From an uncultured candidatus Porisulfidus sp. (GTDB lineage Bacteria; Pseudomonadota; Gammaproteobacteria; Poriferisulfidales; Poriferisulfidaceae), in NCBI GenBank assembly GCA_965204575.1, contig OZ241993.1, positions 704,001 to 768,000 on the forward strand: a DNA stretch of 64,000 nt, read 5' to 3'. The position numbers were made by a program, and so were the translations under genes. The notes under the pieces are model-generated. The model was given only the letters and a program-made list of their open reading frames with translations, was not told where the DNA came from and did no database searches. Shown piece after piece: positions 1 to 64,000 of the stretch (within the stretch, counting starts at the first letter, position 1; each line of letters opens with the position of its first letter).

Positions 1-239
1 GTCAGTCGAGGTGTGCAGGGTTAAGTTGGCAGATCTGCACGATCACTTGTCCGAGCGTTCCGGATATATTCTGCCTGACAGCCTCCGGAAAAGATACGAG
101 ACGGCGGCTGAGACCTTGGAGGCAAGGCTATCAAGCGGTTGATTGCAAACGGTCTGTACAGGAGAAAGCCCGTACCCGGGAAGACTGAGTGTACGACTAA
201 AATCCAGACTGAATCGTCTCGGTTTTTTCGCCTTTGAAG

Positions 240-1970
240 ATGTCCGGCTCTATCCGTTGGTATCAAGAAAATTCGGGGCATGCCGCGAAACGGTACGAAA
301 TGGCTGCTGCGGGAGACATTCATGGTTGGCTGACAAGGTTTTTGCCGGAAAGTCCCGCGCGGGTTCTGGATATCGGCGCGGGTAGCGGACGGGATGCAGC
401 CTGGTTGGCCGGACTGGGTCACCGAGTGGTGGCGGTGGAGCCTTCTTCGGCGATGCGGAAGGAAGCAAGGAGGCGACACCCCGAGCCGAAGATTCGATGG
501 ATGAACGACCGCCTGCCTAGTCTGGGCCAGGTTTCCCGACAGGAGCCATTCGACCTGATTTTGCTCAGCGCAGTGTGGATGCATGTGGCGGAATCCGACC
601 GCAAGCGGGCATTCCGGAAAGTTATCAACCTCCTCAAGCCGGGCGGGACTCTCGCCATTACGCTGCGTCACGGCCCTCCGGACCTAGAACGAGGGATCCA
701 TGCTATATCCGAGGAGGAACTGAAAGACTTGGCCCGCGACCATGGAGCCTTCGTGGCGTACCGGGGCGAGAGCGGAGATTGCCTAGGACGGAAAGGTATC
801 CGCTGGATTCAAGTCGCGATCCGGTTTCCGGACGACGACACTGGTGAGCTTCCGCTTTTGCGCCACATCATTCTCCAGCAGAGCAAGAGCGCGACTCACA
901 AGCTGGGTCTGCTGCGCACGTTGTGCCGGATCGCGGACGGTGCGCCGGGTAGCGCCCGAGCCAATAACGACGGCAGCGTCAGCATCCCGATGGGCTTAGT
1001 GGCTCTGACTTGGCTTCGGCTGTACAAGCCGCTGCTGAACAAGAGACTTCCTCAGCGCCCATTCGGTGGTCGGAAACCTCCGGGCCTAGGCTTCGTGAAG
1101 GCTGCCTACCGGGAGATCGAGTCGCTGTCGCACCTCGACCTGCGGATGGGCATGCGTTTTGGCGGGAGACAGGGGTCCGTCCTGCATCAGGCGATCCGAG
1201 ATGCAGCGAACAACATCAGGGACATGCCGATCAAGCACATGACCTATCCGGGCGGGGAGCAGAAACCGATACTTCGGGTTTCCCCCGGCGCACGAACGCG
1301 CAGGACGGGCGAGGTCCTGCTCGACGAAGACTACCTGTTCGGTTTTGGTGAGGTCCGAGTTCCGGAAGCCCTGTGGCAGGCCCTGCGCAAGCATGCGTTG
1401 TGGGTGGAGCCGGTAGTAATCTCGGAGTGGACCGAAATGATGCGGGTATATACACGAAGGCAGGAAAAGGCGGTCGACGAGAGCGAACTCAGGGACGCCA
1501 TGGTCTGGGCAGACCCGGAGCGGGACGTGCGGGATTCCCGCGAGCGGGCGAAACGCCTCCTTGAGAATCGGGAACTGTACTGCGTCTGGAGCGGAAAGCG
1601 CCTCAGAACGGCATGGGACATTGACCACTGCCTGCCGTGGTCGGTATGGTCGTGCGGCGACCTGTGGAACCTGATGCCGGCGAATCGCGACGTAAACCAG
1701 AACAAGAAGAAAGACCTCCTGCCCAGCGAACCCGTCATGGACGAGGCCCACGACCGAATCCTGGACTGGTGGGATCGCGCCTATTTCCGGGACGATTCCC
1801 CCATGAAAGAAAGATTCTTAGTGCAGGCGGTCTCAAGCCTTCCGGGCATCCGGCGGGAAGAACGTTCTCTCGATCTTGAGGAGATCTTCGAATCGGTCTG
1901 CCTGCAGCGGGCGAAGCTCAGACGTGACCAGCGGGCGCCGGAATGGGTTGGATTGATTGAAGACATTTAA
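240..1970 (+). CDS. Class I SAM-dependent methyltransferase fused to a C-terminal HNH endonuclease domain
   Basis: SAM-binding motif VLDIGAGSGRDAAWLA, then FDLILLSAVWMH and LKPGG. The C-terminus has an HNH-type segment CVWSG...DIDHCLPW...NLMPANRDVNQNKK. ATG at 240 chosen over TTG at 234. Confidence 0.85.
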   Translation: MSGSIRWYQENSGHAAKRYEMAAAGDIHGWLTRFLPESPARVLDIGAGSGRDAAWLAGLGHRVVAVEPSSAMRKEARRRHPEPKIRWMNDRLPSLGQVSRQEPFDLILLSAVWMHVAESDRKRAFRKVINLLKPGGTLAITLRHGPPDLERGIHAISEEELKDLARDHGAFVAYRGESGDCLGRKGIRWIQVAIRFPDDDTGELPLLRHIILQQSKSATHKLGLLRTLCRIADGAPGSARANNDGSVSIPMGLVALTWLRLYKPLLNKRLPQRPFGGRKPPGLGFVKAAYREIESLSHLDLRMGMRFGGRQGSVLHQAIRDAANNIRDMPIKHMTYPGGEQKPILRVSPGARTRRTGEVLLDEDYLFGFGEVRVPEALWQALRKHALWVEPVVISEWTEMMRVYTRRQEKAVDESELRDAMVWADPERDVRDSRERAKRLLENRELYCVWSGKRLRTAWDIDHCLPWSVWSCGDLWNLMPANRDVNQNKKKDLLPSEPVMDEAHDRILDWWDRAYFRDDSPMKERFLVQAVSSLPGIRREERSLDLEEIFESVCLQRAKLRRDQRAPEWVGLIEDI

Positions 1971-2326
1971 ACAACGCCCCCCTCCCGATAGGGTTTTCCA
2001 TGCAAGGTTCGTTTGCCTGGTAAATTCCACAGGCTTTTGAAGGGTGGCGGCTAGCAGGCCGACAGGCCGGAATTCCAGCATTATGGCGGCTCAATGGATG
2101 TTTTTAGCGGTAGTGATTTCTGCAGTGCGGTGGATTGCTGCTTTCCGGACAAAGGAGCCAGACAAATTCGTGCGATAATTCTTTGCCCAGAAACAATAAA
2201 ATTGAAATATTGTTAATCAGGTTCCCGGCAATATGAAAATTTATATTATTTATCAATATTTTGCGGAGATCTCGATTTGCATCTAAATCTAAATTCGGGC
2301 TGTGAACAATATTTAGAAATCATGTG

Positions 2327-3451
2327 ATGCGTTCATACCAAAGTTTGATTGACCGGCCTAACTCCGCGCCTCTAGAATGGCAGGAGTCTTGCACACATAG
2401 CGAGTCGACGTTACACCAACTTTCACCATATATTGGGAAATTGAAAAGTTCCATCGCTCGTGACCTAGTTTCAGAGTATTCGAGAAGAGGAGAAATAGTT
2501 GCAGATGTTTTTTGCGGCAGTGGCACAATTCCGCTTGAATGTGTTCAGATGGGACGGCGAATCTTTGCGTCAGATGCTAGCCCTTATGCGATAACTCTTA
2601 CTAGAGGAAAACTGAATGCTCCTTGTGATCTCGAAGAGGCAAATAAAGCGTTGGATAAAGCGCTAAAAGCCGCACAATCATGCCAAATAGATCTTCGCCG
2701 GGTTCCAGGTTGGGTGCGTAGTTTCTATCACCCTAAAACACTCAAAGAGATTTTAGGGTTACTCACAGTACTGCATAAGCGCAAAGATTATTTTCTCCTG
2801 TCTTGTTTGCTGGGCATTTTGCACCATCAACGCCCAGGATTCCTGTCTTTTCCGAGCAGCCACCTTGTTCCCTATCTTCGCTCAAAAAAATTTCCGCAAG
2901 ACGATCATCCTGAGATGTATGAGTATCGAAGTGTCCAACCGCGTATTAAAGCGAAAGTTGCACGAGCTCTTAAACGACGCAAAAAAATAGATACTAGTCT
3001 AGTCGTTGGAATTCGCCGATCGACAATTGAATTTTTGACCTCGCCTCGTACGGTAGATTGCTTTATTACAAGTCCGCCCTACATGAATGCGCTTGATTAT
3101 GGGCGTGACAACCGCCTGCGAAATTGGTTTTTATCGGGAAGCACCCAGGAACACATTGATACGCGATTGGCTAGCGATGCAGATTTTCGTCGCATGATGT
3201 CGTCCTATGCGCGAATACTTACAAAGACCTTAGTTAAAGGTGGACGGTGTGTGTTTGTGGTGGGTGAAAGGGCAAAACGGAATGGGAAACGATCCCCATC
3301 AGAAGCGCTCTCAGAAGTTCTAGAGAAATTTGCACCAAATTTAAGAATTAAGGAAATCATTAATGATCAAATCCCTGATATTCGTCGCTCGCGGCGTAAT
3401 TTTTCTGGCGTGAAAATGGAGCATATCCTCGTTTACGAACGTCATTGCTAG
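2327..3451 (+). CDS. Site-specific DNA amino-methyltransferase (N4-C/N6-A, alpha-type motif order)
   Basis: Motif I DVFCGSGT near the N-terminus and catalytic motif IV TSPPY in the C-terminal half. First gene of an AT-rich islet. Confidence 0.85.
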   Translation: MRSYQSLIDRPNSAPLEWQESCTHSESTLHQLSPYIGKLKSSIARDLVSEYSRRGEIVADVFCGSGTIPLECVQMGRRIFASDASPYAITLTRGKLNAPCDLEEANKALDKALKAAQSCQIDLRRVPGWVRSFYHPKTLKEILGLLTVLHKRKDYFLLSCLLGILHHQRPGFLSFPSSHLVPYLRSKKFPQDDHPEMYEYRSVQPRIKAKVARALKRRKKIDTSLVVGIRRSTIEFLTSPRTVDCFITSPPYMNALDYGRDNRLRNWFLSGSTQEHIDTRLASDADFRRMMSSYARILTKTLVKGGRCVFVVGERAKRNGKRSPSEALSEVLEKFAPNLRIKEIINDQIPDIRRSRRNFSGVKMEHILVYERHC

Positions 3452-3452
3452 C

Positions 3453-5942
3453 ATGCGCAAATACATGCCTGATTCTCAGCACTTTTTAGGCCAAGTTTTG
3501 CCTGAATTCCCAGATCATGAAATTGTCGATCTGATTGGTTCTGGTTTCAATGGGCATGTATATCGAGCACATGCACCAAATATCAAAGGTGATTTAGCTT
3601 TCAAATTCGTGCCAACAGAAAACCTTCCCTCGGATCCCGAACAGCGTAATACTTACTTGACCGAGGCTAGAAAGGCTAATCTATTGGAAAATGAAAATGT
3701 TGTTCGGTGCATAAGTGTGCTTCCGTGGGAGGACAAAGCCTTAAATAGGACTTTTGTTGTGTTTATCCTTCCTTATGTGCCGGGCAAGTCGCTAGCAGAG
3801 TACATAAAGAACAACCGAAAAAACATCAGTATTGCATTTGTTGAAAACTTCCTTCTAACAATGTTCAACTTGCTTCACGAGCTTGGTCTGCGCAACATGG
3901 AACACAATGACCTGCATTCTGGGAATGTGCTTGTTTCTCAATCTCAATATGATCTGAGTGGCAAAACGACATTTCGAATCACGGATTTTGGTGTTGCAGA
4001 GGTGACAGAGACTCACCATCCTAACGACTATTTGTCCGTCGCGAGGATGCTAAAAGACCTACTAGGGAACATTGACTACCAAGAGCAACAATCACGTGAT
4101 CGTTATGTATATGAAATATTGCGAACTGACTTCTTAGGACGACACCTGATTGAAACGGACCCATTGGCTGATTCATTAGCGAGGAATGCGAGGGGACTAG
4201 CTGAAAAGCTAAACTCCATAGATGATGATTTTCGTGAAGCTAATAGAGAGCATACAGTCACTCAAATGGAAACACCATTTGACTATCCGAATTGTGAACA
4301 GATGGGCAATTCTCATCTACTACTAAAAAATTTGTATTCGGACCAATTGCTAGGGCTAGATAAGATTCGCGAGCGATCAAATCTCGTACTTACCGGACCA
4401 CGAGGCTGTGGCAAAACGACGGTTTTTCGAGCGTTGAGTTTAGACTATAAAACCTCTACGGATGAAGACCATCCTTCTGAAATCCAGTTCATAGGTGTTT
4501 ATTATCGTTGTGACGACTTGTATTTTTCATTTCCACGCTACGAATTGCCAGCAAGACAAGAAGCTATTGACATCCCGATGCATTTTGTCGTTGCCACCCT
4601 TATGGCAGAGACTTTACAGCATTTGAGCAGTTGGGGGAGGAAGTTTTTTGCAGAAGAATTTCAACAAAAAGAGCCAATTGCGGCTAAAAAATTGTGGGGA
4701 ATAATTGGACTTAACCAACCCATGGACCCATCCGCCGGACAGTTTGCGTTATTGGTTAATAGCCTTATAAAGCAACGGAAGCGTGCAGCCAACAAACAAC
4801 GTGTTTGTCATGACCCCTCTCATCCAATCAAAAACTACGTGGGGCCAGAGGCGCTATTTAAATTCTGTTCGGCACTCAGATCCACATTTTCCTTTTTAAG
4901 CGATCGTCCTTTTTTCTACTTTATTGACGACTATTCGATGCCGAAGATTACATCAAACTTGCAACAAAATTTAAACAGACTATTTATGCATCGAGATGCT
5001 GACGTGTTTTTCAAACTGTCTACAGAAAGCCCCGTTTCATTCGAACGAGGCGATATAGACGAAAAACAGTATGTAGAAGAGCGTGAATACGATCTGCTGA
5101 ATTTGGGATTGCGCTATCTTGCAAGTGATGGAAAACAAGTACAGACATTTCTTACTGATCTCTTTCAGCGCCGTTTTCACGCTGCTAGAAATTTTCCATG
5201 CGATTCGCTTGCTGAATTGCTTGGGGATAACCCTAGAAATGAAAATGATAATGCAAGAAAAATCAGAGAGAAAAAAAGGCATAACACATACTGGGGAGTT
5301 CAGACAGTCACCGCGATGTGTAGCGGCGACATTCATTACATGATTCGACTTGTCGGAAAGATGGTCGAAGATGCAGGCGATCTTGATTCGCGCAAAGAAA
5401 TCCCTCGTATACTATCGGACCGACAGTCTGAAACAATTCGAAAAGCAGCAGGTGAGTTTATGGAGTCTGTCCGAAACTTGCCGCGTCATGGAGAAAAACT
5501 AGCGCGAATAATTACTGCACTGGGAAAAGTAGCTAGTTCGTATTTACGTTATCGCAATGCACGTAATGTGACAGGGAGCCCGCCGCATCAAGCGTCGAGA
5601 ATTGAACCATATGGCCCTTTAAAGTTATCGGATGATGCCCAAAACCTATTGAACGACTTAATCCGATTTTCTATCCTAATGATGGATCCTCGTGGAAAGA
5701 GTCGCCGTGGAGACGTTGTTCCCCGACTGTATCTCAGACGTTATCTATTGCCACATTTCAATCTCACATTCAGTAAGAGAGATTCCCTTCAACTAGAAAA
5801 TACTGAGATCGAATTGCTCCTAACTGACCCAGATCTTTTTGAAAGACGAAAATGTATTAGAAGTGCTCGTGATTCAAAGGCAAAAGAGCAACAAAGCCGA
5901 AGTCAGGAAAATTTATTTGATGAGAATAGTAATGGAACGTGA
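3453..5942 (+). CDS. Ser/Thr-type protein kinase domain fused to an ORC/CDC6-like (STAND/AAA+) P-loop ATPase with a probable C-terminal winged helix
   Basis: Kinase motifs IGSGFNGHVY, AFKF, helix-C Glu (TEA), HNDLHSGN and DFG. Walker A LTGPRGCGKTT and Walker B FFYFIDDY. Starts 1 nt after the methyltransferase stop. Confidence 0.85.
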   Translation: MRKYMPDSQHFLGQVLPEFPDHEIVDLIGSGFNGHVYRAHAPNIKGDLAFKFVPTENLPSDPEQRNTYLTEARKANLLENENVVRCISVLPWEDKALNRTFVVFILPYVPGKSLAEYIKNNRKNISIAFVENFLLTMFNLLHELGLRNMEHNDLHSGNVLVSQSQYDLSGKTTFRITDFGVAEVTETHHPNDYLSVARMLKDLLGNIDYQEQQSRDRYVYEILRTDFLGRHLIETDPLADSLARNARGLAEKLNSIDDDFREANREHTVTQMETPFDYPNCEQMGNSHLLLKNLYSDQLLGLDKIRERSNLVLTGPRGCGKTTVFRALSLDYKTSTDEDHPSEIQFIGVYYRCDDLYFSFPRYELPARQEAIDIPMHFVVATLMAETLQHLSSWGRKFFAEEFQQKEPIAAKKLWGIIGLNQPMDPSAGQFALLVNSLIKQRKRAANKQRVCHDPSHPIKNYVGPEALFKFCSALRSTFSFLSDRPFFYFIDDYSMPKITSNLQQNLNRLFMHRDADVFFKLSTESPVSFERGDIDEKQYVEEREYDLLNLGLRYLASDGKQVQTFLTDLFQRRFHAARNFPCDSLAELLGDNPRNENDNARKIREKKRHNTYWGVQTVTAMCSGDIHYMIRLVGKMVEDAGDLDSRKEIPRILSDRQSETIRKAAGEFMESVRNLPRHGEKLARIITALGKVASSYLRYRNARNVTGSPPHQASRIEPYGPLKLSDDAQNLLNDLIRFSILMMDPRGKSRRGDVVPRLYLRRYLLPHFNLTFSKRDSLQLENTEIELLLTDPDLFERRKCIRSARDSKAKEQQSRSQENLFDENSNGT

Positions 5943-6996
5943 GGCCATGCTAGAAAAATTGCTCAGACCTGATGAGCAGTTGTCCGCAATTGATTGGCCC
6001 GAACTGATGCCTATCGATAACTTTTCTCTTGGTCCTACAGACTGCCTTGTCGTTGGGATGGGTTTCGAAGAAAGAGCATTGGCTGCACTGAAACAGGCAT
6101 GCCAAACATCAAAAGATTTTCACGTTGTATTAATCCGCTATTTGCCTGAAATCCGGCAAAACAAAGAGGCAGAATGTCTGGATCTTTGTAGAGCTAGTAA
6201 CCTTAATGTCACTCAATTTGAGTATAACCGTGAGCAGCCTTCGGGTATGGGTGTGTCTCTAGCAGATTACGTGTCGAGTTTCGAGCGAATTTTCTTGGAC
6301 ATTTCGGGGATGTCACGCCTGTTGATCGTTCAAGCTATTGTGGCTCTGATTGAGAGTGGTAGAAAATTTCATATCTTGTATACGGAAGCGCAAGTTTATC
6401 CACCGCTCCGAGAAGAGTACGAAAAAGAGCGCGAAAAGGCGAGTGTGGCAGACAACGCGAGCCTTTCATTTATTTCTAGTGGAATTTTTGAGATTGTTTC
6501 AACTCCAGAATTGAGCTCAGCTTTCATGCTAGGAGGGGCTATCCGTCTTATTTCATTTCCATCATTTGATCCTAGCCAATTATCAAATCTTGTCCAAGAG
6601 GTTCAACCCACTCACAACGATGTTGTCCATGGAACGCCTCCGCACGAAGAGATGGTTTGGCGCACAAATGCGATTAGTCAATTGAACGGGTCAACAATGA
6701 AAGCATTGCAACGTGCAGAAAGTCATAAAGCCAGCACTTTAGATTATCGAGAGACGCTCAATCTAATCTTAGACTTGTATCATCGGCACTCGATGTTTGA
6801 TCGTTTCGTGATTGCGCCGACTGGCAGCAAAATGCAGGCTATCGCTATTGGCATTTTACGTGGAGTGCTAGCAGATATCCAGATCGTTTATCCAACACCT
6901 TTACAATTTGTCGAGCCGGATCGCTATACTGAAGGAGTGAAACAGATTTTTCACCTTGCCGTGGATTGTGTGGAAGTTTATCCCGTCCAAGATTAA
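5932..6996 (+). CDS. Hypothetical protein with two repeated alpha/beta units resembling CARF/DUF6293-like Rossmann domains
   Basis: Long ORF overlapping the kinase-ATPase stop (ATG 5932; alternative 5947). Paired motifs GMGFEERA / FPSFDPSQ, LDISGMSR / IAPTGSKM and ILYTEAQVY / IVYPTPLQF. The fold assignment is inference. Confidence 0.7.
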   Translation: MEREAMLEKLLRPDEQLSAIDWPELMPIDNFSLGPTDCLVVGMGFEERALAALKQACQTSKDFHVVLIRYLPEIRQNKEAECLDLCRASNLNVTQFEYNREQPSGMGVSLADYVSSFERIFLDISGMSRLLIVQAIVALIESGRKFHILYTEAQVYPPLREEYEKEREKASVADNASLSFISSGIFEIVSTPELSSAFMLGGAIRLISFPSFDPSQLSNLVQEVQPTHNDVVHGTPPHEEMVWRTNAISQLNGSTMKALQRAESHKASTLDYRETLNLILDLYHRHSMFDRFVIAPTGSKMQAIAIGILRGVLADIQIVYPTPLQFVEPDRYTEGVKQIFHLAVDCVEVYPVQD

Positions 6997-7073
6997 TATT
7001 CATATTGAAATATTTTTTTAGATGCTCTAAATCTGGGGATTACCCTAAATCTCTAGTCTTCTGATTTTGCTTT

Positions 7074-7568
7074 ATGCGCCAACTGATCCTCGTCCGCCAC
7101 GCAAAATCCGATCGCAGCGATTGGAGTGTTCCGGATGTTGAGCGCCCGCTTGCTCCAAGGGGGGAACGGGATGCCCCGGAAATGGGGCGGCGGCTGGCGG
7201 ACCGCCAGAAGGATATCGATGCTTTGTACAGTTCGCCCGCCCGCCGGGCACTCGACACTGCGGAACATTTCGCTTCGGCGCTGGGCATGGACGCGGCGGA
7301 CATCCGCTTGCGGAAAGGCTTCTACACATTTTCGCCCAACGACATGCTTCGGGAGTTGCGCGAACTGGACGATGCTGCTGACCGGGTCGTGGTTTTCAGC
7401 CACAATCCCGCGACCAGCGGAGTTGCCGCTTACTTGGCCAACGAGGTCTTGGGAGACCTTCCGACCTGCGCGGTGGTTCGGCTGGATGTAGATTGCGACT
7501 CTTGGCGGGACCTGGGCCCTGCTGTCTGCACCCTGCGCGAGGTTGACACTCCGAAAAACCCGGCTTGA
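7074..7568 (+). CDS. sixA: SixA-family histidine phosphatase
   Basis: LILVRHAKS, DVERPLAPRG, SSPARRALDT and SHNP motifs. Confidence 0.88.
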   Translation: MRQLILVRHAKSDRSDWSVPDVERPLAPRGERDAPEMGRRLADRQKDIDALYSSPARRALDTAEHFASALGMDAADIRLRKGFYTFSPNDMLRELRELDDAADRVVVFSHNPATSGVAAYLANEVLGDLPTCAVVRLDVDCDSWRDLGPAVCTLREVDTPKNPA

Positions 7569-7585
7569 CGGGTGATCCGATTTGA

Positions 7586-9367
7586 TCAGGGATTGATCCC
7601 GTCCACGTGCTGTTGCAGCCAGCATTCCAACGCTGCTGCATGCCATAGGAGGCTGCCGTCCAGCGCAGTTCGATAGCGCAGGGGATCCCGAAGCAGCCGG
7701 TCCAGATACTCTCCCCTGAACAGCCCACGATTCCGGCATTCGGGCAGATTCAAGGTTTCCCGCGCCCAGTCCAGGAAAGGCCCCTGCACGTACTTGAGGG
7801 CCGGAACCGGGAAATACCCTTTTGGCCGGTCGATCACCTCCGCCGGCAGCCGCGACCGGGCCAAGGCACGCAACGGGTACTTGCCGCCGTCGCGCAGCTT
7901 CAGTTCTGCCGGCATCCCGGCGACGCATTCCACCAATTGATGGTCGAGATACGGCACGCGCGCTTCAAGCCCCCACGCCATGGTCATGTTGTCGACCCGC
8001 TTGACCGGATCATCGGTGATCAGCATGGTCGCGTCCATGCGCAGCACGGCATTCAGGAATTCGACGTCCTCGCTGCATTCCAGCCGTTCGGCGAGCAATG
8101 CCCGGGTATGATCCTCGCCGACCCATTCCGGCACCAGCGCCTCACCGAACTCATCGTGGGTACGGTCAAGGTAATGGCGGCAGAAAGCATCCAGTCCGTC
8201 CGCCTGTTCCTCGTGCATTTTCGGGTACCAGGAATAGCCTGCGAACACTTCATCTGCGCCTTGCCCGCTCTGCACGACCGAGATGTCTGGCTTGACCTGT
8301 TCGGCCAGCAGGAAGAACGCCGCCGCGTCCTGCGCCACCATGGGTTCGCTCATGCAGCCGATGGCCTCGTCCAAGCGGCCCAGCAGTTGATCGTTGCGGA
8401 TGAAGTAACGGTGATGTTCGGTGGCATAGTGCCGGGCAACCGCATCCGAGTAGTCGAATTCATGCCCGGCTTCTCCGCCTGCGTCCTCGAAGCCGATGCT
8501 GTAAGTGCGGATGGGTGAGGAGCCATGCTCGGCCAGCAGGGCCACCAGCAGGCTGGAGTCCAGGCCGCCGGACAGAAGCACGCCGACCGGGATGTCGGAG
8601 ATCTCCACCCGCTTGCGCACGGCCTCCCGAAGTTCGACATGCACCTGCTCCACCCATTCCTCCGTGCTGCGAGCGGGATCCGGGTTGCGTGCATCCAGTT
8701 GCCAGTAACCCCTCTCTTTCATCGTGCCGTCCGCATCGACCATCAGGCAGTGGCCCGGCGCGAGCTTGCGGATGGAGCGCAGCAGGGTACGGGGTGCCGG
8801 GACGACCGCGTGCAGGCTCAGGTGATGGTGCAGGGCGACCTCGTCGAGCGCAAGATCGACGTCCCCGGTGGCAAGCAACGCCTGTACATTGGAGGCGAAG
8901 CGGAACACATCGGGGCTCTGGTGGTAATAAAGCGGCTTGATGCCCAGCCGGTCCCGGGCCAGGAACAGTTGCTCTGCATCCGGATCCCATAGGGCGAAGG
9001 CGAACATGCCGTGCAAGCGCCCGACGCAGTCTTCGCCCCACTCGGCGTAGGCTTTCAGAATGACCTCGCTGTCCCCCGTCGTCTGGAAACGGTGGCCGCG
9101 CTCTTTGAGCAGCGTTCGCAGTTGCGGGTAGTTGTAGATGCACCCGTTGAACACCAGGATTCGCCCGGAATCGGGATCCAGAAGCGGTTGATGCGCGCGG
9201 GGATTCAGGTCGATGACCGACAGGCGTCGGTGTCCCAGGGCGATCGGGCCCTGATGCCACTGGCCTTCGTGATCGGGTCCACGCCGGGCCAGGGGCCCAA
9301 GCATGCGGGTGATTCGGGCGGGGTCGGCCGGCCCTCTAAAATGCCTTTCTCCCGCAATTCCACACAC
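7586..9367 (-). CDS. AsnB-family glutamine amidotransferase, N-acetylglutaminylglutamine amidotransferase-like
   Basis: N-terminal (M)CGIAG Ntn nucleophile from GTG at 9367. Also RRGPD, GHRRLSVIDL, LLSGGLDSS, SGQGADEVFAGY and DDPVKRVDNMTMAWGLEARVP. Confidence 0.88.
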   Translation of the reverse strand: MCGIAGERHFRGPADPARITRMLGPLARRGPDHEGQWHQGPIALGHRRLSVIDLNPRAHQPLLDPDSGRILVFNGCIYNYPQLRTLLKERGHRFQTTGDSEVILKAYAEWGEDCVGRLHGMFAFALWDPDAEQLFLARDRLGIKPLYYHQSPDVFRFASNVQALLATGDVDLALDEVALHHHLSLHAVVPAPRTLLRSIRKLAPGHCLMVDADGTMKERGYWQLDARNPDPARSTEEWVEQVHVELREAVRKRVEISDIPVGVLLSGGLDSSLLVALLAEHGSSPIRTYSIGFEDAGGEAGHEFDYSDAVARHYATEHHRYFIRNDQLLGRLDEAIGCMSEPMVAQDAAAFFLLAEQVKPDISVVQSGQGADEVFAGYSWYPKMHEEQADGLDAFCRHYLDRTHDEFGEALVPEWVGEDHTRALLAERLECSEDVEFLNAVLRMDATMLITDDPVKRVDNMTMAWGLEARVPYLDHQLVECVAGMPAELKLRDGGKYPLRALARSRLPAEVIDRPKGYFPVPALKYVQGPFLDWARETLNLPECRNRGLFRGEYLDRLLRDPLRYRTALDGSLLWHAAALECWLQQHVDGINP

Positions 9368-9422
9368 AATACAAGTATAGTAAAGCCTTTTTCTGGAACT
9401 CTTTTTATATGAAGGCCGCCTG

Positions 9423-9690
9423 TAACGCAAGTTACTCTCCAGACCGTGTTGGGGGCGGCCAGATTGCAGTTTTATATTCGACCTGTTGATGCGGGTCCCG
9501 CCGAAGCTTCGCCCACTGGCCCTGATGGAATCTGCCGACCCGGTCCTCATTTCCAAAACGAGCTCGTAGCTCAAAGAGACTGCCAGGCTGACGGGTCGTC
9601 AGGTCTGGTCCTGCTTGCCATCACAATCGGGAATGCCTTGCGCAACCTGTTTCGTGCCACCTCCTCTGGTGAAGTCAGTGTCGGGAGCCG
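9423..9690 (-). ncRNA. Putative bridge/seek RNA locus of the IS1111-type element
   Basis: About 270-nt non-coding region 3' of the transposase. Contains segments matching the left junction (9548-9556 = 10851-10859), the right flank (9573-9578 = reverse complement of 9399-9404) and the element right end (9470-9477 = 9403-9410). Transcript boundaries unknown. Confidence 0.7.
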
Positions 9691-10719
9691 TCAGCCGCGC
9701 GGCGGACAGACGTAATCTTTCTGGTACTTGCGGCCATGGGCCAGCAAGGCCCAGGCGATTCTCGCCTGCCGGTTGGCGACTGCCACCGCGGCGACGTTGA
9801 ACGGCTTGTTCCGCTTGATCTTCTCGACCCACTCGGGCAGCTCCCGGCCGTTGGCCAGCAGTGACCGGGCGCCATGGATCAGCAGCGTGCGCAGGTAGCG
9901 GTCGCCCCGCTTGCTGATGCCGAGAATGCGGGTCTTCCCGCCAGTGCCGCTGTGGCGCGGCACCAGCCCCAGCCAGGCCGCGAACTCCCGAGCGTTGCGG
10001 AACGCCCGCGCGTCTCCCGCGGCGGCGACCAGGGCGGTCGCGGTCAGCAGGCCGATGCCCGGCACCTCCCGCAGTCGCCGGCAAGCCTCATGGCTTGTGC
10101 ACCATGCCTCCAGCTTCCGCTCGACCCGCGCAATCGCCTCGTCGTGCTCGTGGACGCGACGCCACTGCGCGGATAACTCTTCCCGACCCATCTCCGGGAC
10201 TCGCCCAGCCAGCCGGTCCAGCACGCCTTCGATCTCCCGGCTCAGCCCGGCCCGTCCTTGCGGCATCACCTCCCCGTATTCGCCCAGCAGGCCGCGCAGG
10301 CTATTGATCGTCGCCGTGCGGAACTTCACCTGCTGCTGCCGCAGGCGGTGCAGCCCCAGAATCATCTGCTGCTCCTCGTCCTTGATCGCCACCGACTTCG
10401 ACCGCGGATGCTGCACCGCCGTCCAGATCGCCCGCGCATCCTGCACGTCGCTCTTGTTGCCGGTGACGAACGCCCGCACCGACTGCGCCGGCAACACGGT
10501 CACCTCGTGTCCCATCTGCCGGAACCGGCGCGCCCACTCCTGCGAACCGCCGCAGGCTTCCAACCCGATCCGGCAGGGCGCCCGGTTGGCAAAGTGCTCG
10601 ACGAACTTCTGCCGCGACAGCTTCAGATCGACCAGTTCGCCGCCGGCCTCCACCCAGTGCAGTTGGAACACGTGCTTCGCGGTATCCACGCCGACCACCG
10701 GTTTATTGCTATACTCCAT
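9691..10719 (-). CDS. IS110-family transposase/recombinase
   Basis: VGVDTAK (D), GLEACG (E), KSDVQDA (DD), VPGIGLLTA and GLVPRHSGTGGK with the conserved Ser. GGAGGA ribosome-binding site upstream. Confidence 0.96.
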   Translation of the reverse strand: MEYSNKPVVGVDTAKHVFQLHWVEAGGELVDLKLSRQKFVEHFANRAPCRIGLEACGGSQEWARRFRQMGHEVTVLPAQSVRAFVTGNKSDVQDARAIWTAVQHPRSKSVAIKDEEQQMILGLHRLRQQQVKFRTATINSLRGLLGEYGEVMPQGRAGLSREIEGVLDRLAGRVPEMGREELSAQWRRVHEHDEAIARVERKLEAWCTSHEACRRLREVPGIGLLTATALVAAAGDARAFRNAREFAAWLGLVPRHSGTGGKTRILGISKRGDRYLRTLLIHGARSLLANGRELPEWVEKIKRNKPFNVAAVAVANRQARIAWALLAHGRKYQKDYVCPPRG

Positions 10720-10722
10720 CTC

Positions 10723-10804
10723 GAATCCTCCAGTCTGGCTCGTTGAAGTCGCCTATTGTCCACCTTTGGTACCCTAGATGCCGTCCGGACTCACTGGAGG
10801 ATTC
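10723..10804 (-). promoter_or_regulatory. 12-bp inverted repeat able to sequester the transposase Shine-Dalgarno sequence
   Basis: GAATCCTCCAGT (10723-10734) and ACTGGAGGATTC (10793-10804) are exact reverse complements; one arm contains the RBS. Confidence 0.65.
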
Positions 10805-10861
10805 ACCCTCTCCCAGTAATCCGGTCGCCAAGGCCAGGCGGCTTTCATACCATTTCCAATC

Positions 10862-11914
10862 ATGCCCGATTCGCTGCCGGATTTATCGCATGCCATCCGC
10901 CGGTGGGGCGGGGAACTGGGCTTTGACCAGGTGGGCATCACCGACCTGGATCTGGAAGAGCATGAGGTGCATTTGCTGAACTGGCTGGAACAGGGCCGGC
11001 ATGGCGAGATGGACTACATGCAGCGCCACGGAGTGCGCCGTTCGCGCCCCGGGGAGCTGGTGCCCGGAACGCAGCGGGTGATTTCGGTCCGGCTCAACTA
11101 CCTCCCGCACGGGTTTGATCGCGCCAAACAGGCACTGGCGGACCCCGCCTGCGGCTACGTATCCAGGTACGCTCTGGGCCGGGACTACCACAAGGTCCTG
11201 CGCGGCCGTCTGCGGAATCTGGTTCGACGAATCGAGGAAGCGGCCGGTTCCTTTGGCTACCGCGTGTTCACCGACAGTGCGCCGGTGCTTGAGAAGGCGC
11301 TGGCGGAGCGCGCCGGGCTGGGCTGGATCGGCAAGCACACCAACCTGCTGGCCAAGGATGCGGGATCCTGGTTCTTTCTGGGCGAGATCTACACGGACCT
11401 GCCGCTGACGCCCGACCCGCCGACCCGCGAAGAACATTGTGGGGATTGCCACGCCTGCATCGATGTCTGCCCGACCCAGGCGATCGTCGCGCCATACCAG
11501 TTGGACGCGCGCCGCTGCATCTCGTACTTGACGATTGAATTGAAAGGATCGATTCCCGTATCGCTGCGGCCATTGATCGGAAACCGGGTCTACGGCTGCG
11601 ACGATTGCCAGCTGGTCTGTCCGTGGAACCGTTACGCCCAACTGGCGGCCGTGGAAGATTTTCGGCCACGGGCCGTGCTGGAGGAATCGTCGCTGGTGGA
11701 AATGATGGCTTGGGAGGAAGAGGACTTCCTGCGTTACACCGAGGGTACGGCAATGCGCCGCATCGGCCACCTCCAGTGGCTGCGCAATGTCGCCGTGGCA
11801 CTGGGCAACGCCCCGCGAAACGAGACGGTTACCGCATCGTTGAAAGCTCGCTCCGGGCACCCCAGCCAACTGGTGCGCGAACACGTTTCATGGGCGCTGG
11901 AGCGCCACGCGTGA
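10862..11914 (+). CDS. queG: tRNA epoxyqueuosine(34) reductase
   Basis: SRYALGRDYH, DSAPVLEK, GSWFFLGE, and Fe-S motifs CGDCHACIDVCPT and GCDDCQLVCPWN. Confidence 0.96.
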   Translation: MPDSLPDLSHAIRRWGGELGFDQVGITDLDLEEHEVHLLNWLEQGRHGEMDYMQRHGVRRSRPGELVPGTQRVISVRLNYLPHGFDRAKQALADPACGYVSRYALGRDYHKVLRGRLRNLVRRIEEAAGSFGYRVFTDSAPVLEKALAERAGLGWIGKHTNLLAKDAGSWFFLGEIYTDLPLTPDPPTREEHCGDCHACIDVCPTQAIVAPYQLDARRCISYLTIELKGSIPVSLRPLIGNRVYGCDDCQLVCPWNRYAQLAAVEDFRPRAVLEESSLVEMMAWEEEDFLRYTEGTAMRRIGHLQWLRNVAVALGNAPRNETVTASLKARSGHPSQLVREHVSWALERHA

Positions 11915-13620
11915 ACACCGTCTCCGAACATCTCCGGGCGTTGTACCCGGGTGCGGATGCGGATGCACTGCGGCAGAGGATTGCCGAGTGTTTTGAGCGG
12001 CACACATACCTGCCGTGCCGCCCGGATCGGGAGTGGTCGGAGAAGGACACGCTGCTGATTACCTATGCCGACACCCTGGCGGAGCCCGGGGTGGCGCCGC
12101 TGCGCACCTTGGCCGATTTCCTGGAGACCCGCCTGCAGGACACGTTCAGCGCAGTGCATCTGCTTCCCTACTTTCCGTTCACTTCGGACGACGGCTTCGC
12201 GGTCTCGTCCTACCGGGAAGTGCGCCCCGACCTGGGAGGCTGGGAGGACGTCTCCCGGATCGCCGAGAAATTCGACCTGATGACCGATCTGGTGCTCAAC
12301 CACTGTTCGCGGGAACACCCATTGGCGCGACGCCTGCTGTCCGGCGATGCGAGTGCGGAGCCTTGGTTTCACGTGGTGGATTCGGCGATAGACACCTCCA
12401 TGGTCGTCCGGCCGCGGGCGACCCCACTGGTTACGCCGCTGCCGGATGACCCGCAGGGCCGCGGGGTCTGGACCACGTTCAGCGACGATCAGCTGGACTT
12501 CAACTACCGCAATCCGGAAGTCCTGCTTGAGGTCATCGACGTGATGGCGCAGTACGTGGCCGCCGGCACGCGCCTGTTGCGGTTGGACGCGGTCGCCTAT
12601 CTGTGGAAGGAACCCGGGACGACCTGCATCCATTTGCCCCAGACGCATCGGATCATCCGGTTGCTTCATGCGATCCTCAGGGAGTATGCGCCGGGCTGTC
12701 GGCTGATCACGGAAACCAACGTTCCGCAACACGAGAACCTGAATTACTTCGGCGAGGGAGACGAGGCGGACCTGGTCTACCAGTTCGCACTGCCGTCCTT
12801 GGTGTTGCAGGCCCTGCATCGTGGCAGTTCCGTCTACCTGAACCGGTGGCTCCGCGATTGGCCGGAGTTGCCGCCGGGCTGTACGTTCCTGAATTTCATC
12901 GCCTCCCACGACGGCATCGGCGTGCGCCCGGTCGAGCGGATCGTCACTCCGGCGGAATTGGAGGATTTGCTGCAGACGATGCGCCGCTTCGGCGGGCGAA
13001 TCAGCACCCGGGCCGGCGACGACGGGTGCGAACATCCCTACGAGATCAACATCACGTTGTTCGATGCCTTGCGTGGCACCCGCTTCGGTGAAGATGATTT
13101 CCAGATCGCCCGGATGCTGTGCGCGCACGTCATTCTCCTGTCGCTGCCGGGGATTCCGGCGTTTTATATCCACAGCCTGCTGGCTTCGCCAAACGATGAG
13201 GAGAAGGCGCGCGAGACCGGACGTGCACGCTCGGTCAACCGCGGGCAATTGGATCGGGCAGCACTCGAACAGCAATTGGATGAGCCGGGGCACCCGAGGC
13301 GAGAGGTATTGGAGGCCCTGCTCGGCCTGATTCGCCTGCGGGCCGGGCAGCCTGCGTTCGCGCCACAGGCGTCGATGATGCCATTGACCCTCGGTTCAGG
13401 ATTCCTCGGCCTGATGCGGGAGTCGCCTGGGCAGAAGATTCTGGTGCTCTGCAACGTCACGCCACAGCCACAGCGCGTGAATTTGGACACGCACCCGCTG
13501 GGTGCGCCGCGTGCGGTGGACGACCTGATCGGCCGGAACAGGATTCGGGTCCCCCATCGCCACCTGAACCTGGAGTTGGAGCCGTACCAGTGCCTGTGGC
13601 TGGCGGCGGCCAGTCGCTAG
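11911..13620 (+). CDS. GH13 sucrose phosphorylase family protein, glucosylglycerate phosphorylase-like
   Basis: LITYAD, SDDGFAV, DLVLNH, WTTFSDDQLD, RLDAVAYLWK, ETNVP, ASHDGIG and YEINIT. GTG start overlaps the queG stop (GTGA). Confidence 0.88.
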   Translation: MNTVSEHLRALYPGADADALRQRIAECFERHTYLPCRPDREWSEKDTLLITYADTLAEPGVAPLRTLADFLETRLQDTFSAVHLLPYFPFTSDDGFAVSSYREVRPDLGGWEDVSRIAEKFDLMTDLVLNHCSREHPLARRLLSGDASAEPWFHVVDSAIDTSMVVRPRATPLVTPLPDDPQGRGVWTTFSDDQLDFNYRNPEVLLEVIDVMAQYVAAGTRLLRLDAVAYLWKEPGTTCIHLPQTHRIIRLLHAILREYAPGCRLITETNVPQHENLNYFGEGDEADLVYQFALPSLVLQALHRGSSVYLNRWLRDWPELPPGCTFLNFIASHDGIGVRPVERIVTPAELEDLLQTMRRFGGRISTRAGDDGCEHPYEINITLFDALRGTRFGEDDFQIARMLCAHVILLSLPGIPAFYIHSLLASPNDEEKARETGRARSVNRGQLDRAALEQQLDEPGHPRREVLEALLGLIRLRAGQPAFAPQASMMPLTLGSGFLGLMRESPGQKILVLCNVTPQPQRVNLDTHPLGAPRAVDDLIGRNRIRVPHRHLNLELEPYQCLWLAAASR

Positions 13621-13648
13621 ACTCTAGGTTTTTTGGTAGTATTGCGCG

Positions 13649-13724
13649 GGCTGTCCGGGGGTGTGATCCTTTGACAGCCTGTTTTACCGGCCGACCGGAG
13701 CTTCTCGCCTCTGATCGGCCTTTT
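13649..13724 (+). terminator. Two tandem hairpins each followed by a U-rich tract (terminator or attenuator)
   Basis: GGCTGTC...GACAGCC then TGTTTT (13649-13685). GGCCGACCGGAG...CTCTGATCGGCC then TTTT (13689-13724). Confidence 0.55.
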
Positions 13725-13755
13725 GATTAGCCTGAGAACCAACGAGGAGAAATTC

Positions 13756-16059
13756 ATGGCGCATTGTGGAGTGATCTGCATGCAGATCTGCGGTTTTTCT
13801 CTCTCAGGTCTATTGGCTGTTACGGCGTTCCTGTTCACGACAGTGACCGTTCATGCACAGGAAATCATCACGGTGTTCGGTTCCAGGACGGTATTCCAGC
13901 ACGCCGGCGTCCCGACAGATACGCCCAACCTGATCCGTTTGGCACCGGGCGGCGCGGTCAGTCGCAACGGCGCCTTGACCAGCATCCCGCAATACCGGGG
14001 ATTGCATACCTACCGGGTCCAGACTCACCTGGACGGTCGCCAGCCGCATACGGCCGGACCCGCCTGGATGGACAGTCCGTTGCACTACATGCCGAGCTCC
14101 CTGATGGAATCGGTGCAGGTGCACCGGGGCATCGCGCCGGTCGGGGCCGGGTCCGCGATCGGCGGCTACATCGATGCGCTTTCGTACACCAGCCGATACA
14201 CCCTGTCGAAGGATTACGAATTCCACGCACGGTTGACGGCGGACAACCTCTCGTTCAACGACGGCAAGAATGCGAGCGTGTTCCTGTCGGTGGCGAACGA
14301 CCGCTCCCGATACCATGTGTACGGGGCACACGACCAGGGCGACGAGGCGAACAGCGCGGACGTCAAGATCCAGACCTCTCACTACAAGCGGGATTTCTTC
14401 GGGTTCGGCATGGGCCACCAACTGGGCGAGGGTGAACTGATGATCGACTACGCCCGGAACAATACCGGTGACGCCGGCGTTCCGGCCTTGCCGATGGACA
14501 TCCACTTCTACCATACGGACCTGATCAACCTGCGCTACCGCGGCGATACGGGAGAGTGGCACATGGAGGCGCAAATCCATTACCAGGAAACCGATCACGA
14601 CATGTCCAACTATGCACTGCGCGACCCCCCGGACTTCAGCCAGGCCAACATCCTGCCGCCGTTTCGCGGGACCGACAAACGCCTGGTGCTTGTAGACGGG
14701 CTTTCGATCGGGGGCAGACTGGCCGGGAGCCGTCCGTGGGGCGACGGGACCCTGCGCTTGGGGCTGGACTTCAGGCAGAGTGAGAACGGGGCGACCGTCT
14801 TCGATCCGGATGCGCCTCCTTTCTTCGTCGAAAACTTCGATGACACGACAACGGACGAATACGGGGCATTCATCGAATGGAGCGGCGATCTCACGGGCCC
14901 GTGGAGCGGCGAATTCGGCGTCCGGGTCCACCACACCCGTACCGATGCCGACACCGTCGAACATTTCCGGCCGACCTGCCAGATGCTTTTGCGGGTCAAC
15001 GCCGATCTGATGAATCCCTATGGCCCGGACGGGGCAAAGACGCAGGCGATTGAAGATGCCGGGGGGTGCGATGTTGCCGTCCCGAGCGTTTGGATGCCGC
15101 CTCCGGCGATGTCGGTCGGCATGTTGAGCGGGCGCTTCAACCGGGCCGACCGCAGCCAAACGGACACGGAAATCGACGCCACGGCTGTATTCCGTTACGA
15201 CTGGGGCGAATCGACGGAATTGGAGTTCGGCCTGGCGCACAAGACCCGGGCGCCGGCCTACATGGAACGCTACCTGTGGGTTCCGCTCGAGATCAACGCG
15301 GGCTTGGGTGACGGCAACAATTACGTGGGCGACGTCAACCTCAAACCGGAGAATTCCTGGCAAATCGAGTTGGGCCTGAACTGGGAAGACAGTGGAAAGA
15401 AATTCTCGCCGCGCATCTTCGCGCGCCGGGTCGACGACTACATCACCGGGATCCCGGCCACGGACGAACACATCATCCGGGTCAGCCGCGTGCTCAACGG
15501 CGATCCGACCCCGGTTCAGTTCGCCAATGTCGATGCCGAATTCTATGGGGCCGACACGGTGTTCGGATTCCCGCTGACGGAGGAGTGGCGGCTAGACGGC
15601 ACGGTCAGCTATGTACGCGGCAAGCTGCGGGAGTCCTTCCAGAGCCAGAGACGGGCGGATGGCACAACCCGCACGATCCGGGACGACAGTATCTACCGCA
15701 TGCCGCCGCTGCGCGGCCTGCTGTCCGCCTCGCGCACCCTGGACGACTGGGTGGTGTCGGTGGAGGTGGACTGGGCGGCGCGCCAGTCCAAGATCTCGCA
15801 ACTCATGCTGGATGACCCTCAAAGCGGCAACAATCACAACCGACCGACTTCGGGGTACGCGTTGTACAACCTGCGCACCCAGTACATGCACCCGTCTATG
15901 GGCTTTATGCTCTCTGTCGGCGTGGAGAACCTGACGGATCGCATGTACGTCGACCACATGGACGGCTTCAATCGGGTCAGCGGGGGAGAACTGGCGGTCG
16001 GCGAGCGCCTGCCAGGGCCGGGGCGAAATATCTACGCCCGGATCAACTGGGAGTGGTGA
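13756..16059 (+). CDS. TonB-dependent outer-membrane receptor (OprC/NosA-like)
   Basis: Signal peptide ending VHA-Q, TonB-box-like EIITVFG, plug segment GPAWMDSP, barrel motifs LKPE and GVENL, terminal aromatic residue (NWEW). GAGGAG RBS before ATG 13756. Confidence 0.88.
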   Translation: MAHCGVICMQICGFSLSGLLAVTAFLFTTVTVHAQEIITVFGSRTVFQHAGVPTDTPNLIRLAPGGAVSRNGALTSIPQYRGLHTYRVQTHLDGRQPHTAGPAWMDSPLHYMPSSLMESVQVHRGIAPVGAGSAIGGYIDALSYTSRYTLSKDYEFHARLTADNLSFNDGKNASVFLSVANDRSRYHVYGAHDQGDEANSADVKIQTSHYKRDFFGFGMGHQLGEGELMIDYARNNTGDAGVPALPMDIHFYHTDLINLRYRGDTGEWHMEAQIHYQETDHDMSNYALRDPPDFSQANILPPFRGTDKRLVLVDGLSIGGRLAGSRPWGDGTLRLGLDFRQSENGATVFDPDAPPFFVENFDDTTTDEYGAFIEWSGDLTGPWSGEFGVRVHHTRTDADTVEHFRPTCQMLLRVNADLMNPYGPDGAKTQAIEDAGGCDVAVPSVWMPPPAMSVGMLSGRFNRADRSQTDTEIDATAVFRYDWGESTELEFGLAHKTRAPAYMERYLWVPLEINAGLGDGNNYVGDVNLKPENSWQIELGLNWEDSGKKFSPRIFARRVDDYITGIPATDEHIIRVSRVLNGDPTPVQFANVDAEFYGADTVFGFPLTEEWRLDGTVSYVRGKLRESFQSQRRADGTTRTIRDDSIYRMPPLRGLLSASRTLDDWVVSVEVDWAARQSKISQLMLDDPQSGNNHNRPTSGYALYNLRTQYMHPSMGFMLSVGVENLTDRMYVDHMDGFNRVSGGELAVGERLPGPGRNIYARINWEW

Positions 16060-16088
16060 ACGCGGCCGTGACCGGCCGCCCGAATGGC

Positions 16089-16118
16089 AGTAGGCCTTGC
16101 CGCCGTGCGGGGCCTACT
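16089..16118. terminator. Hairpin between the convergent receptor and fur genes
   Basis: AGTAGGCCTTGC...GCGGGGCCTACT stem-loop; no long U tract. Confidence 0.45.
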
Positions 16119-16539
16119 TGTTCCGGCAGAAGTCTTTCGACTTGCAGACGCCGTACAGGTACAGGGAGTGGCTTTGCAGGTCGAAATGGTTCTGCTGGAT
16201 GATCTCCTTGAGATGCTCGACGAGTTCGGGATACTCGAATTCGATGACTGCGTTGCACTCCGTGCAGATCAGGTGCTCGTGCGGGGATTCGTCGTTGAGC
16301 TCGTAGACGGCCCGGCCCGCGTCGAAGTTGTGCCGGACCACTAGGCCCGCCTGTTCGAACTGGGTCAGGACCCGGTACACGGTCGCAAGGCCGATGTCTT
16401 CGTTGGCATCCAGCAGCTTGCGATAGAGGTCTTCGGCCGACACGTGCCGCACATCGCTGTTTTCCAGCACGGCCAAGATTTTCAGCCGGGGGACGGTGCT
16501 CTTGAGGCCCGCCTTGCGCAATCCGTCGTCGCTGGACAT
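16114..16539 (-). CDS. fur: Ferric uptake regulator
   Basis: LRKAGLKSTVPR, HVSAED, IGLATVYRVLTQFEQAG and HEHLICTEC. GGAGG RBS before ATG 16539. Confidence 0.95.
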   Translation of the reverse strand: MSSDDGLRKAGLKSTVPRLKILAVLENSDVRHVSAEDLYRKLLDANEDIGLATVYRVLTQFEQAGLVVRHNFDAGRAVYELNDESPHEHLICTECNAVIEFEYPELVEHLKEIIQQNHFDLQSHSLYLYGVCKSKDFCRNK

Positions 16540-16663
16540 GTGGGAACCTCCGCTAGTCAAGGGGACTTCATACTCTAGCATAGAGAAGTGTTGGGAAGGG
16601 GCTCGTGTCATTCTAAAATTGTTCGTGCGAAGACCGAGCCCGGGAGGCTCCGAGGAGAAACTG

Positions 16664-16873
16664 ATGAGTGAAGAAAACCGGAAAGACATCCGCATGCTGC
16701 TGAAGCGGTTCGGGGTGCAGGCGGACGAGGCCATCGTCCGGCATCTGGCGGTTCTGGGAGGTGGTGTGCCCCTGCGGTTGCGCTGCACGCTGGAAGACCT
16801 GACCGATTACGGCGACCGCTCCCCGGACTCGCCGTTGAGCGTGGTGATCGAAGGAGAAATCCAGGCGGAGTGA
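16664..16873 (+). CDS. Small hypothetical protein (69 aa)
   Basis: GAGGAG RBS before ATG 16664; host-like codon usage; fills the gap between fur and the SPOR gene. Confidence 0.65.
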   Translation: MSEENRKDIRMLLKRFGVQADEAIVRHLAVLGGGVPLRLRCTLEDLTDYGDRSPDSPLSVVIEGEIQAE

Positions 16874-16879
16874 CCGCGC

Positions 16880-17479
16880 CTATTGGTGCGCGCGGATCAG
16901 CAGCGTCTCGATCCGGTTGTCACGGAGCCGCTTGCGCACTTCGCGTAGCTGCGCGAGGTTCTTGTAGGGTCCGACCCGAACCCGATGCCAGGTGTCGCGG
17001 TCGAGGGTGACGGACTGGATGGACGCTTCGGTTCCGAGCAGGATGACCTGAGCCCTCATGCCGTTGGCGTCGTCAAGATTGCGGAAAGAGCCGACCTGCA
17101 AGTAGTAGACGCCCTCGGGCACGGGCTTGGCTTTCTTGTCGCCTGGTTTCGGTTCTTTTTTGGCGGGTGGTTCCGGGTCCGGCACCACGACCTCCTGGTT
17201 GGGCAGGATGGTGTAGAAGTCGAACCGCGGCGTTTCCGCTGGCTTCGCTGCGGCCATCTTCGGTGGCTGCGCATTACCCCACAAGGTGTTCCATTCCACT
17301 TCCTTCGCCACGTTGAACGCCAGCACGCTGACGACCCCGGTCAGTAGACCGCCGCCGAGCAGGAGCCATGGGGGCAGGGGCTTGCGTGCGCGCGTTTTGC
17401 GTTTTTTGGCGGTCGGTCGCCGCTTGGTGGTCGCGGGACGTCGTTTCGGGGCCGCAGTGCGTTTTTTGGGGGCCGCCAT
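16880..17479 (-). CDS. SPOR-domain cell division protein (FtsN-like)
   Basis: Basic N-terminus, one transmembrane helix, FDFYTILP, and SPOR motifs YYLQVGSF and WHRVRVGPY. Coupled to argS by a TGATG overlap. Confidence 0.88.
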   Translation of the reverse strand: MAAPKKRTAAPKRRPATTKRRPTAKKRKTRARKPLPPWLLLGGGLLTGVVSVLAFNVAKEVEWNTLWGNAQPPKMAAAKPAETPRFDFYTILPNQEVVVPDPEPPAKKEPKPGDKKAKPVPEGVYYLQVGSFRNLDDANGMRAQVILLGTEASIQSVTLDRDTWHRVRVGPYKNLAQLREVRKRLRDNRIETLLIRAHQ

Positions 17480-19233
17480 CACATGCTCTCGGGGGCGTCG
17501 ATGTTCAACAGGTTCAGGCCATTGCCGAGCGTCTGGCGTACCGCCATGATCAGCCGGAGCCGGGCCTGGCACTCGGGAATCTCATCGACCAACACGGCAA
17601 CGGCATTATAGTAAGCGTGAAATTCCTGAGCCAGTTTGCGCAGGTAGACGGTCAGATGATGCGGTTCGCGCTCCCGGGCCGAACGCAGGACCGCGTCCGG
17701 GTAGCGTGACAACTGTTTCTGCAATGCGCGTTCGCCCTCGTCGGTCAGCGATGACAGGTCGCAAGGGTCCTCGGGAATGTTGATGTCCTCATCTTCCGCC
17801 CGTTCCAGGATGCTGCAGATCCGTGCGTGTGCGTACTGCACGTAGTAGACCGGGTTGTCCACGCTTTGTTCGGTGGCCAGCTGAAGGTCGAAGTCCAGGT
17901 GCTGGTCCGATTTACGCATGACGTAGAAGAAGCGTGCCGCATCCTGTCCGACTTCGCGCTGCAGCGACTGCAGGGTCACGAACTCCCCGCTGCGTGTCGA
18001 CATCGAGATTTTTTGCTTGCCTCGGTACAGGCTGGCGAACTGGACCAGCAGGATTTCCAGCCGTTCGGGGTCGATCCCGAGCGCCTGGAGCGCGGCACGC
18101 ACCCGCCCCGCGTAGCCGTGATGGTCCGCCCCCCAGATATTGATCGCGGTGCCGTAGCCGCGCGCCATCTTGTCGGCATGATAGGCGATGTCGGTCGCGA
18201 AGTACGTCCACTGCCCGTTGCTTCTCTGGACGACGCGATCCTTTTCGTCGCCGAATTCGCTTGAACGGAACCAGAGGGCACCCTCCAGTTCGTACAGGTG
18301 GCCGGCCTCCCGCAGTTGCGCGATGGTTTGCTCGACCTTGCCGTCGTCCAGCAGTTCGCGCTCGGACTGCCAATGATCGAAACTTGCGCCGAAATGATCC
18401 AGATCGCGGCGGATGCGTTCGAGCAGCGTGTCGACCGCGTCCGAGGCCAACTCGGCCCAGATCGTTTCGTCGAGGAAATCCCGGGCTCGAAGGATCAGGA
18501 AGTCCAGGTACATGTTGTGCCCGTCCTCGTCCGGCCCGTCGTCCGGTGCGCCCGCCCGGATGTTTTCGAACGAGGCCCGCCACACGTCGCCACGAGCACG
18601 GTGGCAGTCGGCCGCGATGTCGAGGATATAGTCGCCCTGGTATCCGGCTTCCGGGAAGATCACGGGTTCTCCGCACAGTTCCAGGTAACGCAGCCAGACG
18701 GAAATCGCCAGGATGTCCATTTGTCGGCCGGCGTCGTTGATGAAGTATTCACACTCGACCGTATGGCCGGCCGCTTCGAGAATCCGGGCGAGGCAGGAGC
18801 CGAGCGCGGCCCCGCGGCCGTGTCCGACATGCAGGGGGCCGGTCGGGTTGGCGGAGACGTATTCGATCAGGATGCGCTGTTCGCTGCCGGGCGGCCGGGT
18901 TCCGTAATTCGTCGCTTGGTTCAGGATCTGGTCGACGATGTCCGCCTTGGCTTCAGGCCGCAACTGGAAGTTGATGAATCCCGGGCCTGCCACTTCCGCG
19001 GCCAACAGGTCCGGGTTCTCCGGCAGGTTCTGGATGATCCGCTCGGCCAGTTCGCGTGCATCGAGATTTGCTTCCCGCGCCAAGGCAAGGGCGAGGTTGC
19101 AGGCGTAATCTCCATGTCTCGGATCCTTGGTCGACACGACCTCGATGCGGTCGGGGTTCGGGTCGGGCAATAGGCCCTGCTGGTGCAGGGTCTGCCACGC
19201 CTGGGTCAGGTTGGCGACAAGAGTAACTTTCAC
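17479..19233 (-). CDS. argS: Arginine--tRNA ligase
   Basis: HGDYACN, AGPGFINF, EYVSANPTGPLHVGHGR, WGADHHGY, MSTRSG and NPVYYVQYAHAR. GTG start at 19233 inferred. Confidence 0.96.
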   Translation of the reverse strand: MKVTLVANLTQAWQTLHQQGLLPDPNPDRIEVVSTKDPRHGDYACNLALALAREANLDARELAERIIQNLPENPDLLAAEVAGPGFINFQLRPEAKADIVDQILNQATNYGTRPPGSEQRILIEYVSANPTGPLHVGHGRGAALGSCLARILEAAGHTVECEYFINDAGRQMDILAISVWLRYLELCGEPVIFPEAGYQGDYILDIAADCHRARGDVWRASFENIRAGAPDDGPDEDGHNMYLDFLILRARDFLDETIWAELASDAVDTLLERIRRDLDHFGASFDHWQSERELLDDGKVEQTIAQLREAGHLYELEGALWFRSSEFGDEKDRVVQRSNGQWTYFATDIAYHADKMARGYGTAINIWGADHHGYAGRVRAALQALGIDPERLEILLVQFASLYRGKQKISMSTRSGEFVTLQSLQREVGQDAARFFYVMRKSDQHLDFDLQLATEQSVDNPVYYVQYAHARICSILERAEDEDINIPEDPCDLSSLTDEGERALQKQLSRYPDAVLRSAREREPHHLTVYLRKLAQEFHAYYNAVAVLVDEIPECQARLRLIMAVRQTLGNGLNLLNIDAPESM

Positions 19234-19286
19234 GGGATTGACCGGTAAGAGGGGCGTAGTGTAACGCCATGCTTTAAAATTACCAG

Positions 19287-20021
19287 ATGCGCCTAGCGGT
19301 ATTGGCCTTTTTCCTGATTTCCGGTTACGCGTTTGCCTTTTTCGAGGCAGACCCGGCGGGAGAATGGCTGCGTGATGATGCGCCGCACGTGTACCTGGTA
19401 CGCCAGGGAGAAGCCGAGGCAGACGCGGCACGGCGTTTCGTCAAGGACCCGCAGGACTGGCCGGAAGTGTGGTGCCCGTGGCCGGGGTACGAGCCGCCGG
19501 TGCCGGTCGGTCCGGGAGACCTTCTGGTTCGCGTGCGGGTCAATGGGCGCAGTTGGATCCAGCGCGCCCGGCTTGGCAACGGCGACCAACCGCACGCCCG
19601 GGCATTGGAGGCTTTCAATGTCGGCGAAATCGAGCCTTTCATCTGGATCCCGGATGCGCGGGCGCACCCGCCGCAGCACCTCGAGATCGACTTGACCGAA
19701 ATCGTCGTGCATGAACCGGCGCGGGCGATCCACCGCAGGATTTCGAGGTTCTGGCCGGGCAGCGAGACGCAGCCTCTTCCGGTGGTTCGCCTGAACGCGG
19801 GCAGCCTGGAGTTCCTGTCGGTCGGCATGGCGCTGACGGTAGTCCCGGCCGGGGAAGAGGCAGAGCCGGCATCTTGGCTTCGAGCCGTGGTGGCGGCGGT
19901 CTTTCCCAGTTACAGTTATGCGCTGTTGCTGGAGCCTGAAGCCGTTGCCGCGCCGGGGGATTCGGTGCGCAGTCCGACGGCGTGGTGCTTCCGGCGCGAT
20001 TCTGTCCCGGCTTCCGAATAG
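19287..20021 (+). CDS. Exported protein with a degenerate LysM-like N-terminal segment
   Basis: Signal peptide, then LRDDAPHVYLVRQGE...RFVKDPQDWPEVW, resembling the start of LysM proteins of the TsaP type. Confidence 0.6.
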   Translation: MRLAVLAFFLISGYAFAFFEADPAGEWLRDDAPHVYLVRQGEAEADAARRFVKDPQDWPEVWCPWPGYEPPVPVGPGDLLVRVRVNGRSWIQRARLGNGDQPHARALEAFNVGEIEPFIWIPDARAHPPQHLEIDLTEIVVHEPARAIHRRISRFWPGSETQPLPVVRLNAGSLEFLSVGMALTVVPAGEEAEPASWLRAVVAAVFPSYSYALLLEPEAVAAPGDSVRSPTAWCFRRDSVPASE

Positions 20022-20026
20022 GTTTG

Positions 20027-20060
20027 GAACGGGTTTTGGGCCGAACGCCCAGAACCGTTC
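20027..20060. terminator. Hairpin between convergent genes
   Basis: GAACGGGTTTTGGGC...GCCCAGAACCGTTC imperfect stem-loop. Confidence 0.45.
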
Positions 20061-22439
20061 AGTACTGGTAGGAAACCCGGAAACCCCAGCGGCGCCCCTC
20101 GTTGGTCAGGGGCGCAAACACCATGCCAGTGCCCTTGTAGCCGTCCGGAGCGGCCGGGCCGCCGGGGAAATTGGCCGGAAACCTGGATTCGCCGCCCTCC
20201 CGGACCTCGTCCAGGAGATTTTTGCCGAACAGGGAAAGTCGCAGCCGTTCATCGAAACTGGCATAGGTCAGGCTTGCCTCCAGCACGTCGACTTCGCTCA
20301 GCCTTCCAAGATTGGCGTCGTCCGAGGCCGCATCATCGTTATGGCTGAAATCGACCCGGGTCAGCACCATGCCGTTCCACGACTCCATCGGAAGGCTATG
20401 GGTCAGCCCCAGACTGTAGGTCAGCGGCGCCAGGCGCGGCAGGTCCAGGTCTTTGTCCTGCCCATCGATCTTTCCGTCCCTATTGAGGTCCTCGCGCACG
20501 GTGTCGTACTCCCCGTCCGTATAGCCGAGATTGGCGGTCAGTGCCAGGCCTTCGGCAAGCCGAGCCCAGACTTCCAGCTCGATGCCCTTCAGCGTCGCAT
20601 CGGCAGGGTTCAGGATATTCTGCACCGAGCCCGCGGTAGGGTGCGTTCGCGCCACTTCACGCTGCATGTTGTCCACCTTGTTGTAGAACAGCGCCAGATT
20701 GGTGCGCAGGCGTCCGTCGTGCCAATCGACCTTGGCGCCGACTTCATAGGAATTCTGTCGCTCCTCGCTGAACGGCTCCGGATCGATATCGGGGTCCGTA
20801 TGCCGGAAGTTGTAGCCGCCGCTGCGAAAGCCCTTGGTCCAGAACGCGTAAAGGTTCACGGCATCGCTCGCATGGTACTGCACGCCGACTTTTGGTGTCC
20901 AGTTGTTCCAACTGTGTTCGTCCGAGTAATTGAAGTTGCAGGCCCTGGCGTCGAAATCGCATCGCGAGTCTCCTATCGGAATGGGGGCCAGGCCCGGCGC
21001 CACTTCGATCATAAAGGCCCCGGGATCGAACGTCGCGATGTCCGCCTTCTTCTTCTCGTAGGTGTAGCGCACGCCCAGGTTGAAGGTCACGCTCGGCGTC
21101 GCGTGCACATCCGCATGGATGAAGGCCCCCCGCGTCGTCTGATCCTGAGAGCCGCCCAGCGCGGAATCGATCCAACTGTTGTGCCAGGCACTGGTGTAAG
21201 TCCCCGAGTTTTCCACGCATAACGCGGGCAGTCCCGGGATATTGTTCAGGCTCGCCCGCACCGGGGCAACGTTGCAGAGCGGGAGAGCGGGATTGTAGAC
21301 GGCGTGACGCTCCCGGAATAGCACCCGGCGCTCCCAATAGCCGATGTCCTGGTCGAACCAGTACAAGCCTGCGGTCAAATCCACCCGGTCGTCGAGAAAC
21401 GACCCGAAATACCTGAATTCGTTGCTGAACTGCTCCTGATCGAAATAGGCGTCGCCGAGGAAGACGTCCAGTTCAGAGGAGTCCAGGTCCGTCCGCGCAT
21501 CAAGATCGATGCGGCGCCAGCCGAAAATATTGGTGATCGTGCCGTTGCCCAGAGGCACGCCCATGCTGAATTCGGTGAACGCTGGGACCAGTCCGAATCC
21601 GAGTAGCCCTTGTCGTTCACGGCGAAGTCCCATGAGGTCCGGTCGTAGAGGCCGCGGTTCTGGCTGCGGGCGCCATCGCCGCGCGCCTGTCCGCGTTCGA
21701 ACCGCACCGTCAGTTCCGCGTCCTCGCCCAGGTAGTACGTCAGGGACGGCCGCGCCAGCGAGATGCGGTAGGCACCGAAATCGTCGCTGGGATCGGCCAG
21801 GTTCGTGTGCCAGCCCTCGTCGTCCTTGTGGTAGAGGGCCAGCCGTCCCAGAAGTTTGCCCGGCAGGATCGGTCCGGACACCGTGAGCCCTCCGCCCTCT
21901 TCGGTGCCTTGCTGGAAATCCCCCCGGAGCGTCATTTCGAACTCGTCGCTCGGTTTGCGGGTGCGCAGCAGGACGGCGCCGCCCGTCACATTGCGGCCGA
22001 ACAACAGGCCTTGCGGGCCGCGCAGGATCTCGACGCCTTCCAGGTCGAAGAAATCGTTGATGACGCCTGCCGAAATGCCCATGTAAATCCCGTCGACGAA
22101 CACGCCCACCGTCGGGTCGATGGACGGAATGGAACTGTTGATGCCCAAGCCGCGGATGGTGAAGTTGGCCACGCCTCGCGTGGTCCCGACATCCGCCAGC
22201 CCGACGTTCGGGGCCCGGTAACTCAGGCTGGCCAGGTCGCTCGAAAGGCGCGCCTCCAGTTCCTCGGAAGAAAACGCCGATACCGCAAACGGCACTTCCT
22301 GCAATGCTTCCCCCGCATCCCGCTTGCGCGCCGTGATCGTGAACTCTTCGGTTTCGGCGACGACGGCCGGAGGCATCCCCAGCGCGATCACGCAGAGAAG
22401 CATCGCCGGTGCCCGAAGCCCGGAAAATGCGCGATTCAT
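20059..22439 (-). pseudogene. TonB-dependent receptor interrupted by a single-base frameshift near 21582 (pseudogene or sequencing error)
   Basis: The 5' ORF has a signal peptide, EEFTITARKR and plug motif VEILRGPQGLLFGRNVTGGA. The 3' ORF in another frame has barrel motifs KGFRSGGYN and GKNLLDE and ends in YQY. Adding one G (CAG GCG TTC) joins them as WSQAFTE. Confidence 0.85.
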
Positions 22440-22640
22440 TGTGACGGACGCCCGCCTGTCGGCTGTGCGGTCACCACCAGATGCAATCTCCTCCCGGCAG
22501 AATTTCCGACATTATATGCAAGGCATGCCGGGTTTTCGTCGGTGCCGAAGAGGTTTGAGGGCGGGATTTGTGACCCCTGTATATAATTCCCCAATCGCCA
22601 CACCAGCAGAATCGAGATTTCTCCCGCGTAATATCCCGCC

Positions 22641-24971
22641 ATGCCGAACAATCTGGTTGTCGTGGAGTCTCCGGCGAAAGCCCGGACGATCGAGAAGTAT
22701 CTGGGTCCAGGCTTCCAGGTGCTGGCGTCGTACGGCCATGTGCAGGACCTGATTCCGAAGGACGGGGCCGTCGATACGGAAGGCGATTATTCCCTCAAGT
22801 ACCAGGTGACGCCCGGACACGAGAAGCACCTGCGCAAGATCGCAAGCGCGCTTGAGGATTGCGAGGCGCTGTACCTGGCTTCCGACCCGGACCGCGAGGG
22901 CGAGGCGATCTCCTGGTCGCTGTACAGCCTGCTCAACAAGCGCAAGAAACTGGGCGAGAAGAAAACCTACCGGGTGGTGTTCCACGAGGTGACCCCCGAG
23001 GCGGTGCGCCAGGCCCTGGAGCACCCGCGTGACCTGTCGGACGACCTGGTCAACGCCTACCAGGCGCGGCGGGCCATCGACTACCTGGTCGGGTTCAACC
23101 TGTCGCCGCTGCTGTGGCGGAAGATCGCCCCCAAGCTTTCGGCAGGCCGCGTCCAGAGCCCGGCCCTGCGCCTGATCGTCGAACGCGAGGGTGAGATCGA
23201 GGCGTTCCAGCCCCGCGAGTTCTGGAGCGTGGACGCGATCCTCGACAAGGACGGGCACGGGTTCCCGGCCAAGCTGCACATGCTGGACGGGAAACGCCTG
23301 AAGAAATTCGATCTGGAGAACGAAGAGCAGGCGAGTGCAGCCCGCGACCAGGTCCAGGCGCATGCCGGGGAACTGGCCGTCGCCTCGGTGGAGCGCAAGG
23401 AGCGCAAGCGCAACCCGGCGCCGCCGTTCACCACCTCGACCCTGCAGCAGGAAGCGTCGCGCAAGCTGCGTTTCTCCGCGCGCAAGACGATGCAGGTCGC
23501 CCAGCAGTTGTACGAAGGCGTCGACCTGGGCTCCGGCCCGGCCGGCCTGATCACCTATATGCGAACGGATTCGGTCACGCTGTCGAACGCCGCGCTGAAC
23601 AACCTTCGGCAAACCATCGGCGAGCGTTATGGCGAGGACCAGATGCCGCCGTCCCCCCGGCGGTACAAGACCCGCACCCGAAATGCGCAAGAGGCGCATG
23701 AGGCGGTCCGACCGACCGATGCCGCGCGAACGCCGGAACACACCCGCGGCAAGTTGAGCAGTGACCAGCAGAAGCTTTACGAGTTGGTCTGGAAGCGCGC
23801 CGTGGCCTGCCAGATGATCCCGGCCGTGATCGATCAGGTCAGCGTGGATATCGACTGCGGTCCAGGCACCCAGTTGCGGGCGACGGGCTCCCATGTCCGG
23901 ATTCCGGGGTTCATGCAGGTGTACCGTGAAGGTTCGGACGAAGCAAACGGCAACGGAAGCCAAAAAAACAGTGACGAACGCTACCTCCCTGAATTGCGCG
24001 AGGGCGAACGCGCGGCGCTCCAGGAGGTCAAGGCGAACCAGCATTTCACGGAGCCGCCGCCGCGCTACACCGAGGCGAGCCTGGTCAAGACCCTGGAGGA
24101 ATACGGCATCGGCCGCCCCTCCACCTATGCGGACACCCTGTCGACCCTGACCAATCGCAAGTACGCGGAGATCGACAAGCGGACATTCTTCCCGACCGCG
24201 CTTGGCAAGGTGGTGTGCAATTTCCTGACTGAGCACTTTTCGCGGTACGTCGACTACGAATTCACGGCGGAGCTGGAGGACTCTCTGGACCAAGTGGCGC
24301 GGGGAGAAACCGAGTGGATCCCGGTCGTGGACAGTTTCTGGAAGCCGTTCCACCAGCAGGTGGACGAGAAGAGCAAGACCGTGTCCCGCCAGAAGGCGCA
24401 GATGATGCGCGAACTCGGTACGGATCCGGAAAGCGGCAAGCCGGTCCGTGTCCGGGTCGGGCGCTACGGGGCGTTCGTCCAGGTCGGGGACCGCGAGGAC
24501 GAGGAGAAGCCCCGGTTCGCGAGCCTTCGCGAAAACCAGAGTTTCGAGACCATCACGTTCGAGGAGGCGATGGACCTGCTGGTGCTGCCGAGATCGCTGG
24601 GGGCGGGAGACGACGGGGAGTTGATCGAGGTCAACATCGGCCGCTTCGGGCCCTACGTGAAATACGGCCCGAAAAAATACGTGTCCCTGCCGGAAGGAGA
24701 GGATCCGATGACGGTGACGCGCGAGCAGGCGGACGAATGGATCGCGGAACATCGGCACCGCGAGGCGAACCGCACGATTCAGGACTTCGGGGTGGACGAT
24801 ATCCAGGTGCTCAATGGCCGGTACGGCCCGTACGTCACGAATGGCAAGCGCAACGCGAAGATTCCGAAGGGGGAGGATCCCGCGGAACTGACGCTGGAAC
24901 AATGCCAGGAACTCCTGGCCGCCGCACCGCCGCGCAAGCGCCGCGCTTCACGCGCAAAACGCAAAAGCTGA
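22641..24971 (+). CDS. topA: DNA topoisomerase I with C-terminal Toprim_C-type repeats
   Basis: VVESPAKA, DPDREGEAI, SAGRVQS, ITYMRTDS, and C-terminal GRYGAF / GRFGPY / GRYGPY repeats. Confidence 0.97.
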   Translation: MPNNLVVVESPAKARTIEKYLGPGFQVLASYGHVQDLIPKDGAVDTEGDYSLKYQVTPGHEKHLRKIASALEDCEALYLASDPDREGEAISWSLYSLLNKRKKLGEKKTYRVVFHEVTPEAVRQALEHPRDLSDDLVNAYQARRAIDYLVGFNLSPLLWRKIAPKLSAGRVQSPALRLIVEREGEIEAFQPREFWSVDAILDKDGHGFPAKLHMLDGKRLKKFDLENEEQASAARDQVQAHAGELAVASVERKERKRNPAPPFTTSTLQQEASRKLRFSARKTMQVAQQLYEGVDLGSGPAGLITYMRTDSVTLSNAALNNLRQTIGERYGEDQMPPSPRRYKTRTRNAQEAHEAVRPTDAARTPEHTRGKLSSDQQKLYELVWKRAVACQMIPAVIDQVSVDIDCGPGTQLRATGSHVRIPGFMQVYREGSDEANGNGSQKNSDERYLPELREGERAALQEVKANQHFTEPPPRYTEASLVKTLEEYGIGRPSTYADTLSTLTNRKYAEIDKRTFFPTALGKVVCNFLTEHFSRYVDYEFTAELEDSLDQVARGETEWIPVVDSFWKPFHQQVDEKSKTVSRQKAQMMRELGTDPESGKPVRVRVGRYGAFVQVGDREDEEKPRFASLRENQSFETITFEEAMDLLVLPRSLGAGDDGELIEVNIGRFGPYVKYGPKKYVSLPEGEDPMTVTREQADEWIAEHRHREANRTIQDFGVDDIQVLNGRYGPYVTNGKRNAKIPKGEDPAELTLEQCQELLAAAPPRKRRASRAKRKS

Positions 24972-25001
24972 GGGGACGTCTCCGGCAGGGGCGGCAGTAC
25001 G

Positions 25002-25553
25002 CTGGACACCCGAGAGGGCATCCGGGCATTGCTGGACGGCAAGGTCCTCGCCTATCCGACCGAAGGAGTGTGGGGCTTGGGCTGCCTGCCGGATCACCCG
25101 GACGCGGTGCGCCGGCTGCTGGACGTAAAACAGAGAGACCCGGACAAAGGGCTGATCCTGATCGCGGCCCGCTGCGAGGACCTGGAGCCGTATATCCACC
25201 CCCTGGATGGGGAACAGCAGGCTAAACTGGAATCCCCGGGAGAACCGGTAACCTGGTTGGTCCCGGCCGCCGAAGGCGCGTCCGCCTTGCTGCGGGGCAC
25301 GCATGCGACCCAGGCGGTTCGCATCACCCGCCACGGCCTGTGCCGTGTGCTGTGCCTTGAGGTTGGGGCCCTGGTTTCGACCAGCGCGAACCCGGAGGGC
25401 GCACCCCCGGCAAGAACGTCCGAGGAGGTTCACGAGATGTTCGGTTCGACGATAGACGGAATCGTGGAAGGTTTGCTCGGCGGGGCTTCGGGCTCCAGCG
25501 AGATTCGGGACTTGTTGACGGGACGGGTGATCCGCTCGGCGCAGGCGGCATGA
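25002..25553 (+). CDS. tsaC: L-threonylcarbamoyladenylate synthase (Sua5/YrdC)
   Basis: [15 protein letters not shown]...KGLILI and VSTSAN. Start uncertain: CTG 25002 or TTG 25029. Confidence 0.9.
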
Positions 25554-26461
25554 GCGACGCTCCCGACTCCGGTTCCGTTCGCGCCTTCCTGGAGAAGTTC
25601 CAGCAGGACGCCACCGGGGCGTTCGAACGATTGGAGCCGACGGCGAGGTTCCGCCGGGACCCTTGGGATCATCCCGAGGGAAGCCGGGGCGATACACGGG
25701 TGCTGGAAGGAGGGGAGACTTTCGAGAAAGCGGGCGTGAATTTCTCCGACGTCGCAGGCACGGCGCTGCCCGAGGCAGCCACCGAGCGGCACCCGGAATT
25801 GGCGGGGCAGTCGTTCACCGCGACGGGCGTGTCGATCGTGGTCCACCCGCGGAACCCCTACGTGCCCACGGCGCACTGCAACGTCCGGTTCTTCAGCGCC
25901 CGCGCGCCCGACGGCACGGATCGGTGGTGGTTCGGAGGCGGGTTCGACCTGACGCCGTACTACGGGTTCGAGGAAGATGCCCGGCACTGGCATGCCATGG
26001 CCCGCGATGCTTGCGCGCCTTTCGGGGACGAGGTCTACCCGAAGTTCAAGCAGTGGTGCGACCGCTACTTCTACCTGCCGCACCGAGACGAGACGCGCGG
26101 CATCGGCGGCCTGTTCTTCGACGATCTCAACGAATGGGGCTTTGAGAAGACTTTTGCGTTCATGCGTGCCGTGGCGGAGCACTTTCTCAAGGGATACCTG
26201 CCGATAGTGGAACGTCGCCGCGAGACGCCTTGGGGCGAACGTGAAAGAGCCTTCCAGAAATACCGTCGCGGCCGTTACGCCGAGTTCAACCTGCTGTACG
26301 ATCGCGGCACGCTGTTCGGGCTGCAGAACAGCCGGCGTGCCGAATCGATCCTGATGTCGCTCCCTCCGGACTGCGGTTGGATTTACGACTACCAACCCGA
26401 GCCCGGCTCGCCGGAGGCGGAACTGACCGGACGCTTTCTGGGTGCCCGCGACTGGGCCTGA
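25550..26461 (+). CDS. hemF: Oxygen-dependent coproporphyrinogen III oxidase
   Basis: [39 protein letters not shown] and [16 protein letters not shown]. Confidence 0.97.
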
Positions 26462-26890
26462 CTACTCGACGGTGATCGTAATCGTCCCGGACACGACCGG
26501 CGGGTCGTGCGGGATGTGCGCGTAATCGCCGAGCACCAGTTGCAGCGTATAGCGGCCCGGCTCCAGCGTCAGCATGGTTTCCGTCTGTCCGCCGCCGAAA
26601 TGGCGGACCTGATCCGTTGTGGGAAGCGGCATGCCGAGGTCGACTTCCGGAGAGTTGATCAGCAGGTGATGATGGCCGGTATTCGGCTGGTTCACGCCAG
26701 CCGGGGCGACGCCCATGTCATGCAGGCCGAACGACACCTTGAAGGGAGACTGGACGGTTGCGCCGTCGGCAGGTTCGATGAGGTACACGCCGGCGCCTTC
26801 AGGCGCCGGTTGCCGAGGCATCTCGGCCAGGAGGGGAGACAGGGCCAGGCCCACGACAAGGGCAAGAATGCCGGAATGTGCGTATCTCAT
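26462..26890 (-). CDS. DUF4399-like exported protein
   Basis: Signal peptide, GVAPAG, TGHHHLLIN, HFGGGQTE and LQLVLGDYAH. Start overlaps the dsbB stop. Confidence 0.85.
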   Translation of the reverse strand: MRYAHSGILALVVGLALSPLLAEMPRQPAPEGAGVYLIEPADGATVQSPFKVSFGLHDMGVAPAGVNQPNTGHHHLLINSPEVDLGMPLPTTDQVRHFGGGQTETMLTLEPGRYTLQLVLGDYAHIPHDPPVVSGTITITVE

Positions 26891-27402
26891 GTCGGGTACT
26901 CCAGGTGACGTTTCCGGATGGCGTCGATCATGTCGACCAGCGATAGCAGAAACAATACCACAAAAAGGCCCAGGGTCAGGGCCGGGATGGACAACCCCAG
27001 GAACGTCCACTGGATGGTGCCGCAATCGCCGCTGCCCTGCAGTGCAGACGCCACCGCCCCTTCGAGGCCGACCTGGTCGAGCAGGTGCCAGAACCCTGCA
27101 CCGCAGTCACCCAGAGTGTCCGGCGGGTGGTTCTGGAGATAGACGTGTCGTCCAGCGATTCCGGTCCCGCCCAGGCTCATGACCAGGGCGCCGATGTCGT
27201 AGCCGATCCGATCCCTCGCCCCAGGGCGCTGAAAGTAGGCCAGCGCAAAAATGACGGCCAGCGCGGTGAAGACGAATCGGTCCAGAATACACAGCGGACA
27301 GGGCTCAAGACCCAGGGTGCGCTCCAGGTACAGGTAGCCGAAAGCGAGCGCGGCCACGCAGATGACGAGGCCGACGAGATGGAGGTTTGGAATGCGGTGC
27401 AT
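26887..27402 (-). CDS. dsbB: Disulfide bond formation protein B
   Basis: LEPCPLCILDR, RHVYLQ, a second Cys pair (DCG...GDC), FLGLSIP and four hydrophobic segments. Confidence 0.92.
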   Translation of the reverse strand: MHRIPNLHLVGLVICVAALAFGYLYLERTLGLEPCPLCILDRFVFTALAVIFALAYFQRPGARDRIGYDIGALVMSLGGTGIAGRHVYLQNHPPDTLGDCGAGFWHLLDQVGLEGAVASALQGSGDCGTIQWTFLGLSIPALTLGLFVVLFLLSLVDMIDAIRKRHLEYPT

Positions 27403-27411
27403 CGGTTTTTA

Positions 27412-27765
27412 TTATTGCTTCCCAGTGGCCCACGAAGTCCTAGAAACCCAAATCTTAATTACTGCCGGGAAAAGAAATCCAGTAACAAGCGTCAAATATA
27501 TCGCCAAAGACACATAAGCGATTTGTCCATTTTCAAGCCAAGCAGCTATCCAAAAGAAGGGGGCGACCGGTAGAGTAGCCCAATACAGAGCCATTTCCAA
27601 CATCCACAGATGGAACGCCCAAATAGGGAAGCTCCAGTTCCATGGCCAAGAGGTGTGAATAGTGGCAATCTCCTGTATGCATAGAGGCGCAAGGTACACG
27701 AAAGACATCTGTGCCGCAAAAAGCGCCCATGCTGCCCATATCAGGAACACCAGTATCTTTTTCAA
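27412..27765 (-). CDS. Hypothetical membrane protein (AT-rich islet)
   Basis: Trp-rich hydrophobic ORF of 117 aa, TTG start, co-oriented with its neighbours. Confidence 0.55.
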   Translation of the reverse strand: MKKILVFLIWAAWALFAAQMSFVYLAPLCIQEIATIHTSWPWNWSFPIWAFHLWMLEMALYWATLPVAPFFWIAAWLENGQIAYVSLAIYLTLVTGFLFPAVIKIWVSRTSWATGKQ

Positions 27766-27834
27766 GATTGTTTTACTTTGGACAGGCGGCCCGATACTCG
27801 TCCTTGTCCAAGTCTTTACACCATTTGCAGAACA

Positions 27835-28251
27835 TTAACCTATTTTGTCATAGTGGACGAGAGATTGAAGGCCGCTTCTAGGTACAACCAAGGCATCAAA
27901 CATCATCTCTGCGAGATTGCGGCACGAAGACTTCCTCAAGTCGGACAATTCGCAGAAGGATAGTTCCTTTTTCGGCTGTGGTTTCGGTTTTGCCTGCGGA
28001 TATTTCAGTTCGAACAGCCTTTGGGCTTCGCTTTCTTCCTCTTGTTGTCTGAGCCATTCATCGAACTCTTGGTCTCTTTTAGAAATACGTTCTTGTGATT
28101 CTTGATACAGCCTGATTTTTTCATCCAATAGTTTCTGGATTCTTTCCGCTCTTTCCCCTTTTTCATCCTCGGTCGTGTCATCCGCGAAAGCCGGTAACAC
28201 CAAGAATGCACCCGCGAGAACCATGAGCGCTAGCACGATTGGCTTCATCAA
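27835..28251 (-). CDS. Hypothetical secreted protein
   Basis: Clear signal peptide (MKPIVLALMVLAGAFLVLPAFA-D) followed by a charged helical region. Confidence 0.65.
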   Translation of the reverse strand: MMKPIVLALMVLAGAFLVLPAFADDTTEDEKGERAERIQKLLDEKIRLYQESQERISKRDQEFDEWLRQQEEESEAQRLFELKYPQAKPKPQPKKELSFCELSDLRKSSCRNLAEMMFDALVVPRSGLQSLVHYDKIG

Positions 28252-28369
28252 AGCGTGGCAGACCTCTTGGCCGCGGAGCAGGCCGTGTACGGCCTGCGCT
28301 TCCGAATAATTGAAAGTCGAAGTTTTATCATGGTCGGAGTAGGGCTTGTTTTGGCCCTGCGGCTTGTGG

Positions 28370-28582
28370 TCAAGCGAACATCAGGCGTTCGCCCTTGGGT
28401 TCGGGGACAGGTCGCCCCAACTCTTGGGCCCGGTCGATCCAGAACTGCATCGCATCGTTGATGTTTTGCAAGGCGGTTTCCTGATCGTCGCCATGTGCCA
28501 TACACCCAGACAACTCGGGGACCTCAGCAACAAATACCTGATCTTCGTTGCTCCAGTAGAGAATGATTTCATATTTGTGCAT
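28370..28582 (-). CDS. hicB: HicB-family antitoxin
   Basis: YEIILYWSNED...FVAEVPELSGCMAHGD...GRPVPEPKG. ATG overlaps the hicA stop (TGATG). Confidence 0.9.
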   Translation of the reverse strand: MHKYEIILYWSNEDQVFVAEVPELSGCMAHGDDQETALQNINDAMQFWIDRAQELGRPVPEPKGERLMFA

Positions 28583-28836
28583 CAGATTTCCTCCTCCAAT
28601 CGGTATTTTAGAATTAACTGCCGGACCTGTTTTACTTGATAAGGTTTCACTTGCCCGCCCCGGCTCTGCAAATTGATGAGTTCCACAACGCCTTCCTTGT
28701 CGAAGAGATGGTGACTGCCCCGTACCCGCTCCGAGAAACCTAGGTGGCGTAGCAAGGCACATAGGTCGGCGAAACGGATGTTCGCGTCTGATCGTCCATG
28801 GAGAATAGTCTGAAACAGTCGCTCATGCCGACCCAT
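28582..28836 (-). CDS. hicA: HicA-family toxin
   Basis: NIRFADL...LGF...RGSHHLF...KPYQVKQV. Confidence 0.9.
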   Translation of the reverse strand: MGRHERLFQTILHGRSDANIRFADLCALLRHLGFSERVRGSHHLFDKEGVVELINLQSRGGQVKPYQVKQVRQLILKYRLEEEI

Positions 28837-29049
28837 GGCTCGTCTTCCTCAATCCGCTGGAATCAAAAGCCTGCATAAAAATAAGTTGTGTATCAAATAG
28901 ATACATAATCATCGCCGGTGCCGAATAAATACTCATTTTACAGCCGCAAAAGAATAAATTCCAGCCTCGGAGGGAAGAGAAAAATTTGACTTTGCGTGGA
29001 CATTGGGTTGATACAGTTTCCGAAAACAGGCGCAATCCCCTAAACTTAA

Positions 29050-30057
<1,008 letters not shown>

Positions 30058-30081
30058 AAGCCTTTAGGGAGTTTCCGGTTC

Positions 30082-30912
30082 GTGGAGCGTTATGCCGTTA
30101 TCGGGTATCCGGTCACGCACAGCCTGTCACCGGCTATTCATGCCGGGTTCGCGGCCCAGACCGGAAAAGAAATCCACTACGAGCAACTGAATGTCCCGGC
30201 GACCGACTTCGAGACCGCGGTGCGGGATTTCCGGCAGGCGGGCGGCTGCGGGCTTAACGTGACCGTGCCGCACAAAGAGGCCGCGCTGAATCTGGCAAAG
30301 GAGGTCATGCCGCAGGCCCGCATGGCGGGTGCGGCCAACTGGTTGGCATTCAGGGAGGGCGTCGTCGTCGCCGGCAACACGGACGGCAGTGGCCTGGTTT
30401 GCGACTTGACCGAGACGCTGGGCCTCGACCTGTCCGGCATGCGGATTTTGTTGCTGGGTGCCGGTGGCGCGGCACGGGGCATCTTGGGCCCCCTGCTGGG
30501 ATGCGCCCCGAAGCACCTGACCGTGGCCAACCGCACTCCCGAACGCGCGAACGCGCTGGTTCAAGCGCATGGTTCGCCTGGAAATCTCGAAGCATGCGGG
30601 CTGGGGGACCTGGGCGAGGCTTCCTTCGATTTGATTCTCAACGCGACGGCGGCGGAGTTGTCGGCCTCGCCAATGAATTTGCCGCCCTCGATCCTGGATG
30701 CGGAATCAACGGTCTGCTATGACCTGATGTACGGTGCCGAGACCGCGTTCATGGCTTGGGCGTGGCAGGCCGGTTGCGCCTGCGTTTGCGATGGGCTCGG
30801 GATGCTGGTAGAGCAGGCCGCGGAGAGTTTCGAGTTGTGGCACGGCATCCGCCCCGACACCGCGCCGGTACGCGCCCGCCTGCGTTCGGCGGTCAGGCCC
30901 CGTACTCCCTGA
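30082..30912 (+). CDS. aroE: Shikimate dehydrogenase
   Basis: HSLSPAIH, NVTVPHK, NTDG, LGAGGAARG, YDLMY and DGLGMLVEQAA. Confidence 0.95.
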   Translation: MERYAVIGYPVTHSLSPAIHAGFAAQTGKEIHYEQLNVPATDFETAVRDFRQAGGCGLNVTVPHKEAALNLAKEVMPQARMAGAANWLAFREGVVVAGNTDGSGLVCDLTETLGLDLSGMRILLLGAGGAARGILGPLLGCAPKHLTVANRTPERANALVQAHGSPGNLEACGLGDLGEASFDLILNATAAELSASPMNLPPSILDAESTVCYDLMYGAETAFMAWAWQAGCACVCDGLGMLVEQAAESFELWHGIRPDTAPVRARLRSAVRPRTP

Positions 30913-31558
30913 GATAACCTTCGATCTGCTCTTGATACTGCCGATACTGCGGGATGTCTTTCAGGAACTGGTAGAAATCGCTGGCGCACGCGACTGAAAT
31001 GACCGGAATCCCGCAATGTTCTTCAAGCTCCTGCACCGCAGAGCGCTGGCCCTGCCCGCGTTCGCCGCGATCCATCAGGATGAGCAGCCCGACCGGTGTG
31101 GCGCCGAGCGACCGGATCAGGTCCACCGAGCCCCGGACCGTGATCCCGGACGAGATCACGTCATCCACGAGCAGTACCCGGCCCTCGACCGGGGCTCCGA
31201 AGGTCTGTCCCTGATCGCCATGGTCCTTGGCTTCCTTGCGGTCAAAGCCTACCGGCACGGTCCGGCCGTACAGCCGCTGGAACGCGCAGGCGGCGGAGGT
31301 GGCCAGGGGGATGCCTTTGTAGGCCGGGCCGAACAGCATGTCGAACTGGATGCCCGCATCGGTGGCGGCTTGGGCATAGAACGTCCCGACCTGTTCCAGC
31401 GCCGCACCGTCGTTGAAGGACCCGGCATTGAAGAAATACGGGCTTTTGCGGCCGGACTTCAGCGTGAAATCGCCGAATTTCAGGCATTCGTACTCCAGTG
31501 CGAGCCGCAGAAACGCGGCCCGGTAGTCTATTGGCGGGGTCGTGGCGGGTGGCGGCAT
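30893..31558 (-). CDS. pyrE: Orotate phosphoribosyltransferase
   Basis: FGDFTLKSGRKSPYFFNAG, FGPAYKGIP, RKEAKDHG and LVDDVISSG. Confidence 0.96.
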   Translation of the reverse strand: MPPPATTPPIDYRAAFLRLALEYECLKFGDFTLKSGRKSPYFFNAGSFNDGAALEQVGTFYAQAATDAGIQFDMLFGPAYKGIPLATSAACAFQRLYGRTVPVGFDRKEAKDHGDQGQTFGAPVEGRVLLVDDVISSGITVRGSVDLIRSLGATPVGLLILMDRGERGQGQRSAVQELEEHCGIPVISVACASDFYQFLKDIPQYRQYQEQIEGYLREYGA

Positions 31559-31616
31559 GCCGGTATACGGGGGTTCCAGCCTGATTTTATCCGATGCAGT
31601 CGGCGAGAGGGGCGCG

Positions 31617-32384
31617 ATGCGCATAATTACGCTTAACGCGAATGGCATCCGAAGCGCCGAACGCAAGGGATTCTTCCGGTGGCTGGCCCGCCAGCGGGCG
31701 GATGTGGTCTGCCTGCAGGAGCTCAAGGCCCACCTGCACCAGATCGATTTGCCGATGTTCTATCCGAAGTCGTTTCATTGCTACTACCATCCGGCCGAGC
31801 GGCCCGGCTACAGCGGCGTGGCTTTGTTCTCGCGGGAGGAGCCGGACCGGATCATCGAGGGTTTCGGCTCGGCCGAATTCGACCCGGAGGGCCGCTACCT
31901 GGAGGCTCGCTTCGGTCGCCTGTCGGTGGTTTCCCTGTATGCGCCGTCCGGGTCTTCGAGCGAGGAACGCCAGCAGGCGAAATACCGGTTCATGGACGAG
32001 TTCATGGCGCACCTCCAGTCCCTGCGGCGCCGGCGCGCCATTGTGTGCGGCGACTGGAACATCGCACACCGCGAAATCGACCTGAAGAACTGGCGCTCGA
32101 ACCGGAAGAACTCGGGTTTCCTGCCGGAAGAACGGGCCTGGATGGGCCAGGTGTTCGGCTCGGGCGGATTCGTGGACGCCTTTCGAGAGGTCGATGCCAG
32201 GCCCGAGCAATACACCTGGTGGTCCAATCGCGGCCGGGCCTGGGACAAGAACGTGGGTTGGCGGATCGATTACCAGGTGGTGTCGCGGAACCTGGCAAAC
32301 TGTGCCCGCCGTGTACGCATCTACAAGGCGCAGCGGTTTTCCGATCACTCGCCGTTGATCATGGACTACGAACTGCCGGGGTGA
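31617..32384 (+). CDS. xth: Exodeoxyribonuclease III family protein
   Basis: NANGIRSA, CLQELK, GYSGV, CGDWNIAH, YTWWS, GWRIDY and SDHSP. Divergent from pyrE. Confidence 0.93.
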   Translation: MRIITLNANGIRSAERKGFFRWLARQRADVVCLQELKAHLHQIDLPMFYPKSFHCYYHPAERPGYSGVALFSREEPDRIIEGFGSAEFDPEGRYLEARFGRLSVVSLYAPSGSSSEERQQAKYRFMDEFMAHLQSLRRRRAIVCGDWNIAHREIDLKNWRSNRKNSGFLPEERAWMGQVFGSGGFVDAFREVDARPEQYTWWSNRGRAWDKNVGWRIDYQVVSRNLANCARRVRIYKAQRFSDHSPLIMDYELPG

Positions 32385-32391
32385 GGACGGG

Positions 32392-33747
32392 GTGGAAATT
32401 CACACGCTGAGCTGGCGCGAGACGCTGGCCATGTACCGGGACATCCGGATGGTGCGGATCCTGTTGATCGGCACGTTGAGCGGACTGCCGCAGGTCGCAG
32501 TGCTGTCCATGATGACCCTGTGGCTGCAGGAGAGTGGATTCAGCCGGACGGACATCGGCCTGTTCGGCTTGGTGCTGGTCGTGTATGCGGTCAATGTCGC
32601 ATGGGCTCCCATCGTGGACGCGGTGCGCCTTCCGGTCCTGGCCCGATGGCTGGGTCCCCGACGATCCTGGATCGTTGCCATGCAGACGGTGATCGTCGTA
32701 TGCCTGGCCGCGCTGTCGCGCTTGGAGCCCGACGGGCAGCTTGAATGGATCGCGATCTGGGCGGTGGTGCTGGCGGCGGCCGGCGCGACCCAGGACGTTG
32801 CCATCGACGCCTTGCGGATCGAACAGTTCCGCGAAGACGAGCCGCGCAAGGTCGGCGGGGGCTCGGCGATGGCGACCTCCGGCTGGTGGGTCGGCTACGG
32901 TTTGGGCGGAGGGCTCGCCCTGTGGCTGGTGGAGCGACTGCAGGAAGCCGGGATCGAACGGGCCTGGCAGCAGGGTTATCTATGGCTGATCCTGCTGGTC
33001 GGCGTGCTGGTCGGCCTGTTCCTGTGGCTGGTGCCGGAACCCGATCGCCCCCGGCAGACGGTGAAGCGAACCGTCAGTTGGGGACTTCATCTCGTGAAGA
33101 TGTACGTGCACCCCGTGCGGAGTTTCGTGGTGCGCTACGGAGCGCAGCTCGCAGCCTTCCTGCTGCTGGCGATCTTCCTGTTCAAGGTGGGCGAGGCTTT
33201 CCTGGGGCGGATGTCGCTGGTGTTCTACACCGAAATCGGCTTCTCCAAGTCCGACATCGCGTTGTATTCCAAGGGCTACGGGGCCGTGGCCATCGCCGTC
33301 TTCGCGGTGCTGGGCAGCCTGATCAATGCCCGCTACGGCCTGCTGCGCGGGATCATCATCGGTGGCGTGGCAATGGCGCTGACCAACCTGCTCTTCGCGC
33401 TTCTGGCTTGGTACCCGTCATCAGGGCTGTTCGTGGCCGCCGTGATCGCCGACCAGTTCACCACGGCAATCTCGACGGTTGCGTTCGTCGCCTTCCTGTC
33501 GCAACTGTGCGACCGGAACTGGACGGCCACCCAGTACGCGGCGCTGGCTTCCCTGGGTACGCTGTCCCGGACCCTGCTTGCCGCCGGCAGCGGCATCCTG
33601 ATCGACGGGCTGGGCGGCGACTGGCCGCTGTTCTTCGTCATCACGACTTTGATGGTGGTACCCAGCCTTTTGCTGATCGCGATGAACCGTCGCCGGCTGG
33701 CACCCTTTATGGAAGGGCGGTCAGTGAGTAAAATGGGAGAAGTTTGA
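32392..33747 (+). CDS. ampG: AmpG-family muropeptide MFS transporter
   Basis: SGLP, WAPIVD, RRSW, ATQDVAIDALRIE and TATQYA, with many transmembrane segments. Confidence 0.9.
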   Translation: MEIHTLSWRETLAMYRDIRMVRILLIGTLSGLPQVAVLSMMTLWLQESGFSRTDIGLFGLVLVVYAVNVAWAPIVDAVRLPVLARWLGPRRSWIVAMQTVIVVCLAALSRLEPDGQLEWIAIWAVVLAAAGATQDVAIDALRIEQFREDEPRKVGGGSAMATSGWWVGYGLGGGLALWLVERLQEAGIERAWQQGYLWLILLVGVLVGLFLWLVPEPDRPRQTVKRTVSWGLHLVKMYVHPVRSFVVRYGAQLAAFLLLAIFLFKVGEAFLGRMSLVFYTEIGFSKSDIALYSKGYGAVAIAVFAVLGSLINARYGLLRGIIIGGVAMALTNLLFALLAWYPSSGLFVAAVIADQFTTAISTVAFVAFLSQLCDRNWTATQYAALASLGTLSRTLLAAGSGILIDGLGGDWPLFFVITTLMVVPSLLLIAMNRRRLAPFMEGRSVSKMGEV

Positions 33748-33765
33748 GTTTATCGGAGCAGTGCG

Positions 33766-34488
33766 ATGGAACCGGAAGACGTAGTCCAACACTCGTCCGC
33801 TGAATTTGCTCGATTCCTGAAGAGCGTGCGGGACCACGCTCTGGAGATGGGCGGATTGGCAGAGCAGCACGTCGAGTCGGCGACTCAGGCGTTCCTTGAA
33901 GGGGACCAGAAGCTGGCCAAGAAGATTGCGCGTGCCGACTTCAAGGTCAATGCGCTGGAAGTGAAGATCGACGAGGAATGCAGCGAATTCCTGGCCTTGC
34001 GGCATCCGGTCGCCATGGACCTGCGTACGGTGATCGCGGTGATCAAGGCCACGACGGACCTGGAACGGGTCGGCGACGAGGCGGAGAAAATTGCCCGGTT
34101 GACAGTAGAGCTGGATTACCAAGCGGTCCGGAAGCGGCACCTGCGGGCCGTGAAGCACATCATCCGCCATGTCCGGGCCATGCTGCACAAGTCGCTTGAT
34201 GCGTTTGCCCGGCTGGACACGGATCTGGCACTGGAGGTTCTCAAGGAAGACGCCGAAGTCGACCAGGAATACGAAGCCGGCATCCGCCAGATGATCACGT
34301 TCATGATGGAGGATCCGCACGACATCCGCCTGGTGTTGGAAATCTTGTGGTGCGCCAAGGCGCTGGAACGGATCGGCGACCATGCCGCCAACATCTGCGA
34401 GCATGTGCTGTACCAGGTCATCGGCAAGGACCTGCGGCATGTCTCGATTGAACAGGTGGAGATAGAACTGGCCGAAGCGCAGATCTGA
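33766..34488 (+). CDS. phoU: Phosphate signalling complex protein PhoU
   Basis: MGGLAE, PVAMDLR, DLERVGD and ALERIGDHAANICE. Confidence 0.95.
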   Translation: MEPEDVVQHSSAEFARFLKSVRDHALEMGGLAEQHVESATQAFLEGDQKLAKKIARADFKVNALEVKIDEECSEFLALRHPVAMDLRTVIAVIKATTDLERVGDEAEKIARLTVELDYQAVRKRHLRAVKHIIRHVRAMLHKSLDAFARLDTDLALEVLKEDAEVDQEYEAGIRQMITFMMEDPHDIRLVLEILWCAKALERIGDHAANICEHVLYQVIGKDLRHVSIEQVEIELAEAQI

Positions 34489-34506
34489 CCGGGATACGGC
34501 GGCGTA

Positions 34507-37500
34507 TCAGCCGCCGAAAGCGTACTTGAAGCCCAGTTTGAACCGGCGGCCCTTGGCGTCGTGGGTCAGGTTGTCGTGTGCCGCCTCCCAGTCCACTTGC
34601 GGTGGGTCCTCATCCGCGATGTTGTGGACCGTGAGCGTCAGCGTCGTGTTTCCGGCCGGCGGCTCCCAGCGCAGGCCGATGTCCAGGGTGACGAAACTGT
34701 CGATGTCCGGGTAAAGGCTGCCCGCCCTTCTATCGTCGTAGGCGGAGATGTAGTGCATGTAGAGGCTGGTGGTCCAGTCGCCCGAGGCGTAGCTGGCGAA
34801 GCCGTGCCCTTTCCATCGTGGCAATGGCGGGATGTCGAAGTCGGTGGGGTCGTTGTAGTAGCCGGCCGCTTTGACTTTGTCCCTCAACTGGACCCCCCTG
34901 AAATTCATGGCGTCGACGTCATACTCCAATAGGTAGGTGCCGCCCAGCCCCCATGAGAAGATGCCCTGCTCCTCATCGTGGCGGCCACCCAAATTGAAAT
35001 CCAGCCCGGATGTGCGGATGGTCGGACCGTTGATCATTCGCGTGCGGATCGTCTCGACCTGGCAGGTACTTGGCGTGGTGGCGGCGTGCCCGGTTCCTGC
35101 GGCGCAAACGATAAGGTCATCTACCGGCGAAGCGGTCGCGCTGGTGTTGAACTCCCCATCGCTCGTGTACCAGTTGTTCTCGTAGGCGGCAAGGATGGAG
35201 CCGTGCGGGGTCGCCGTGATGGGGTCGTCGAAGATGTATTTCCAGTAGTCCAGGGTCAACTCCACTCCGCTTCCGAACTCCGCGAACATGCCGATGTTGT
35301 ACGTCAGCGCTTCCTCGGGATCAAGCCCTTTGTCTCCGCGCACCTCGATCGGCTTGTAGGCGCCGTCGACCCATTCCTGCCTGTAGAAAGGATCTTCGTT
35401 CAGGTCGTCCACCGAGGGGGCGCGGAAGGTTGTCTGTACCGACCCGCGCAGGGTGACAGAATCCGATACGTCCCAGAGCAACGCCGCCTTGGGATCGAAT
35501 GTGCTGGATTCGTCGTGTTCCTCGTAGTGGACGGCGAGTTGCGTGCTCATCGTGTCGCTGAGGTCGTGGGCCCACTCGCCGAAGAACGAATGGGTCGTCT
35601 GGTGCGTGGAGTAGGGGTAGTTCCCGACGGTGAAGCCGAACGTGCCGATTTGCCCGTCCGTGAACGCGACCCCAGGACTCTTGTTCTGTTCGGCACAGTC
35701 AAGTTCCTCGTCCGACGCGCTGGGGGTTTGGTCCTTGTTGACCCGGCACGGGTTGATGCTGAGGTCGCCGGCCCGGTTCGGAGTCGCTTCAGCCTCGAAT
35801 CGACGGAACTGGTAGCCGGCGGCAAAACTGCCCATGTCCTCGCCCACATCCCCGGTCAGGGTGAGATCGAACACGTACAGGTCCGCTTCGCTGTCCAGGG
35901 ATACCTCGCTGCCGACCATCCAATCGAGCAATTCCCGGCTGTTTGTCCTCGTCTCGTCGTAGTCGGGATTGGGGCGCGCGGCGAACTCGGCTCCGGGCTG
36001 TTCGGAGTATTGCAGCGCATGACTGTAAGGGTTGTAGTACATGCAGTCGCCCTCTCCGGCACTCTTGCCGGCGATGTCGCCGAGCTTCAGGCCGGACTTC
36101 TTCGTGGGGTCTGGCAATGCCTCCACGCCGCAGTTCGGGCCGCCGAAACCGCGGTACGCGAGAAAGCGCCGGGTGATGTATCCCGCGGGCTGGCCCACGG
36201 TCCCCTCGGAATGCGAGTAGGAGAAGCCCACGTCGTATTCGTACAGGTTGTCGCCGAACAGGCTGATTTCGTCATTGACCGATGCCGATAGGCGCCAGGT
36301 CTCCGATTCCCGCTTCATGAACCGCGCGGGACCCGAATGCCCGACCGTCCGGCCTCTGAAGCCGTAGGGATTGCCGCCGTTTTCGCCGAAAGTTTCGACC
36401 AGCGTATCGTAGGCCGGGTGGTTCATGTCGATGAGGTTGACCTCGTCGGCGTTTGCCCAGGCGGCTGGCGGATAGGATGGCGTATTGCGCCATTCGGGGA
36501 TGTCCGCCTCGGAGTACATCGCTTCCAGGTGGTAGGCCATGCCGGTCTCGAATTCGCCGTTGAGTTCCGCGAAGATCCGGGTGTGGTCCTGCTTCTCGAT
36601 TAGGTTGTCGAACTGGCTGTAGCGGAACCGGCAGGTCCAGGTTTCCGCATATCCGCCGAACTCCTCGCACCGGGGGTCGTTGAACCACTTGACCTGCGTG
36701 CCCGCCGTATCCGTATCGCTGTCGACACGCGTCTCCCCATCTGCCTGCAGCCGGTAGAAAGTTCCCGGGTTGCCCACGCTGGACCAGCCGTTGAGTAGCC
36801 CCGCGAATTCCCGCAGCCCCCAGTCCCGTTCTCCGGCCTGCAATTCCTGTCGCCGATAGTGTTCCGCCGCGACCACCAAGTGCGCGTTATCGCCAACGTC
36901 AACGCCCCAGATGCCTGCGATCGTGCTGTCACCCGCATTCTCGAAAGAATCATGCGAAGCACTCAGTTCAAAACCGTCGAAATCCTTGCGCGTATGGAAG
37001 TTGACCACGCCGCCCATAGCGTCCGAGCCGTAGATGGCGGCCGCCCCTTCTTTAAGAACATCAATGCGCTCGATCGCCACCTGGGGGATCGTGTTCACAT
37101 CCACGAAGCGGCCGCTGACCAAGCGTGCCGGGACGTAGACCTGCCGTCGGCCGTTGATCAGCACCAGTGTGCGCGAGGCGCCCAGCCCGCGCAGGTTCAC
37201 GTTGGAGACCGATTCGGCCAGGTTCTGGCCGGTGCCGTACCAGCTGTTGTTTTCGCCGAGGATGCCGTGGCTCGCGCTCAGGTTCTTGAACAGGTCGACC
37301 ATGGAGGGCGAGCCCTGGAGTTCCAGCAGGCTCCGGTCCATCGTGACCACCTGCATGGAGGCGTCGTTGGCGTCCTGCTTGATGAAACTGCCCGTGACGG
37401 TAATCTCTTCCGCCTCGTTGTTCTCTTCAGGTTCGTCGGCATGCACCGGGAGTGATGCCGCGCCCAGAAAGAGCCCGGCAACCACAAGCCCACACTGCGC

Positions 37501-37569
37501 CAAGCTTAACCGGCGATCAAAACAAGGCGACTGGGCATACCCTTGATATCTGATCGGATTCTCCGCCAT
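34507..37569 (-). CDS. Large TonB-dependent receptor
   Basis: Signal peptide, EEITVTGS, NLRGLGASRTLVLINGRR, IERIDVLKEGAAAIYGSDA and a barrel C-terminus. ATG 37569 inferred. Confidence 0.93.
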   Translation of the reverse strand: MAENPIRYQGYAQSPCFDRRLSLAQCGLVVAGLFLGAASLPVHADEPEENNEAEEITVTGSFIKQDANDASMQVVTMDRSLLELQGSPSMVDLFKNLSASHGILGENNSWYGTGQNLAESVSNVNLRGLGASRTLVLINGRRQVYVPARLVSGRFVDVNTIPQVAIERIDVLKEGAAAIYGSDAMGGVVNFHTRKDFDGFELSASHDSFENAGDSTIAGIWGVDVGDNAHLVVAAEHYRRQELQAGERDWGLREFAGLLNGWSSVGNPGTFYRLQADGETRVDSDTDTAGTQVKWFNDPRCEEFGGYAETWTCRFRYSQFDNLIEKQDHTRIFAELNGEFETGMAYHLEAMYSEADIPEWRNTPSYPPAAWANADEVNLIDMNHPAYDTLVETFGENGGNPYGFRGRTVGHSGPARFMKRESETWRLSASVNDEISLFGDNLYEYDVGFSYSHSEGTVGQPAGYITRRFLAYRGFGGPNCGVEALPDPTKKSGLKLGDIAGKSAGEGDCMYYNPYSHALQYSEQPGAEFAARPNPDYDETRTNSRELLDWMVGSEVSLDSEADLYVFDLTLTGDVGEDMGSFAAGYQFRRFEAEATPNRAGDLSINPCRVNKDQTPSASDEELDCAEQNKSPGVAFTDGQIGTFGFTVGNYPYSTHQTTHSFFGEWAHDLSDTMSTQLAVHYEEHDESSTFDPKAALLWDVSDSVTLRGSVQTTFRAPSVDDLNEDPFYRQEWVDGAYKPIEVRGDKGLDPEEALTYNIGMFAEFGSGVELTLDYWKYIFDDPITATPHGSILAAYENNWYTSDGEFNTSATASPVDDLIVCAAGTGHAATTPSTCQVETIRTRMINGPTIRTSGLDFNLGGRHDEEQGIFSWGLGGTYLLEYDVDAMNFRGVQLRDKVKAAGYYNDPTDFDIPPLPRWKGHGFASYASGDWTTSLYMHYISAYDDRRAGSLYPDIDSFVTLDIGLRWEPPAGNTTLTLTVHNIADEDPPQVDWEAAHDNLTHDAKGRRFKLGFKYAFGG

Positions 37570-37712
37570 CGGGCCCCCTACTTCGTGCCCCCGCCACTTT
37601 ATCATAATACTGAAATACGATTCCCGCAATTTGGCGGCAGTCTGGAGACCGGGTTTCCGCCTCTCGACCTGGACGGCTGAGAGCCTTGGAATATGCGGGA
37701 TCGGCCGGAAGA

Positions 37713-38615
37713 TCAGGCCAGGAGGAATTCCAGCAGGGCCTTTTGCGCGTGCAGCCGGTTTTCCGCTTCTTGCCAGACCACGCTCTGAGGCCCGTCGATC
37801 ACCTCGGCGGTTACTTCTTCGCCGCGGTGGGCCGGGAGACAGTGCATGAACAGGGCATCCGGGGCAGCCCGGGCCATCAGTTCGGCATTCACCTGGTAGG
37901 GTTGAAATACCTGGCAGCGGTCGGAGTGCTCGTCTTCCTGACCCATGCTGGCCCAGACATCGGTGACGACCAACTGCGCGTCGGCGACGGCGGTATTCGG
38001 GTCTTCATGCCACTGAACCTGGTCCGGGGCGCAGTTCAGCCATTCCTCGCCGGGCGTATAGTCGGCGGGCGTGGCGATGCGCAAGGAAAAACCGAACTGT
38101 CGGGCCGCATTGATGTAGGAGCGGCACATGTTGTTGCCGTCGCCCACGAACGCGACCTGAGCGCCGCGGATGTCGCCGCGCAACTCCCGCCACGTCAGCA
38201 AGTCGGCCAGGAGTTGGCAGGGATGCAGCCGGTCGGTCAACCCGTTGATGACCGGCACGGACGAGGCCCGGGCGTAATTCTCGAGTGTTTCATGCGCGTA
38301 GGTGCGCACCATGATCGCGTCGGCCATTGAGGACAGCACCCGCGCCGCATCCTCGACCGGCTCTCCGCGGGACTGTTGCGTGGATTGCGGGGACAGGAAC
38401 AATGCGCTGCCGCCGAGCTGGGCCATGCCCGCCTCGAACGACACCCGGGTCCGGGTCGAATTCTTGTCGAACACCATGGCCAGGGTCTTGCCGGCCAGCA
38501 GCCCCCAGTCGGTTCCGCTTTGGCGCATCTCCTTCAGTTCCACTGCCCGGTCGAGGACGCTGTCGAGCGTGGCCGGGCTCAGATCCATCAGGCTCAGGAA
38601 GTGCTGTACGCTCAT
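37713..38615 (-). CDS. argF: Ornithine carbamoyltransferase
   Basis: [25 protein letters not shown] and [13 protein letters not shown] overlap with argD. Confidence 0.96.
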
Positions 38616-39802
38616 GCCGTCCCTCCCGCGGTCTCTGCCAGGAGAGGAATCAGGCGTTCGCAAAGGAGGTCGGCTTCCTCGTCGCTCATCACCAGGGGCG
38701 GCAGGAGCCGCACCACCCGTTCCTGGGTCACATTGATGAGCAGGCGCGACTGCAGGGCCCGCGCGACGAGATCGGGAGCCGGCTCGCTCAGCTCAATGCC
38801 GATCATCAGCCCCCGGCCGCGAATGGACTCGATCCCGGGCAGTTCCGCCAGTGCGGCATGAAAACGTTCCATCAGGGTATTCCCCAGTTGTTCCGCGCGT
38901 TCCAGAAGCTGATCCTTGTCCAGGGCATCAAGAACCGAAAGCCCCACCCGGCAGGCCAGGTGACTGCCGCCGAACGTCGTGCCGTGTTGCCCGGCCGCCA
39001 GGGCGGTCGCTGCCGCTCCCCGTGTCAGGCAGGCCCCGATAGGATAGCCATTGCCGAGTGCCTTGGCAAGCGTCACGGCATCCGGCAGGATGCCGGCATG
39101 CTGGTAGGCGAACAGCCGGCCGGTCCGGCCCATACCGGTTTGCACTTCGTCCAGGGTCAGCAGCACGTCGTGCGCGTCGCACAGCTTGCGCAGGCCGACC
39201 AGGTAATCGTCGTCGACCGGACGGACGCCACCTTCGCCCTGGATGGGCTCGATCAGTACCGCCACCGCGTTCGGGTGCTGGGCAAGGGTGGCCTGCATCA
39301 TGGGCAGGTCATTGAAGCCAACCCGCACGAAACCTTCGGCGTAAGGGGCGAAGCCCTCGCGGACCCGGGCCCCCGACGACGCGCTGAGCGTCATCAGGGT
39401 GCGTCCGTGAAACGCGCCCTCGACCACCAGCACTTCCGGGGACGTGATGTTCTTCCGGGCGGCGTGCAGCCTTGCGATCTTCAGCGCGCATTCGTTCGCT
39501 TCCGCACCGGAATTGCAGAAAAAGGCGCGTTCCATGCCGGAAGCCTCGGCCAGCCGGCCTGCCAGGGCCTCCTGCGGTTCGATCCCGTAGAGGTTGGAGG
39601 TGTGCATCAGGATGCCCGCCTGTTCGCGCAGGACTGCGGTCACGTCGGGATGGCAGTGCCCCAGCGCGCACACGGCGATTCCGGCGACGGCATCGAGGTA
39701 TTCGTCGCCGTTTTCATCCCATAGCCGACACCCTTGCCCACGGACGAAACGTACCGGGAGCCGGGCGTAGGTGGGAAGCAGGGCGGAGTCAGTTTCAAGC
39801 AT
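38612..39802 (-). CDS. argD: Acetylornithine aminotransferase
   Basis: [37 protein letters not shown] and HGTTFGG. Confidence 0.93.
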
Positions 39803-39811
39803 AGTCGTTAA

Positions 39812-39843
39812 GGCAAAGCGGCAGCCGTAGCTGCCGCCTTGCC
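39812..39843. terminator. GC-rich hairpin downstream of the membrane-protein gene
   Basis: GGCAAAGCGGCAGC-CGTA-GCTGCCGCCTTGCC stem-loop. Confidence 0.55.
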
Positions 39844-39869
39844 CTCAACAGGGGGTGGTCGCGAGGTAT

Positions 39870-40457
39870 TTAGAAAGCCAACCCCCCGTGGCCGAACGAT
39901 ACCATCGACATCAACATGGGGATCGACAGTAACGTGTTAGTCCGTGACGCTAGCATAGCAGTTTTCTTGGCTTTCGCCTTTTCCTCGTCGGTGGCTTCCA
40001 CCATGCCGAGGACCTTCTTCTGGTTGGGCCAGATCAGTCCCCACACATTGAGCAACATGATGGTGCCGAGCCAGACGCCAATGCCGATGTTCGGGTTGGC
40101 GAGCGTGAAAGCATTGCCAATGCCGATGCCCAGCATCTCCAGCGCGGCCGCGCCGGTCAGCCAGGTCAGCAGAGCCGCCCAGCGGAACCACAGCAGCGCC
40201 TGCGGCGCGATGTATTGGTTGATGGCCGCAGGTCCCGGGCCATCACTGTCCGCGATCGCTGCGGCGACCCCGGGGATCTGCACGAAGTTGAAGTAGTACA
40301 GCAGCCCGATCCAGATGATGCCGACGAAAACATGCGCCCAGACAACCAGCGAGATCCAGTTTAGGTCGATCTTCATGTCGACCAGCCAGCCAAGGACGAT
40401 TGCCAGGACCAGCCCGGAAATCAGGGTGCCTTTGACGGAAGTCAGAGGGTTTTTCAT
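39870..40457 (-). CDS. Urate oxidase N-terminal (PuuD-like) membrane protein
   Basis: WIGLLYYFNFVQ, LLWFRWAA, GTIMLLNVWGLIWPNQK and SRTNTLLSIPM. No cytochrome c domain. Confidence 0.82.
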   Translation of the reverse strand: MKNPLTSVKGTLISGLVLAIVLGWLVDMKIDLNWISLVVWAHVFVGIIWIGLLYYFNFVQIPGVAAAIADSDGPGPAAINQYIAPQALLWFRWAALLTWLTGAAALEMLGIGIGNAFTLANPNIGIGVWLGTIMLLNVWGLIWPNQKKVLGMVEATDEEKAKAKKTAMLASRTNTLLSIPMLMSMVSFGHGGLAF

Positions 40458-40496
40458 TGAGAGGTCTCCTGCGACATCGCGAACGTGTAGATTGTA

Positions 40497-41411
40497 TCAA
40501 ATGGCTTCCACATGTGCAGCGGATGTTGGGCGCTCAACGGTGGCGAACTCGGTTACATGAGGTTTCCCGACAAAAGCCACATAATTTGCAATAAGTGCCT
40601 CTTTCACTGAATTGCGATTTCTTTCAGATGCCCCAACATGGTAGAAGTGTTCTTTAGTGAGCACATGAAACTCGGACCATAAATCAGCAACGTACTGATT
40701 TTTTCGGTATCTATTGCTATGCCATGTGGACAGGAGAAATTTCGCACTAGATGCACGCAGTATGGCGAATAGCCGTTTTTCTTGTTCTTCTCCCCATCCG
40801 TTGTAGTAGTCGGTATGGCGATCTATGTACGGGGGGTCGCAGTAGATGAAGTCATTTGCAGAGGCTTTTTGGATTGCAGTCTCAAAAGAACATACCTCAA
40901 ACCTCCAGTCGGAGTTGTCGATGAATTCCTGAACCCACTTAATTTGGTTGGTGATTTTGGTTATGTAGGCTTGAGCAAAGCGGTTGGGTTTGTGTCCCCA
41001 TGGCACGTTGAACTTGCCTTTGCCGTTGAAGCGGATCATTCCATTGAAACAAGATCGATTCAAGAAAAGGAAATCCAGTGGATCATTCTTGTTGTTGAAC
41101 CTTTCTCGTATGTGATAGTAATGTTCTCCCCCTATTTCTTTCATATGCTTGCCTTCTTCCTCAAGGTACGCTTTGGCGATGGGCGGGGTGATGGAGTGTT
41201 TTTTGACCGCTTGGTAAAACGCGATCAGGTGGGGGTTGGTGTCACAGAAAAGAGCCTGCGAGGGAGCGATGTTGAAGCCGACCACGCCGGTTCCCATGAA
41301 TGGCTCAATCCATGTGCCTTTTCCATTCCAATCCAAAGCCTCACGGATCCACGGCACGAGTTTTGTCTTGATACCTTGTGACTTGATTGGCGGAACTTTG
41401 ACTGGATTCAT
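40497..41411 (-). CDS. Dam-family N6-adenine DNA methyltransferase, M.EcoRV-like
   Basis: [52 protein letters not shown] and [11 protein letters not shown], which I recognise as M.EcoRV-like segments. Confidence 0.93.
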
Positions 41412-42259
41412 TTTTTTCGACTCGGTGGACGTTTTTCGACTACTTTGGAAAGGTCGCCCTCTCTGTGGACAACAAAATCCTTGAGTGACCTGATTGGCTG
41501 GCCACTTTCACTCGTGATTTCCCCATAGTTCATCCAATAATCATCGAACCATTTTTCCCCCAGTTTGTGAAACATGCCGTTTCCGGCTTTCATGTCCTCG
41601 ATGTGATTAATGCTGCCAATATTGGCGGTGTTTCCACTTCCGCTTTTATCACTTGCGATGCGCCACTTTTCCACCACGAAAAGTTCAAGATCCCGAATTG
41701 CCGATTCGATGGAATCTATCTCCACAACTGGGTAATGCTCAGGTCTTTCTACGTCTTGTTCTTCTTGGCGGTTGTAGATAATGCCCAGGCAAAAATGGCC
41801 AGAGTACTCGCTATATGGGAACTGAATGTTTTTTGTGCTGAGCCTATCGGTGAAATACTCTCCATGTGAGCCAAGGGTGAAACCATTGCAATATTCTGGA
41901 TTGTTAGGGAGCCTGTATGTGGTTTTAAAATCAAGAGCAAATTTAACACCAGTATTTTCGATGAAGGTAATGTCGGGATAGTAGTTTTGGTGATCTGCCA
42001 ATACTATTTCGTAGTCGTGTATCTTTGCAAAGTAAAACAAATATGGAAGGAGATGAATTTCCAATATCTTCGAAATTAATTTCGTGTCCGATGAGACCGT
42101 ATAGATACGGCGGTCCGCGTCAATAAATCCCTTAATAGCCCACTCTCCGCTTTCTGTCACAATTTGCGCGCTTAATTCGGTCGCGAAATCGGTGATCAAC
42201 CTGCCAAAGCGTTTTTTTGACGCTTCGACCGATTTTCCAGACTTCTTGGCTGATGCCAT
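41408..42259 (-). CDS. Type II restriction endonuclease, EcoRV-like
   Basis: [17 protein letters not shown]...ALDFKTTY (PD...DxK), FTLG and recognition loop [15 protein letters not shown] overlap with the methyltransferase. Confidence 0.92.
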
Positions 42260-42338
42260 GTTGGTGCCCAATCGAGATAGAGGCTGTTTTCAATCGATTT
42301 GAACAAGGCCGACAGGGTGGGTAATTTCCCGTGACCAT

Positions 42339-42366
42339 AGTACCCTAAAGTTAGTGCCCTAAAGTT
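42339..42366. repeat. 14-bp tandem repeat upstream of the restriction gene
   Basis: AGTACCCTAAAGTT followed directly by AGTGCCCTAAAGTT (one mismatch). Confidence 0.6.
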
Positions 42367-42425
42367 TATCTTTGAATTTTCTGCCATTTGTTAAACTGCC
42401 ACGCAGTTCATCTTGGTGCAGACAG

Positions 42426-43961
42426 ATGGATCCCGTAGAACTTGCCGTATTTTCAAGCCGCATGGAAGCATTGTGCGAGGAGATGGGCGCGACTCTGCGC
42501 CGCTCGGCATTCTCGCCCAATATCCGGGATCGCCTGGATTTCTCCTGTGCGATCTTTGGCCGGGACGGTCGGCTCGTTGCGCAGGCAGCGCACATTCCGG
42601 TGCATCTGGGCAGCATGGCCTACGCCATGCAGGACTTGGTGGACCGCTTCGACTGGAGTGATGGCGACGCCGTCCTGCTCAATGATCCGTTTCTCGGAGG
42701 CACCCACCTGCCCGACATTACCGTGGTCACTCCGTGTTTCCTGGATGGCGAACCCCAGGGTTTTGCGGTGAACCGGGCGCATCATGCGGACGTCGGGGCC
42801 GAATCGCCCGGTTCCATGCCGACTTCGAGCCGGCTGGAAGAGGAAGGCCTGATCCTGCCGCCGCAACGGATTTGCCGGGACGGGCGTCTGGACGAGTCGA
42901 GAATCGAGACCATCGTAGGCGCGACGCGGGCACCACGGGATATGCGCGGCGATCTCCTGGCCCAGGTGCATGTGAACGACCGGGGCTGTGCACGCCTGCG
43001 GGAGCAGGTCGGCGAGATGGGAACAAAAGCCTATGCTCAAGCCTTGGAGGCATTGAACGACTACGGGCGGATCATTGCGCGCAACGCCCTGCGGGCCATC
43101 CCGGACGGAAGTTACGAGGCCACCGAGGTGATGGAGGATGATGGCCTGGGTCACGAGGATGTCCGCCTGCAGGTCCGGATTGAAGCTCAGGACGGCCGGG
43201 TCCGGGTCGATTTCGAGGGCACGGATGCGCAGGTGGAGGGCCCGATCAACTGCCCGATCTCGGTGACGGCCGCGGGAGTCTACTACTCGTTCCGCTGCCT
43301 GATGCCCGCATACACCCCGGCATGTGCCGGATGCTTCGACGCGATTGAATTGTCTGCCCCGGAAGGATGCCTGCTCAACGCGCAATCACCCGCAGCCGTG
43401 GCGGCCGGGAACGTCGAAACATCCATGCGCGTGGTGGATTTGGTCCTCGCGGCATTGCAGCAGGCTCTCCCCGAGCGCATTCCGGCGGCCAGCCAGGGCA
43501 CCATGAACAATTTCGCCGTCGGCCAAGATGGCGAGGTATCCTGGGCTTACTACGAAACCCTGGCCGGGGGAATGGGCGCCCACGGCAGAGGCCCCGGCCC
43601 GTCGGCCCGCCATTCGCACATGACCAACACCCTGAATACGCCGGTGGAAGTGGTAGAGCAGGTGTATCCGATGCGGGTACGTCGATATGCATTGCGCCGA
43701 GGTTCCGGCGGGCAGGGCCAGCACCCGGGCGGGAACGGGGTAATCCGGGAGTACGAATTCCGCACTCCGGCGCAGTTCAGCCTGCTGGCGGAACGCCGTC
43801 GCCGGGCACCGTCGGGCGCCGCCGGAGGCGCGGACGGTCAGGCTGGGCGCAATTGTCTCAACGGCGAAGATCTTCCCGGCAAATGCCAGCGTCAGGTCGA
43901 GGAGGGGGACCGGCTGGTGATCGAGACACCGGGGGCGGGTGGCTGGGGGGCCACGTCGTGA
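42426..43961 (+). CDS. Hydantoinase B / 5-oxoprolinase subunit family protein
   Basis: [60 protein letters not shown] and ETPGAGGWG. Confidence 0.93.
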
Positions 43962-45430
43962 CCCGGGCGCTGTACACGGCGGAGCAGACCCGTGCCATCG
44001 ACCGGGATGCGATTGAACGCCGAGGCGTTCCCGGCCCTGAACTGATGGCGCGTGCGGCAGAAGCGGTCTGCCGGTTGATTCAGAAGGAATACCCGGAGAT
44101 CGAGCGGATCGTGGTCTATGCCGGGGTCGGCAACAATGCCGGGGACGGTTATCTCGTGGCTCGCCGGATGCAGGATCTTGGGAAATCCGTGCGCATCGTG
44201 CAGTTGGTTCCAAGCGAATCCCTGCAAGGCGATGCCGCGGCCGCTTGCGAGGAAGCAATGCGCGCCGAGGTTCCCATGCAACCGTTTGCGGAGGCGAATC
44301 CGGTCGACGAGGACCTGGTCGTGGATGCACTTCTGGGTACCGGCCTGTCCCGTCCGGTCGAGGGAGACTGGGCGGAAGCCGTGGATCACATCAACCGGTC
44401 GAATGCGGGTGTCGTGTCCGTGGACATCCCGTCCGGTCTGGATGCGGACACCGGGGTGGCGGATCCGCAAACCGTGAAGGCCGATCACACAGTGACCTTC
44501 ATCGCGCGCAAGCGCGGGTTGTACACCGCGGATGGACCGGACTGTGCCGGTTGGGTGACTTACGACGACCTGGAAGTGGAATCCGACAGTTCTTCGACAG
44601 TCGTGCTGTGCGATTGGGCAGAGATCCGCCGGGACCTGCCCCGGCGTCGCCGGAGTTCGCACAAGAACGAGTTTGGGCACGTACTGGTGATCGGCGGGCA
44701 TGTCGGTTATCAGGGCGCAGCCGAACTGTGCGGCATCACTGCCTTGCGTTGCGGGAGCGGCTTGGTGAGCCTTGTCCAGCCGCCGGAAGCTTTGAAGATG
44801 CGTTCTCCGATGCCGGAATTGATGTGCCATGCGATGGCGAACCGGCGGGCTCTCCGGGATCTGGCGGGCCGGGCTTCGGTGATCGCCATTGGGCCCGGGC
44901 TTGGACGGGATGCCTGGGCGCAGGACATGCTCGGGGCGGTTCTTGAGATGTCCTGCCCTCGGGTGATCGATGCGGATGCGCTTCGCCTGCTGGCTGCCGA
45001 CCCTTGCAAGAATTTGTCTGGAGATTGGGTCCTGACTCCGCATCCGGGAGAAGCGGCAGCATTGCTAGACACGAAGACCGCGGAAATCCAGAAGGACCGA
45101 TTCTCGGCAGTCGGGCGCATTCAGGAAACCTACGGAGGTGCCATCGTCCTCAAAGGGTGTGGCACGCTCGTCGCCGATGCCGACGGAGGAGTCGGCGTTT
45201 GCGCCGGCGGCAACCCCGGCATGGCGACGGCCGGGATGGGCGATGTGCTGACCGGTGTCATTGCCTCCCTGGTGGGCCAAGGCCTGGACATCGGGTCCGC
45301 GGCTCTTGCCGGGACCTGCCTGCACGCGGCAGCGGGCGACCTGGCCTGCGAGCGCGGGATGCACGGCATGACGGCCAGTGATTTGCTGCCCCACCTTCGG
45401 GCACTGTCGGATCCTCCGGATGCTGTTTGA
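43958..45430 (+). CDS. nnr: Bifunctional NAD(P)H-hydrate epimerase/dehydratase
   Basis: GNNAGDG, DALLGTG, VDIPSG, HKNEFG, IGPGLG, DADAL, TPHPGE and GMGDVLTG. GTG start overlaps the upstream stop. Confidence 0.93.
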   Translation: MTRALYTAEQTRAIDRDAIERRGVPGPELMARAAEAVCRLIQKEYPEIERIVVYAGVGNNAGDGYLVARRMQDLGKSVRIVQLVPSESLQGDAAAACEEAMRAEVPMQPFAEANPVDEDLVVDALLGTGLSRPVEGDWAEAVDHINRSNAGVVSVDIPSGLDADTGVADPQTVKADHTVTFIARKRGLYTADGPDCAGWVTYDDLEVESDSSSTVVLCDWAEIRRDLPRRRRSSHKNEFGHVLVIGGHVGYQGAAELCGITALRCGSGLVSLVQPPEALKMRSPMPELMCHAMANRRALRDLAGRASVIAIGPGLGRDAWAQDMLGAVLEMSCPRVIDADALRLLAADPCKNLSGDWVLTPHPGEAAALLDTKTAEIQKDRFSAVGRIQETYGGAIVLKGCGTLVADADGGVGVCAGGNPGMATAGMGDVLTGVIASLVGQGLDIGSAALAGTCLHAAAGDLACERGMHGMTASDLLPHLRALSDPPDAV

Positions 45431-45899
45431 TTTCGCAACGCAGGATCAGACCGAGGCTCATGCCGCCGCAACGGCCCGAGCGCTGGATGCCCCGTGCGTG
45501 TTCGCCCTCCGTGGCCCGCTCGGCGCGGGCAAGACGACCTGGGTCCGGGCTTTCCTGCGGGCTCTTGGGCATGACGGCGTCGTGCCGAGTCCCACCTACA
45601 CCTTGGTGGAGCCCTACGAGACAGGCGGGATGAAGGTCTGGCATGTGGACTTGTATCGCCTTCAGGATCCCCTTGAGCTGGAGGCGCTGGGAGTCCGGGA
45701 ACTGTTGGACGGCAACGCGGTGATGCTGGTGGAATGGCCGGAGCGATGGCCCGAGATCGAAGCCCGGTCGGACATCAGCCTGGACTTCCGGCATGGGGAT
45801 TCGGAGTCGGCGCGGCAACTCAAGGTGGATGCCGCAAGCGAGCGTGGGCAGGGTTTGCTGGAGCGGTCGGAATTGCGAAAAATTGAAACTCAAACATAA
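45420..45899 (+). CDS. tsaE: tRNA threonylcarbamoyladenosine biosynthesis ATPase
   Basis: GPLGAGKTT, SPTYTLVEPY, HVDLYRL and VEWPE. Confidence 0.95.
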   Translation: MLFDFATQDQTEAHAAATARALDAPCVFALRGPLGAGKTTWVRAFLRALGHDGVVPSPTYTLVEPYETGGMKVWHVDLYRLQDPLELEALGVRELLDGNAVMLVEWPERWPEIEARSDISLDFRHGDSESARQLKVDAASERGQGLLERSELRKIETQT

Positions 45900-45908
45900 T
45901 ATAAGCCC

Positions 45909-47099
45909 ATGCTGAATCGCCGAAGATTCCTCAGTCTGCTGGCGTTGCTGCCACTGGGTTTGCCGACCGCCGTATCAGCGGCGAGGCGGTTGGTGGCGCT
46001 GCGCCAAAGCGTGAACAAGCAGCGCAACCGGATCGTGTTCGAGTTCGACGGGAAGGTCGAAATCGAGAGAAAGTTTGGCATCAAGAACCCGCCGCGCTAT
46101 GTCCTGGACGTCAAGCGGGCGAAGATCTCGAAATCCGTCCCCAAGTCTCCGCGCTTCGACCGCAACGGCATCGTCAAGGGCCTGCGTTCGAATGTCTCGA
46201 AGGACGGAACCCTCCGGCTGGTGCTGGACCTGAAGCGTTCGGCACCTGTGGATGTCAGCAAGTGGCCGACCCCCGACGGGAAGGGGGATCGGGTCGTGGT
46301 GGATTTCTTGGGGTCGTTCGTCGCGCCCAAGCCCTCCAAAAAGCCTTCGACTTCTTCGAAAAAACCTTCCGGTCGCGCACCCACCCCATCGATTTCGGGT
46401 CGGTCACGACGCCTGGTCGTGGCGATTGATCCCGGGCATGGCGGAAAGGATCCCGGCGCAGTCGGCAAGGGCCGGACGCGCGAGAAGGACGTGGTGCTGT
46501 CGATTTCGAAGAGGCTCTACAACCTGCTCAAGGCGGATCCCCGGATCACACCGTATCTGACCCGTGACCGGGATGTCTTCCTGCGTTTGAACCGGCGCAC
46601 CCGGATTGCGCGCGGCAAGAAGGCCGACCTGTTCGTCTCGGTGCACGCGGATGCGGCGCGCCGACGGAGCGCACGCGGGGCATCTGTTTACGCGGTCTCC
46701 ACGAAGGGGTCCAGCAGTTCCCACGCGCGGTGGCTCGCAAACCGGGAAAACGCGGCGGACCTGAAAGGGGGCATCGAGATATCGGGCCGGGACCCGGACG
46801 TGCAGGACGTACTGCTATCCATGTCCCGCAATGCCGTTCAGGAGTACAGCCTGCATGCGGGGGAGTTGATGGTGAGTTCGCTGAAACGAGTTGGAAAGAT
46901 GCACAGCCAACGAGTCGAACGGGCTGGGTTTGCGGTGCTGAAGTCGCCCGACATCCCTTCGATCCTGGTGGAAACCGGCTTTATTTCCAATGTCCACGAG
47001 GAGAAGCTCCTGCGTACCAAGAAACACCAGCGCCGCGTCGCGCTGGCCTTGCGCAGCGGCATCCGGAATTATTTCAACAAGGTGCCGGAGTACGGTTGA
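45909..47099 (+). CDS. N-acetylmuramoyl-L-alanine amidase with AMIN domain and Tat signal
   Basis: NRRRFL twin-arginine leader, PPRYVLD, IDPGHGGKDPGA, FVSVHAD and SILVETGFISN. Confidence 0.93.
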   Translation: MLNRRRFLSLLALLPLGLPTAVSAARRLVALRQSVNKQRNRIVFEFDGKVEIERKFGIKNPPRYVLDVKRAKISKSVPKSPRFDRNGIVKGLRSNVSKDGTLRLVLDLKRSAPVDVSKWPTPDGKGDRVVVDFLGSFVAPKPSKKPSTSSKKPSGRAPTPSISGRSRRLVVAIDPGHGGKDPGAVGKGRTREKDVVLSISKRLYNLLKADPRITPYLTRDRDVFLRLNRRTRIARGKKADLFVSVHADAARRRSARGASVYAVSTKGSSSSHARWLANRENAADLKGGIEISGRDPDVQDVLLSMSRNAVQEYSLHAGELMVSSLKRVGKMHSQRVERAGFAVLKSPDIPSILVETGFISNVHEEKLLRTKKHQRRVALALRSGIRNYFNKVPEYG

Positions 47100-47120
47100 C
47101 CGGAATTTCCCGGTCGGCCT

Positions 47121-47945
47121 TCATGCGTCGAAGTAGCCGAACCACAATCCCGGCAAGTCTCCCTCGGCTTCCGCCAGGTGCAGTTCCACGAGTTTGAGTG
47201 AGTCGGCCTGCGAGGCCGGCAGGAATGACCCGACCGTCAATGCGGGATGCCCGCCGTGCAGCCGGTGCAACCAAGTCAGGTACAGGCGGTTGACTTGGCC
47301 GGATTGCATCAGGATGCCGTTCATCCGGGGACCGCAGAACAGGTATGCCGTCCGCGCACCGAGCTCCTTCAGATGGGCGACGACCGTCTCGCTTCCGACC
47401 CAGTCGGCCTCATCACCGAGAATTACGTCGACGCCTTGTTCGCGCAGTTCGGCGGCTCGCTGTTCCGGGGCATTTGCCGGTGCCAAGACACGCAGGACTT
47501 GGCGATGCTCGGCGACGGATGCCGGAATCTGGAAATCCAGGCTCCGGCTGACCACCAGCACGGTGGGGAAAAGTGAGTCGTGATTCCGCGTGCGGTAGTC
47601 GAGCAGGTCTTGGAATTCCGGTGTTTGCGGCAATTGCAGCAGATTCCCGAGGCTGCCGCGTTCCAGGTCGCGCAGGTAGCCGCCGCTGGTGATCAGGCAG
47701 TCGGCCTGGGCCATGAGTTCGCACAGGAGCCTCAGGTCGCGCGGGTCGGTCAGGGTTGCGGGATGTGTCCAGCTGCCTTGGCCGTCGTCGATTGCGATGG
47801 CGCCATTGAGGCTCATGATGAAGCTGCTGTAGATGTACGGTTGATCGGCTTCTGCCTGTTCGACAAGCCGGTGTCCAAGACACAGGCCTGACAATGGATG
47901 GCGGGCGGCATCCGGCGGATATAAACGGGTCAGGGAGGTCGGCAT
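47121..47945 (-). CDS. RibD C-terminal/dihydrofolate reductase-like domain protein
   Basis: PYIYSSFIMSLNGAIA, DLRLLCELMAQAD, VSRSLD and VNRLYLT. Confidence 0.75.
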   Translation of the reverse strand: MPTSLTRLYPPDAARHPLSGLCLGHRLVEQAEADQPYIYSSFIMSLNGAIAIDDGQGSWTHPATLTDPRDLRLLCELMAQADCLITSGGYLRDLERGSLGNLLQLPQTPEFQDLLDYRTRNHDSLFPTVLVVSRSLDFQIPASVAEHRQVLRVLAPANAPEQRAAELREQGVDVILGDEADWVGSETVVAHLKELGARTAYLFCGPRMNGILMQSGQVNRLYLTWLHRLHGGHPALTVGSFLPASQADSLKLVELHLAEAEGDLPGLWFGYFDA

Positions 47946-48003
47946 GGCGGGCATCCCCGTACAATATACAGGAGATTTTTACGCTGCCGCGCACGGAAAT
48001 ACC

Positions 48004-49305
48004 TTGGATTCATTTGACCTGAGAGGGTTTCGCGATACCGCGCCCTACGTGCACGCCCACCGTGGGCGGACGTTCGTCCTGTGCCTGGACAGTGCGGTGC
48101 TGGAGCATCCTGGCGAAGACACGTTGTTGCAGGATATCGCGCAACTGCAGGCGCTGGGAATCCGGTTGGTGCTGGTATTCGGTGCACGTTGCCGGATTGA
48201 TCGGCGGCTTCCGAACTCCGATTTTCATAACGGTTGCCGAATCACCCGGGCCTCGGACATGCCCGTGGTGCTGGAGACGGTTGGAGCCTTGCAGTCCGAA
48301 ATCCAGGCGCGCCTGTCGCGGGGGTTGATGAACACGCCGATGGCCGGCATGCGGCTGCGCGTCCTGACCGGCAACCTGGTGGCCGCCCGGCCCCGCGGGG
48401 TTCATGACGGGGTGGATTTCGAGCATACCGGCGAAGTGCGGCGGGTTGCCGCCAATGCGGTCGAAAACCTGTTGCAACAGGACGCCATCGTCCTGATTCC
48501 GCCGCTCGGCTACTCGGCGACCGGCGAGACATTCAATCTCAATGCTGCGGCATTGGCCTGCACGGTAGCCCAGTCCATTTCTGCGGACAAATTGATCTAC
48601 CTGCATGCGGAGCCGGTCTTGCGGACTCGCCGTGGCCTGATCCGGCAAATGACCTCAAGCGAAGCGCTTGCATTGATTCGCAGGCGCAAGCTCAGTCCCG
48701 TTCAGCGCCAGATGCTTCAGGGTGCCGTGGATGCCAGCCTGTCTTCGGTGGGCCGGATTCACTTGTTGGACGTACGCCGTGATGGCGTATTGCTGCAGGA
48801 ACTGTTCACCCGGACCGGTGCCGGGGTCATGGTCACGCGCACCGAGGCCTATGCGCCCCGGCAGGCGGAGATCGCAGATATCGGCGGCATCATGGGCTTG
48901 CTGAACCCGCTGGTCAGACAAGGTGTTCTGGCGGGGCGAACCCGGGAAGAGTTGGAATTGCGCATCCACAATTTCCGCGTGATCGAACTGGACGGGCTGA
49001 TCACGGCCTGCGCCTGCCTGCATCCGATCAGCGAAACCCATGCGGAACTGATCTGCCTCGCGGTTCATCCGGAATACCAGGGCCAGGGGTTCGGGCATGC
49101 CCTGCTGGACGATGCGGAGACCCGTGCGTTCGAGAACGGCTTCCGGCAGATCTACGTCTTGACCACGCGGGCCATGCACTGGTTCCGAGAGCAGGGGTTC
49201 CGGCCTTCCTCGCCGCGTTCCCTGCCGGTGGCACGACGGAAGTTCTACAACAACCAGCGCAATGCCAGGGTGCTGGCCAAGGTTCTGGAGGATCGGCATG
49301 GGTGA
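48004..49305 (+). CDS. argA: Amino-acid N-acetyltransferase (N-acetylglutamate synthase)
   Basis: FRDTAPYVHAHRGRTFV, DGVDFEHTGEVR, GYSATGETFNL, ELFTRTG and a C-terminal GNAT domain. TTG 48004 inferred as start (ATG 47944 possible). Confidence 0.93.
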   Translation: MDSFDLRGFRDTAPYVHAHRGRTFVLCLDSAVLEHPGEDTLLQDIAQLQALGIRLVLVFGARCRIDRRLPNSDFHNGCRITRASDMPVVLETVGALQSEIQARLSRGLMNTPMAGMRLRVLTGNLVAARPRGVHDGVDFEHTGEVRRVAANAVENLLQQDAIVLIPPLGYSATGETFNLNAAALACTVAQSISADKLIYLHAEPVLRTRRGLIRQMTSSEALALIRRRKLSPVQRQMLQGAVDASLSSVGRIHLLDVRRDGVLLQELFTRTGAGVMVTRTEAYAPRQAEIADIGGIMGLLNPLVRQGVLAGRTREELELRIHNFRVIELDGLITACACLHPISETHAELICLAVHPEYQGQGFGHALLDDAETRAFENGFRQIYVLTTRAMHWFREQGFRPSSPRSLPVARRKFYNNQRNARVLAKVLEDRHG

Positions 49306-50728
49306 CGAGATCCGCACGGACCAGTTCAGCGAATCCGACGCGAAGCGTTTCCGGCGTGCGCTGGAGCGCGAAACCGAATTGCTCGGCCGTTGGTTCCGGG
49401 ACCGGCATTTCGACGATCAGACGTACCAGGTCGGCTTCGAGTTGGAAACTTGGCTGATCGACCTGGACTGCCACCCGCTGCCGCACAACGATGCCTACCT
49501 GGAGCGGTACAACGACCCGCTCTGCCTGCCGGAACTGTCGCGGTTCAACGTCGAGTTCAACACGCCGCACACCCAGGTGGGCTCTGGCATGCTGTCCCTT
49601 CTCCATCGGCAGTTGGACGAGTCCTGGACGCGTGCGACGGAAGTGGCGGAGTCCATGGACATGCGGCTCGGCATGATCGGCATCCTGCCGACCGTGCAGG
49701 AGAGCGACCTGACGGTCGACAGCATGAGCCAGCTGAAGCGCTACCGGGCGCTCAACGAGCGCGTCATGGACCTGCGCAAGAATCGTCCGCTGCAGATCGA
49801 CATCCGTGGGCGGGATCACTTGTTCAGCCTGCACGAGGATGTGATGCTGGAATCCGCTTGCACCTCGTTCCAGGTTCACCTCCAGGTTCCCCAATCGCGG
49901 ACGGTCGCCGCCTACAACGCCTCGATGGCCCTGTCCGCGGCCACGGTCGCCATGTCCTGCAACGCGCCGTTCCTGTTCGGAAGGGATCTGTGGGACGAGA
50001 CCCGGGTGCCGCTGTTCGAGCAGTCGGTCAGTTTGTCCACGTTTGCCGGCCAGACCCACCAGCGCATTGGGCGGGTCGGTTGCGGCAGCGGTTGCGCGCG
50101 TGAATCGCTGTTCGAGTTCTTCGAGGAGAACCTGAACGTTTTCCCGGTCATTCTGCCGCAGCCTTTCCAGTCGGAGAACGAGCAGTTCATGCATCTGAAG
50201 CTCCACAACGGCACGATCTGGCGCTGGAACCGCCCGCTGATCGGAAGCGAGAACGGCGTGCCGCATTTGCGCATCGAACACCGGGTCATGCCTTCGGGGC
50301 CGACCGGGATCGACATGATTGCGAACGTGGCGTTCTGGGTGGGCGCAATGATGGCGGCCCTGGAAGGGGGAGAAGGAGCCGTTTTGGACATCCCGTTCGC
50401 AACGGCGCGGGAGAACTTCTACCGGGCAGCTTGCACCGGCCTTGATACCAAGATCACTTGGGGTGATGGCGCCGAGCACCCGATTTCGGAGTTGATTCTG
50501 GAGACTTTGCTGCCGATGGCACGCCGGGGATTGAAGGCCAGCGGCCTCAGCGAATCGGAATCAGACCGCTATCTCGATATCATTGAAGCACGCGTGGAGA
50601 AAGGGCGGACTGGTGCACGCTGGATGCGCGCCTGGCGTTATTCTCACGATGGAAACATGCGATCCCTGGTCGGTGCCTACCTGACGCGCCAGCAGAGCGG
50701 AGTGCCGGTGCACGAGTGGCCGCTGTGA
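49298..50728 (+). CDS. Glutamate--cysteine ligase family (GCS2-like) protein
   Basis: VGFELE, ELSRFNVEFN, GILPT, ESACTSFQVHLQ, HNGTIWRWNRP and HLRIEHR. Confidence 0.85.
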   Translation: MGDEIRTDQFSESDAKRFRRALERETELLGRWFRDRHFDDQTYQVGFELETWLIDLDCHPLPHNDAYLERYNDPLCLPELSRFNVEFNTPHTQVGSGMLSLLHRQLDESWTRATEVAESMDMRLGMIGILPTVQESDLTVDSMSQLKRYRALNERVMDLRKNRPLQIDIRGRDHLFSLHEDVMLESACTSFQVHLQVPQSRTVAAYNASMALSAATVAMSCNAPFLFGRDLWDETRVPLFEQSVSLSTFAGQTHQRIGRVGCGSGCARESLFEFFEENLNVFPVILPQPFQSENEQFMHLKLHNGTIWRWNRPLIGSENGVPHLRIEHRVMPSGPTGIDMIANVAFWVGAMMAALEGGEGAVLDIPFATARENFYRAACTGLDTKITWGDGAEHPISELILETLLPMARRGLKASGLSESESDRYLDIIEARVEKGRTGARWMRAWRYSHDGNMRSLVGAYLTRQQSGVPVHEWPL

Positions 50729-50735
50729 GCGAGTC

Positions 50736-51734
50736 ATGCTGAAAGTCCTGGATCACTTGCCGCCGGGATTGGCAGACTGCCCGGCCGAAGGCCTGGAAGA
50801 AGTTCTTGGTGGACCAACCCTGCTGCATTTGCCTGGGGAGCGTCCCGATCCGCTGTTTCTGTCAGTCTTGCTTCACGGCAACGAAATTGCAGGCTGGGAG
50901 GCGGTGCGCGGAATCCTCAGGGATTTCTCCGAAGCGCGTCTGCCGCGTTCGCTATCCGTCCTGATCGGCAATGTCAAGGCAGCCCGTCTCGGCTTGCGCC
51001 GTCTTGACGGCCAGCAGGACTACAACCGGGTCTGGGATGGCGGCGACAGTCCGGAACATCGCATGGCACGCCAAGTGGTGGAGGAGATGCGCCGTCGCAG
51101 TCCGATCGCCAGCATCGACGTGCACAACACGACTGGCCCGAACCCACACTATGCCTGCGTCAATTGGCTGGATGGGCGCTCGCTGTACCTAGCGCAGCGA
51201 TTTTCCAGGACCGCGGTGTATTTTCGGGCCCTGCTCGGGATGCAGTCGATGGCGTTCAGCGACTTGTGCCCATCCATAACCATCGAATGCGGCCTGCCGG
51301 AGAGCCCGGAGGGCATCGTCCATGCCAAGGCGTATCTGGAGCAGCGATTGTTCGAGGAATCCATTCCGGATCATCTGCCAGTCGCAGACGAGTTGGAGTT
51401 GTTCCACACCCGGGCCCGGGTACGGATTCCCGAAGGCCTGTCATTCAGTTTTCAGCATCAGGATGCCGATTTCTACATGCCGGAGGAACTGGTGGAGCAG
51501 AATTTTCGGGAATTGCCCGAAGGAACGGCTTTCGGGATGTGGGGAGATGGGGTCGATCCGCGCCTGAAAGTTCAGGATGAAGAAGGGAAAGATGTCTTCG
51601 ACATGTATTTTGAGAACCGGGGTCGGCAATTGATGGTTCGGCAACCGTTTTTCCTATCGATGTTGACGACACGGGAGAAGATCGTGGAGCAGGATTGCTT
51701 GTGCTACCTCATGGAGAAGATGACCCATTACTGA
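50736..51734 (+). CDS. Succinylglutamate desuccinylase/aspartoacylase (M14-like metallohydrolase)
   Basis: LHGNE, DYNR, IDVHN and TIECG zinc/catalytic motifs. Confidence 0.85.
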   Translation: MLKVLDHLPPGLADCPAEGLEEVLGGPTLLHLPGERPDPLFLSVLLHGNEIAGWEAVRGILRDFSEARLPRSLSVLIGNVKAARLGLRRLDGQQDYNRVWDGGDSPEHRMARQVVEEMRRRSPIASIDVHNTTGPNPHYACVNWLDGRSLYLAQRFSRTAVYFRALLGMQSMAFSDLCPSITIECGLPESPEGIVHAKAYLEQRLFEESIPDHLPVADELELFHTRARVRIPEGLSFSFQHQDADFYMPEELVEQNFRELPEGTAFGMWGDGVDPRLKVQDEEGKDVFDMYFENRGRQLMVRQPFFLSMLTTREKIVEQDCLCYLMEKMTHY

Positions 51735-51746
51735 AAGGCTGTATTG

Positions 51747-51808
51747 TTGACCTAATCATAATTATTATTATAATAGTAGTTATATGTAAATTATTGCAGT
51801 AACTACTA
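51747..51808 (+). promoter_or_regulatory. Sigma70-type promoter and inverted-repeat operator for hipBA
   Basis: TTGACC (51747-51752), 16-nt spacer, TATAAT (51769-51774). TAGTAGTTA (51774-51782) and TAACTACTA (51800-51808) form a perfect inverted repeat. Confidence 0.7.
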
Positions 51809-51810
51809 CT

Positions 51811-52119
51811 ATGGAATATCTTTTTACCCTATCAAAAGCACGACAAGACCTTGCCCGACATGTCAAGGCAAGGCGTCTGGCCATGGGACTGACGCAGCAA
51901 GGCTTGGCGGATCGCTCCGGGGTGAAATTGGCCACGTTGCGCAAGTTCGAGCAGAAAGGGGCGATTTCTCTGGAGTCTTTTCTCAAGTTGCTGATGGTTC
52001 TCGGCGGTTTGGATCTCGTGGTCGAAGCGGTAAAGCCGGGGCAGGCTAGGTTCTCCTCCATTGACGAGGTGCTGGAAAAAGCCGAAAAGAAAATGCCTCA
52101 AAGGGGATGGCGTACATGA
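51811..52119 (+). CDS. XRE-family HTH antitoxin (HipB-like)
   Basis: RRLAMGLTQQGLADRSGVKLATLRKFE helix-turn-helix; directly upstream of and overlapping hipA. Confidence 0.88.
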   Translation: MEYLFTLSKARQDLARHVKARRLAMGLTQQGLADRSGVKLATLRKFEQKGAISLESFLKLLMVLGGLDLVVEAVKPGQARFSSIDEVLEKAEKKMPQRGWRT

Positions 52120-53357
52120 GTTCGCCCATCAATAAAATCAAGATTGGCCTTGAGTTGGCGGAGGTGACCCTGCACTTGGGGAGACTCGCATGGCACGATG
52201 GCCGCATCTACTTCGAGTACGACTCGGCCTTTCTGAACGGAGGGTTGGAGATCTCGCCATTCAACCTGCCGCTGCAACCTGGTGTACGGACTTTCGATCC
52301 TCTCTTGTTTGAAGGTCTGCCCGGCGTGTTCAACGACAGCCTCCCGGACGGTTGGGGGCGCCTGCTGCTCGACCGCATGATGATGTCGCGTGGAGTTTTT
52401 CCTGGAGAGATGACCCCGCTGGACCGATTGGCGCATGTAGGGAGAACCGGCATGGGCGCTTTGGTCTATGAACCTGACTTTGGTGATGGCGTGCCAGATC
52501 GTGATATCGACTTAGACCGGATTGCCGCACACGCGCAGGAGGTGCTGGACGGTGAGGCAGAAGAGGTTTTGGAAGAACTGTTAACTCTAAATGGTTCTTC
52601 GGCAGGCGCACGGCCTAAGGTGATGATCGGACTGGATGCGGACCGTCAGGTTGCGATTCACGGTACGCATTCACTGCCGGAGGGTTTCGAGCCGTGGCTG
52701 GTGAAGTTCCCTAACCATGGCGATGGATTGAGCGCCGGAGCCATTGAGTACGTCTATGCTTTGATGGCCAAGGACGCAGGCTTGGACATGACCGATGTCC
52801 ACCTGTTCCCGGCGCAAAAAGGCGCAGGCTATTTCGCAACGAGGCGGTTTGATCGTCGTGGTGGCCATCGCCTTCACGCGCATAGTGCCTGCGGCTTGTT
52901 GCATGCTGATCCTAGGGTGCCGTCACTGGATTACAAGGGCTTGATGGCGCTGACAATGGCCCTGACGCATGATATTCGGGAGACAGAAAAAATGTTCCGC
53001 TTGGCCGTGTTCAACGTCTTGGCCCACAATCAGGATGATCACTCCAAGAATTTTAGTTTCCTGATGGATGCGGAGGGGAATTGGACGTTTGCCCCGGCTT
53101 ACGACTTGACTTTCGCCTCCGGCCCGGGCGGAGAACAAAGCACTATGGTCATGGGCGAGGGAAAAAATCCAAGCATCGAACACCTGATCCAGTTGGGTCT
53201 GGAGGGGGAACTGCCCCGTCCCCGTATCAATGACACGATCGAGCAGGTGAAAGATTCATTGAGCCAGTGGCGAAAGCTCGCTAAAGAGTACGGGGTCGTA
53301 CAAGAAAGGCTCGATCTGATTGCCAAACGACTGGAAAGCCATCTGCGAGTGCCGTGA
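52116..53357 (+). CDS. hipA: HipA-family toxin kinase
   Basis: DSLPDGWG, SSAGARPK, WLVKF, RRFDR, NQDDHSKNFSF and APAYDL. ATGA overlap (alternative start 52107). Confidence 0.92.
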   Translation: MSSPINKIKIGLELAEVTLHLGRLAWHDGRIYFEYDSAFLNGGLEISPFNLPLQPGVRTFDPLLFEGLPGVFNDSLPDGWGRLLLDRMMMSRGVFPGEMTPLDRLAHVGRTGMGALVYEPDFGDGVPDRDIDLDRIAAHAQEVLDGEAEEVLEELLTLNGSSAGARPKVMIGLDADRQVAIHGTHSLPEGFEPWLVKFPNHGDGLSAGAIEYVYALMAKDAGLDMTDVHLFPAQKGAGYFATRRFDRRGGHRLHAHSACGLLHADPRVPSLDYKGLMALTMALTHDIRETEKMFRLAVFNVLAHNQDDHSKNFSFLMDAEGNWTFAPAYDLTFASGPGGEQSTMVMGEGKNPSIEHLIQLGLEGELPRPRINDTIEQVKDSLSQWRKLAKEYGVVQERLDLIAKRLESHLRVP

Positions 53358-53375
53358 GGCATCACCATACGACTT

Positions 53376-56333
53376 TCAGAATTCCATGCTCGCGCCCATG
53401 AACAGGTAGCGCCCCAGGGCATCGTAGGTACCAGGGAAGACATTGCCGTTCCCAAGCCGGGACGGTCCTGCCGGGTTGCCCGCGACGGGTGGGGACTTGT
53501 CCAGCAGATTGTTGGCTCCGAACCGAATCTTCGCGTCGTTCGTGATTTGCCAGGTGACAGCCAGATCCAGATAGTTCATTTTCCGCAAGTCGACCAGGCT
53601 CTCTCCATCGCCGTCGACCCGGTTGATGTGACGCCACATGAGGCTCGCCGTGACGTCCCATGGAGAATTCCAGGTCGCGCGCAGCCGGTTCTGCAGATCC
53701 GGGATCGGGGGGCCGCAGGTCCAGTTCCCGGCGCAACTCTTCGTCGGCGCACCCTCAAGTTCTTGCAGGTCCCAGGAATCGATGTACGACAGGACGTTGC
53801 TGAACGACAGGTCGCCCCACACCCCGATGTCGACGGCATAGTCGACCACGAGATCCAAGCCTTCCACTTCCTCGCCCGGCAGGTTGGACTTGTGCGAGAC
53901 GACATGACCGCTGGTTTCGATGTCGGAACCGATCCACAGATCCCCGTTCCGGCCCCGATTGATCCGCTCGCACAGGGGCTGGTTGCCGGCAAGGCACTGC
54001 TTGATAACCTCTTCGGGGTCCGGGAAGCGGATACCCTGCTCAATCTGGATGCTGTAGTAGTCCGCCGTAAGAGACAGACCGTCAACGGCTTCGGGCGTGA
54101 ACACGATGCCGATCGACCAGGTTTTCGCGACTTCCGGCGACAGATCGGGGTTGCCACCCTGCAGTGCGTTGTACTGCGCGGCAGGCGAATGCTCGATCTT
54201 GCCCCATTGATCCTCGGTCACGCCCGACAACTGGCATTGCTCGAAGGTGTAACCCAACCCGGTTTTGCCGTCCGTGATTTCTCCCGCACACGGATCTCCC
54301 CCGATCTCGAACAGGGTAAATCTTTCCGGCAGGAAGAATTCCTGCACGTTCGGGCCGCGGACCGCCCGCTGATAGCTGCTGCGGACTCTGACGTTTGAAT
54401 CGATCTGCCAGCCGAGGCGGAACGCGTAGGTATGCGTTGTCTCGTCGTAGTCGTAGTCGGAGTAACGGTAGGCCGCGTCGAGCAGCAGTTCCTCGGCGTA
54501 TGTTTCCCCTTCGATCAGGGGGATGCTGGCCTCTGCGAAAAACTCGGCCACGTCGTAGCTGCCGCTGACGGGTTGGGTGGCTCCGCCCTGGCCGGAGCCG
54601 TCGCCGGTCCGGAACCCTTCGTCGGGATTGAAGTCAAGGATTTCCTTTCGATATTCACCGCCCAGCACGATGCTGACGGCGTTATCGGCGAGCGGAAACC
54701 GGATGTCGTGCTTATCCAGGTCGCCGGCAATGAAAGCGGAGGCCACGATCTGTTCGGTTGAACCTTGGGCGCGTAGGGGTTTGGCCAAGTACTCGACCAT
54801 CTCCGGGGTCACTGCCCCGGTCTTGAGAATGTTCCAGGGGACGCAGTCCGGGTCCTCCACCGCCCCGTCGGCATCCGGCAAAGTGGCCCGGCACACGATC
54901 TCGCTGTTCGGGTCGTCCGGATCCTTGCGCACGGCGTCGAGTGCGCGCCTGATCCGGGTAATGGAAAGGTCGTTGCGATAGGTGTTCCGCATTTCCACTT
55001 TCGCGTACTGGACGAACGCGTCATAGCGCCATAAATCGCTGAGATCCCCGCGTAGGCCCAGAACGCCCCGGTAACTGGCATGGCGCAATTCGTGCATCCG
55101 GTTGCCGCCTTCCACGTTGCGGCGGCCGATATAGACGACCTGCGTATCATCCGGGGTCAGGCCCTGGGAGCCGCAAATGGCTTCGAATTGTTGCTCTGAC
55201 AGAAACGGGTGGCCGCAGCTCAGTTCATTGGTGTGGAAGAAATTTCCGGAAGGTGCGATTTGTGCCGTGGAACGGTCGTTCATGTACATGAATTCGGCAT
55301 AGGCTTTCGCTCGTTCGTTGACGTCGTAGTGGGCGAAGGCGCCGAAGGTGTACCGTTCGTCGGGCCGCTGGAAAAAGTTGGCCGGGCCGTAGTTGTAGGT
55401 GACGCCCTGGCGGTCTACGAATTGATCGCCTTGCACGATATAGTCGAAAGGGTTGTCCGTTTCCTGGAAGTCGGTGAATCTTCCCTGCGGGATGGTGGAG
55501 GATCCCAGGCACGCGCTCAGGTCGTCGTTGAATGCGCAGGAACTGTAGTCGCGCGCCCCTTGGAGGACCGGGTCGATTTCGCGATAGGTCGCATAGGTGG
55601 TGAGGTTGCCGCGTCCGTTGGGGGCGCCGAAGCCGGCAATCAGGGAGAACTCGGAGATTTCCCCGTCCGTTTCGTAGCCGCTGGCGACCGGGTAGCCGGC
55701 CTTGGTGACGATTTCCTGCCACCGGCGGTTGTCGTTGTCGTGGTTGTATTGACTGTACTGGACGTCCAGGCGCACGCCCTCGAAATCATCCATCAGCAGG
55801 AAGTTGACGACGCCGGCCACGGCATCGGAGCCGTAAGTGGCGGAAGCCCCGCCGGTCAGGATTTCCACCTGCTTGATCAGCGCGCCGGGAATCTGGTTGA
55901 TGTCCGGCGCGATGCCTCCTATCAAGGGCGAGCCAGCCGGCATGCGGCGGCCGTTGACCAGCACCAGCGTGCGTTCGGTGCCCAGACTGCGCAGGTCCAC
56001 GGTCGCGGTGCCGGTGGAACTGTTCGATTGCCCCGCACTTTGGGAGGCGAACACTTGCGGGTATGAGCGCAGCATGTCCTCGACGCGGACCGCGCCCTGG
56101 AACTCGATCTCTTCCGCCTGGATCTGGGTGATGGGGCTGGAGCCGATCAGGTCGTCTCTCTGGATTCGCGAACCGGTGACCGTGATTTCCTCGACGCCCT
56201 CGGCGTCATCCTGCGCCTGAGCGCTCGATATGGCGAACAGGGTGAGGCCGAGGCCGAGGGCAAAAAGAAGGGTCGCCCGCGTGCCGGAGAACGGAAAGTT
56301 CAATGGCGAAAGGTCCTCGCAAGACGCGATCAT
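53376..56333 (-). CDS. Large TonB-dependent receptor
   Basis: Signal peptide ending AQA-Q, EEITVTGSRI, RTLVLVNGRR, GGASATYGSDAVAGVVNF, YDALGR and terminal Phe. Confidence 0.94.
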   Translation of the reverse strand: MIASCEDLSPLNFPFSGTRATLLFALGLGLTLFAISSAQAQDDAEGVEEITVTGSRIQRDDLIGSSPITQIQAEEIEFQGAVRVEDMLRSYPQVFASQSAGQSNSSTGTATVDLRSLGTERTLVLVNGRRMPAGSPLIGGIAPDINQIPGALIKQVEILTGGASATYGSDAVAGVVNFLLMDDFEGVRLDVQYSQYNHDNDNRRWQEIVTKAGYPVASGYETDGEISEFSLIAGFGAPNGRGNLTTYATYREIDPVLQGARDYSSCAFNDDLSACLGSSTIPQGRFTDFQETDNPFDYIVQGDQFVDRQGVTYNYGPANFFQRPDERYTFGAFAHYDVNERAKAYAEFMYMNDRSTAQIAPSGNFFHTNELSCGHPFLSEQQFEAICGSQGLTPDDTQVVYIGRRNVEGGNRMHELRHASYRGVLGLRGDLSDLWRYDAFVQYAKVEMRNTYRNDLSITRIRRALDAVRKDPDDPNSEIVCRATLPDADGAVEDPDCVPWNILKTGAVTPEMVEYLAKPLRAQGSTEQIVASAFIAGDLDKHDIRFPLADNAVSIVLGGEYRKEILDFNPDEGFRTGDGSGQGGATQPVSGSYDVAEFFAEASIPLIEGETYAEELLLDAAYRYSDYDYDETTHTYAFRLGWQIDSNVRVRSSYQRAVRGPNVQEFFLPERFTLFEIGGDPCAGEITDGKTGLGYTFEQCQLSGVTEDQWGKIEHSPAAQYNALQGGNPDLSPEVAKTWSIGIVFTPEAVDGLSLTADYYSIQIEQGIRFPDPEEVIKQCLAGNQPLCERINRGRNGDLWIGSDIETSGHVVSHKSNLPGEEVEGLDLVVDYAVDIGVWGDLSFSNVLSYIDSWDLQELEGAPTKSCAGNWTCGPPIPDLQNRLRATWNSPWDVTASLMWRHINRVDGDGESLVDLRKMNYLDLAVTWQITNDAKIRFGANNLLDKSPPVAGNPAGPSRLGNGNVFPGTYDALGRYLFMGASMEF

Positions 56334-56351
56334 ATGATTAACATTTCCTGT

Positions 56352-56804
56352 TTACCGGTTTTCGGAATCCTTGCGCGGGGGCTCGACTTCCCCTTCGATG
56401 ATGCGTCCGGACTCATTCGAGTCAGGGGGCTCGGGGGGTTGGCGCGGCGCGGCGGGAGCTTTCAGCAGCCTGAGCAAAAACGAATGAAGCCCCGGCAGGA
56501 TCAGCAGGGCGGCGCCAAAGCCGTCGGTGATGAAACCCGGCAGGATCAGCAGGATTCCCCCGACCGTGACGCGGGCGCTTCGAAACAGGGCCAGGCTGAA
56601 GTCGGGGCGTGCGCCCCCGGTCGCCTGCTGGAACAGCGAGTGCATCGTCACTTCCTGGTTGTGCCGGATCAGCGCGACTCCGAGAATCGCGGTCGCGACC
56701 TCGAACCAGAACACCCCCCAGCCCCAGCCGTGTTCGACGGCGGCCATCACCATCAGGAACAGTTCCAGGAAGAAGAACAGGACGAAGAACGCGAAAATCG
56801 GCAT
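56352..56804 (-). CDS. fxsA: FxsA-family membrane protein
   Basis: GGILLILPGFITDGFG and C-terminal IIEGE. Confidence 0.85.
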   Translation of the reverse strand: MPIFAFFVLFFFLELFLMVMAAVEHGWGWGVFWFEVATAILGVALIRHNQEVTMHSLFQQATGGARPDFSLALFRSARVTVGGILLILPGFITDGFGAALLILPGLHSFLLRLLKAPAAPRQPPEPPDSNESGRIIEGEVEPPRKDSENR

Positions 56805-56807
56805 GAG

Positions 56808-57788
56808 TCAGGGCATGTGAGCTTCGATCAGGCCCGCCAGGGCGTGCACATAGTCGGCATCGTCGTTGAGAGCGGGAATATACTGGAAAACCTCTCCGCC
56901 TGCCGCGCGGAACACGTTTTGGTTTTCCTGTTCGATCTCCTCCAGGGTCTCCAGGCAGTCGGCAGAGAAGCCGGGGCAGAACACATCGACGGAGCGAATG
57001 CCGGTTTCGGGCAGTTTTCTTAATGTTTCGTCGGTGTAGGGGGTCAACCATTCCTTGGGCCCGAACCGCGACTGGAACGTGATGCACCATTGGTCCCATT
57101 GCAGACCCAGAATCCGGGCGATTTCGCAGGCGCTTTCGTGGCATTGCCGGTCGTAGGGATCACCTTGTTCGATGGATTCCTTGGGCAGGCCATGGAAGGA
57201 GAGGACCAGTTTTTCTCCGGCGCCGCGTTGCGCCCGGAAGTTGTGGATCTGTGCGGCGCAGGCGTTGAGGTAGGCGCGATCATGCGCATAGTGTTCGATG
57301 AAACGAATCCCGGGGGCATTGCCCCGGTGATTCAGGGCGTGGATCAGCGCATCGCGGGTGGAAGCCGTGGTGGCGTTCGAGAATTGCGGGTAGAGAGGCA
57401 GGACGATCAGGGTGTCAACCGCGCCCAGCTCGTCGAGCGCCTGTGCGATGGAAGGGCGGCCGTAGCGCATTCCCAAGACGACCGGCACCGCATGCCCGCG
57501 CTGGTTCAACTCTTTCTGCAATGCATCGCGCTGGCGCCGGCTGTAGACCAGCAGCGGCGAGCCCTCCTCCATCCAGATCTTCTGGTACAGCCGGGCGCTG
57601 CGCCGGGGGCGGATGCGCAGGATGATGCCGTGCAGGATCGGTTTCCAGAGCAGCGGGGACAGCGCAATCACGCGGCGGTCCGACAGGAACTCCGCCAGGT
57701 AGCGGCGAACCGCCCGCGGGGTGGGTTCGTCTGGAGTTCCGAGATTGGAGATCAGGACCCCGGTACGGGATCCCGGCGATTCCGTCAC
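56808..57788 (-). CDS. hemH: Ferrochelatase
   Basis: NLGTPD, YLAEFLSD, GSPL, PLYPQFS, SFHGLP, FQSRFG, WLTPYT and DCLETLEE. Confidence 0.96.
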   Translation of the reverse strand: MTESPGSRTGVLISNLGTPDEPTPRAVRRYLAEFLSDRRVIALSPLLWKPILHGIILRIRPRRSARLYQKIWMEEGSPLLVYSRRQRDALQKELNQRGHAVPVVLGMRYGRPSIAQALDELGAVDTLIVLPLYPQFSNATTASTRDALIHALNHRGNAPGIRFIEHYAHDRAYLNACAAQIHNFRAQRGAGEKLVLSFHGLPKESIEQGDPYDRQCHESACEIARILGLQWDQWCITFQSRFGPKEWLTPYTDETLRKLPETGIRSVDVFCPGFSADCLETLEEIEQENQNVFRAAGGEVFQYIPALNDDADYVHALAGLIEAHMP

Positions 57789-58372
57789 TTCGCGATCCGT
57801 TCGCGCAATGGGCTGGTACGGGGGAAGTGGGCGCGCAGGAATTCCATCTGGTCCGCCAGCACTCGACGGCCCTGGAGGTAGATGTACTCGGCGTGAGTCG
57901 GCACGAACGGAACCGCAAGCAACTGCATGCCGGCTTCCTCCGGGGTCCGGCCGGCCTTCTGGTTATTGCACCGCTTGCAGGCGGTGACCACGTTGTTCCA
58001 CTCGTCCATTCCGCCCAGGCTCAGGGGACGGACATGATCGCGGGACAGCTCGCGGCGCTCGAACGGACCGCCACAATAGAGACATAGCCAGGCATCGCGC
58101 TTGAACAAGGTCGGGTTGTTCAGGGGCGGAGTATAGGTCTCGTGCAACAGGCGATTGCGGCCGTAGGTCGAGATGATGGAGTTCAGGGCGAGGATGGTGC
58201 GCCGGCCGGTGACGGCGTTGTATCCGCCGCGCACGCGCAGAATATCTTGGCCACTGACGTAAGCGACCTGCCCCGCATAGTGCAGGCGAACCGCATCCTG
58301 ATAACCGATCCACTCCAGCGGCATTCCGGAGATATCGGTCCGGAGGATTTGCTGTGTCAGGACATCCAACAT
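57785..58372 (-). CDS. HNH endonuclease family protein
   Basis: LFKRD, CLYCG, SRDHV, WNNVVTACKRCNNQK and TPEEA. Coupled to hemH (GTGA). Confidence 0.9.
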   Translation of the reverse strand: MLDVLTQQILRTDISGMPLEWIGYQDAVRLHYAGQVAYVSGQDILRVRGGYNAVTGRRTILALNSIISTYGRNRLLHETYTPPLNNPTLFKRDAWLCLYCGGPFERRELSRDHVRPLSLGGMDEWNNVVTACKRCNNQKAGRTPEEAGMQLLAVPFVPTHAEYIYLQGRRVLADQMEFLRAHFPRTSPLRERIAK

Positions 58373-58559
58373 GGTCGCATCCTATTTTGCGCGCCACTTT
58401 ATACTGATTTGCGCGATTTTACAACCGGATGCGTCAAGCAGGATTGGCTTTTTGGGCGAAGTGATCGGGAGGATTGCCGGTGATTTTGTTCCGAAAATTA
58501 CTTTAACGCTGCTATTGCAGTATCTTTGGCTTACCAAGATTACGGCATGCATTCTATGG

Positions 58560-58787
58560 CTATAATGGCTTCCAACTTCTGGGTGGTTCTGTCCAGTTGA
58601 GATATGGACCTGGGGCGATCAGATGGCGGTCCATTGCTCGGTGGATATTGGGTGCGAGGGCTATCCCGTTCACGGTTCGGTCATCATGCGATTCGGAAAA
58701 GGGGCGGAGATGTGCGGCTTCTATCAGGCTTGTTCCATCGGGCACCAGGAAACGCCAGCCGGTGGCGGCGCACCGATGACCGTAGGC
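58560..58787 (-). pseudogene. Fragment of an HNH endonuclease (restriction-type HNH C-terminus)
   Basis: Frame reads AYGHRCAATG...LIEAAHLRPF...DDRTVNGIALAPNIHRAMDRHLI. No N-terminal part; begins at the Fic gene stop. Confidence 0.75.
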
Positions 58788-60331
58788 TATGGATTGCGCA
58801 CGAACCCCTCGAAGACATCCCGAACAATCCCCTCGAATTTCCAGACCTCGTCGTCGGTCAACGCAGAAAAGAATTTCTCGCGCTTTCCTTTCGATAGAGT
58901 CCCATCGTTCTGACGGATAAAGAGAATGAGGCTCTGGACCAACTGGTCCGGCATGTCGATCATCTCAGAGATTCTGGCCTTGGCCTCATCGTGTCGGCGC
59001 AGGTAGTCGATTTCTTCGGGCAAGTCGTGTTCGACCGCGCGCCGGACGCAGGAATACAGAAATTCCGCGGCATCGGTGCAGTCGTAGTACCGGTAAAGGT
59101 CGTCGGTCTGATTCAGAACCTCGACATTGTGCCTTTCCGTCGGACGCCACTCGATGCAATCCATCAACGGCCCCGTGTGGGCCTGTAGCGTTTCGCGATA
59201 GTCCTCGATTCGGTCCAGCATCACCGACGACACCGGGAAGACCAGGCCCGGAGGAGTATACCCGCGCTCTGCCAGGACATGATGGACCAGGCAGCGGTGC
59301 ACGCGCCCGTTGCCGTCCTGGAACGGGTGCATATAGACGAACCCGAAAGCCGTCGCCGCCGCTTGCAGAACCGGGTCCAACCCGTCGCCGTGCATCCGGT
59401 CGTTGGCCATCAGCATTTTCGAGCAGAGGTCTCCGAGACTCTCCGGGCGCGCGCCGATGAATTCCGGCAGGGGGTCGCCGATGCCGTCGCGTTCGCCCAG
59501 AAACACACCATCCGGGCGTAGCCCCGGGAAGACGAATCTCGTGTCTTCGATCAGGACTCGATGGAGCCGGACAAGCTCTTCGAGCGTGAGCACGTTCCTC
59601 CCGGCCTGGATCACTGCCTGACCCCAGCGGTCCAGCCGGCTGCGGGGCGGACGCTCTCCCTCGATTTCGAAACTGGCGCGACTGTCCGCCAGCAGCAGAA
59701 AGCTTGCGGCTCGTGCCGCCAGGCGCCTGTTGGTGCGCCCGACGATTTCCGCGGCCCTGTCGGCCAGCCCCAATCCGGCAAACTCCTCAAGCCGCCCTGT
59801 CTTGCGGATGGTCGGGCACCAGCCTGGACACCCGAGCAGGTTGTCCCGGACCCTGTGGCGCCTGGAAAGTTTCGCCTTGCCGGTGAAGTAGACCCTGTCG
59901 TCGAGTGCATCCACGCTCGCAATGCCGGGCGCGTCTTCGACGTCCAATGTCTGTCCAGTCAAAAACTCGTAGAAGAACCAGATGCGACGCGGCTGCGTCC
60001 GGGTCGGTGCGGACCTGACATAAGCTTCCAGGTCGGCTTTCGACATTTCATGGAAAATGTGCTTCAGGAGGAGCAGGTCCATCGATTCATGACGCAGTGC
60101 GAACTCCAAGTGATCGATGACCCGGTCGCCGGGATGGTAGCGCTTGTCGAACACCTGAAACCCATGCTCCTGACGTTGGCTTCCGCGCACATGCTTTTCC
60201 GAAATCCTGCTGGACCACCTGACCGGCACGTGGGTCCCGAGCATTTGCGCAAGTGCGGCGAAACCGGCTAGGCGGCTTCCGCTGGGGCCGGACTTCTCTA
60301 GGGAGAGGGACGCGTCCAGATGTAGGCGCAT
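58787..60331 (-). CDS. Fic family protein (long type)
   Basis: Fic motif HPFQDGNGRVHR, plus SRASFEIEGE. Exact start uncertain. Confidence 0.9.
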   Translation of the reverse strand: MRLHLDASLSLEKSGPSGSRLAGFAALAQMLGTHVPVRWSSRISEKHVRGSQRQEHGFQVFDKRYHPGDRVIDHLEFALRHESMDLLLLKHIFHEMSKADLEAYVRSAPTRTQPRRIWFFYEFLTGQTLDVEDAPGIASVDALDDRVYFTGKAKLSRRHRVRDNLLGCPGWCPTIRKTGRLEEFAGLGLADRAAEIVGRTNRRLAARAASFLLLADSRASFEIEGERPPRSRLDRWGQAVIQAGRNVLTLEELVRLHRVLIEDTRFVFPGLRPDGVFLGERDGIGDPLPEFIGARPESLGDLCSKMLMANDRMHGDGLDPVLQAAATAFGFVYMHPFQDGNGRVHRCLVHHVLAERGYTPPGLVFPVSSVMLDRIEDYRETLQAHTGPLMDCIEWRPTERHNVEVLNQTDDLYRYYDCTDAAEFLYSCVRRAVEHDLPEEIDYLRRHDEAKARISEMIDMPDQLVQSLILFIRQNDGTLSKGKREKFFSALTDDEVWKFEGIVRDVFEGFVRNP

Positions 60332-60449
60332 GGGATCGAAATAAGCCTTTGGATGTCGAATTATAATATATTTTCTAAATAATTATAGAAAAAACTATAT
60401 AAATATAGATTCCTATCGATTTTTATTCTTTGCACATCCGGGTACTCAA

Positions 60450-60536
60450 CCGGACATGGAGTAAAGAGCCATAGTGTGAAAATATTTATAGAATAGTGAT
60501 ACATTAATTGTTTATCCGGACATTGAACCGGACATT
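60450..60536 (+). repeat. Three CCGGACAT direct repeats
   Basis: Copies at 60450-60457, 60516-60523 and 60528-60535 in an AT-rich intergenic region. Confidence 0.6.
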
Positions 60537-60817
60537 AATGCGAAAACAAGCGCATTCCGATGCGGAAATCCGATGGACCTTTACCGTTTTGAGCCGCTGC
60601 TCTTTGATTCGGCCTCCAGGCACCGGGGAGAACTGAACGATCAGGTGGTTGACCTCTCACGGATACCGGCGAGCGGCAGGCGCGCAGGATTACCTCCTCG
60701 CTCATCAGCCAAGGAGTCCTTTCGTCCGAGAGCACCCGTGCCCCGCTAAGGGCCACGTTCCTGGCCGCTCTCGCCTCGCGCTGGTTTCCGGGATTGTTTC
60801 CAGACCGCGTGGCGTAG
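60516..60817 (+). pseudogene. Internally deleted remnant of a second Fic-family gene
   Basis: One frame gives ...FEPLLFDSASRHRGELNDQVVDL, and after about 60660 another frame gives TGERQARRITSSLISQGVLSSESTRAPLR...RWFPGLFP-stop. I recognise these as the N- and C-termini of Fic-wHTH proteins; the catalytic core is absent. Confidence 0.7.
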
Positions 60818-61048
60818 CCACATGCAGTCAAAACGCTTGCTCATTTAAATTCGGAGATACGTCACGATGTGTCTAAAAATTCTACAATTGCCAACATACA
60901 CATATGAAAAAAGTGTGTCTGCCCGTATATTTCTACCAGGGCAAGAGAGTTCTACCATAGAAATCCCATAAGTATATGAAAAATCTAAATATTACTGAAT
61001 TCTTGCATAGGGAGAGGCCAATTCCAGAAAATTCCTTTAGTTACAGGC

Positions 61049-61091
61049 TTATCCCGTTTTCTACCCCCCGTTATCCCCAAAGTTATCCACA
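61049..61091 (+). promoter_or_regulatory. DnaA-box array upstream of priA
   Basis: Perfect TTATCCACA at 61083-61091, TTATCCCCA at 61071-61079 and degenerate TTATCCCGT at 61049-61057, next to an AT-rich tract. Confidence 0.7.
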
Positions 61092-61115
61092 ATCAAAATC
61101 CCCTTGGAAAACCCC

Positions 61116-63281
61116 GTGACTGAGCTCTGCCTGCATGTGGCCGTGAACGCGCCGATACGACACGGATACGACTATCTGCCACCGGCGCGGGGGGCCCTGC
61201 CGCCGCCGGGAGTCCGGGTTCGGGTGCCGTTCGGCGCCCGCAAACAAGTGGGTGTGGTACTGGAGGCTCGACCGCGGCCTGCCGGGGGTCCGGAACTCAA
61301 GCGGGTCGGGACCGTGCTGGACGAGGCTCCGATAATCGAGCCTGGTGTTCTGGAGTTGATGACTTGGGTGGCCCGATACTACCAGCACCCGATCGGACAG
61401 GTGATCAATGCGGCATTGCCGGTCCGCCTGCGTCGGGGAGAGTCGGCGGAACTCTCGGGAACAACCGTGTGGCGGATGACGGCAGATGGACAAGAGGCCG
61501 ACCTTGAGGCACATCGTCGCGCTCCGGTCCGGCAGGCACTGCTGCGTGCTTTCCAGAGCCATGGGGAAGGCCTGTCCGCGGAGCAGCTGCGCGAGTTGTG
61601 CCGCAATCCCTCAGCTCCGCTCAAGGCACTGATCGAGCAGGGGCTGGTGGAGGCCGAATTCAGGTTGCCGATTCCTCCCGCTCCCGTCGTTCCGAGGGAA
61701 GTGTCACACAATCCGCACCAACGCGAGGCCGTGGACGTGTTGCAGGGGCATTCGGGCTCATACAGTTGCACTTTGCTGCACGGCGTGACCGGAAGCGGGA
61801 AGACCGAGGTCTACCGTGCCGTAATCCGTTCGGTGCTGGAACGGGGCGGGCAGGTCCTGGTGATCGTGCCGGAAATCGGTCTTGCGCCCCAGTTGCGCGA
61901 CAGGCTCGCACGTGACGCCCGAACCCGCATCGCGGTCTACCATTCCGAGTGCACGGCACGCGAGCAGTACCTGGCTTGGCTTCTGGCGCAGAGCGGACAG
62001 GCGGACATCGTGGTGGGCACCCGCTCGGCGGTCTTTCTGCCGTTCCGGGACTTGCAGTTGATCGTGGTCGATGAGGAACACGACCCTTCGCTCAAGCAGC
62101 AGGAAGGATTCCGCTATCACGCCCGCGATGTCGCGATCTACCGGGCGCACCGGGCCGGAATTCCGGTCATCCTGGGCACGGCCACGCCGTCGATCGAGAC
62201 CTGGCGCAACGTGCAGACGGGGAAATATCAGCACCTGCGCCTGCCAACGCGTGCCGGCCCAGCGGTCTTGCCGAACACGGAACTGATCGACCTCAACCAG
62301 TACCCGGTGACGGACGGCCTGTCGGAACCGCTTCTGGAGGCCTTGCGCGAGACGCTGGACCACGGGGATCAGGCCTTGCTGTTCCTGAACCGGCGGGGCT
62401 TCGCTCCGATTCTGTATTCGCCCCAAACCGGCGAGCCGGTGGTTTGCCCGGATTGCCAGGTCTGTTTGACGTATCACCAGCCGCGCCGACAGTTGCTTTG
62501 CCATCACTGCGGATTCCGCCAGTCCGCCGAAGAAGAAGTCGAGAAAGGCGCGATCCTGCTGGGAGAGGGGACGCAACGCGTCGAAGACCGGCTGCATACG
62601 GAATTCCCGGACTGTCCGATTCTGCGCTTGGACCGGGATCAGATCCGTGGGCGCGGGGAACTGGAGCGCCGTCTCGAACAGACCCGCCGCGGCGACTATC
62701 GAATCGTGATCGGCACGCAGATGCTGTGCAAGGGGCACGACTTTCCCGAGGTCACGCTGGTCGGAGTCATCAACATCGATTCCCAGTTGTTCAGTCCTCG
62801 CCTGCGGGCACCGGAGCGAATGGCACAGATGCTGGTGCAGGTCTCAGGTCGGGCGGGTCGCCGGAGCAAGCCCGGCAAGGTCCTGCTTCAGACCTGCCTG
62901 CCGCGGCATCCGATACTGGGCCAGTTGCTGAACGAAAGTTACGAAAGCTGGCTGGAGCGTTTATCGGCCAGACGGCACGAACTGGGCCTGCCGCCATACA
63001 GCCATTGGGCGGTCCTGCGGGCACAGCACAAGGACTACCAGAAAGCGGAAGCATTCCTGCTGGATGTCCGTCGCCGGATGGAAGGGGCGGCGGGCGTGAG
63101 AGTGCGGGGCCCGGCTCCGGCGATGATGCCGAAGCGTGCGGGGCTCTGGCGCACCCAGTTGCTGCTGCAGGCAGATTCCCGCAAGGCGCTGGAGCATTGC
63201 CTGGAAGGCTGGCTCCAGGATCCGGGCAGAAAGGGCCGGGTGAACTGGACGCTGGACGTGGACCCGCTGGATATCGCCTGA
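61116..63281 (+). CDS. priA: Primosomal protein N' (replication restart helicase)
   Basis: RVRVPFG, GVTGSGKTEVY, VPEIGL, DEEHD, TATPS, LNRRG, CPDC/CHHC, KGHDFP and QVSGRAGR. GTG 61116 or TTG 61104 as start. Confidence 0.97.
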   Translation: MTELCLHVAVNAPIRHGYDYLPPARGALPPPGVRVRVPFGARKQVGVVLEARPRPAGGPELKRVGTVLDEAPIIEPGVLELMTWVARYYQHPIGQVINAALPVRLRRGESAELSGTTVWRMTADGQEADLEAHRRAPVRQALLRAFQSHGEGLSAEQLRELCRNPSAPLKALIEQGLVEAEFRLPIPPAPVVPREVSHNPHQREAVDVLQGHSGSYSCTLLHGVTGSGKTEVYRAVIRSVLERGGQVLVIVPEIGLAPQLRDRLARDARTRIAVYHSECTAREQYLAWLLAQSGQADIVVGTRSAVFLPFRDLQLIVVDEEHDPSLKQQEGFRYHARDVAIYRAHRAGIPVILGTATPSIETWRNVQTGKYQHLRLPTRAGPAVLPNTELIDLNQYPVTDGLSEPLLEALRETLDHGDQALLFLNRRGFAPILYSPQTGEPVVCPDCQVCLTYHQPRRQLLCHHCGFRQSAEEEVEKGAILLGEGTQRVEDRLHTEFPDCPILRLDRDQIRGRGELERRLEQTRRGDYRIVIGTQMLCKGHDFPEVTLVGVINIDSQLFSPRLRAPERMAQMLVQVSGRAGRRSKPGKVLLQTCLPRHPILGQLLNESYESWLERLSARRHELGLPPYSHWAVLRAQHKDYQKAEAFLLDVRRRMEGAAGVRVRGPAPAMMPKRAGLWRTQLLLQADSRKALEHCLEGWLQDPGRKGRVNWTLDVDPLDIA

Positions 63282-64000
63282 TCAGTGCGCGGTGAATTCG
63301 ACCATCCGCCGGGTCGAACGCAGGGCACGGCGGCGGATATCCTCTTCGACATGAATCTCGTTGCTTCCGGTCTCCAGGGTCTCGATGAGCCGGCTGAGGT
63401 CGTTCATGGCCATCCAGGGACAATGCGCGCAACTCTTGCAGGTGGCCCCCTCGCCGCCGGTCGGCGCCTCGATAAAGTTCCGGCCCGGTGCAGCCTGCTG
63501 CATCTTGTGGAAGATCTGCCGGTCGGTGGCGACGATGAAGGTCGGGTGGGGCAGTTCCTGGCAGGCCTGGATCAGGGCCGTCGTGGAACCGACCACGTCG
63601 GCCATGTCGATGACGTCCTCGGGGGATTCCGGGTGAACCAATACGGCGGCTTCCGGGTGTTCCGAAATCAGTTCGCCAAGTTTTCGCGACTTGAATTCGT
63701 CATGCACCACGCAGTGGCCCTGCCACAGCGCCATGTCGGCGCCGGTGACGCGCTGCAGGTAGTGACCGAGGTGGCGGTCGGGCGCCCACAGGATCTTTTC
63801 TCCCTGATCCATCAGGTGCGAGATGATCCGTACCGCGCAGCTTGAGGTGACCACCCAGTCGGCGCGTGCCTTGACGGCTGCGGAGGTGTTGGCGTAGACC
63901 ACGACGGTCCGGTCCGCGTGTTCGTCGCAGAATGCGGAGAACGGCTCGATCGGGCAGCCGAGATCCAGCGAGCATTCGGCCTCCAGCGAAGGCATCAAGA
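63282..64000 (-). CDS. nadA: Quinolinate synthase (5' end outside window)
   Basis: [44 protein letters not shown] and [10 protein letters not shown]. Confidence 0.95.

Follow-up and report, generated by a model that had tools for sequence, protein, structure and literature searches.

Stk2 is a kinase-based abortive-infection system, and kinases are also found in larger systems that are associated with DNA methylation. Pgl/BREX type 2, as set out in the relevant part of PMC12839542, comprises the methyltransferase PglX, the kinase PglW, the ORC-Cdc6-like ATPase PglY/BrxC and PglZ, and MADS (mad1-mad8) is presented in the account given by PMC13662399 as a methylation-linked system with a kinase and ATPases. 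Fused proteins that join a Zn ribbon, a Ser/Thr/Tyr kinase, an AAA+ ATPase with an arginine in its P-loop, a CARF domain and a wHTH have been described in a passage of Makarova 2014 (PMC4012209), which also states that CARF domains classically bind cyclic oligoadenylates. A different logic was reported for PUA-Cal-HAD, in which, according to the summary of the work, a filament is triggered by Dam-derived m6-dAMP from phage-induced chromosome degradation (bioRxiv 10.64898/2026.01.15.699771). The locus described here lies in a window of 64,000 nt, the whole stretch of DNA that was analysed. Judged from its sequence, it carries, behind a methyltransferase gene, two genes that are a split form of the catalogued kinase-AAA+-CARF architecture.

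Cassette layout and insertion site

ORF calling in the window revealed a ca. 5-kb cassette of three tightly packed genes, all on the + strand. Gene 1 (2327..3451, with an alternative GTG start at 2324) encodes an amino DNA methyltransferase; gene 2 (3453..5942) encodes a Ser/Thr-type kinase joined to an ORC/Cdc6-like AAA+ ATPase, as indicated by Pfam and PADLOC; and gene 3 (5920..6996) encodes a CARF6-type, probably tandem Rossmann-like sensor protein, as indicated by the PADLOC CARF6 profiles. An earlier note on this DNA had described three co-oriented, tightly coupled genes, and the ORF layout bears this out: gene 1 stops at 3451 and gene 2 starts at 3453, so that the 1-nt gap is real. The overlap of genes 2 and 3 claimed in the same note is likely, but the true start of gene 3 is ambiguous. 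The open frame runs from 5839 to 6996 (+ strand); a start at ATG 5920 or 5932 would give an overlap of 23 or 11 nt, while ATG 5947 lies 4 nt past the gene 2 stop and gives none. Since gene 3 homologues begin at positions that correspond to residues 1-16 of the translation from ATG 5920, an overlap is likely, though not certain.

The inserted segment of ca. 5.1 kb (1971..7075) was delimited by comparison with an empty site and by a drop in GC content, and it is bordered on one side by the stop of a host MTase-HNH gene and on the other by the 3' end of a small host gene (7053-7565, - strand). In a genome of the same genus (G009), these two host genes lie ca. 38 bp apart, and both the cassette and its leader are absent. 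GC content is 0.41-0.46 over 2000-7000 and 0.57-0.71 in the flanks; the cassette as a whole has 0.435 as against 0.615 in the remaining window, in agreement with the AT-rich islet in GC-rich DNA reported previously. The leader (1971..2323, + strand) is non-coding, AT-rich near gene 1 and presumed to be the promoter region; sequence with 85% identity over 345 nt was found at only two loci (L001 and L093). A promoter scan placed no site ahead of gene 1; the 10 sites found in total compare with 9.5 expected from shuffled sequences. Rfam matched nothing in the window, leader included, and the window has no tRNA genes. There was no convincing target-site duplication at the edges of the insert. A 23-nt direct repeat (D4) and an inverted repeat (I3) were considered as attachment sites or target duplication and were rejected because D4 is not conserved in the syntenic locus L001.

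The three encoded proteins

The reading of gene 1 as an SPPY-type DNA amino-methyltransferase held up. The protein matched Pfam N6_N4_Mtase with 40.8 bits (cut-off 26.7; 3.1e-10) and PADLOC MTase_II at 6.2e-23, and it contains both the SAM-binding motif I (FCGSGT, residues 63-68, nt 2510-2527, + strand) and the catalytic motif IV (SPPY, residues 250-253, nt 3071-3082, + strand). When 39 homologues were aligned over their full length, 74 columns were invariant, those of the middle block 163-186 included; F63, G65, T68, S250, P251 and Y253 were invariant and P252 was near-invariant. The closest solved relatives of the family profile are beta-class N4C/N6A DNA methyltransferases, and the motif order, I and then IV, is permuted relative to the best-matching of these structures. 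By these matches, gene 1 is assigned as a permuted SPPY amino-methyltransferase of the N4-cytosine/N6-adenine type, with DNA as its presumed substrate. The presumed target-recognition block in the middle of the protein is among its most conserved parts. Such a block is usually variable in restriction-type methyltransferases, and its conservation here therefore makes a fixed or a non-DNA substrate possible. A 1366-aa ORF at locus L004 was considered as a fused methyltransferase and set aside, since its domains are confined to the C-terminal part and GC-rich DNA probably accounts for the open frame.

Gene 2 encodes a kinase domain (aa 24-190, nt 3522-4022, + strand; Pkinase, 5.7e-16), an ORC/Cdc6-like AAA+ ATPase (aa 294-601, nt 4332-5255, + strand; PF24389 ORC-CDC6-like, 3.1e-45, 155.4 bits with a threshold of 27) and a conserved basic C-terminal region (aa 742-778, nt 5676-5786, + strand). 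The Walker A motif, GPRGCGKTT (residues 315-323, nt 4395-4421, + strand), has an arginine in the P-loop. Lys51, Asp153, Asn158, Asp178, Walker A and the Walker B residues Asp492/493 are invariant among 73 aligned members, and the catalytic and Walker residues are retained in a clade at 23-28% identity. Sensor 1 and an SGD lid motif of the ATPase are conserved together with the Walker motifs, and Met1-Arg2 is near-invariant across the family. The kinase and the P-loop ATPase with intact Walker A and B, as proposed earlier, thus stand, but the STAND label does not: nSTAND3 scored 17.4 bits (cut-off 27.2) and nSTAND_NTPase5 11.7 bits (cut-off 34), through the P-loop only, and the profile evidence supports an ORC/Cdc6-like AAA+ ATPase. 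Gene 2 also matched PADLOC PDLC01925 at 1.6e-27. Sequence searches against solved structures returned only generic kinases and P-loop matches, and gene 2 had no match in the phage collection. Environmental metagenomes contained 667 matches, annotated merely as 'protein kinase'. In three of nine genome cassettes, gene 2 was knocked out with gene 1 intact, although some pseudogenes in MAGs are possibly assembly errors; such loss of gene 2 with retention of gene 1 fits a costly effector.

Gene 3 had been called a tandem CARF-like protein. Its CARF character is supported by the PADLOC CARF6 profiles PDLC01917 (3.3e-12, profile positions 16-303 of 308) and PDLC01925 (1.9e-17), whereas its duplication is suggested by a weak match between the N- and C-terminal halves (hhalign E 0.0036, probability 9%, 118 columns in register). 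Gene 3 is thus probably a tandem Rossmann-like sensor of the CARF6 type. Pfam CARF families were hit below threshold only (Csa3_N, 1.3e-3), and the same applies to its 107 homologues, of which Csa3_N matched 10, HFX_2341_N 10 and CARF_Card1 4. G48, E50, D127, W247 and K304 are invariant. No HTH was matched by Pfam in gene 3, and no relative was found in sequence searches of solved structures. Homologues form 561 cluster representatives in environmental metagenomes. In keeping with a sensor role, gene 3-like modules occur elsewhere fused to a Metallophos phosphoesterase, which matches a PADLOC 'Effector' profile at 6.5e-17, or to a HisKA/HATPase_c histidine kinase; a word-index-limited search found no longer, fused relatives of gene 3 itself. 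In the genome that carries the cassette (a single contig, 98.75% complete), neither of the two models tried, Cas10 palm2 (PF22335) and SMODS (PF18144), gave a match, and therefore the classical source of a CARF ligand appears to be missing from it.

Linkage, spread and neighbours

Conserved three-gene synteny, which the earlier note had put forward as a check, was found in genomes and metagenomes alike. At 9 of 10 genome loci, drawn from at least seven phyla or classes, the trio is complete and in order, with gene 1 directly in front of gene 2 and gene 3 directly behind it. In metagenomes, gene 2 precedes gene 3 at every one of the 73 loci where 284 bp or more of upstream sequence is available, and gene 1 precedes gene 2 at 38 of the 39 that reach that far. 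The order is kept even at two distant loci (L105 and L106) and on a Bradyrhizobium plasmid (L011), where genes 2 and 3 are 25-31% identical to those studied here and gene 1 keeps 41-53% identity. On the plasmid, the kinase and the ATPase are separate genes, and the system is thus split three ways there in addition to gene 1. No fourth conserved gene surrounds the cassette across loci. No nuclease gene lies inside it at any locus, consistent with the earlier claim that the operon lacks a PD-(D/E)xK restriction partner.

Of 16 genomes of the genus, 2 carried the cassette, as did 3 of 400 genomes of the class, its own genome counted; the family is thus rare in the reference genomes sampled, though abundant in environmental metagenomes. 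Its GC content was at least 3 points below that of the flanks at 29 of 32 loci. In these respects, it behaves like horizontally acquired, accessory mobile DNA. Among 123 flanking ORFs from 40 loci, with families counted per ORF and not per locus and without a background rate, the defence families were mad2 (4 ORFs), type I restriction enzyme, mad3 and PbeA (3 each), and DISARM, Hma and BrxH (2 each). Genes of other kinds outnumber defence genes among the neighbours, many of which are ordinary genes, and none of the 25 families seen most often in these ORFs is a cas or cyclase family.

The gene 1 family also heads other cassettes. Methyltransferases that match it (hhalign probability 100, 41% identical) precede ParA and a ThsA-like SIR2 protein in three viral contigs and in records from Salmonella. 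In a third cassette type, the family is combined with a DGQQR-motif protein and a protein that is HEPN-like by eye. If the methyltransferase family is taken as the common element, versions with another effector, as envisaged earlier, do exist: ParA and SIR2 replace the kinase-ATPase and the CARF-like protein.

Proposed function and relation to known systems

We moderately favour the hypothesis that the cassette is a self-contained, mobile, methylation-associated anti-phage or anti-plasmid system with the kinase as its output. Gene 1 would mark the host's own DNA with N4-methylcytosine or N6-methyladenine, provided that DNA is its substrate, and genes 2 and 3 would work as one machine. In this machine, the ORC/Cdc6-like ATPase and the basic C-terminal region may form a nucleic-acid-facing switch, the CARF6-type subunit would give a small-molecule input, putatively a nucleotide, and the kinase would act as the output by phosphorylating host or phage proteins, thereby stopping the infection or the cell. 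The methyltransferase would prevent firing on self. Defence is favoured by the near-obligate linkage, the fusion and fission of kinase, ATPase and CARF parts, the intact active sites, the mobility, the defence-like neighbours and the reuse of the methyltransferase family with other pairs of NTPase and effector. Against it stand the lack of a nuclease or other classical killing effector in the cassette, the conserved target-recognition block, a CARF assignment drawn from profile matches and the fact that no cyclase was found in its own genome with the two models tried.

The pairing of gene 1 with a CARF-like protein could also mean that the latter reads what the former writes. Degradation of host DNA by phage would then free methylated (deoxy)nucleotides, which would occupy the CARF-like pocket and turn on the ATPase-kinase, and gene 1 would stamp a fixed modification that is the precursor of a signal and not a label of self and non-self. 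Such a danger signal would suit the strictness with which a nucleotide-sensor-type domain and a nuclease-less methyltransferase occur together, and no cyclic-oligonucleotide synthase was found in the genome with the models PF22335 and PF18144. The invariance of block 163-186 and the stronger conservation of gene 1 than of genes 2 and 3 are what one would expect if it mattered which chemical product is made, and the m6-dAMP trigger that the preprint summary gives for PUA-Cal-HAD (bioRxiv 10.64898/2026.01.15.699771) is a precedent. We nevertheless consider this explanation unlikely. The case is purely inferential, the conserved block is equally expected from the co-evolution of writer and reader on one DNA motif, and the gene 1 family also precedes ParA and SIR2 and another pair, both without a CARF-like protein, which argues that the role of the methyltransferase is independent of the CARF sensor. 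A broader proposal, which we regard as distinctly improbable, is that the cassette founds a group of 'methyltransferase-led' immune modules, in which one dedicated, target-invariant amino-methyltransferase is joined to swappable pairs of NTPase and effector. In the version with the CARF-like protein, the methyl mark would be an alarm precursor and not a self label; methylated nucleotides from degraded host DNA would pass the alarm through the tandem CARF-like pocket to the AAA+ switch and on to the kinase.

Functions outside immunity deserve a small but appreciable weight. In a selfish addiction or epigenetic signalling module, the kinase-ATPase-CARF machine would have a toxic or regulatory action, with the methyltransferase serving as its antidote or controlling factor, and the mobile element that carries them would be stabilised. 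Such a module would match the compactness and mobility of the cassette, its low GC in almost all hosts, the frequent loss of a functional gene 2 from cassettes that keep gene 1, and the many ordinary neighbours. However, addiction and defence are not exclusive, as restriction-modification does both, defence genes recur beside the cassette, and the partners of the gene 1 family (ThsA-like SIR2 and, by eye, HEPN-like proteins) are typical abortive-infection effectors. The CARF profile matches would also be explained if the CARF-like protein sensed cyclic oligoadenylate made elsewhere and turned on the kinase as an ancillary effector of type III CRISPR-Cas or CBASS. This is very unlikely, given that PF22335 and PF18144, the only two models tried, were not found in the genome, that the 25 commonest families of the flanking ORFs include no cas or cyclase family, and that the cassette moves between unrelated hosts as a set of three genes. 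Finally, the gene at 234-1970 lies ca. 350 bp upstream of gene 1 on the same strand and has an HNH_4 match (4.1e-5), and the two might be taken for a restriction-modification pair. We see almost no chance of this: the neighbour has host-like GC and a SAM methyltransferase domain of its own, and it adjoins the cassette only in the window and in a congener (L001) and not at other loci. Because it is also present without the cassette at the empty site of G009, it was rejected as a restriction partner and assigned to the host backbone, not the insert.

If the favoured reading, a methylation-associated defence system, is right and the cassette protects against phage, it would be among the smallest such systems known; its output would be a protein kinase, and it would use a CARF-type domain in a setting other than CRISPR or CBASS signalling. 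It would raise the questions of what CARF-like domains sense without a cyclase, how ORC/Cdc6-like ATPases, as in BREX, couple the state of DNA to an effector, and why nuclease-less systems need a methyltransferase. The reuse of the methyltransferase family with a kinase, with SIR2 and with a third partner provides natural effector-swap controls.

None of the three proteins matched a named multi-gene system in PADLOC, as the earlier note had expected. In the literature, the cassette was found neither under the name of a defence system nor in any experimental study, and no description of its three-gene form was found, including in passages of PMC12839542, PMC7159879, PMC13069673 and 10.1101/2025.01.08.631966; the term CARF6 matched only plant ARF genes and the like. 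Avs profiles in PADLOC did not match the cassette proteins, and the STAND domain was below threshold. In type II restriction-modification, a cognate endonuclease adjoins the methyltransferase, and it is absent here. PUA-Cal-HAD, as summarised in its preprint, may share a logic in which host methylation leads to a nucleotide danger signal, but the parallel is hypothetical: there is no homology, the sensor and effector domains differ, and the cassette has its own methyltransferase instead of host Dam. A likeness to kinase-based abortive infection is seen in the PD-T4-6 profiles, which match the gene 2 kinase (best 2.2e-14), a Hanks-type kinase and the likely effector; PD-T4-6-type systems are single-gene kinases, whereas this one is joined to an AAA+ ATPase, a methyltransferase and a CARF-like protein. 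The kinase domain also matches PADLOC mad6 at 5e-17, but gene 2 scores 19 bits against NCBIfam MAD6 (cut-off 460), matches to mad2 and mad8 are at the domain level only, and the MADS operon has eight genes and includes nuclease modules, as against three genes here.

With Pgl/BREX type 2, as described in PMC12839542, the cassette shares a methyltransferase, a kinase and an ATPase of the ORC/Cdc6 clade without an obvious restriction nuclease. It differs from BREX in having no PglZ, BrxA, BrxB, BrxD or BrxH and no BREX profile match in PADLOC. In contrast to Pgl, its kinase is fused to an active ATPase and is not of the NERD/pseudokinase/inactive STAND type, its methyltransferase is small, permuted and beta-like and not PglX, and it adds a CARF-like subunit.

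The closest relationship is to the fused family in the Makarova 2014 passage (PMC4012209), which has the kinase, ATPase and CARF parts in the same order and the P-loop arginine (GPRGCGKT). Genes 2 and 3 correspond to successive parts of a single PADLOC profile, PDLC01925 'CARF6--CARF_STK_AAA' (1187 positions; kinase ca. 116-190, ATPase 319-685, CARF 861-1187). The claim that the combination is new hence fails for these two genes, which are already in print and in the profile collection. There are differences from the family as described in that passage: it is one polypeptide and not two genes; its N-terminal Zn ribbon is not evident in gene 2, since the kinase starts at residue ca. 20; its C-terminal wHTH was not detected by sequence after the CARF part of gene 3, where the fold might still include one; and the passage mentions no methyltransferase, while the cassette is almost always linked to one. 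What is new here is this near-obligate link to a dedicated methyltransferase family, which a 2020 CARF census may already note, and the finding that the same family heads the ParA and SIR2 cassettes and a third cassette type.

Composition and conservation of the cassette

The cassette consists of three co-oriented ORFs, for the methyltransferase (gene 1, 2324/2327-3451), the kinase-ATPase (gene 2, 3453-5942) and the CARF-like protein (gene 3, 5839-6996). One base separates the end of gene 1 from the start of gene 2. The start of gene 3 is most likely ATG 5920, 5932 or 5947; the former two lie inside the end of gene 2, the last 4 nt past its stop codon. GC content was 0.41-0.46 over positions 2000-7000 versus 0.57-0.71 in the flanks (0.435 for the cassette and 0.615 for the remaining window). 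The ORFs and the GC profile thus confirmed the AT-rich islet of tightly packed genes described in the earlier note. An antisense ORF of 99 aa inside gene 2 (5037-5336, minus strand) recurs in four other loci; it most likely arises from the conservation of the gene 2 coding sequence and is no gene of its own.

The three genes are a real unit. A genome scan with one genome per species yielded ten loci from Gamma- and Alphaproteobacteria, Acidobacteriota, Spirochaetia, Nitrospinota, Gemmatimonadota and other groups. Genes 1, 2 and 3 were directly adjacent in this order in nine of them, the tenth holding only a fragment of gene 2, and clustering of all flanking ORFs revealed no fourth conserved gene. 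Searching metagenomes with the gene 3 alignment gave 413 relatives, of which the best 80 were kept. Upstream sequence of 284 bp or more was present in 73 of these loci, every one with gene 2 ahead of gene 3; the other seven were too short to show it. Of the 39 loci reaching far enough, 38 had gene 1 upstream of gene 2, the lone exception (L079) having a repeat-rich stretch there. The conserved synteny that the earlier note proposed to search for was therefore present in genomes and metagenomes alike. The order was also kept in a distant clade of two IMG/VR contigs (identities of 53%/41% for gene 1, 26%/25% for gene 2 and 31%/30% for gene 3). On a Bradyrhizobium plasmid, the kinase (246 aa) and the ATPase (28% identical) are separate genes, accompanied by a methyltransferase (44%) and a CARF-like protein (30%). 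This split form and the fully fused form of the type of PDLC01925, the PADLOC profile 'CARF6--CARF_STK_AAA', make up a fusion-and-fission series, which argues for the kinase, the ATPase and the CARF-like protein being one working machine.

Gene 2 joins an N-terminal Hanks-type kinase (Pkinase, 5.7e-16) to an ORC/Cdc6-like AAA+ ATPase (PF24389, 3.1e-45), and its relatives are named merely 'protein kinase' in databases. The kinase lysine, the HxD...N catalytic loop, DFG, Walker A (GPRGCGKT, with an arginine within the loop), Walker B (DD), sensor 1, the SGD lid motif and a basic C-terminal block were invariant in 73 aligned members and kept in relatives only 23-28% identical. The exception was the Candidatus Thiosymbion oneisti copy (L006, 7001-9511), where an arginine at the kinase lysine position (Lys51) may mean that this kinase is impaired, or may stem from the alignment. 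The kinase and the P-loop ATPase with intact Walker motifs thus stood as first read, but the label 'STAND' found no support beyond the P-loop.

Gene 1 was above the threshold of Pfam N6_N4_Mtase and matched a PADLOC type II methyltransferase profile (6.2e-23). The solved proteins closest to its family profile, built from 39 homologues, were beta-class N4-cytosine and N6-adenine DNA methyltransferases (2zie, 1e-7; the N4-cytosine methyltransferase 8s9n, 5e-7; then MboIIA, RsrI, DpnA and PvuII). The SAM-binding and SPPY blocks are swapped in order relative to the nearest of these enzymes, and gene 1 is, judging from this swap, a permuted relative. Its middle region, where a target-recognition domain is expected, is unusually among the best-conserved parts, residues 163-186 being mostly invariant.

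All Pfam matches of gene 3 were sub-threshold and almost all were CARF families; 107 homologues gave Csa3_N (10), HFX_2341_N (10) and CARF_Card1 (4), and PADLOC 'CARF6' profiles matched gene 3 at 3.3e-12. The alignment between its two halves was in register yet weak (E 0.0036, probability 9%). Conserved motifs were GFE(D/E)R, DIS(G/T)MS(R/K)L, Y.EA..Y.P, WR, APTGSKMQ and YPTP. The 561 relatives among 1.84 billion cluster representatives were mostly stand-alone proteins of ca. 350 aa; one carried a C-terminal calcineurin-like phosphoesterase (PADLOC 'Effector' profile, 6.5e-17) and another was fused to HisKA+HATPase_c. Such fusions are the architecture that would be expected of an input domain.

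Insertion, neighbours and decay

The window lies in a genome of one 1.82-Mb contig, with a completeness of 98.75%. With this genome included, the cassette occurred in 2 of 16 genomes of the genus and in 3 of 400 genomes sampled evenly from the class, one of these being a weak partial match. In the same-genus genome G009, the host genes flanking the cassette are ca. 38 bp apart; this empty site bounds the insert at 1971-7075 (ca. 5.1 kb), and comparison with it revealed no clear target duplication. Between the window and the syntenic congener copy (L001), protein identity was 84-91% in the housekeeping flanks, 73-74% for genes 2 and 3 and 86% for gene 1. Cassette GC was at least 3 points under the flanks in 29 of 32 loci (mean difference -8.1 points) and at least 3 points above them in none. 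Gene 2 was broken in three of the nine genome cassettes, by an in-frame TAA at codon 579 (L002, 7001-9499), a 1.26-kb insertion with an IS3-like transposase, as read by eye (L008, 8251-9511), and multiple frameshifts (L010, 7001-9530), with gene 1 intact in all nine. Loss of gene 2 with gene 1 kept fits a costly effector, with the reservation that the assemblies are MAGs, in which some breaks could be assembly errors.

A census of the cassette flanks out to 2.2 kb in 40 loci, with 123 ORFs, suggests that the cassette keeps some defence-island company, as a tally without a background rate: PADLOC matches included mad2 (4), type I restriction enzyme, type I methyltransferase, mad3 and PbeA (3 each) and HmaA, DrmA, DrmD and BrxH (2 each), and Pfam matches included ResIII (6). 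Directly downstream of the Bradyrhizobium plasmid cassette lies thyX, for an FAD-dependent thymidylate synthase (L011, 9905-10828); Pfam Thy1 occurred in 2 of the 123 ORFs elsewhere, and this placement could reflect chance or a link to nucleotide metabolism.

Upstream of the insert, the gene at 234-1970 (plus strand) encodes a 578-aa protein with a class I SAM methyltransferase domain (Methyltransf_25, 1.4e-16) and a C-terminal HNH_4 nuclease domain, matching PADLOC mad2 (4.9e-22). It belongs to the host backbone, being present at the G009 empty site, and is fast-evolving (72% identity to L001 versus 84-91% in the housekeeping flanks); in the copy of genome G006, a TAG codon interrupts the frame. 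This gene may act in defence or conflict separately from the cassette. The insert is followed directly by a small host gene (7053-7565, minus strand; ca. 170 aa) that is 62-67% identical in congeners and had no match in Pfam or PADLOC; the longer ORF 7053-7928, which overlaps the AsnB gene, is probably over-extended. An IS110-family transposase gene (DEDD_Tnp_IS110 and Transposase_20; 9691-10719, minus strand) separates AsnB from QueG. In L001 and G009, the syntenic regions showed no counterpart, and the element is therefore a separate recent insertion.

Reuse of the methyltransferase family and the proposed mechanism

The METHYLTRANSFERASE family was reused, its methyltransferases heading other cassette types. 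The members were full length and kept the conserved middle block (hhalign probability 100, 41% identical). In Salmonella enterica (records H5-H7; L103, 7965-10979), the methyltransferase forms a tightly coupled operon with a ParA-family ATPase, for which PADLOC gave no significant match, and a ThsA-like SIR2 protein (1.2e-21); genes 2 and 3 are absent from this operon. This operon and that of viral contigs L114-L116 resemble a sister system whose effector would be an NADase. Scanning viral contigs with the gene 1 alignment gave seven loci: two with the kinase-ATPase and the CARF-like protein, three with ParA and SIR2, and two (L112, 4986-7879; L117, 4935-7827; IMG/VR) with the methyltransferase followed by 360-aa and 213-aa proteins. 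By eye, the 360-aa protein has a DGQQR motif, which may be a DUF262/GmrSD-type signature, and the 213-aa protein an R-x4-H motif, possibly of HEPN type. With these three partner sets, the family stands at the head of at least three kinds of 'NTPase + effector' cassettes, and versions with another effector, which the earlier note proposed to look for, do exist with the same methyltransferase family.

The best-supported reading, to which we give slightly better than an even chance, is a methylation-associated defence cassette. Anatomy, conservation and linkage are what the data show; by inference, the methyltransferase would mark host DNA, the switch that reads nucleic-acid state would be the ORC/Cdc6-like ATPase together with its basic C-terminal region, and the CARF-like subunit would bring small-molecule input. 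The kinase would be the output; the analogy here is with abortive-infection systems that rely on kinases and with Pgl (PMC12839542).

The main rival concerns that input: the ligand of the CARF-like pocket would be methylated nucleotides freed from degraded host DNA. The invariant 'recognition' block of gene 1 and the slow evolution of the methyltransferase, the slowest of the three partners, speak for it. Cas10 palm2 and SMODS, the two models tried, had no match in the cassette's own genome; that they revealed no classical source of cyclic oligoadenylate there also favours this ligand. PUA-Cal-HAD, triggered by m6-dAMP (bioRxiv 10.64898/2026.01.15.699771), is a precedent. However, the same methyltransferase also occurs in cassettes without the CARF-like protein. 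We rated lower that the cassette is a selfish addiction or signalling module, or ancillary to CRISPR type III or CBASS. Also rated lower was a restriction pair of gene 1 with its HNH neighbour (234-1970), which is refuted by the empty site.

Relation to known systems

None of the three proteins matched a named multi-gene system in PADLOC or NCBIfam; the mad6, PD-T4-6 and MkoA matches concern only the kinase domain of gene 2, and NCBIfam MAD6, with a cut-off of 460 bits, scored 19. Gene 2 and gene 3 both fall within the single profile PDLC01925, on consecutive parts of it (1187 positions; kinase around 116-190, ATPase 319-685, CARF part 861-1187). The CARF6 name in PADLOC is evidently derived from the 2020 CARF census. 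Our literature search, which covered work other than that census, found no experimental study of the cassette. The observation in the earlier note was thus confirmed and its interpretation partly supported. The kinase-AAA+-CARF core has been catalogued since 2014 and is, as far as we found, experimentally untouched. In their passage on it, Makarova et al. 2014 (PMC4012209) describe 'a small family' of large proteins and propose for the CARF domain a part in signalling mediated by a kinase. The arginine in GPRGCGKT of gene 2 fits the family as described there. A methylase is not mentioned in that passage. In the literature searched, the 2020 CARF census aside, and in that passage, no description was found of what appears to be the new part, the near-obligate and modular partnership with the methyltransferase.

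Follow-up and report, generated by a model that had tools for sequence, protein, structure and literature searches.

The locus described here raises the question of whether an insertion sequence can carry, in its own non-coding end, an RNA in which the site that it occupies may be read. It lies in a window of 64,000 nucleotides (the whole stretch of DNA that was analysed) from an uncultured candidatus Porisulfidus sp., where the original prediction had described an IS1111 element of this kind from a number of short motifs. Each of these motifs has been found where it had been placed, on the transposase (minus) strand. The features by which IS1111 elements are recognised were present in every test made, with guide segments that covary with the flanking DNA. 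As listed in Table 1, an IS1111-type insertion sequence occupies positions 9404-10855 on the minus strand, accounting for 1450 bp gained relative to the empty site. Very probably it is an intact IS110-family element of the IS1111 type that has been active in recent times, combining a DEDD/serine-type recombinase with a 3' seekRNA (bridge-RNA-like) guide.

Table 1. Features of the insertion sequence and of its guide RNA region, in window coordinates.
Feature	Position	Strand	Basis or remark
Insertion sequence with both AA core copies	9404..10855	-	Second copy and two inferred empty sites
Element proper, ATGG...CATATA	9406-10853	-	
Left target flank TTGG (TTTGG at copy 2)	10856..10859	-	Junction comparison
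Left AA core copy (crossover region; exact position in A-run ambiguous)	10854..10855	-	Both empty sites and family parse
Left subterminal inverted repeat ATGAAAGCCGCCTG	10835..10848	-	5 nt inside left end
Transposase gene, 342 aa	9691..10719	-	ORF intact in both copies; Pfam, NCBIfam
Conserved seekRNA/bridge-RNA-like region, 3' non-coding end	9462..9650	-	47-sequence alignment A1, consensus fold, covariance model R1
Basal stem closing target loop, 9585-9601 pairing with 9536-9547	9536..9601	-	Encloses guides and hairpin
Right target guide GCAGTCTCTTT, target loop 5' strand	9573..9583	-	Complementary to top strand right of crossover
Apical hairpin GAGCT-ACG-AGCTC of target loop	9560..9572	-	Helix 6
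Left target guide GTTTTGG-AA-ATG (GTTTTGGAAATG), target loop 3' strand	9548..9559	-	Top-strand sense
CCATCA, holding CCAT (9528-9525)	9523..9528	-	Predicted pairing with invariant TGATGG 9618-9623
Candidate left donor guide GAATATAAAACT	9468..9479	-	Unpaired in consensus fold
Right subterminal inverted repeat CAGGCGGCCTTCAT	9409..9422	-	3 nt inside right end
Right AA core copy 9404-9405 and right target flank AAGAG 9399-9403	9399..9405	-	

The transposases of IS1111 elements have been described as 330-350 aa in length with a GL-P----S(t)G motif (PMC11187229). With 342 aa, the protein encoded here falls in this range and shows the motif as GLVPxxxG-TG (G251-L252-V253-P254-R-H-S-G258-T259-G260), T259-G260 being present in 47/49 homologs and the DEDD residues D12, E54, D91 and D94 invariant in 49/49. 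Both Pfam domains, PF01548 (E 2.9e-12) for the RuvC-like DEDD part at the N-terminus and PF02371 (E 9.3e-23) at the C-terminus, are past their cut-offs, and the NCBIfam model NF033542, 'IS110 family RNA-guided transposase', is matched with 318.5 bits against a cut-off of 140. The ORF is whole in both genomic copies and all catalytic residues are present, in line with the intact element that had been proposed. Its nearest relatives in public genomes share 56-63% protein identity, apart from a homolog at ~85% (291/342) in the sister genome G007. In a plasmid collection the best nucleotide match is only 67-69% identical, so that no close relative can be named.

The ends of the element have a similar IS1111 character. 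The subterminal repeat ATGAAAGCCGCCTG agrees with the reverse complement of 9409-9422 at 13/14 positions, and the extensions outside the repeats (5 nt left, 3 nt right, plus the core) fit the pattern of this group, in which the repeats measure 7-17 bp. The non-coding ends are unequal, with 134 nt on the 5' side (10720-10853) and 285 nt on the 3' side (9406-9690), the longer one lying downstream of the transposase as in IS1111. A second copy in the genome (copy 2; G000:C1:24145-25603) is the same as window positions 9401-10859 save for 10770 and 9403, and has flanks of the same kind (..GCGT/TTGGAAATGG and CATATAAAGAG/CATG). Both full copies and the left side of a 185-bp miniature derivative lie at TTGG-A(n), with GAG to the right of the two full copies. 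Together with the copies in G007, they reveal insertion in one orientation into a specific target, as is typical of IS1111.

Two empty sites have been deduced, TTGG-AAAA-GAG and, for copy 2, TTTGG-AA-GAG, both close to the predicted target of about TTGGAAA(A)GAG with an A-rich core. The former is drawn from same-genus relatives, whose empty site carries four T (five of eleven relatives' loci), and the latter from reading frames and colinear homologs, which demand two A. A core AT parse, suggested by analogy with a second element of the same genome, breaks the copy 2 reading frame and conflicts with the relatives' empty site; a parse that closes the element on the right at ..CATAT and assigns three A to the target was ruled out on the reading frame and the relatives' empty site as well. 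The two copies in the genome occupy imperfect targets, with 4 flank bases at copy 1 fitting the left guide and 8/11 the right guide. Only 16 unoccupied TTGG-A(2-4)-GAG words exist on both strands of the 1.8-Mb genome, and 28 of 130,424 A-run sites equal copy 2 in their fit to the ideal target. Taken together, the imperfect fit of copy 1, the unoccupied words and the equally good sites point to either loose targeting or rare transposition.

These figures also bear on whether the element could be a resident relic, immobile at present, in which the guide matches merely record past insertions. The genome content of only two full copies and one miniature, the imperfect targets of both full copies and the sixteen vacant words would all agree with such a state. 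It is nonetheless improbable, given that the two copies differ at just 1 of 1450 bases inside the element and that both ORFs are intact, from which recent activity is concluded. Furthermore, G007 alone among 15 same-genus genomes matches the element at E <= 1e-50, which suggests a recent arrival.

Bridge RNAs have been predicted in 93.0% of IS1111 elements, within the right end (PMC11208160), and a conserved region was found at the 3' non-coding end in the present case. The consensus fold of a 47-sequence alignment (A1) comprises 39 pairs with 98.6% of cells paired, as against 32-43% in slid controls, and 15 of the pairs have changed on both sides, a value reached by 0/500 shuffles. Covariance model R1 scores 128 bits at 9462..9650. 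The target loop sits between covarying helices 4, 5 and 6, with both-side changes in 8/8 pairs of helix 4 and 1/4 of helix 5, which form the basal stem. The predicted GAGCT-ACG-AGCTC hairpin at 9572-9560 is present as helix 6, where both-side changes occur in 3/4 pairs, two of which show them in 9 and 16 sequences, and pairing extends to 100% of cells. The fold and covariance model proposed as a check have thus revealed conserved covarying stems, with the guide segments, CCAT excepted, left unpaired. A scan of 9000-11200 against Rfam (E <= 1) matched no family, and single-sequence folding was no better than shuffles for both the 3' end (z -0.40 and 0.00) and the 5' end. An 11-bp stem at the 5' end, which would have hidden the transposase ribosome-binding site, was dropped, as it is not the minimum-energy fold.

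Left and right guides for target and donor have been defined for bridge RNAs (PMC11208160), and in IS1111 seekRNAs the segment complementary to the top strand is reported to lie 5' of the one complementary to the bottom strand (PMC11187229). The order is the same in the window element, where the two guide strands overlap at AA. The left guide GTTTTGGAAATG spans the left flank, the core AA and the first three element bases, and is the same as the left junction over 9 nt at copy 1 and 10 nt at copy 2. Part of it, TTGGAAATG, stands at 9556-9548 and again at 10859-10851 on the transposase strand. This stretch had been described as equal to the left junction; its left flank part belongs to the target, but AAATG does not, consisting of the family-constant core AA and the element's own ATG. 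In the case of CTCTTT (9578-9573), the complementarity to AAAGAG at 9404-9399 is exact, although the six bases represent only the proximal part of a guide of ~10-11 nt. The right guide GCAGTCTCTTT fits its own junctions at 8/11 and 9/11 positions, compared with at most 7/11 at foreign junctions (63 related elements). Similarly, the left guide matches 5/7 and 6/7 positions at the two sites of the element, and at most 4/7 at the junctions of 63 foreign related elements.

The same relation has been observed across the relatives, in a set of 67 loci and 44 related guide pairs. Over 7 positions, the left match averages 5.64 for cognate pairs (n=64) and 3.22 for non-cognate pairs (n=2752); the best ungapped match on the right is 0.71 (n=65) versus 0.49 (n=2665), with values of at least 0.8 in 29% of cognate and 0.75% of non-cognate pairs. 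At left guide positions -1 to -6, cognate matches range from 0.88 to 1.00 and non-cognate ones from 0.43 to 1.00. The specificity of the left guide extends over 6-7 nt preceding the element's ATG. According to the alignment of 47 sequences and the covariance model, the loop is read over ~6-7 nt for the left side (core included) and ~9-10 nt for the right side. The gap that separates the right end from the segment matched by the guide shifts by 1-2 nt from copy to copy of a single element, a behaviour unexpected under a rigid pairing model.

The matches between motifs and junctions are far beyond chance. Some of them are short when taken singly (6 nt for CTCTTT, 4 nt for CCAT) and single sequences fold no better than shuffles. 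It could accordingly be proposed that the matches arose fortuitously or from A-rich ends, with the 3' region serving, for example, transposase mRNA stability or translational control. Such an account is extremely improbable, considering the strong separation of cognate from non-cognate matches on both sides, the compensatory changes in the stems that flank the guides, and the relative in G007, whose guide and junctions match exactly over 10 nt and whose guide and flanks differ together from those of the window element.

This relative, with 86% nucleotide identity, shows the full right guide. Its guide ACAGTCTCTTT is matched at ...AG-AA/AAAGAGACT(G) by a full complement. Its right junctions read AAAGAGACTG (2), AAAGAGACT (2) and AAAGAGTCTG (1), with two weaker ones; 5/7 begin AAAGAG(A/T)CT, and four of these read AAAGAGACT. 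The left guide has TTAG in place of the TTGG of the window element, and four left flanks end in ATAG, GGAG, TTAG and TGAG, each followed by AA. Judging from these sequences, the left guide appears to have been naturally retargeted by a change of one base between the two elements, with flanks that differ to match. Natural redirection through replacement of guide segments, with conserved stems, has been described for IS1111 seekRNA elements (PMC11187229). In run X4, a variant of ~96% identity is flanked on the right by sequences matching GACT(G) of the guide complement. The comparison with flanks of other copies has therefore borne out the prediction, as guide segments change together with flanks in the 44 guide pairs and in G007. 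In addition, the genome of the window element carries another, distinct element of IS1111 type that displays the same three matches with other sequences, and is found by the covariance model at 87 bits though the model was not trained on it. No orphan RNA copies were detected with this model, its 4 matches all lying within elements.

The third of these matches may concern the donor. The segment ATATAAAA at 9477-9470 recurs exactly at 9410-9403, as had been predicted, and corresponds to the sense of the right end plus core. At two variable positions (T/C and A/G) it tracks the right end in 43/44 guide pairs, and the two positions vary independently, with all four combinations present. A further match, between CCAT and the left-end ATGG, had been proposed, and its reading as a donor guide is not supported. 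CCATCA probably has a structural role instead of guiding the donor, being predicted to lie in helix 2. In this helix 5/6 pairs never vary, and at the sixth a C-G double change is seen once and U-G three times; no compensating change accompanies ATTGA or ATAGA, variants of the left end in 5 guide pairs. No convincing right donor guide was found; the left end varies at its fifth base, and no column beside CCAT varies with it.

An RNA that serves target recognition only, leaving the transposase to recognise the ends by their subterminal inverted repeats, has to be considered in this light. The resemblance of ATATAAAA to the right end would then derive, for instance, from an old partial end duplication or a protein-binding site. 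The absence of a recognised right donor guide, the predicted place of CCATCA in helix 2 and the uncompensated left-end variants are in keeping with this model. Furthermore, an 82-nt short seekRNA of ISEc11, carrying the target-recognition regions, has been reported to be enough to move a mini-element (PMC11187229), and a donor-guide role of ATATAAAA may thus be dispensable. The model remains doubtful, however, since ATATAAAA follows the right end at two independent positions and is unpaired in the consensus fold, the unrelated second element carries its own matching ATATATG, and donor loops have been reported in the IS1111 elements inspected by Durrant et al. (PMC11208160). Across related elements, both target guides and ATATAAAA change together with the DNA that they match.

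The guide RNA can be placed in a mechanism by analogy with ISEc11, ISKpn4, ISPa11 and IS621. The RNA would be made along with the transposase message and then bound by the transposase, and would pair with both strands of the target TTGG-AA-(A)GAGACTG. On the right of the crossover, the top strand (ideally ..AA-GAGACTG) has its complement in the 5' strand GCAGTCTCTTT, and the 3' strand carries, in top-strand sense, TTTTGG of the left side followed by the AA core and by three bases of the element's start. The RNA would also pair with the joined ends of the circularised element, and recombination at the AA core would lead to insertion in one orientation. Both guides reach 1-3 bases over the crossover into element sequence, and their fit to the integrated junctions is therefore no worse than that to the empty target. 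This fit to both junctions is in keeping with an RNA that acts in excision and not only in insertion. The IS1111 group is described as passing through a circle whose joined ends create a promoter. Read by eye, the joined ends of the present element would place TTGCGT and TAAAAT 17 nt apart, a promoter-like arrangement; a promoter/terminator scan of the linear element found none. Neither an empty site nor an end-to-end joint was found in the contigs of 4 runs, in which rare forms cannot be revealed, and the sole joint listed there, from one X4 contig, skips 491 nt internally. Six runs holding element sequence are listed, none of which is recorded as RNA.

Most relatives of the element are inserted between a Shine-Dalgarno-like motif and a start codon. 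The window element and the G007 relative have no such preference. The odds appear even that the clade is mostly programmed by its guide RNA to enter, in gene orientation, the interval that separates a host gene's Shine-Dalgarno motif from its ATG. The outer ends of the guides would be fixed (GGAG-/GAGG-like on the left, CAT-complementary on the right) and the middle diversifying, and the window lineage (TTGG/TTAG ... AAAGAGACTG) would be a natural escape. Guides reaching into the element would let one loop read both junctions, which, if true, would explain why the same RNA is needed in excision.

The RNA-guided mechanism was published in 2024, and in this respect the window element is a sound but ordinary example, to be expected by a specialist. 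It adds a well-resolved natural case of an IS1111-type RNA-guided recombinase, including both empty sites, the full right guide of G007, the one-base retargeting on the left and a second element of the same RNA family in one genome. The alignment and covariance model define the loop positions read and show a tolerance for shifts of 1-2 nt, and can be of use in annotating IS1111-type elements and choosing new orthologs. The element may be active and reprogrammable, and its RNA may be made.

The element can be compared with several known systems. The IS900, IS901 and IS902 group of mycobacteria reportedly inserts between the ribosome-binding site and the start codon, a site choice similar to that of most relatives of the window element. 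Unlike the latter, IS900 belongs to the IS110 group proper. A host-expression-dependent hed ORF has been mentioned in PMC8141618. ISPpu9 of Pseudomonas putida is likewise an IS110-family element with a small RNA gene (Ssr9) downstream of the transposase, but is described as targeting REP sequences and having extra orphan RNA copies (PMC12288879). With the IS621 bridge RNA, as reported in PMC11208160 and PMC11208158, the window RNA shares a core common to target and donor and a second segment matching the donor; the guide bases across the crossover resemble the 'handshake' bases of IS621 (Durrant et al., 2024; Hiraizumi et al., 2024). In contrast to IS621, the window RNA is located 3' instead of 5', its loop carries the two target strands in the opposite order, and the element has long subterminal repeats, a core of AA instead of CT and no recognisable right donor guide. 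The kinship with the IS621 protein is remote (phmmer E 2.4e-6 to 8wt6, confined to the C-terminal domain). The window element differs from ISEc11, ISKpn4, ISPa11 and ISPst6 in its TTGG-AA-GAGACTG-like target, and resembles these four, as described by Siddiquee et al. (2024, PMC11187229), in its DEDD transposase, its subterminal repeats and its longer downstream non-coding region.

The element is present in the genome as two copies, both lying on one 1.82-Mb contig (C1): copy 1 in the window (G000:C1:704001-768000) and copy 2 at C1:24145-25603, which equals window 9401-10859 apart from 10770 and 9403. Only the difference at 10770 falls inside the element, and the transposase ORF is likewise intact in copy 2. 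The encoded protein carries the Pfam domains PF01548 and PF02371, scores 318.5 bits (cut-off 140) against NCBIfam NF033542 'IS110 family RNA-guided transposase' and resembles the known structures of IS621 and ISCro4 only distantly, in its C-terminal domain (E about 1e-6 to 1e-7). In plasmid sequences, the nearest matches to the element are 67-69% identical. Between the subterminal repeats, ATGAAAGCCGCCTG and CAGGCGGCCTTCAT, 13 of 14 positions agree.

On the transposase strand, the flanks read ..GGGCATGA|TTGGAAATGGTATGAAAGCCGCCTG ... CAGGCGGCCTTCATATAAAAAG|AGTTCC in copy 1 and ..CCAAGCGT|TTGGAAATGG ... CATATAAAGAG|CATGCG in copy 2. Five same-genus relatives have an asnB-queG spacer without the element, which in two loci (L097 and L098) reads ..CCTTTTCC..ATG; once the element is taken out of the window, GGAACTCTTTTCCAATCATG remains, or TTGG-AAAA-GAG on the transposase strand. 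The gene split by copy 2 (locus L002, 1036-1506 and 2957-4174) is of AlbA_2 type (Schlafen-like DNA-binding), and its C-terminal part has two tandem winged-helix-like repeats. The N-terminal frame ends in ..TTG GAA and the C-terminal one begins with GAG CAT, and three uninterrupted homologs from three other genomes are colinear and gapless with ..KRLE+EHALED.. at the joint; the empty site is therefore TTTGG-AA-GAGCAT. A single parse fits both sites, comprising left flank, core AA, ATGG...CATATA (9406-10853), core AA and right flank, with an inserted length of 1450 bp.

Features of the element in the window (A1, alignment of 47 sequences of the 3' RNA region)
Feature	Position	Strand	Remark
Transposase ORF	9691-10719	minus	342 aa
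Right guide (5' loop strand) GCAGTCTCTTT	9573-9583	minus	A1 fold
Small hairpin (helix 6)	9560-9572	minus	A1 fold
Left guide (3' loop strand) GTTTTGGAAATG	9548-9559	minus	A1 fold
Unpaired segment GAATATAAAACT	9468-9479	minus	3' of target loop

The RNA region was compared among relatives at 80 loci, whose encoded transposases are 56-63% identical. Their 3' non-coding regions, 56 distinct sequences in all, align well, and the conserved part in A1 yields a consensus fold of 39 pairs, with 98.6% of cells paired and double-sided changes at 15 pairs; none of 500 shuffles reaches the observed values, and a slid-partner control gives 32-43% paired. Helices 4 and 5 form a basal stem (double changes at 9 of 12 pairs) around an internal loop, which is capped by the small hairpin (double changes at 3 of 4 pairs). 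The two strands of this loop are the only hypervariable parts of the region. A second covarying hairpin also lies 3' of the target loop. Single-sequence folding of the element's 3' region was not significant (z -0.40 and 0.00), and Rfam gave no match to the RNA region. A genome search with the covariance model (R1) returned exactly four hits, two in the element (128 bits) and two in a second IS1111-type element (87 bits), with no orphan RNA copies outside elements.

The motifs listed in the original prediction are all found at the coordinates given there, and its proposal that the guides read the element's own insertion site is supported by covariation of the loop strands with the flanks, cognate exceeding non-cognate on both sides across 44 guide pairs. 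These derive from 67 loci that have the two ends as well as the guides (from 80 loci, 13 incomplete and 2 unparsed). The left guide matches the left junction at 5.64 of 7 positions in cognate comparisons (n=64) versus 3.22 in non-cognate ones (n=2752), with cognate identity of 0.88-1.00 for the six bases before ATG, 0.57 for the seventh and background further out. For the reverse complement of the right guide, the mean best ungapped match to the right junction is 0.71 (n=65) versus 0.49 (n=2665), and matches of at least 0.8 occur in 29% of cognate versus 0.75% of non-cognate comparisons. The element's own left guide matches 5 and 6 of 7 bases at its two sites, against a maximum of 4/7 at foreign junctions (n=63); the corresponding values for the right guide are 8 and 9 of 11, against 7/11 (n=63). 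Among copies of a single element, the distance from the right end to the guide-matched segment varies by 1-2 nt. Of TTGGAAATG, first listed as equal to the left junction, the target part is limited to TTGG (or TTTGG); the closing AAATG is family-constant, consisting of the AA core and the element's own ATG.

Among 15 same-genus genomes, relatives at E <= 1e-50 occur in one sister genome only (G007), as a full copy, 86% identical, and contig-end fragments. Its right guide is ACAGTCTCTTT, and its seven right junctions after ..CATAT are AAAGAGACTG and AAAGAGACT (twice each), and AAAGAGTCTG, AAACTGACTT and AAAAGTGACTT (once each). These junctions indicate a right guide of about 10 nt, of which the CTCTTT first proposed is the proximal part and not the whole. 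The left guide is GAGTTAG-AA-ATG in G007 versus GTTTTGG-AA-ATG in the element, and the four G007 left flanks before AA|ATGG end in ATAG, GGAG, TTAG and TGAG; guide and flanks both have A, so the flanks follow the A/G difference between the guides. Sequencing run X4 contains a variant about 96% identical; two changes distinguish its guides, and its right flanks, AAAAAGACTAG.. and AAAACTGACTGG.., agree with the distal GACT(G). Six G007 contigs (L104-L109) break at element positions 1309-1316, directly 3' of the target loop, and may represent copies differing in their guides that the assembler could not join.

Scored against an ideal target, GTTTTGG-A(n)-GAGACTGC, the copy 2 site matches at 11/15, a score that 28 of 130,424 A-run sites attain, and the copy 1 site at 7/15 only, where the matching bases group at the core. 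In the genome, 16 TTGG-A(2-4)-GAG words are unoccupied. The second, different IS1111-type element has two copies, L004 (G000:C1 about 1241916-1243337) and L003 (1813847-1815268; locus 758-2179), with 7 mismatches between them. Its right guide is TTGATAAA versus a right junction of TTTATCAA, its left guide CTCAGTGATG equals its left junction, and its ATATATG equals its right end. A 185-bp miniature derivative of the first element is found at C1:1097075-1097260 (L007, about 1443-1628), lacking transposase and guide region. Its left end is 81% identical, with the left junction TTGGAAATGG as in the element, and it has an internal palindrome with inverted loop and a degenerate right repeat, GGCGGCCTTTAT.

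Copy 1 lies in opposite orientation to queG, 6 nt upstream of its start codon (ATG at 10862), and divides the short asnB-queG spacer (window 10856-10864 and 9350-9403). Because a GGAAC/GGGAG-like word is thereby split from the ATG, the translation signals of queG are probably disturbed. In most relatives (L009-L088) the insertion point has an SD-like motif on one side and a genuine ATG start codon on the other, and the element is oriented like the gene. Of 63 sites, 54 carry an SD-like word on the left, and in 59 an ATG lies on the right at a distance of 4-19 nt from ..CCAT. Of 42 ..CAT words matched by a guide, 41 have G as the next base, which the guide itself would call for in only 10. Pfam families are found in 35 of 44 downstream ORFs; in 13 the domain begins no later than residue 15, at profile positions 1-7, and one ORF (L032) is clearly internal. 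Literature searches found no report of this SD-to-ATG habit for IS1111-type elements. IS900 reportedly has a similar habit.

On the donor side, ATATAAAA has the same sense as the right end plus core. Four right-end types exist in the family (ATAT or ATAC, then AA or AG), and in 43 of 44 guide pairs the RNA segment agrees with the right end at each of the two variable positions. The CCAT suggested as guide for the left-end ATGG is present; that role is not supported, as CCATCA is predicted to pair with an invariant TGATGG (5 of 6 pairs invariant, the sixth having a C-G double change once and U-G three times), and no compensation is seen for the left-end variants ATTGA and ATAGA (5 guide pairs). 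The third A of the right guide complement pairs with the element's last base, without pairing to the target G, and the ATG of the left guide is element sequence, so either guide fits the junctions present once the element has integrated. Such a fit would agree with the need for seekRNA in excision (PMC11187229), and the guide bases reaching into the element resemble the handshake bases described for IS621 (PMC11208158).

Of 6 sequencing runs listed as containing the sequence, none is catalogued as RNA. A promoter and terminator scan of the linear element DNA found none. By eye, the joined ends of a circle would contain TTGCGT, a 17-nt spacer and TAAAAT (window 9425-9430 with 9404-9407 and 10852-10853), and relatives' ends keep an equivalent TTGCAA-17-TA[A/G]AAT; this arrangement is in line with the junction promoter outlined for these families (PMC11187229). 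Bridge RNAs have been predicted within the right end in 93.0% of IS1111s (Durrant et al., PMC11208160), and the present element follows the scheme set out for IS1111 seekRNAs in its architecture, the order of its guides and the position of its NCR (PMC11187229).
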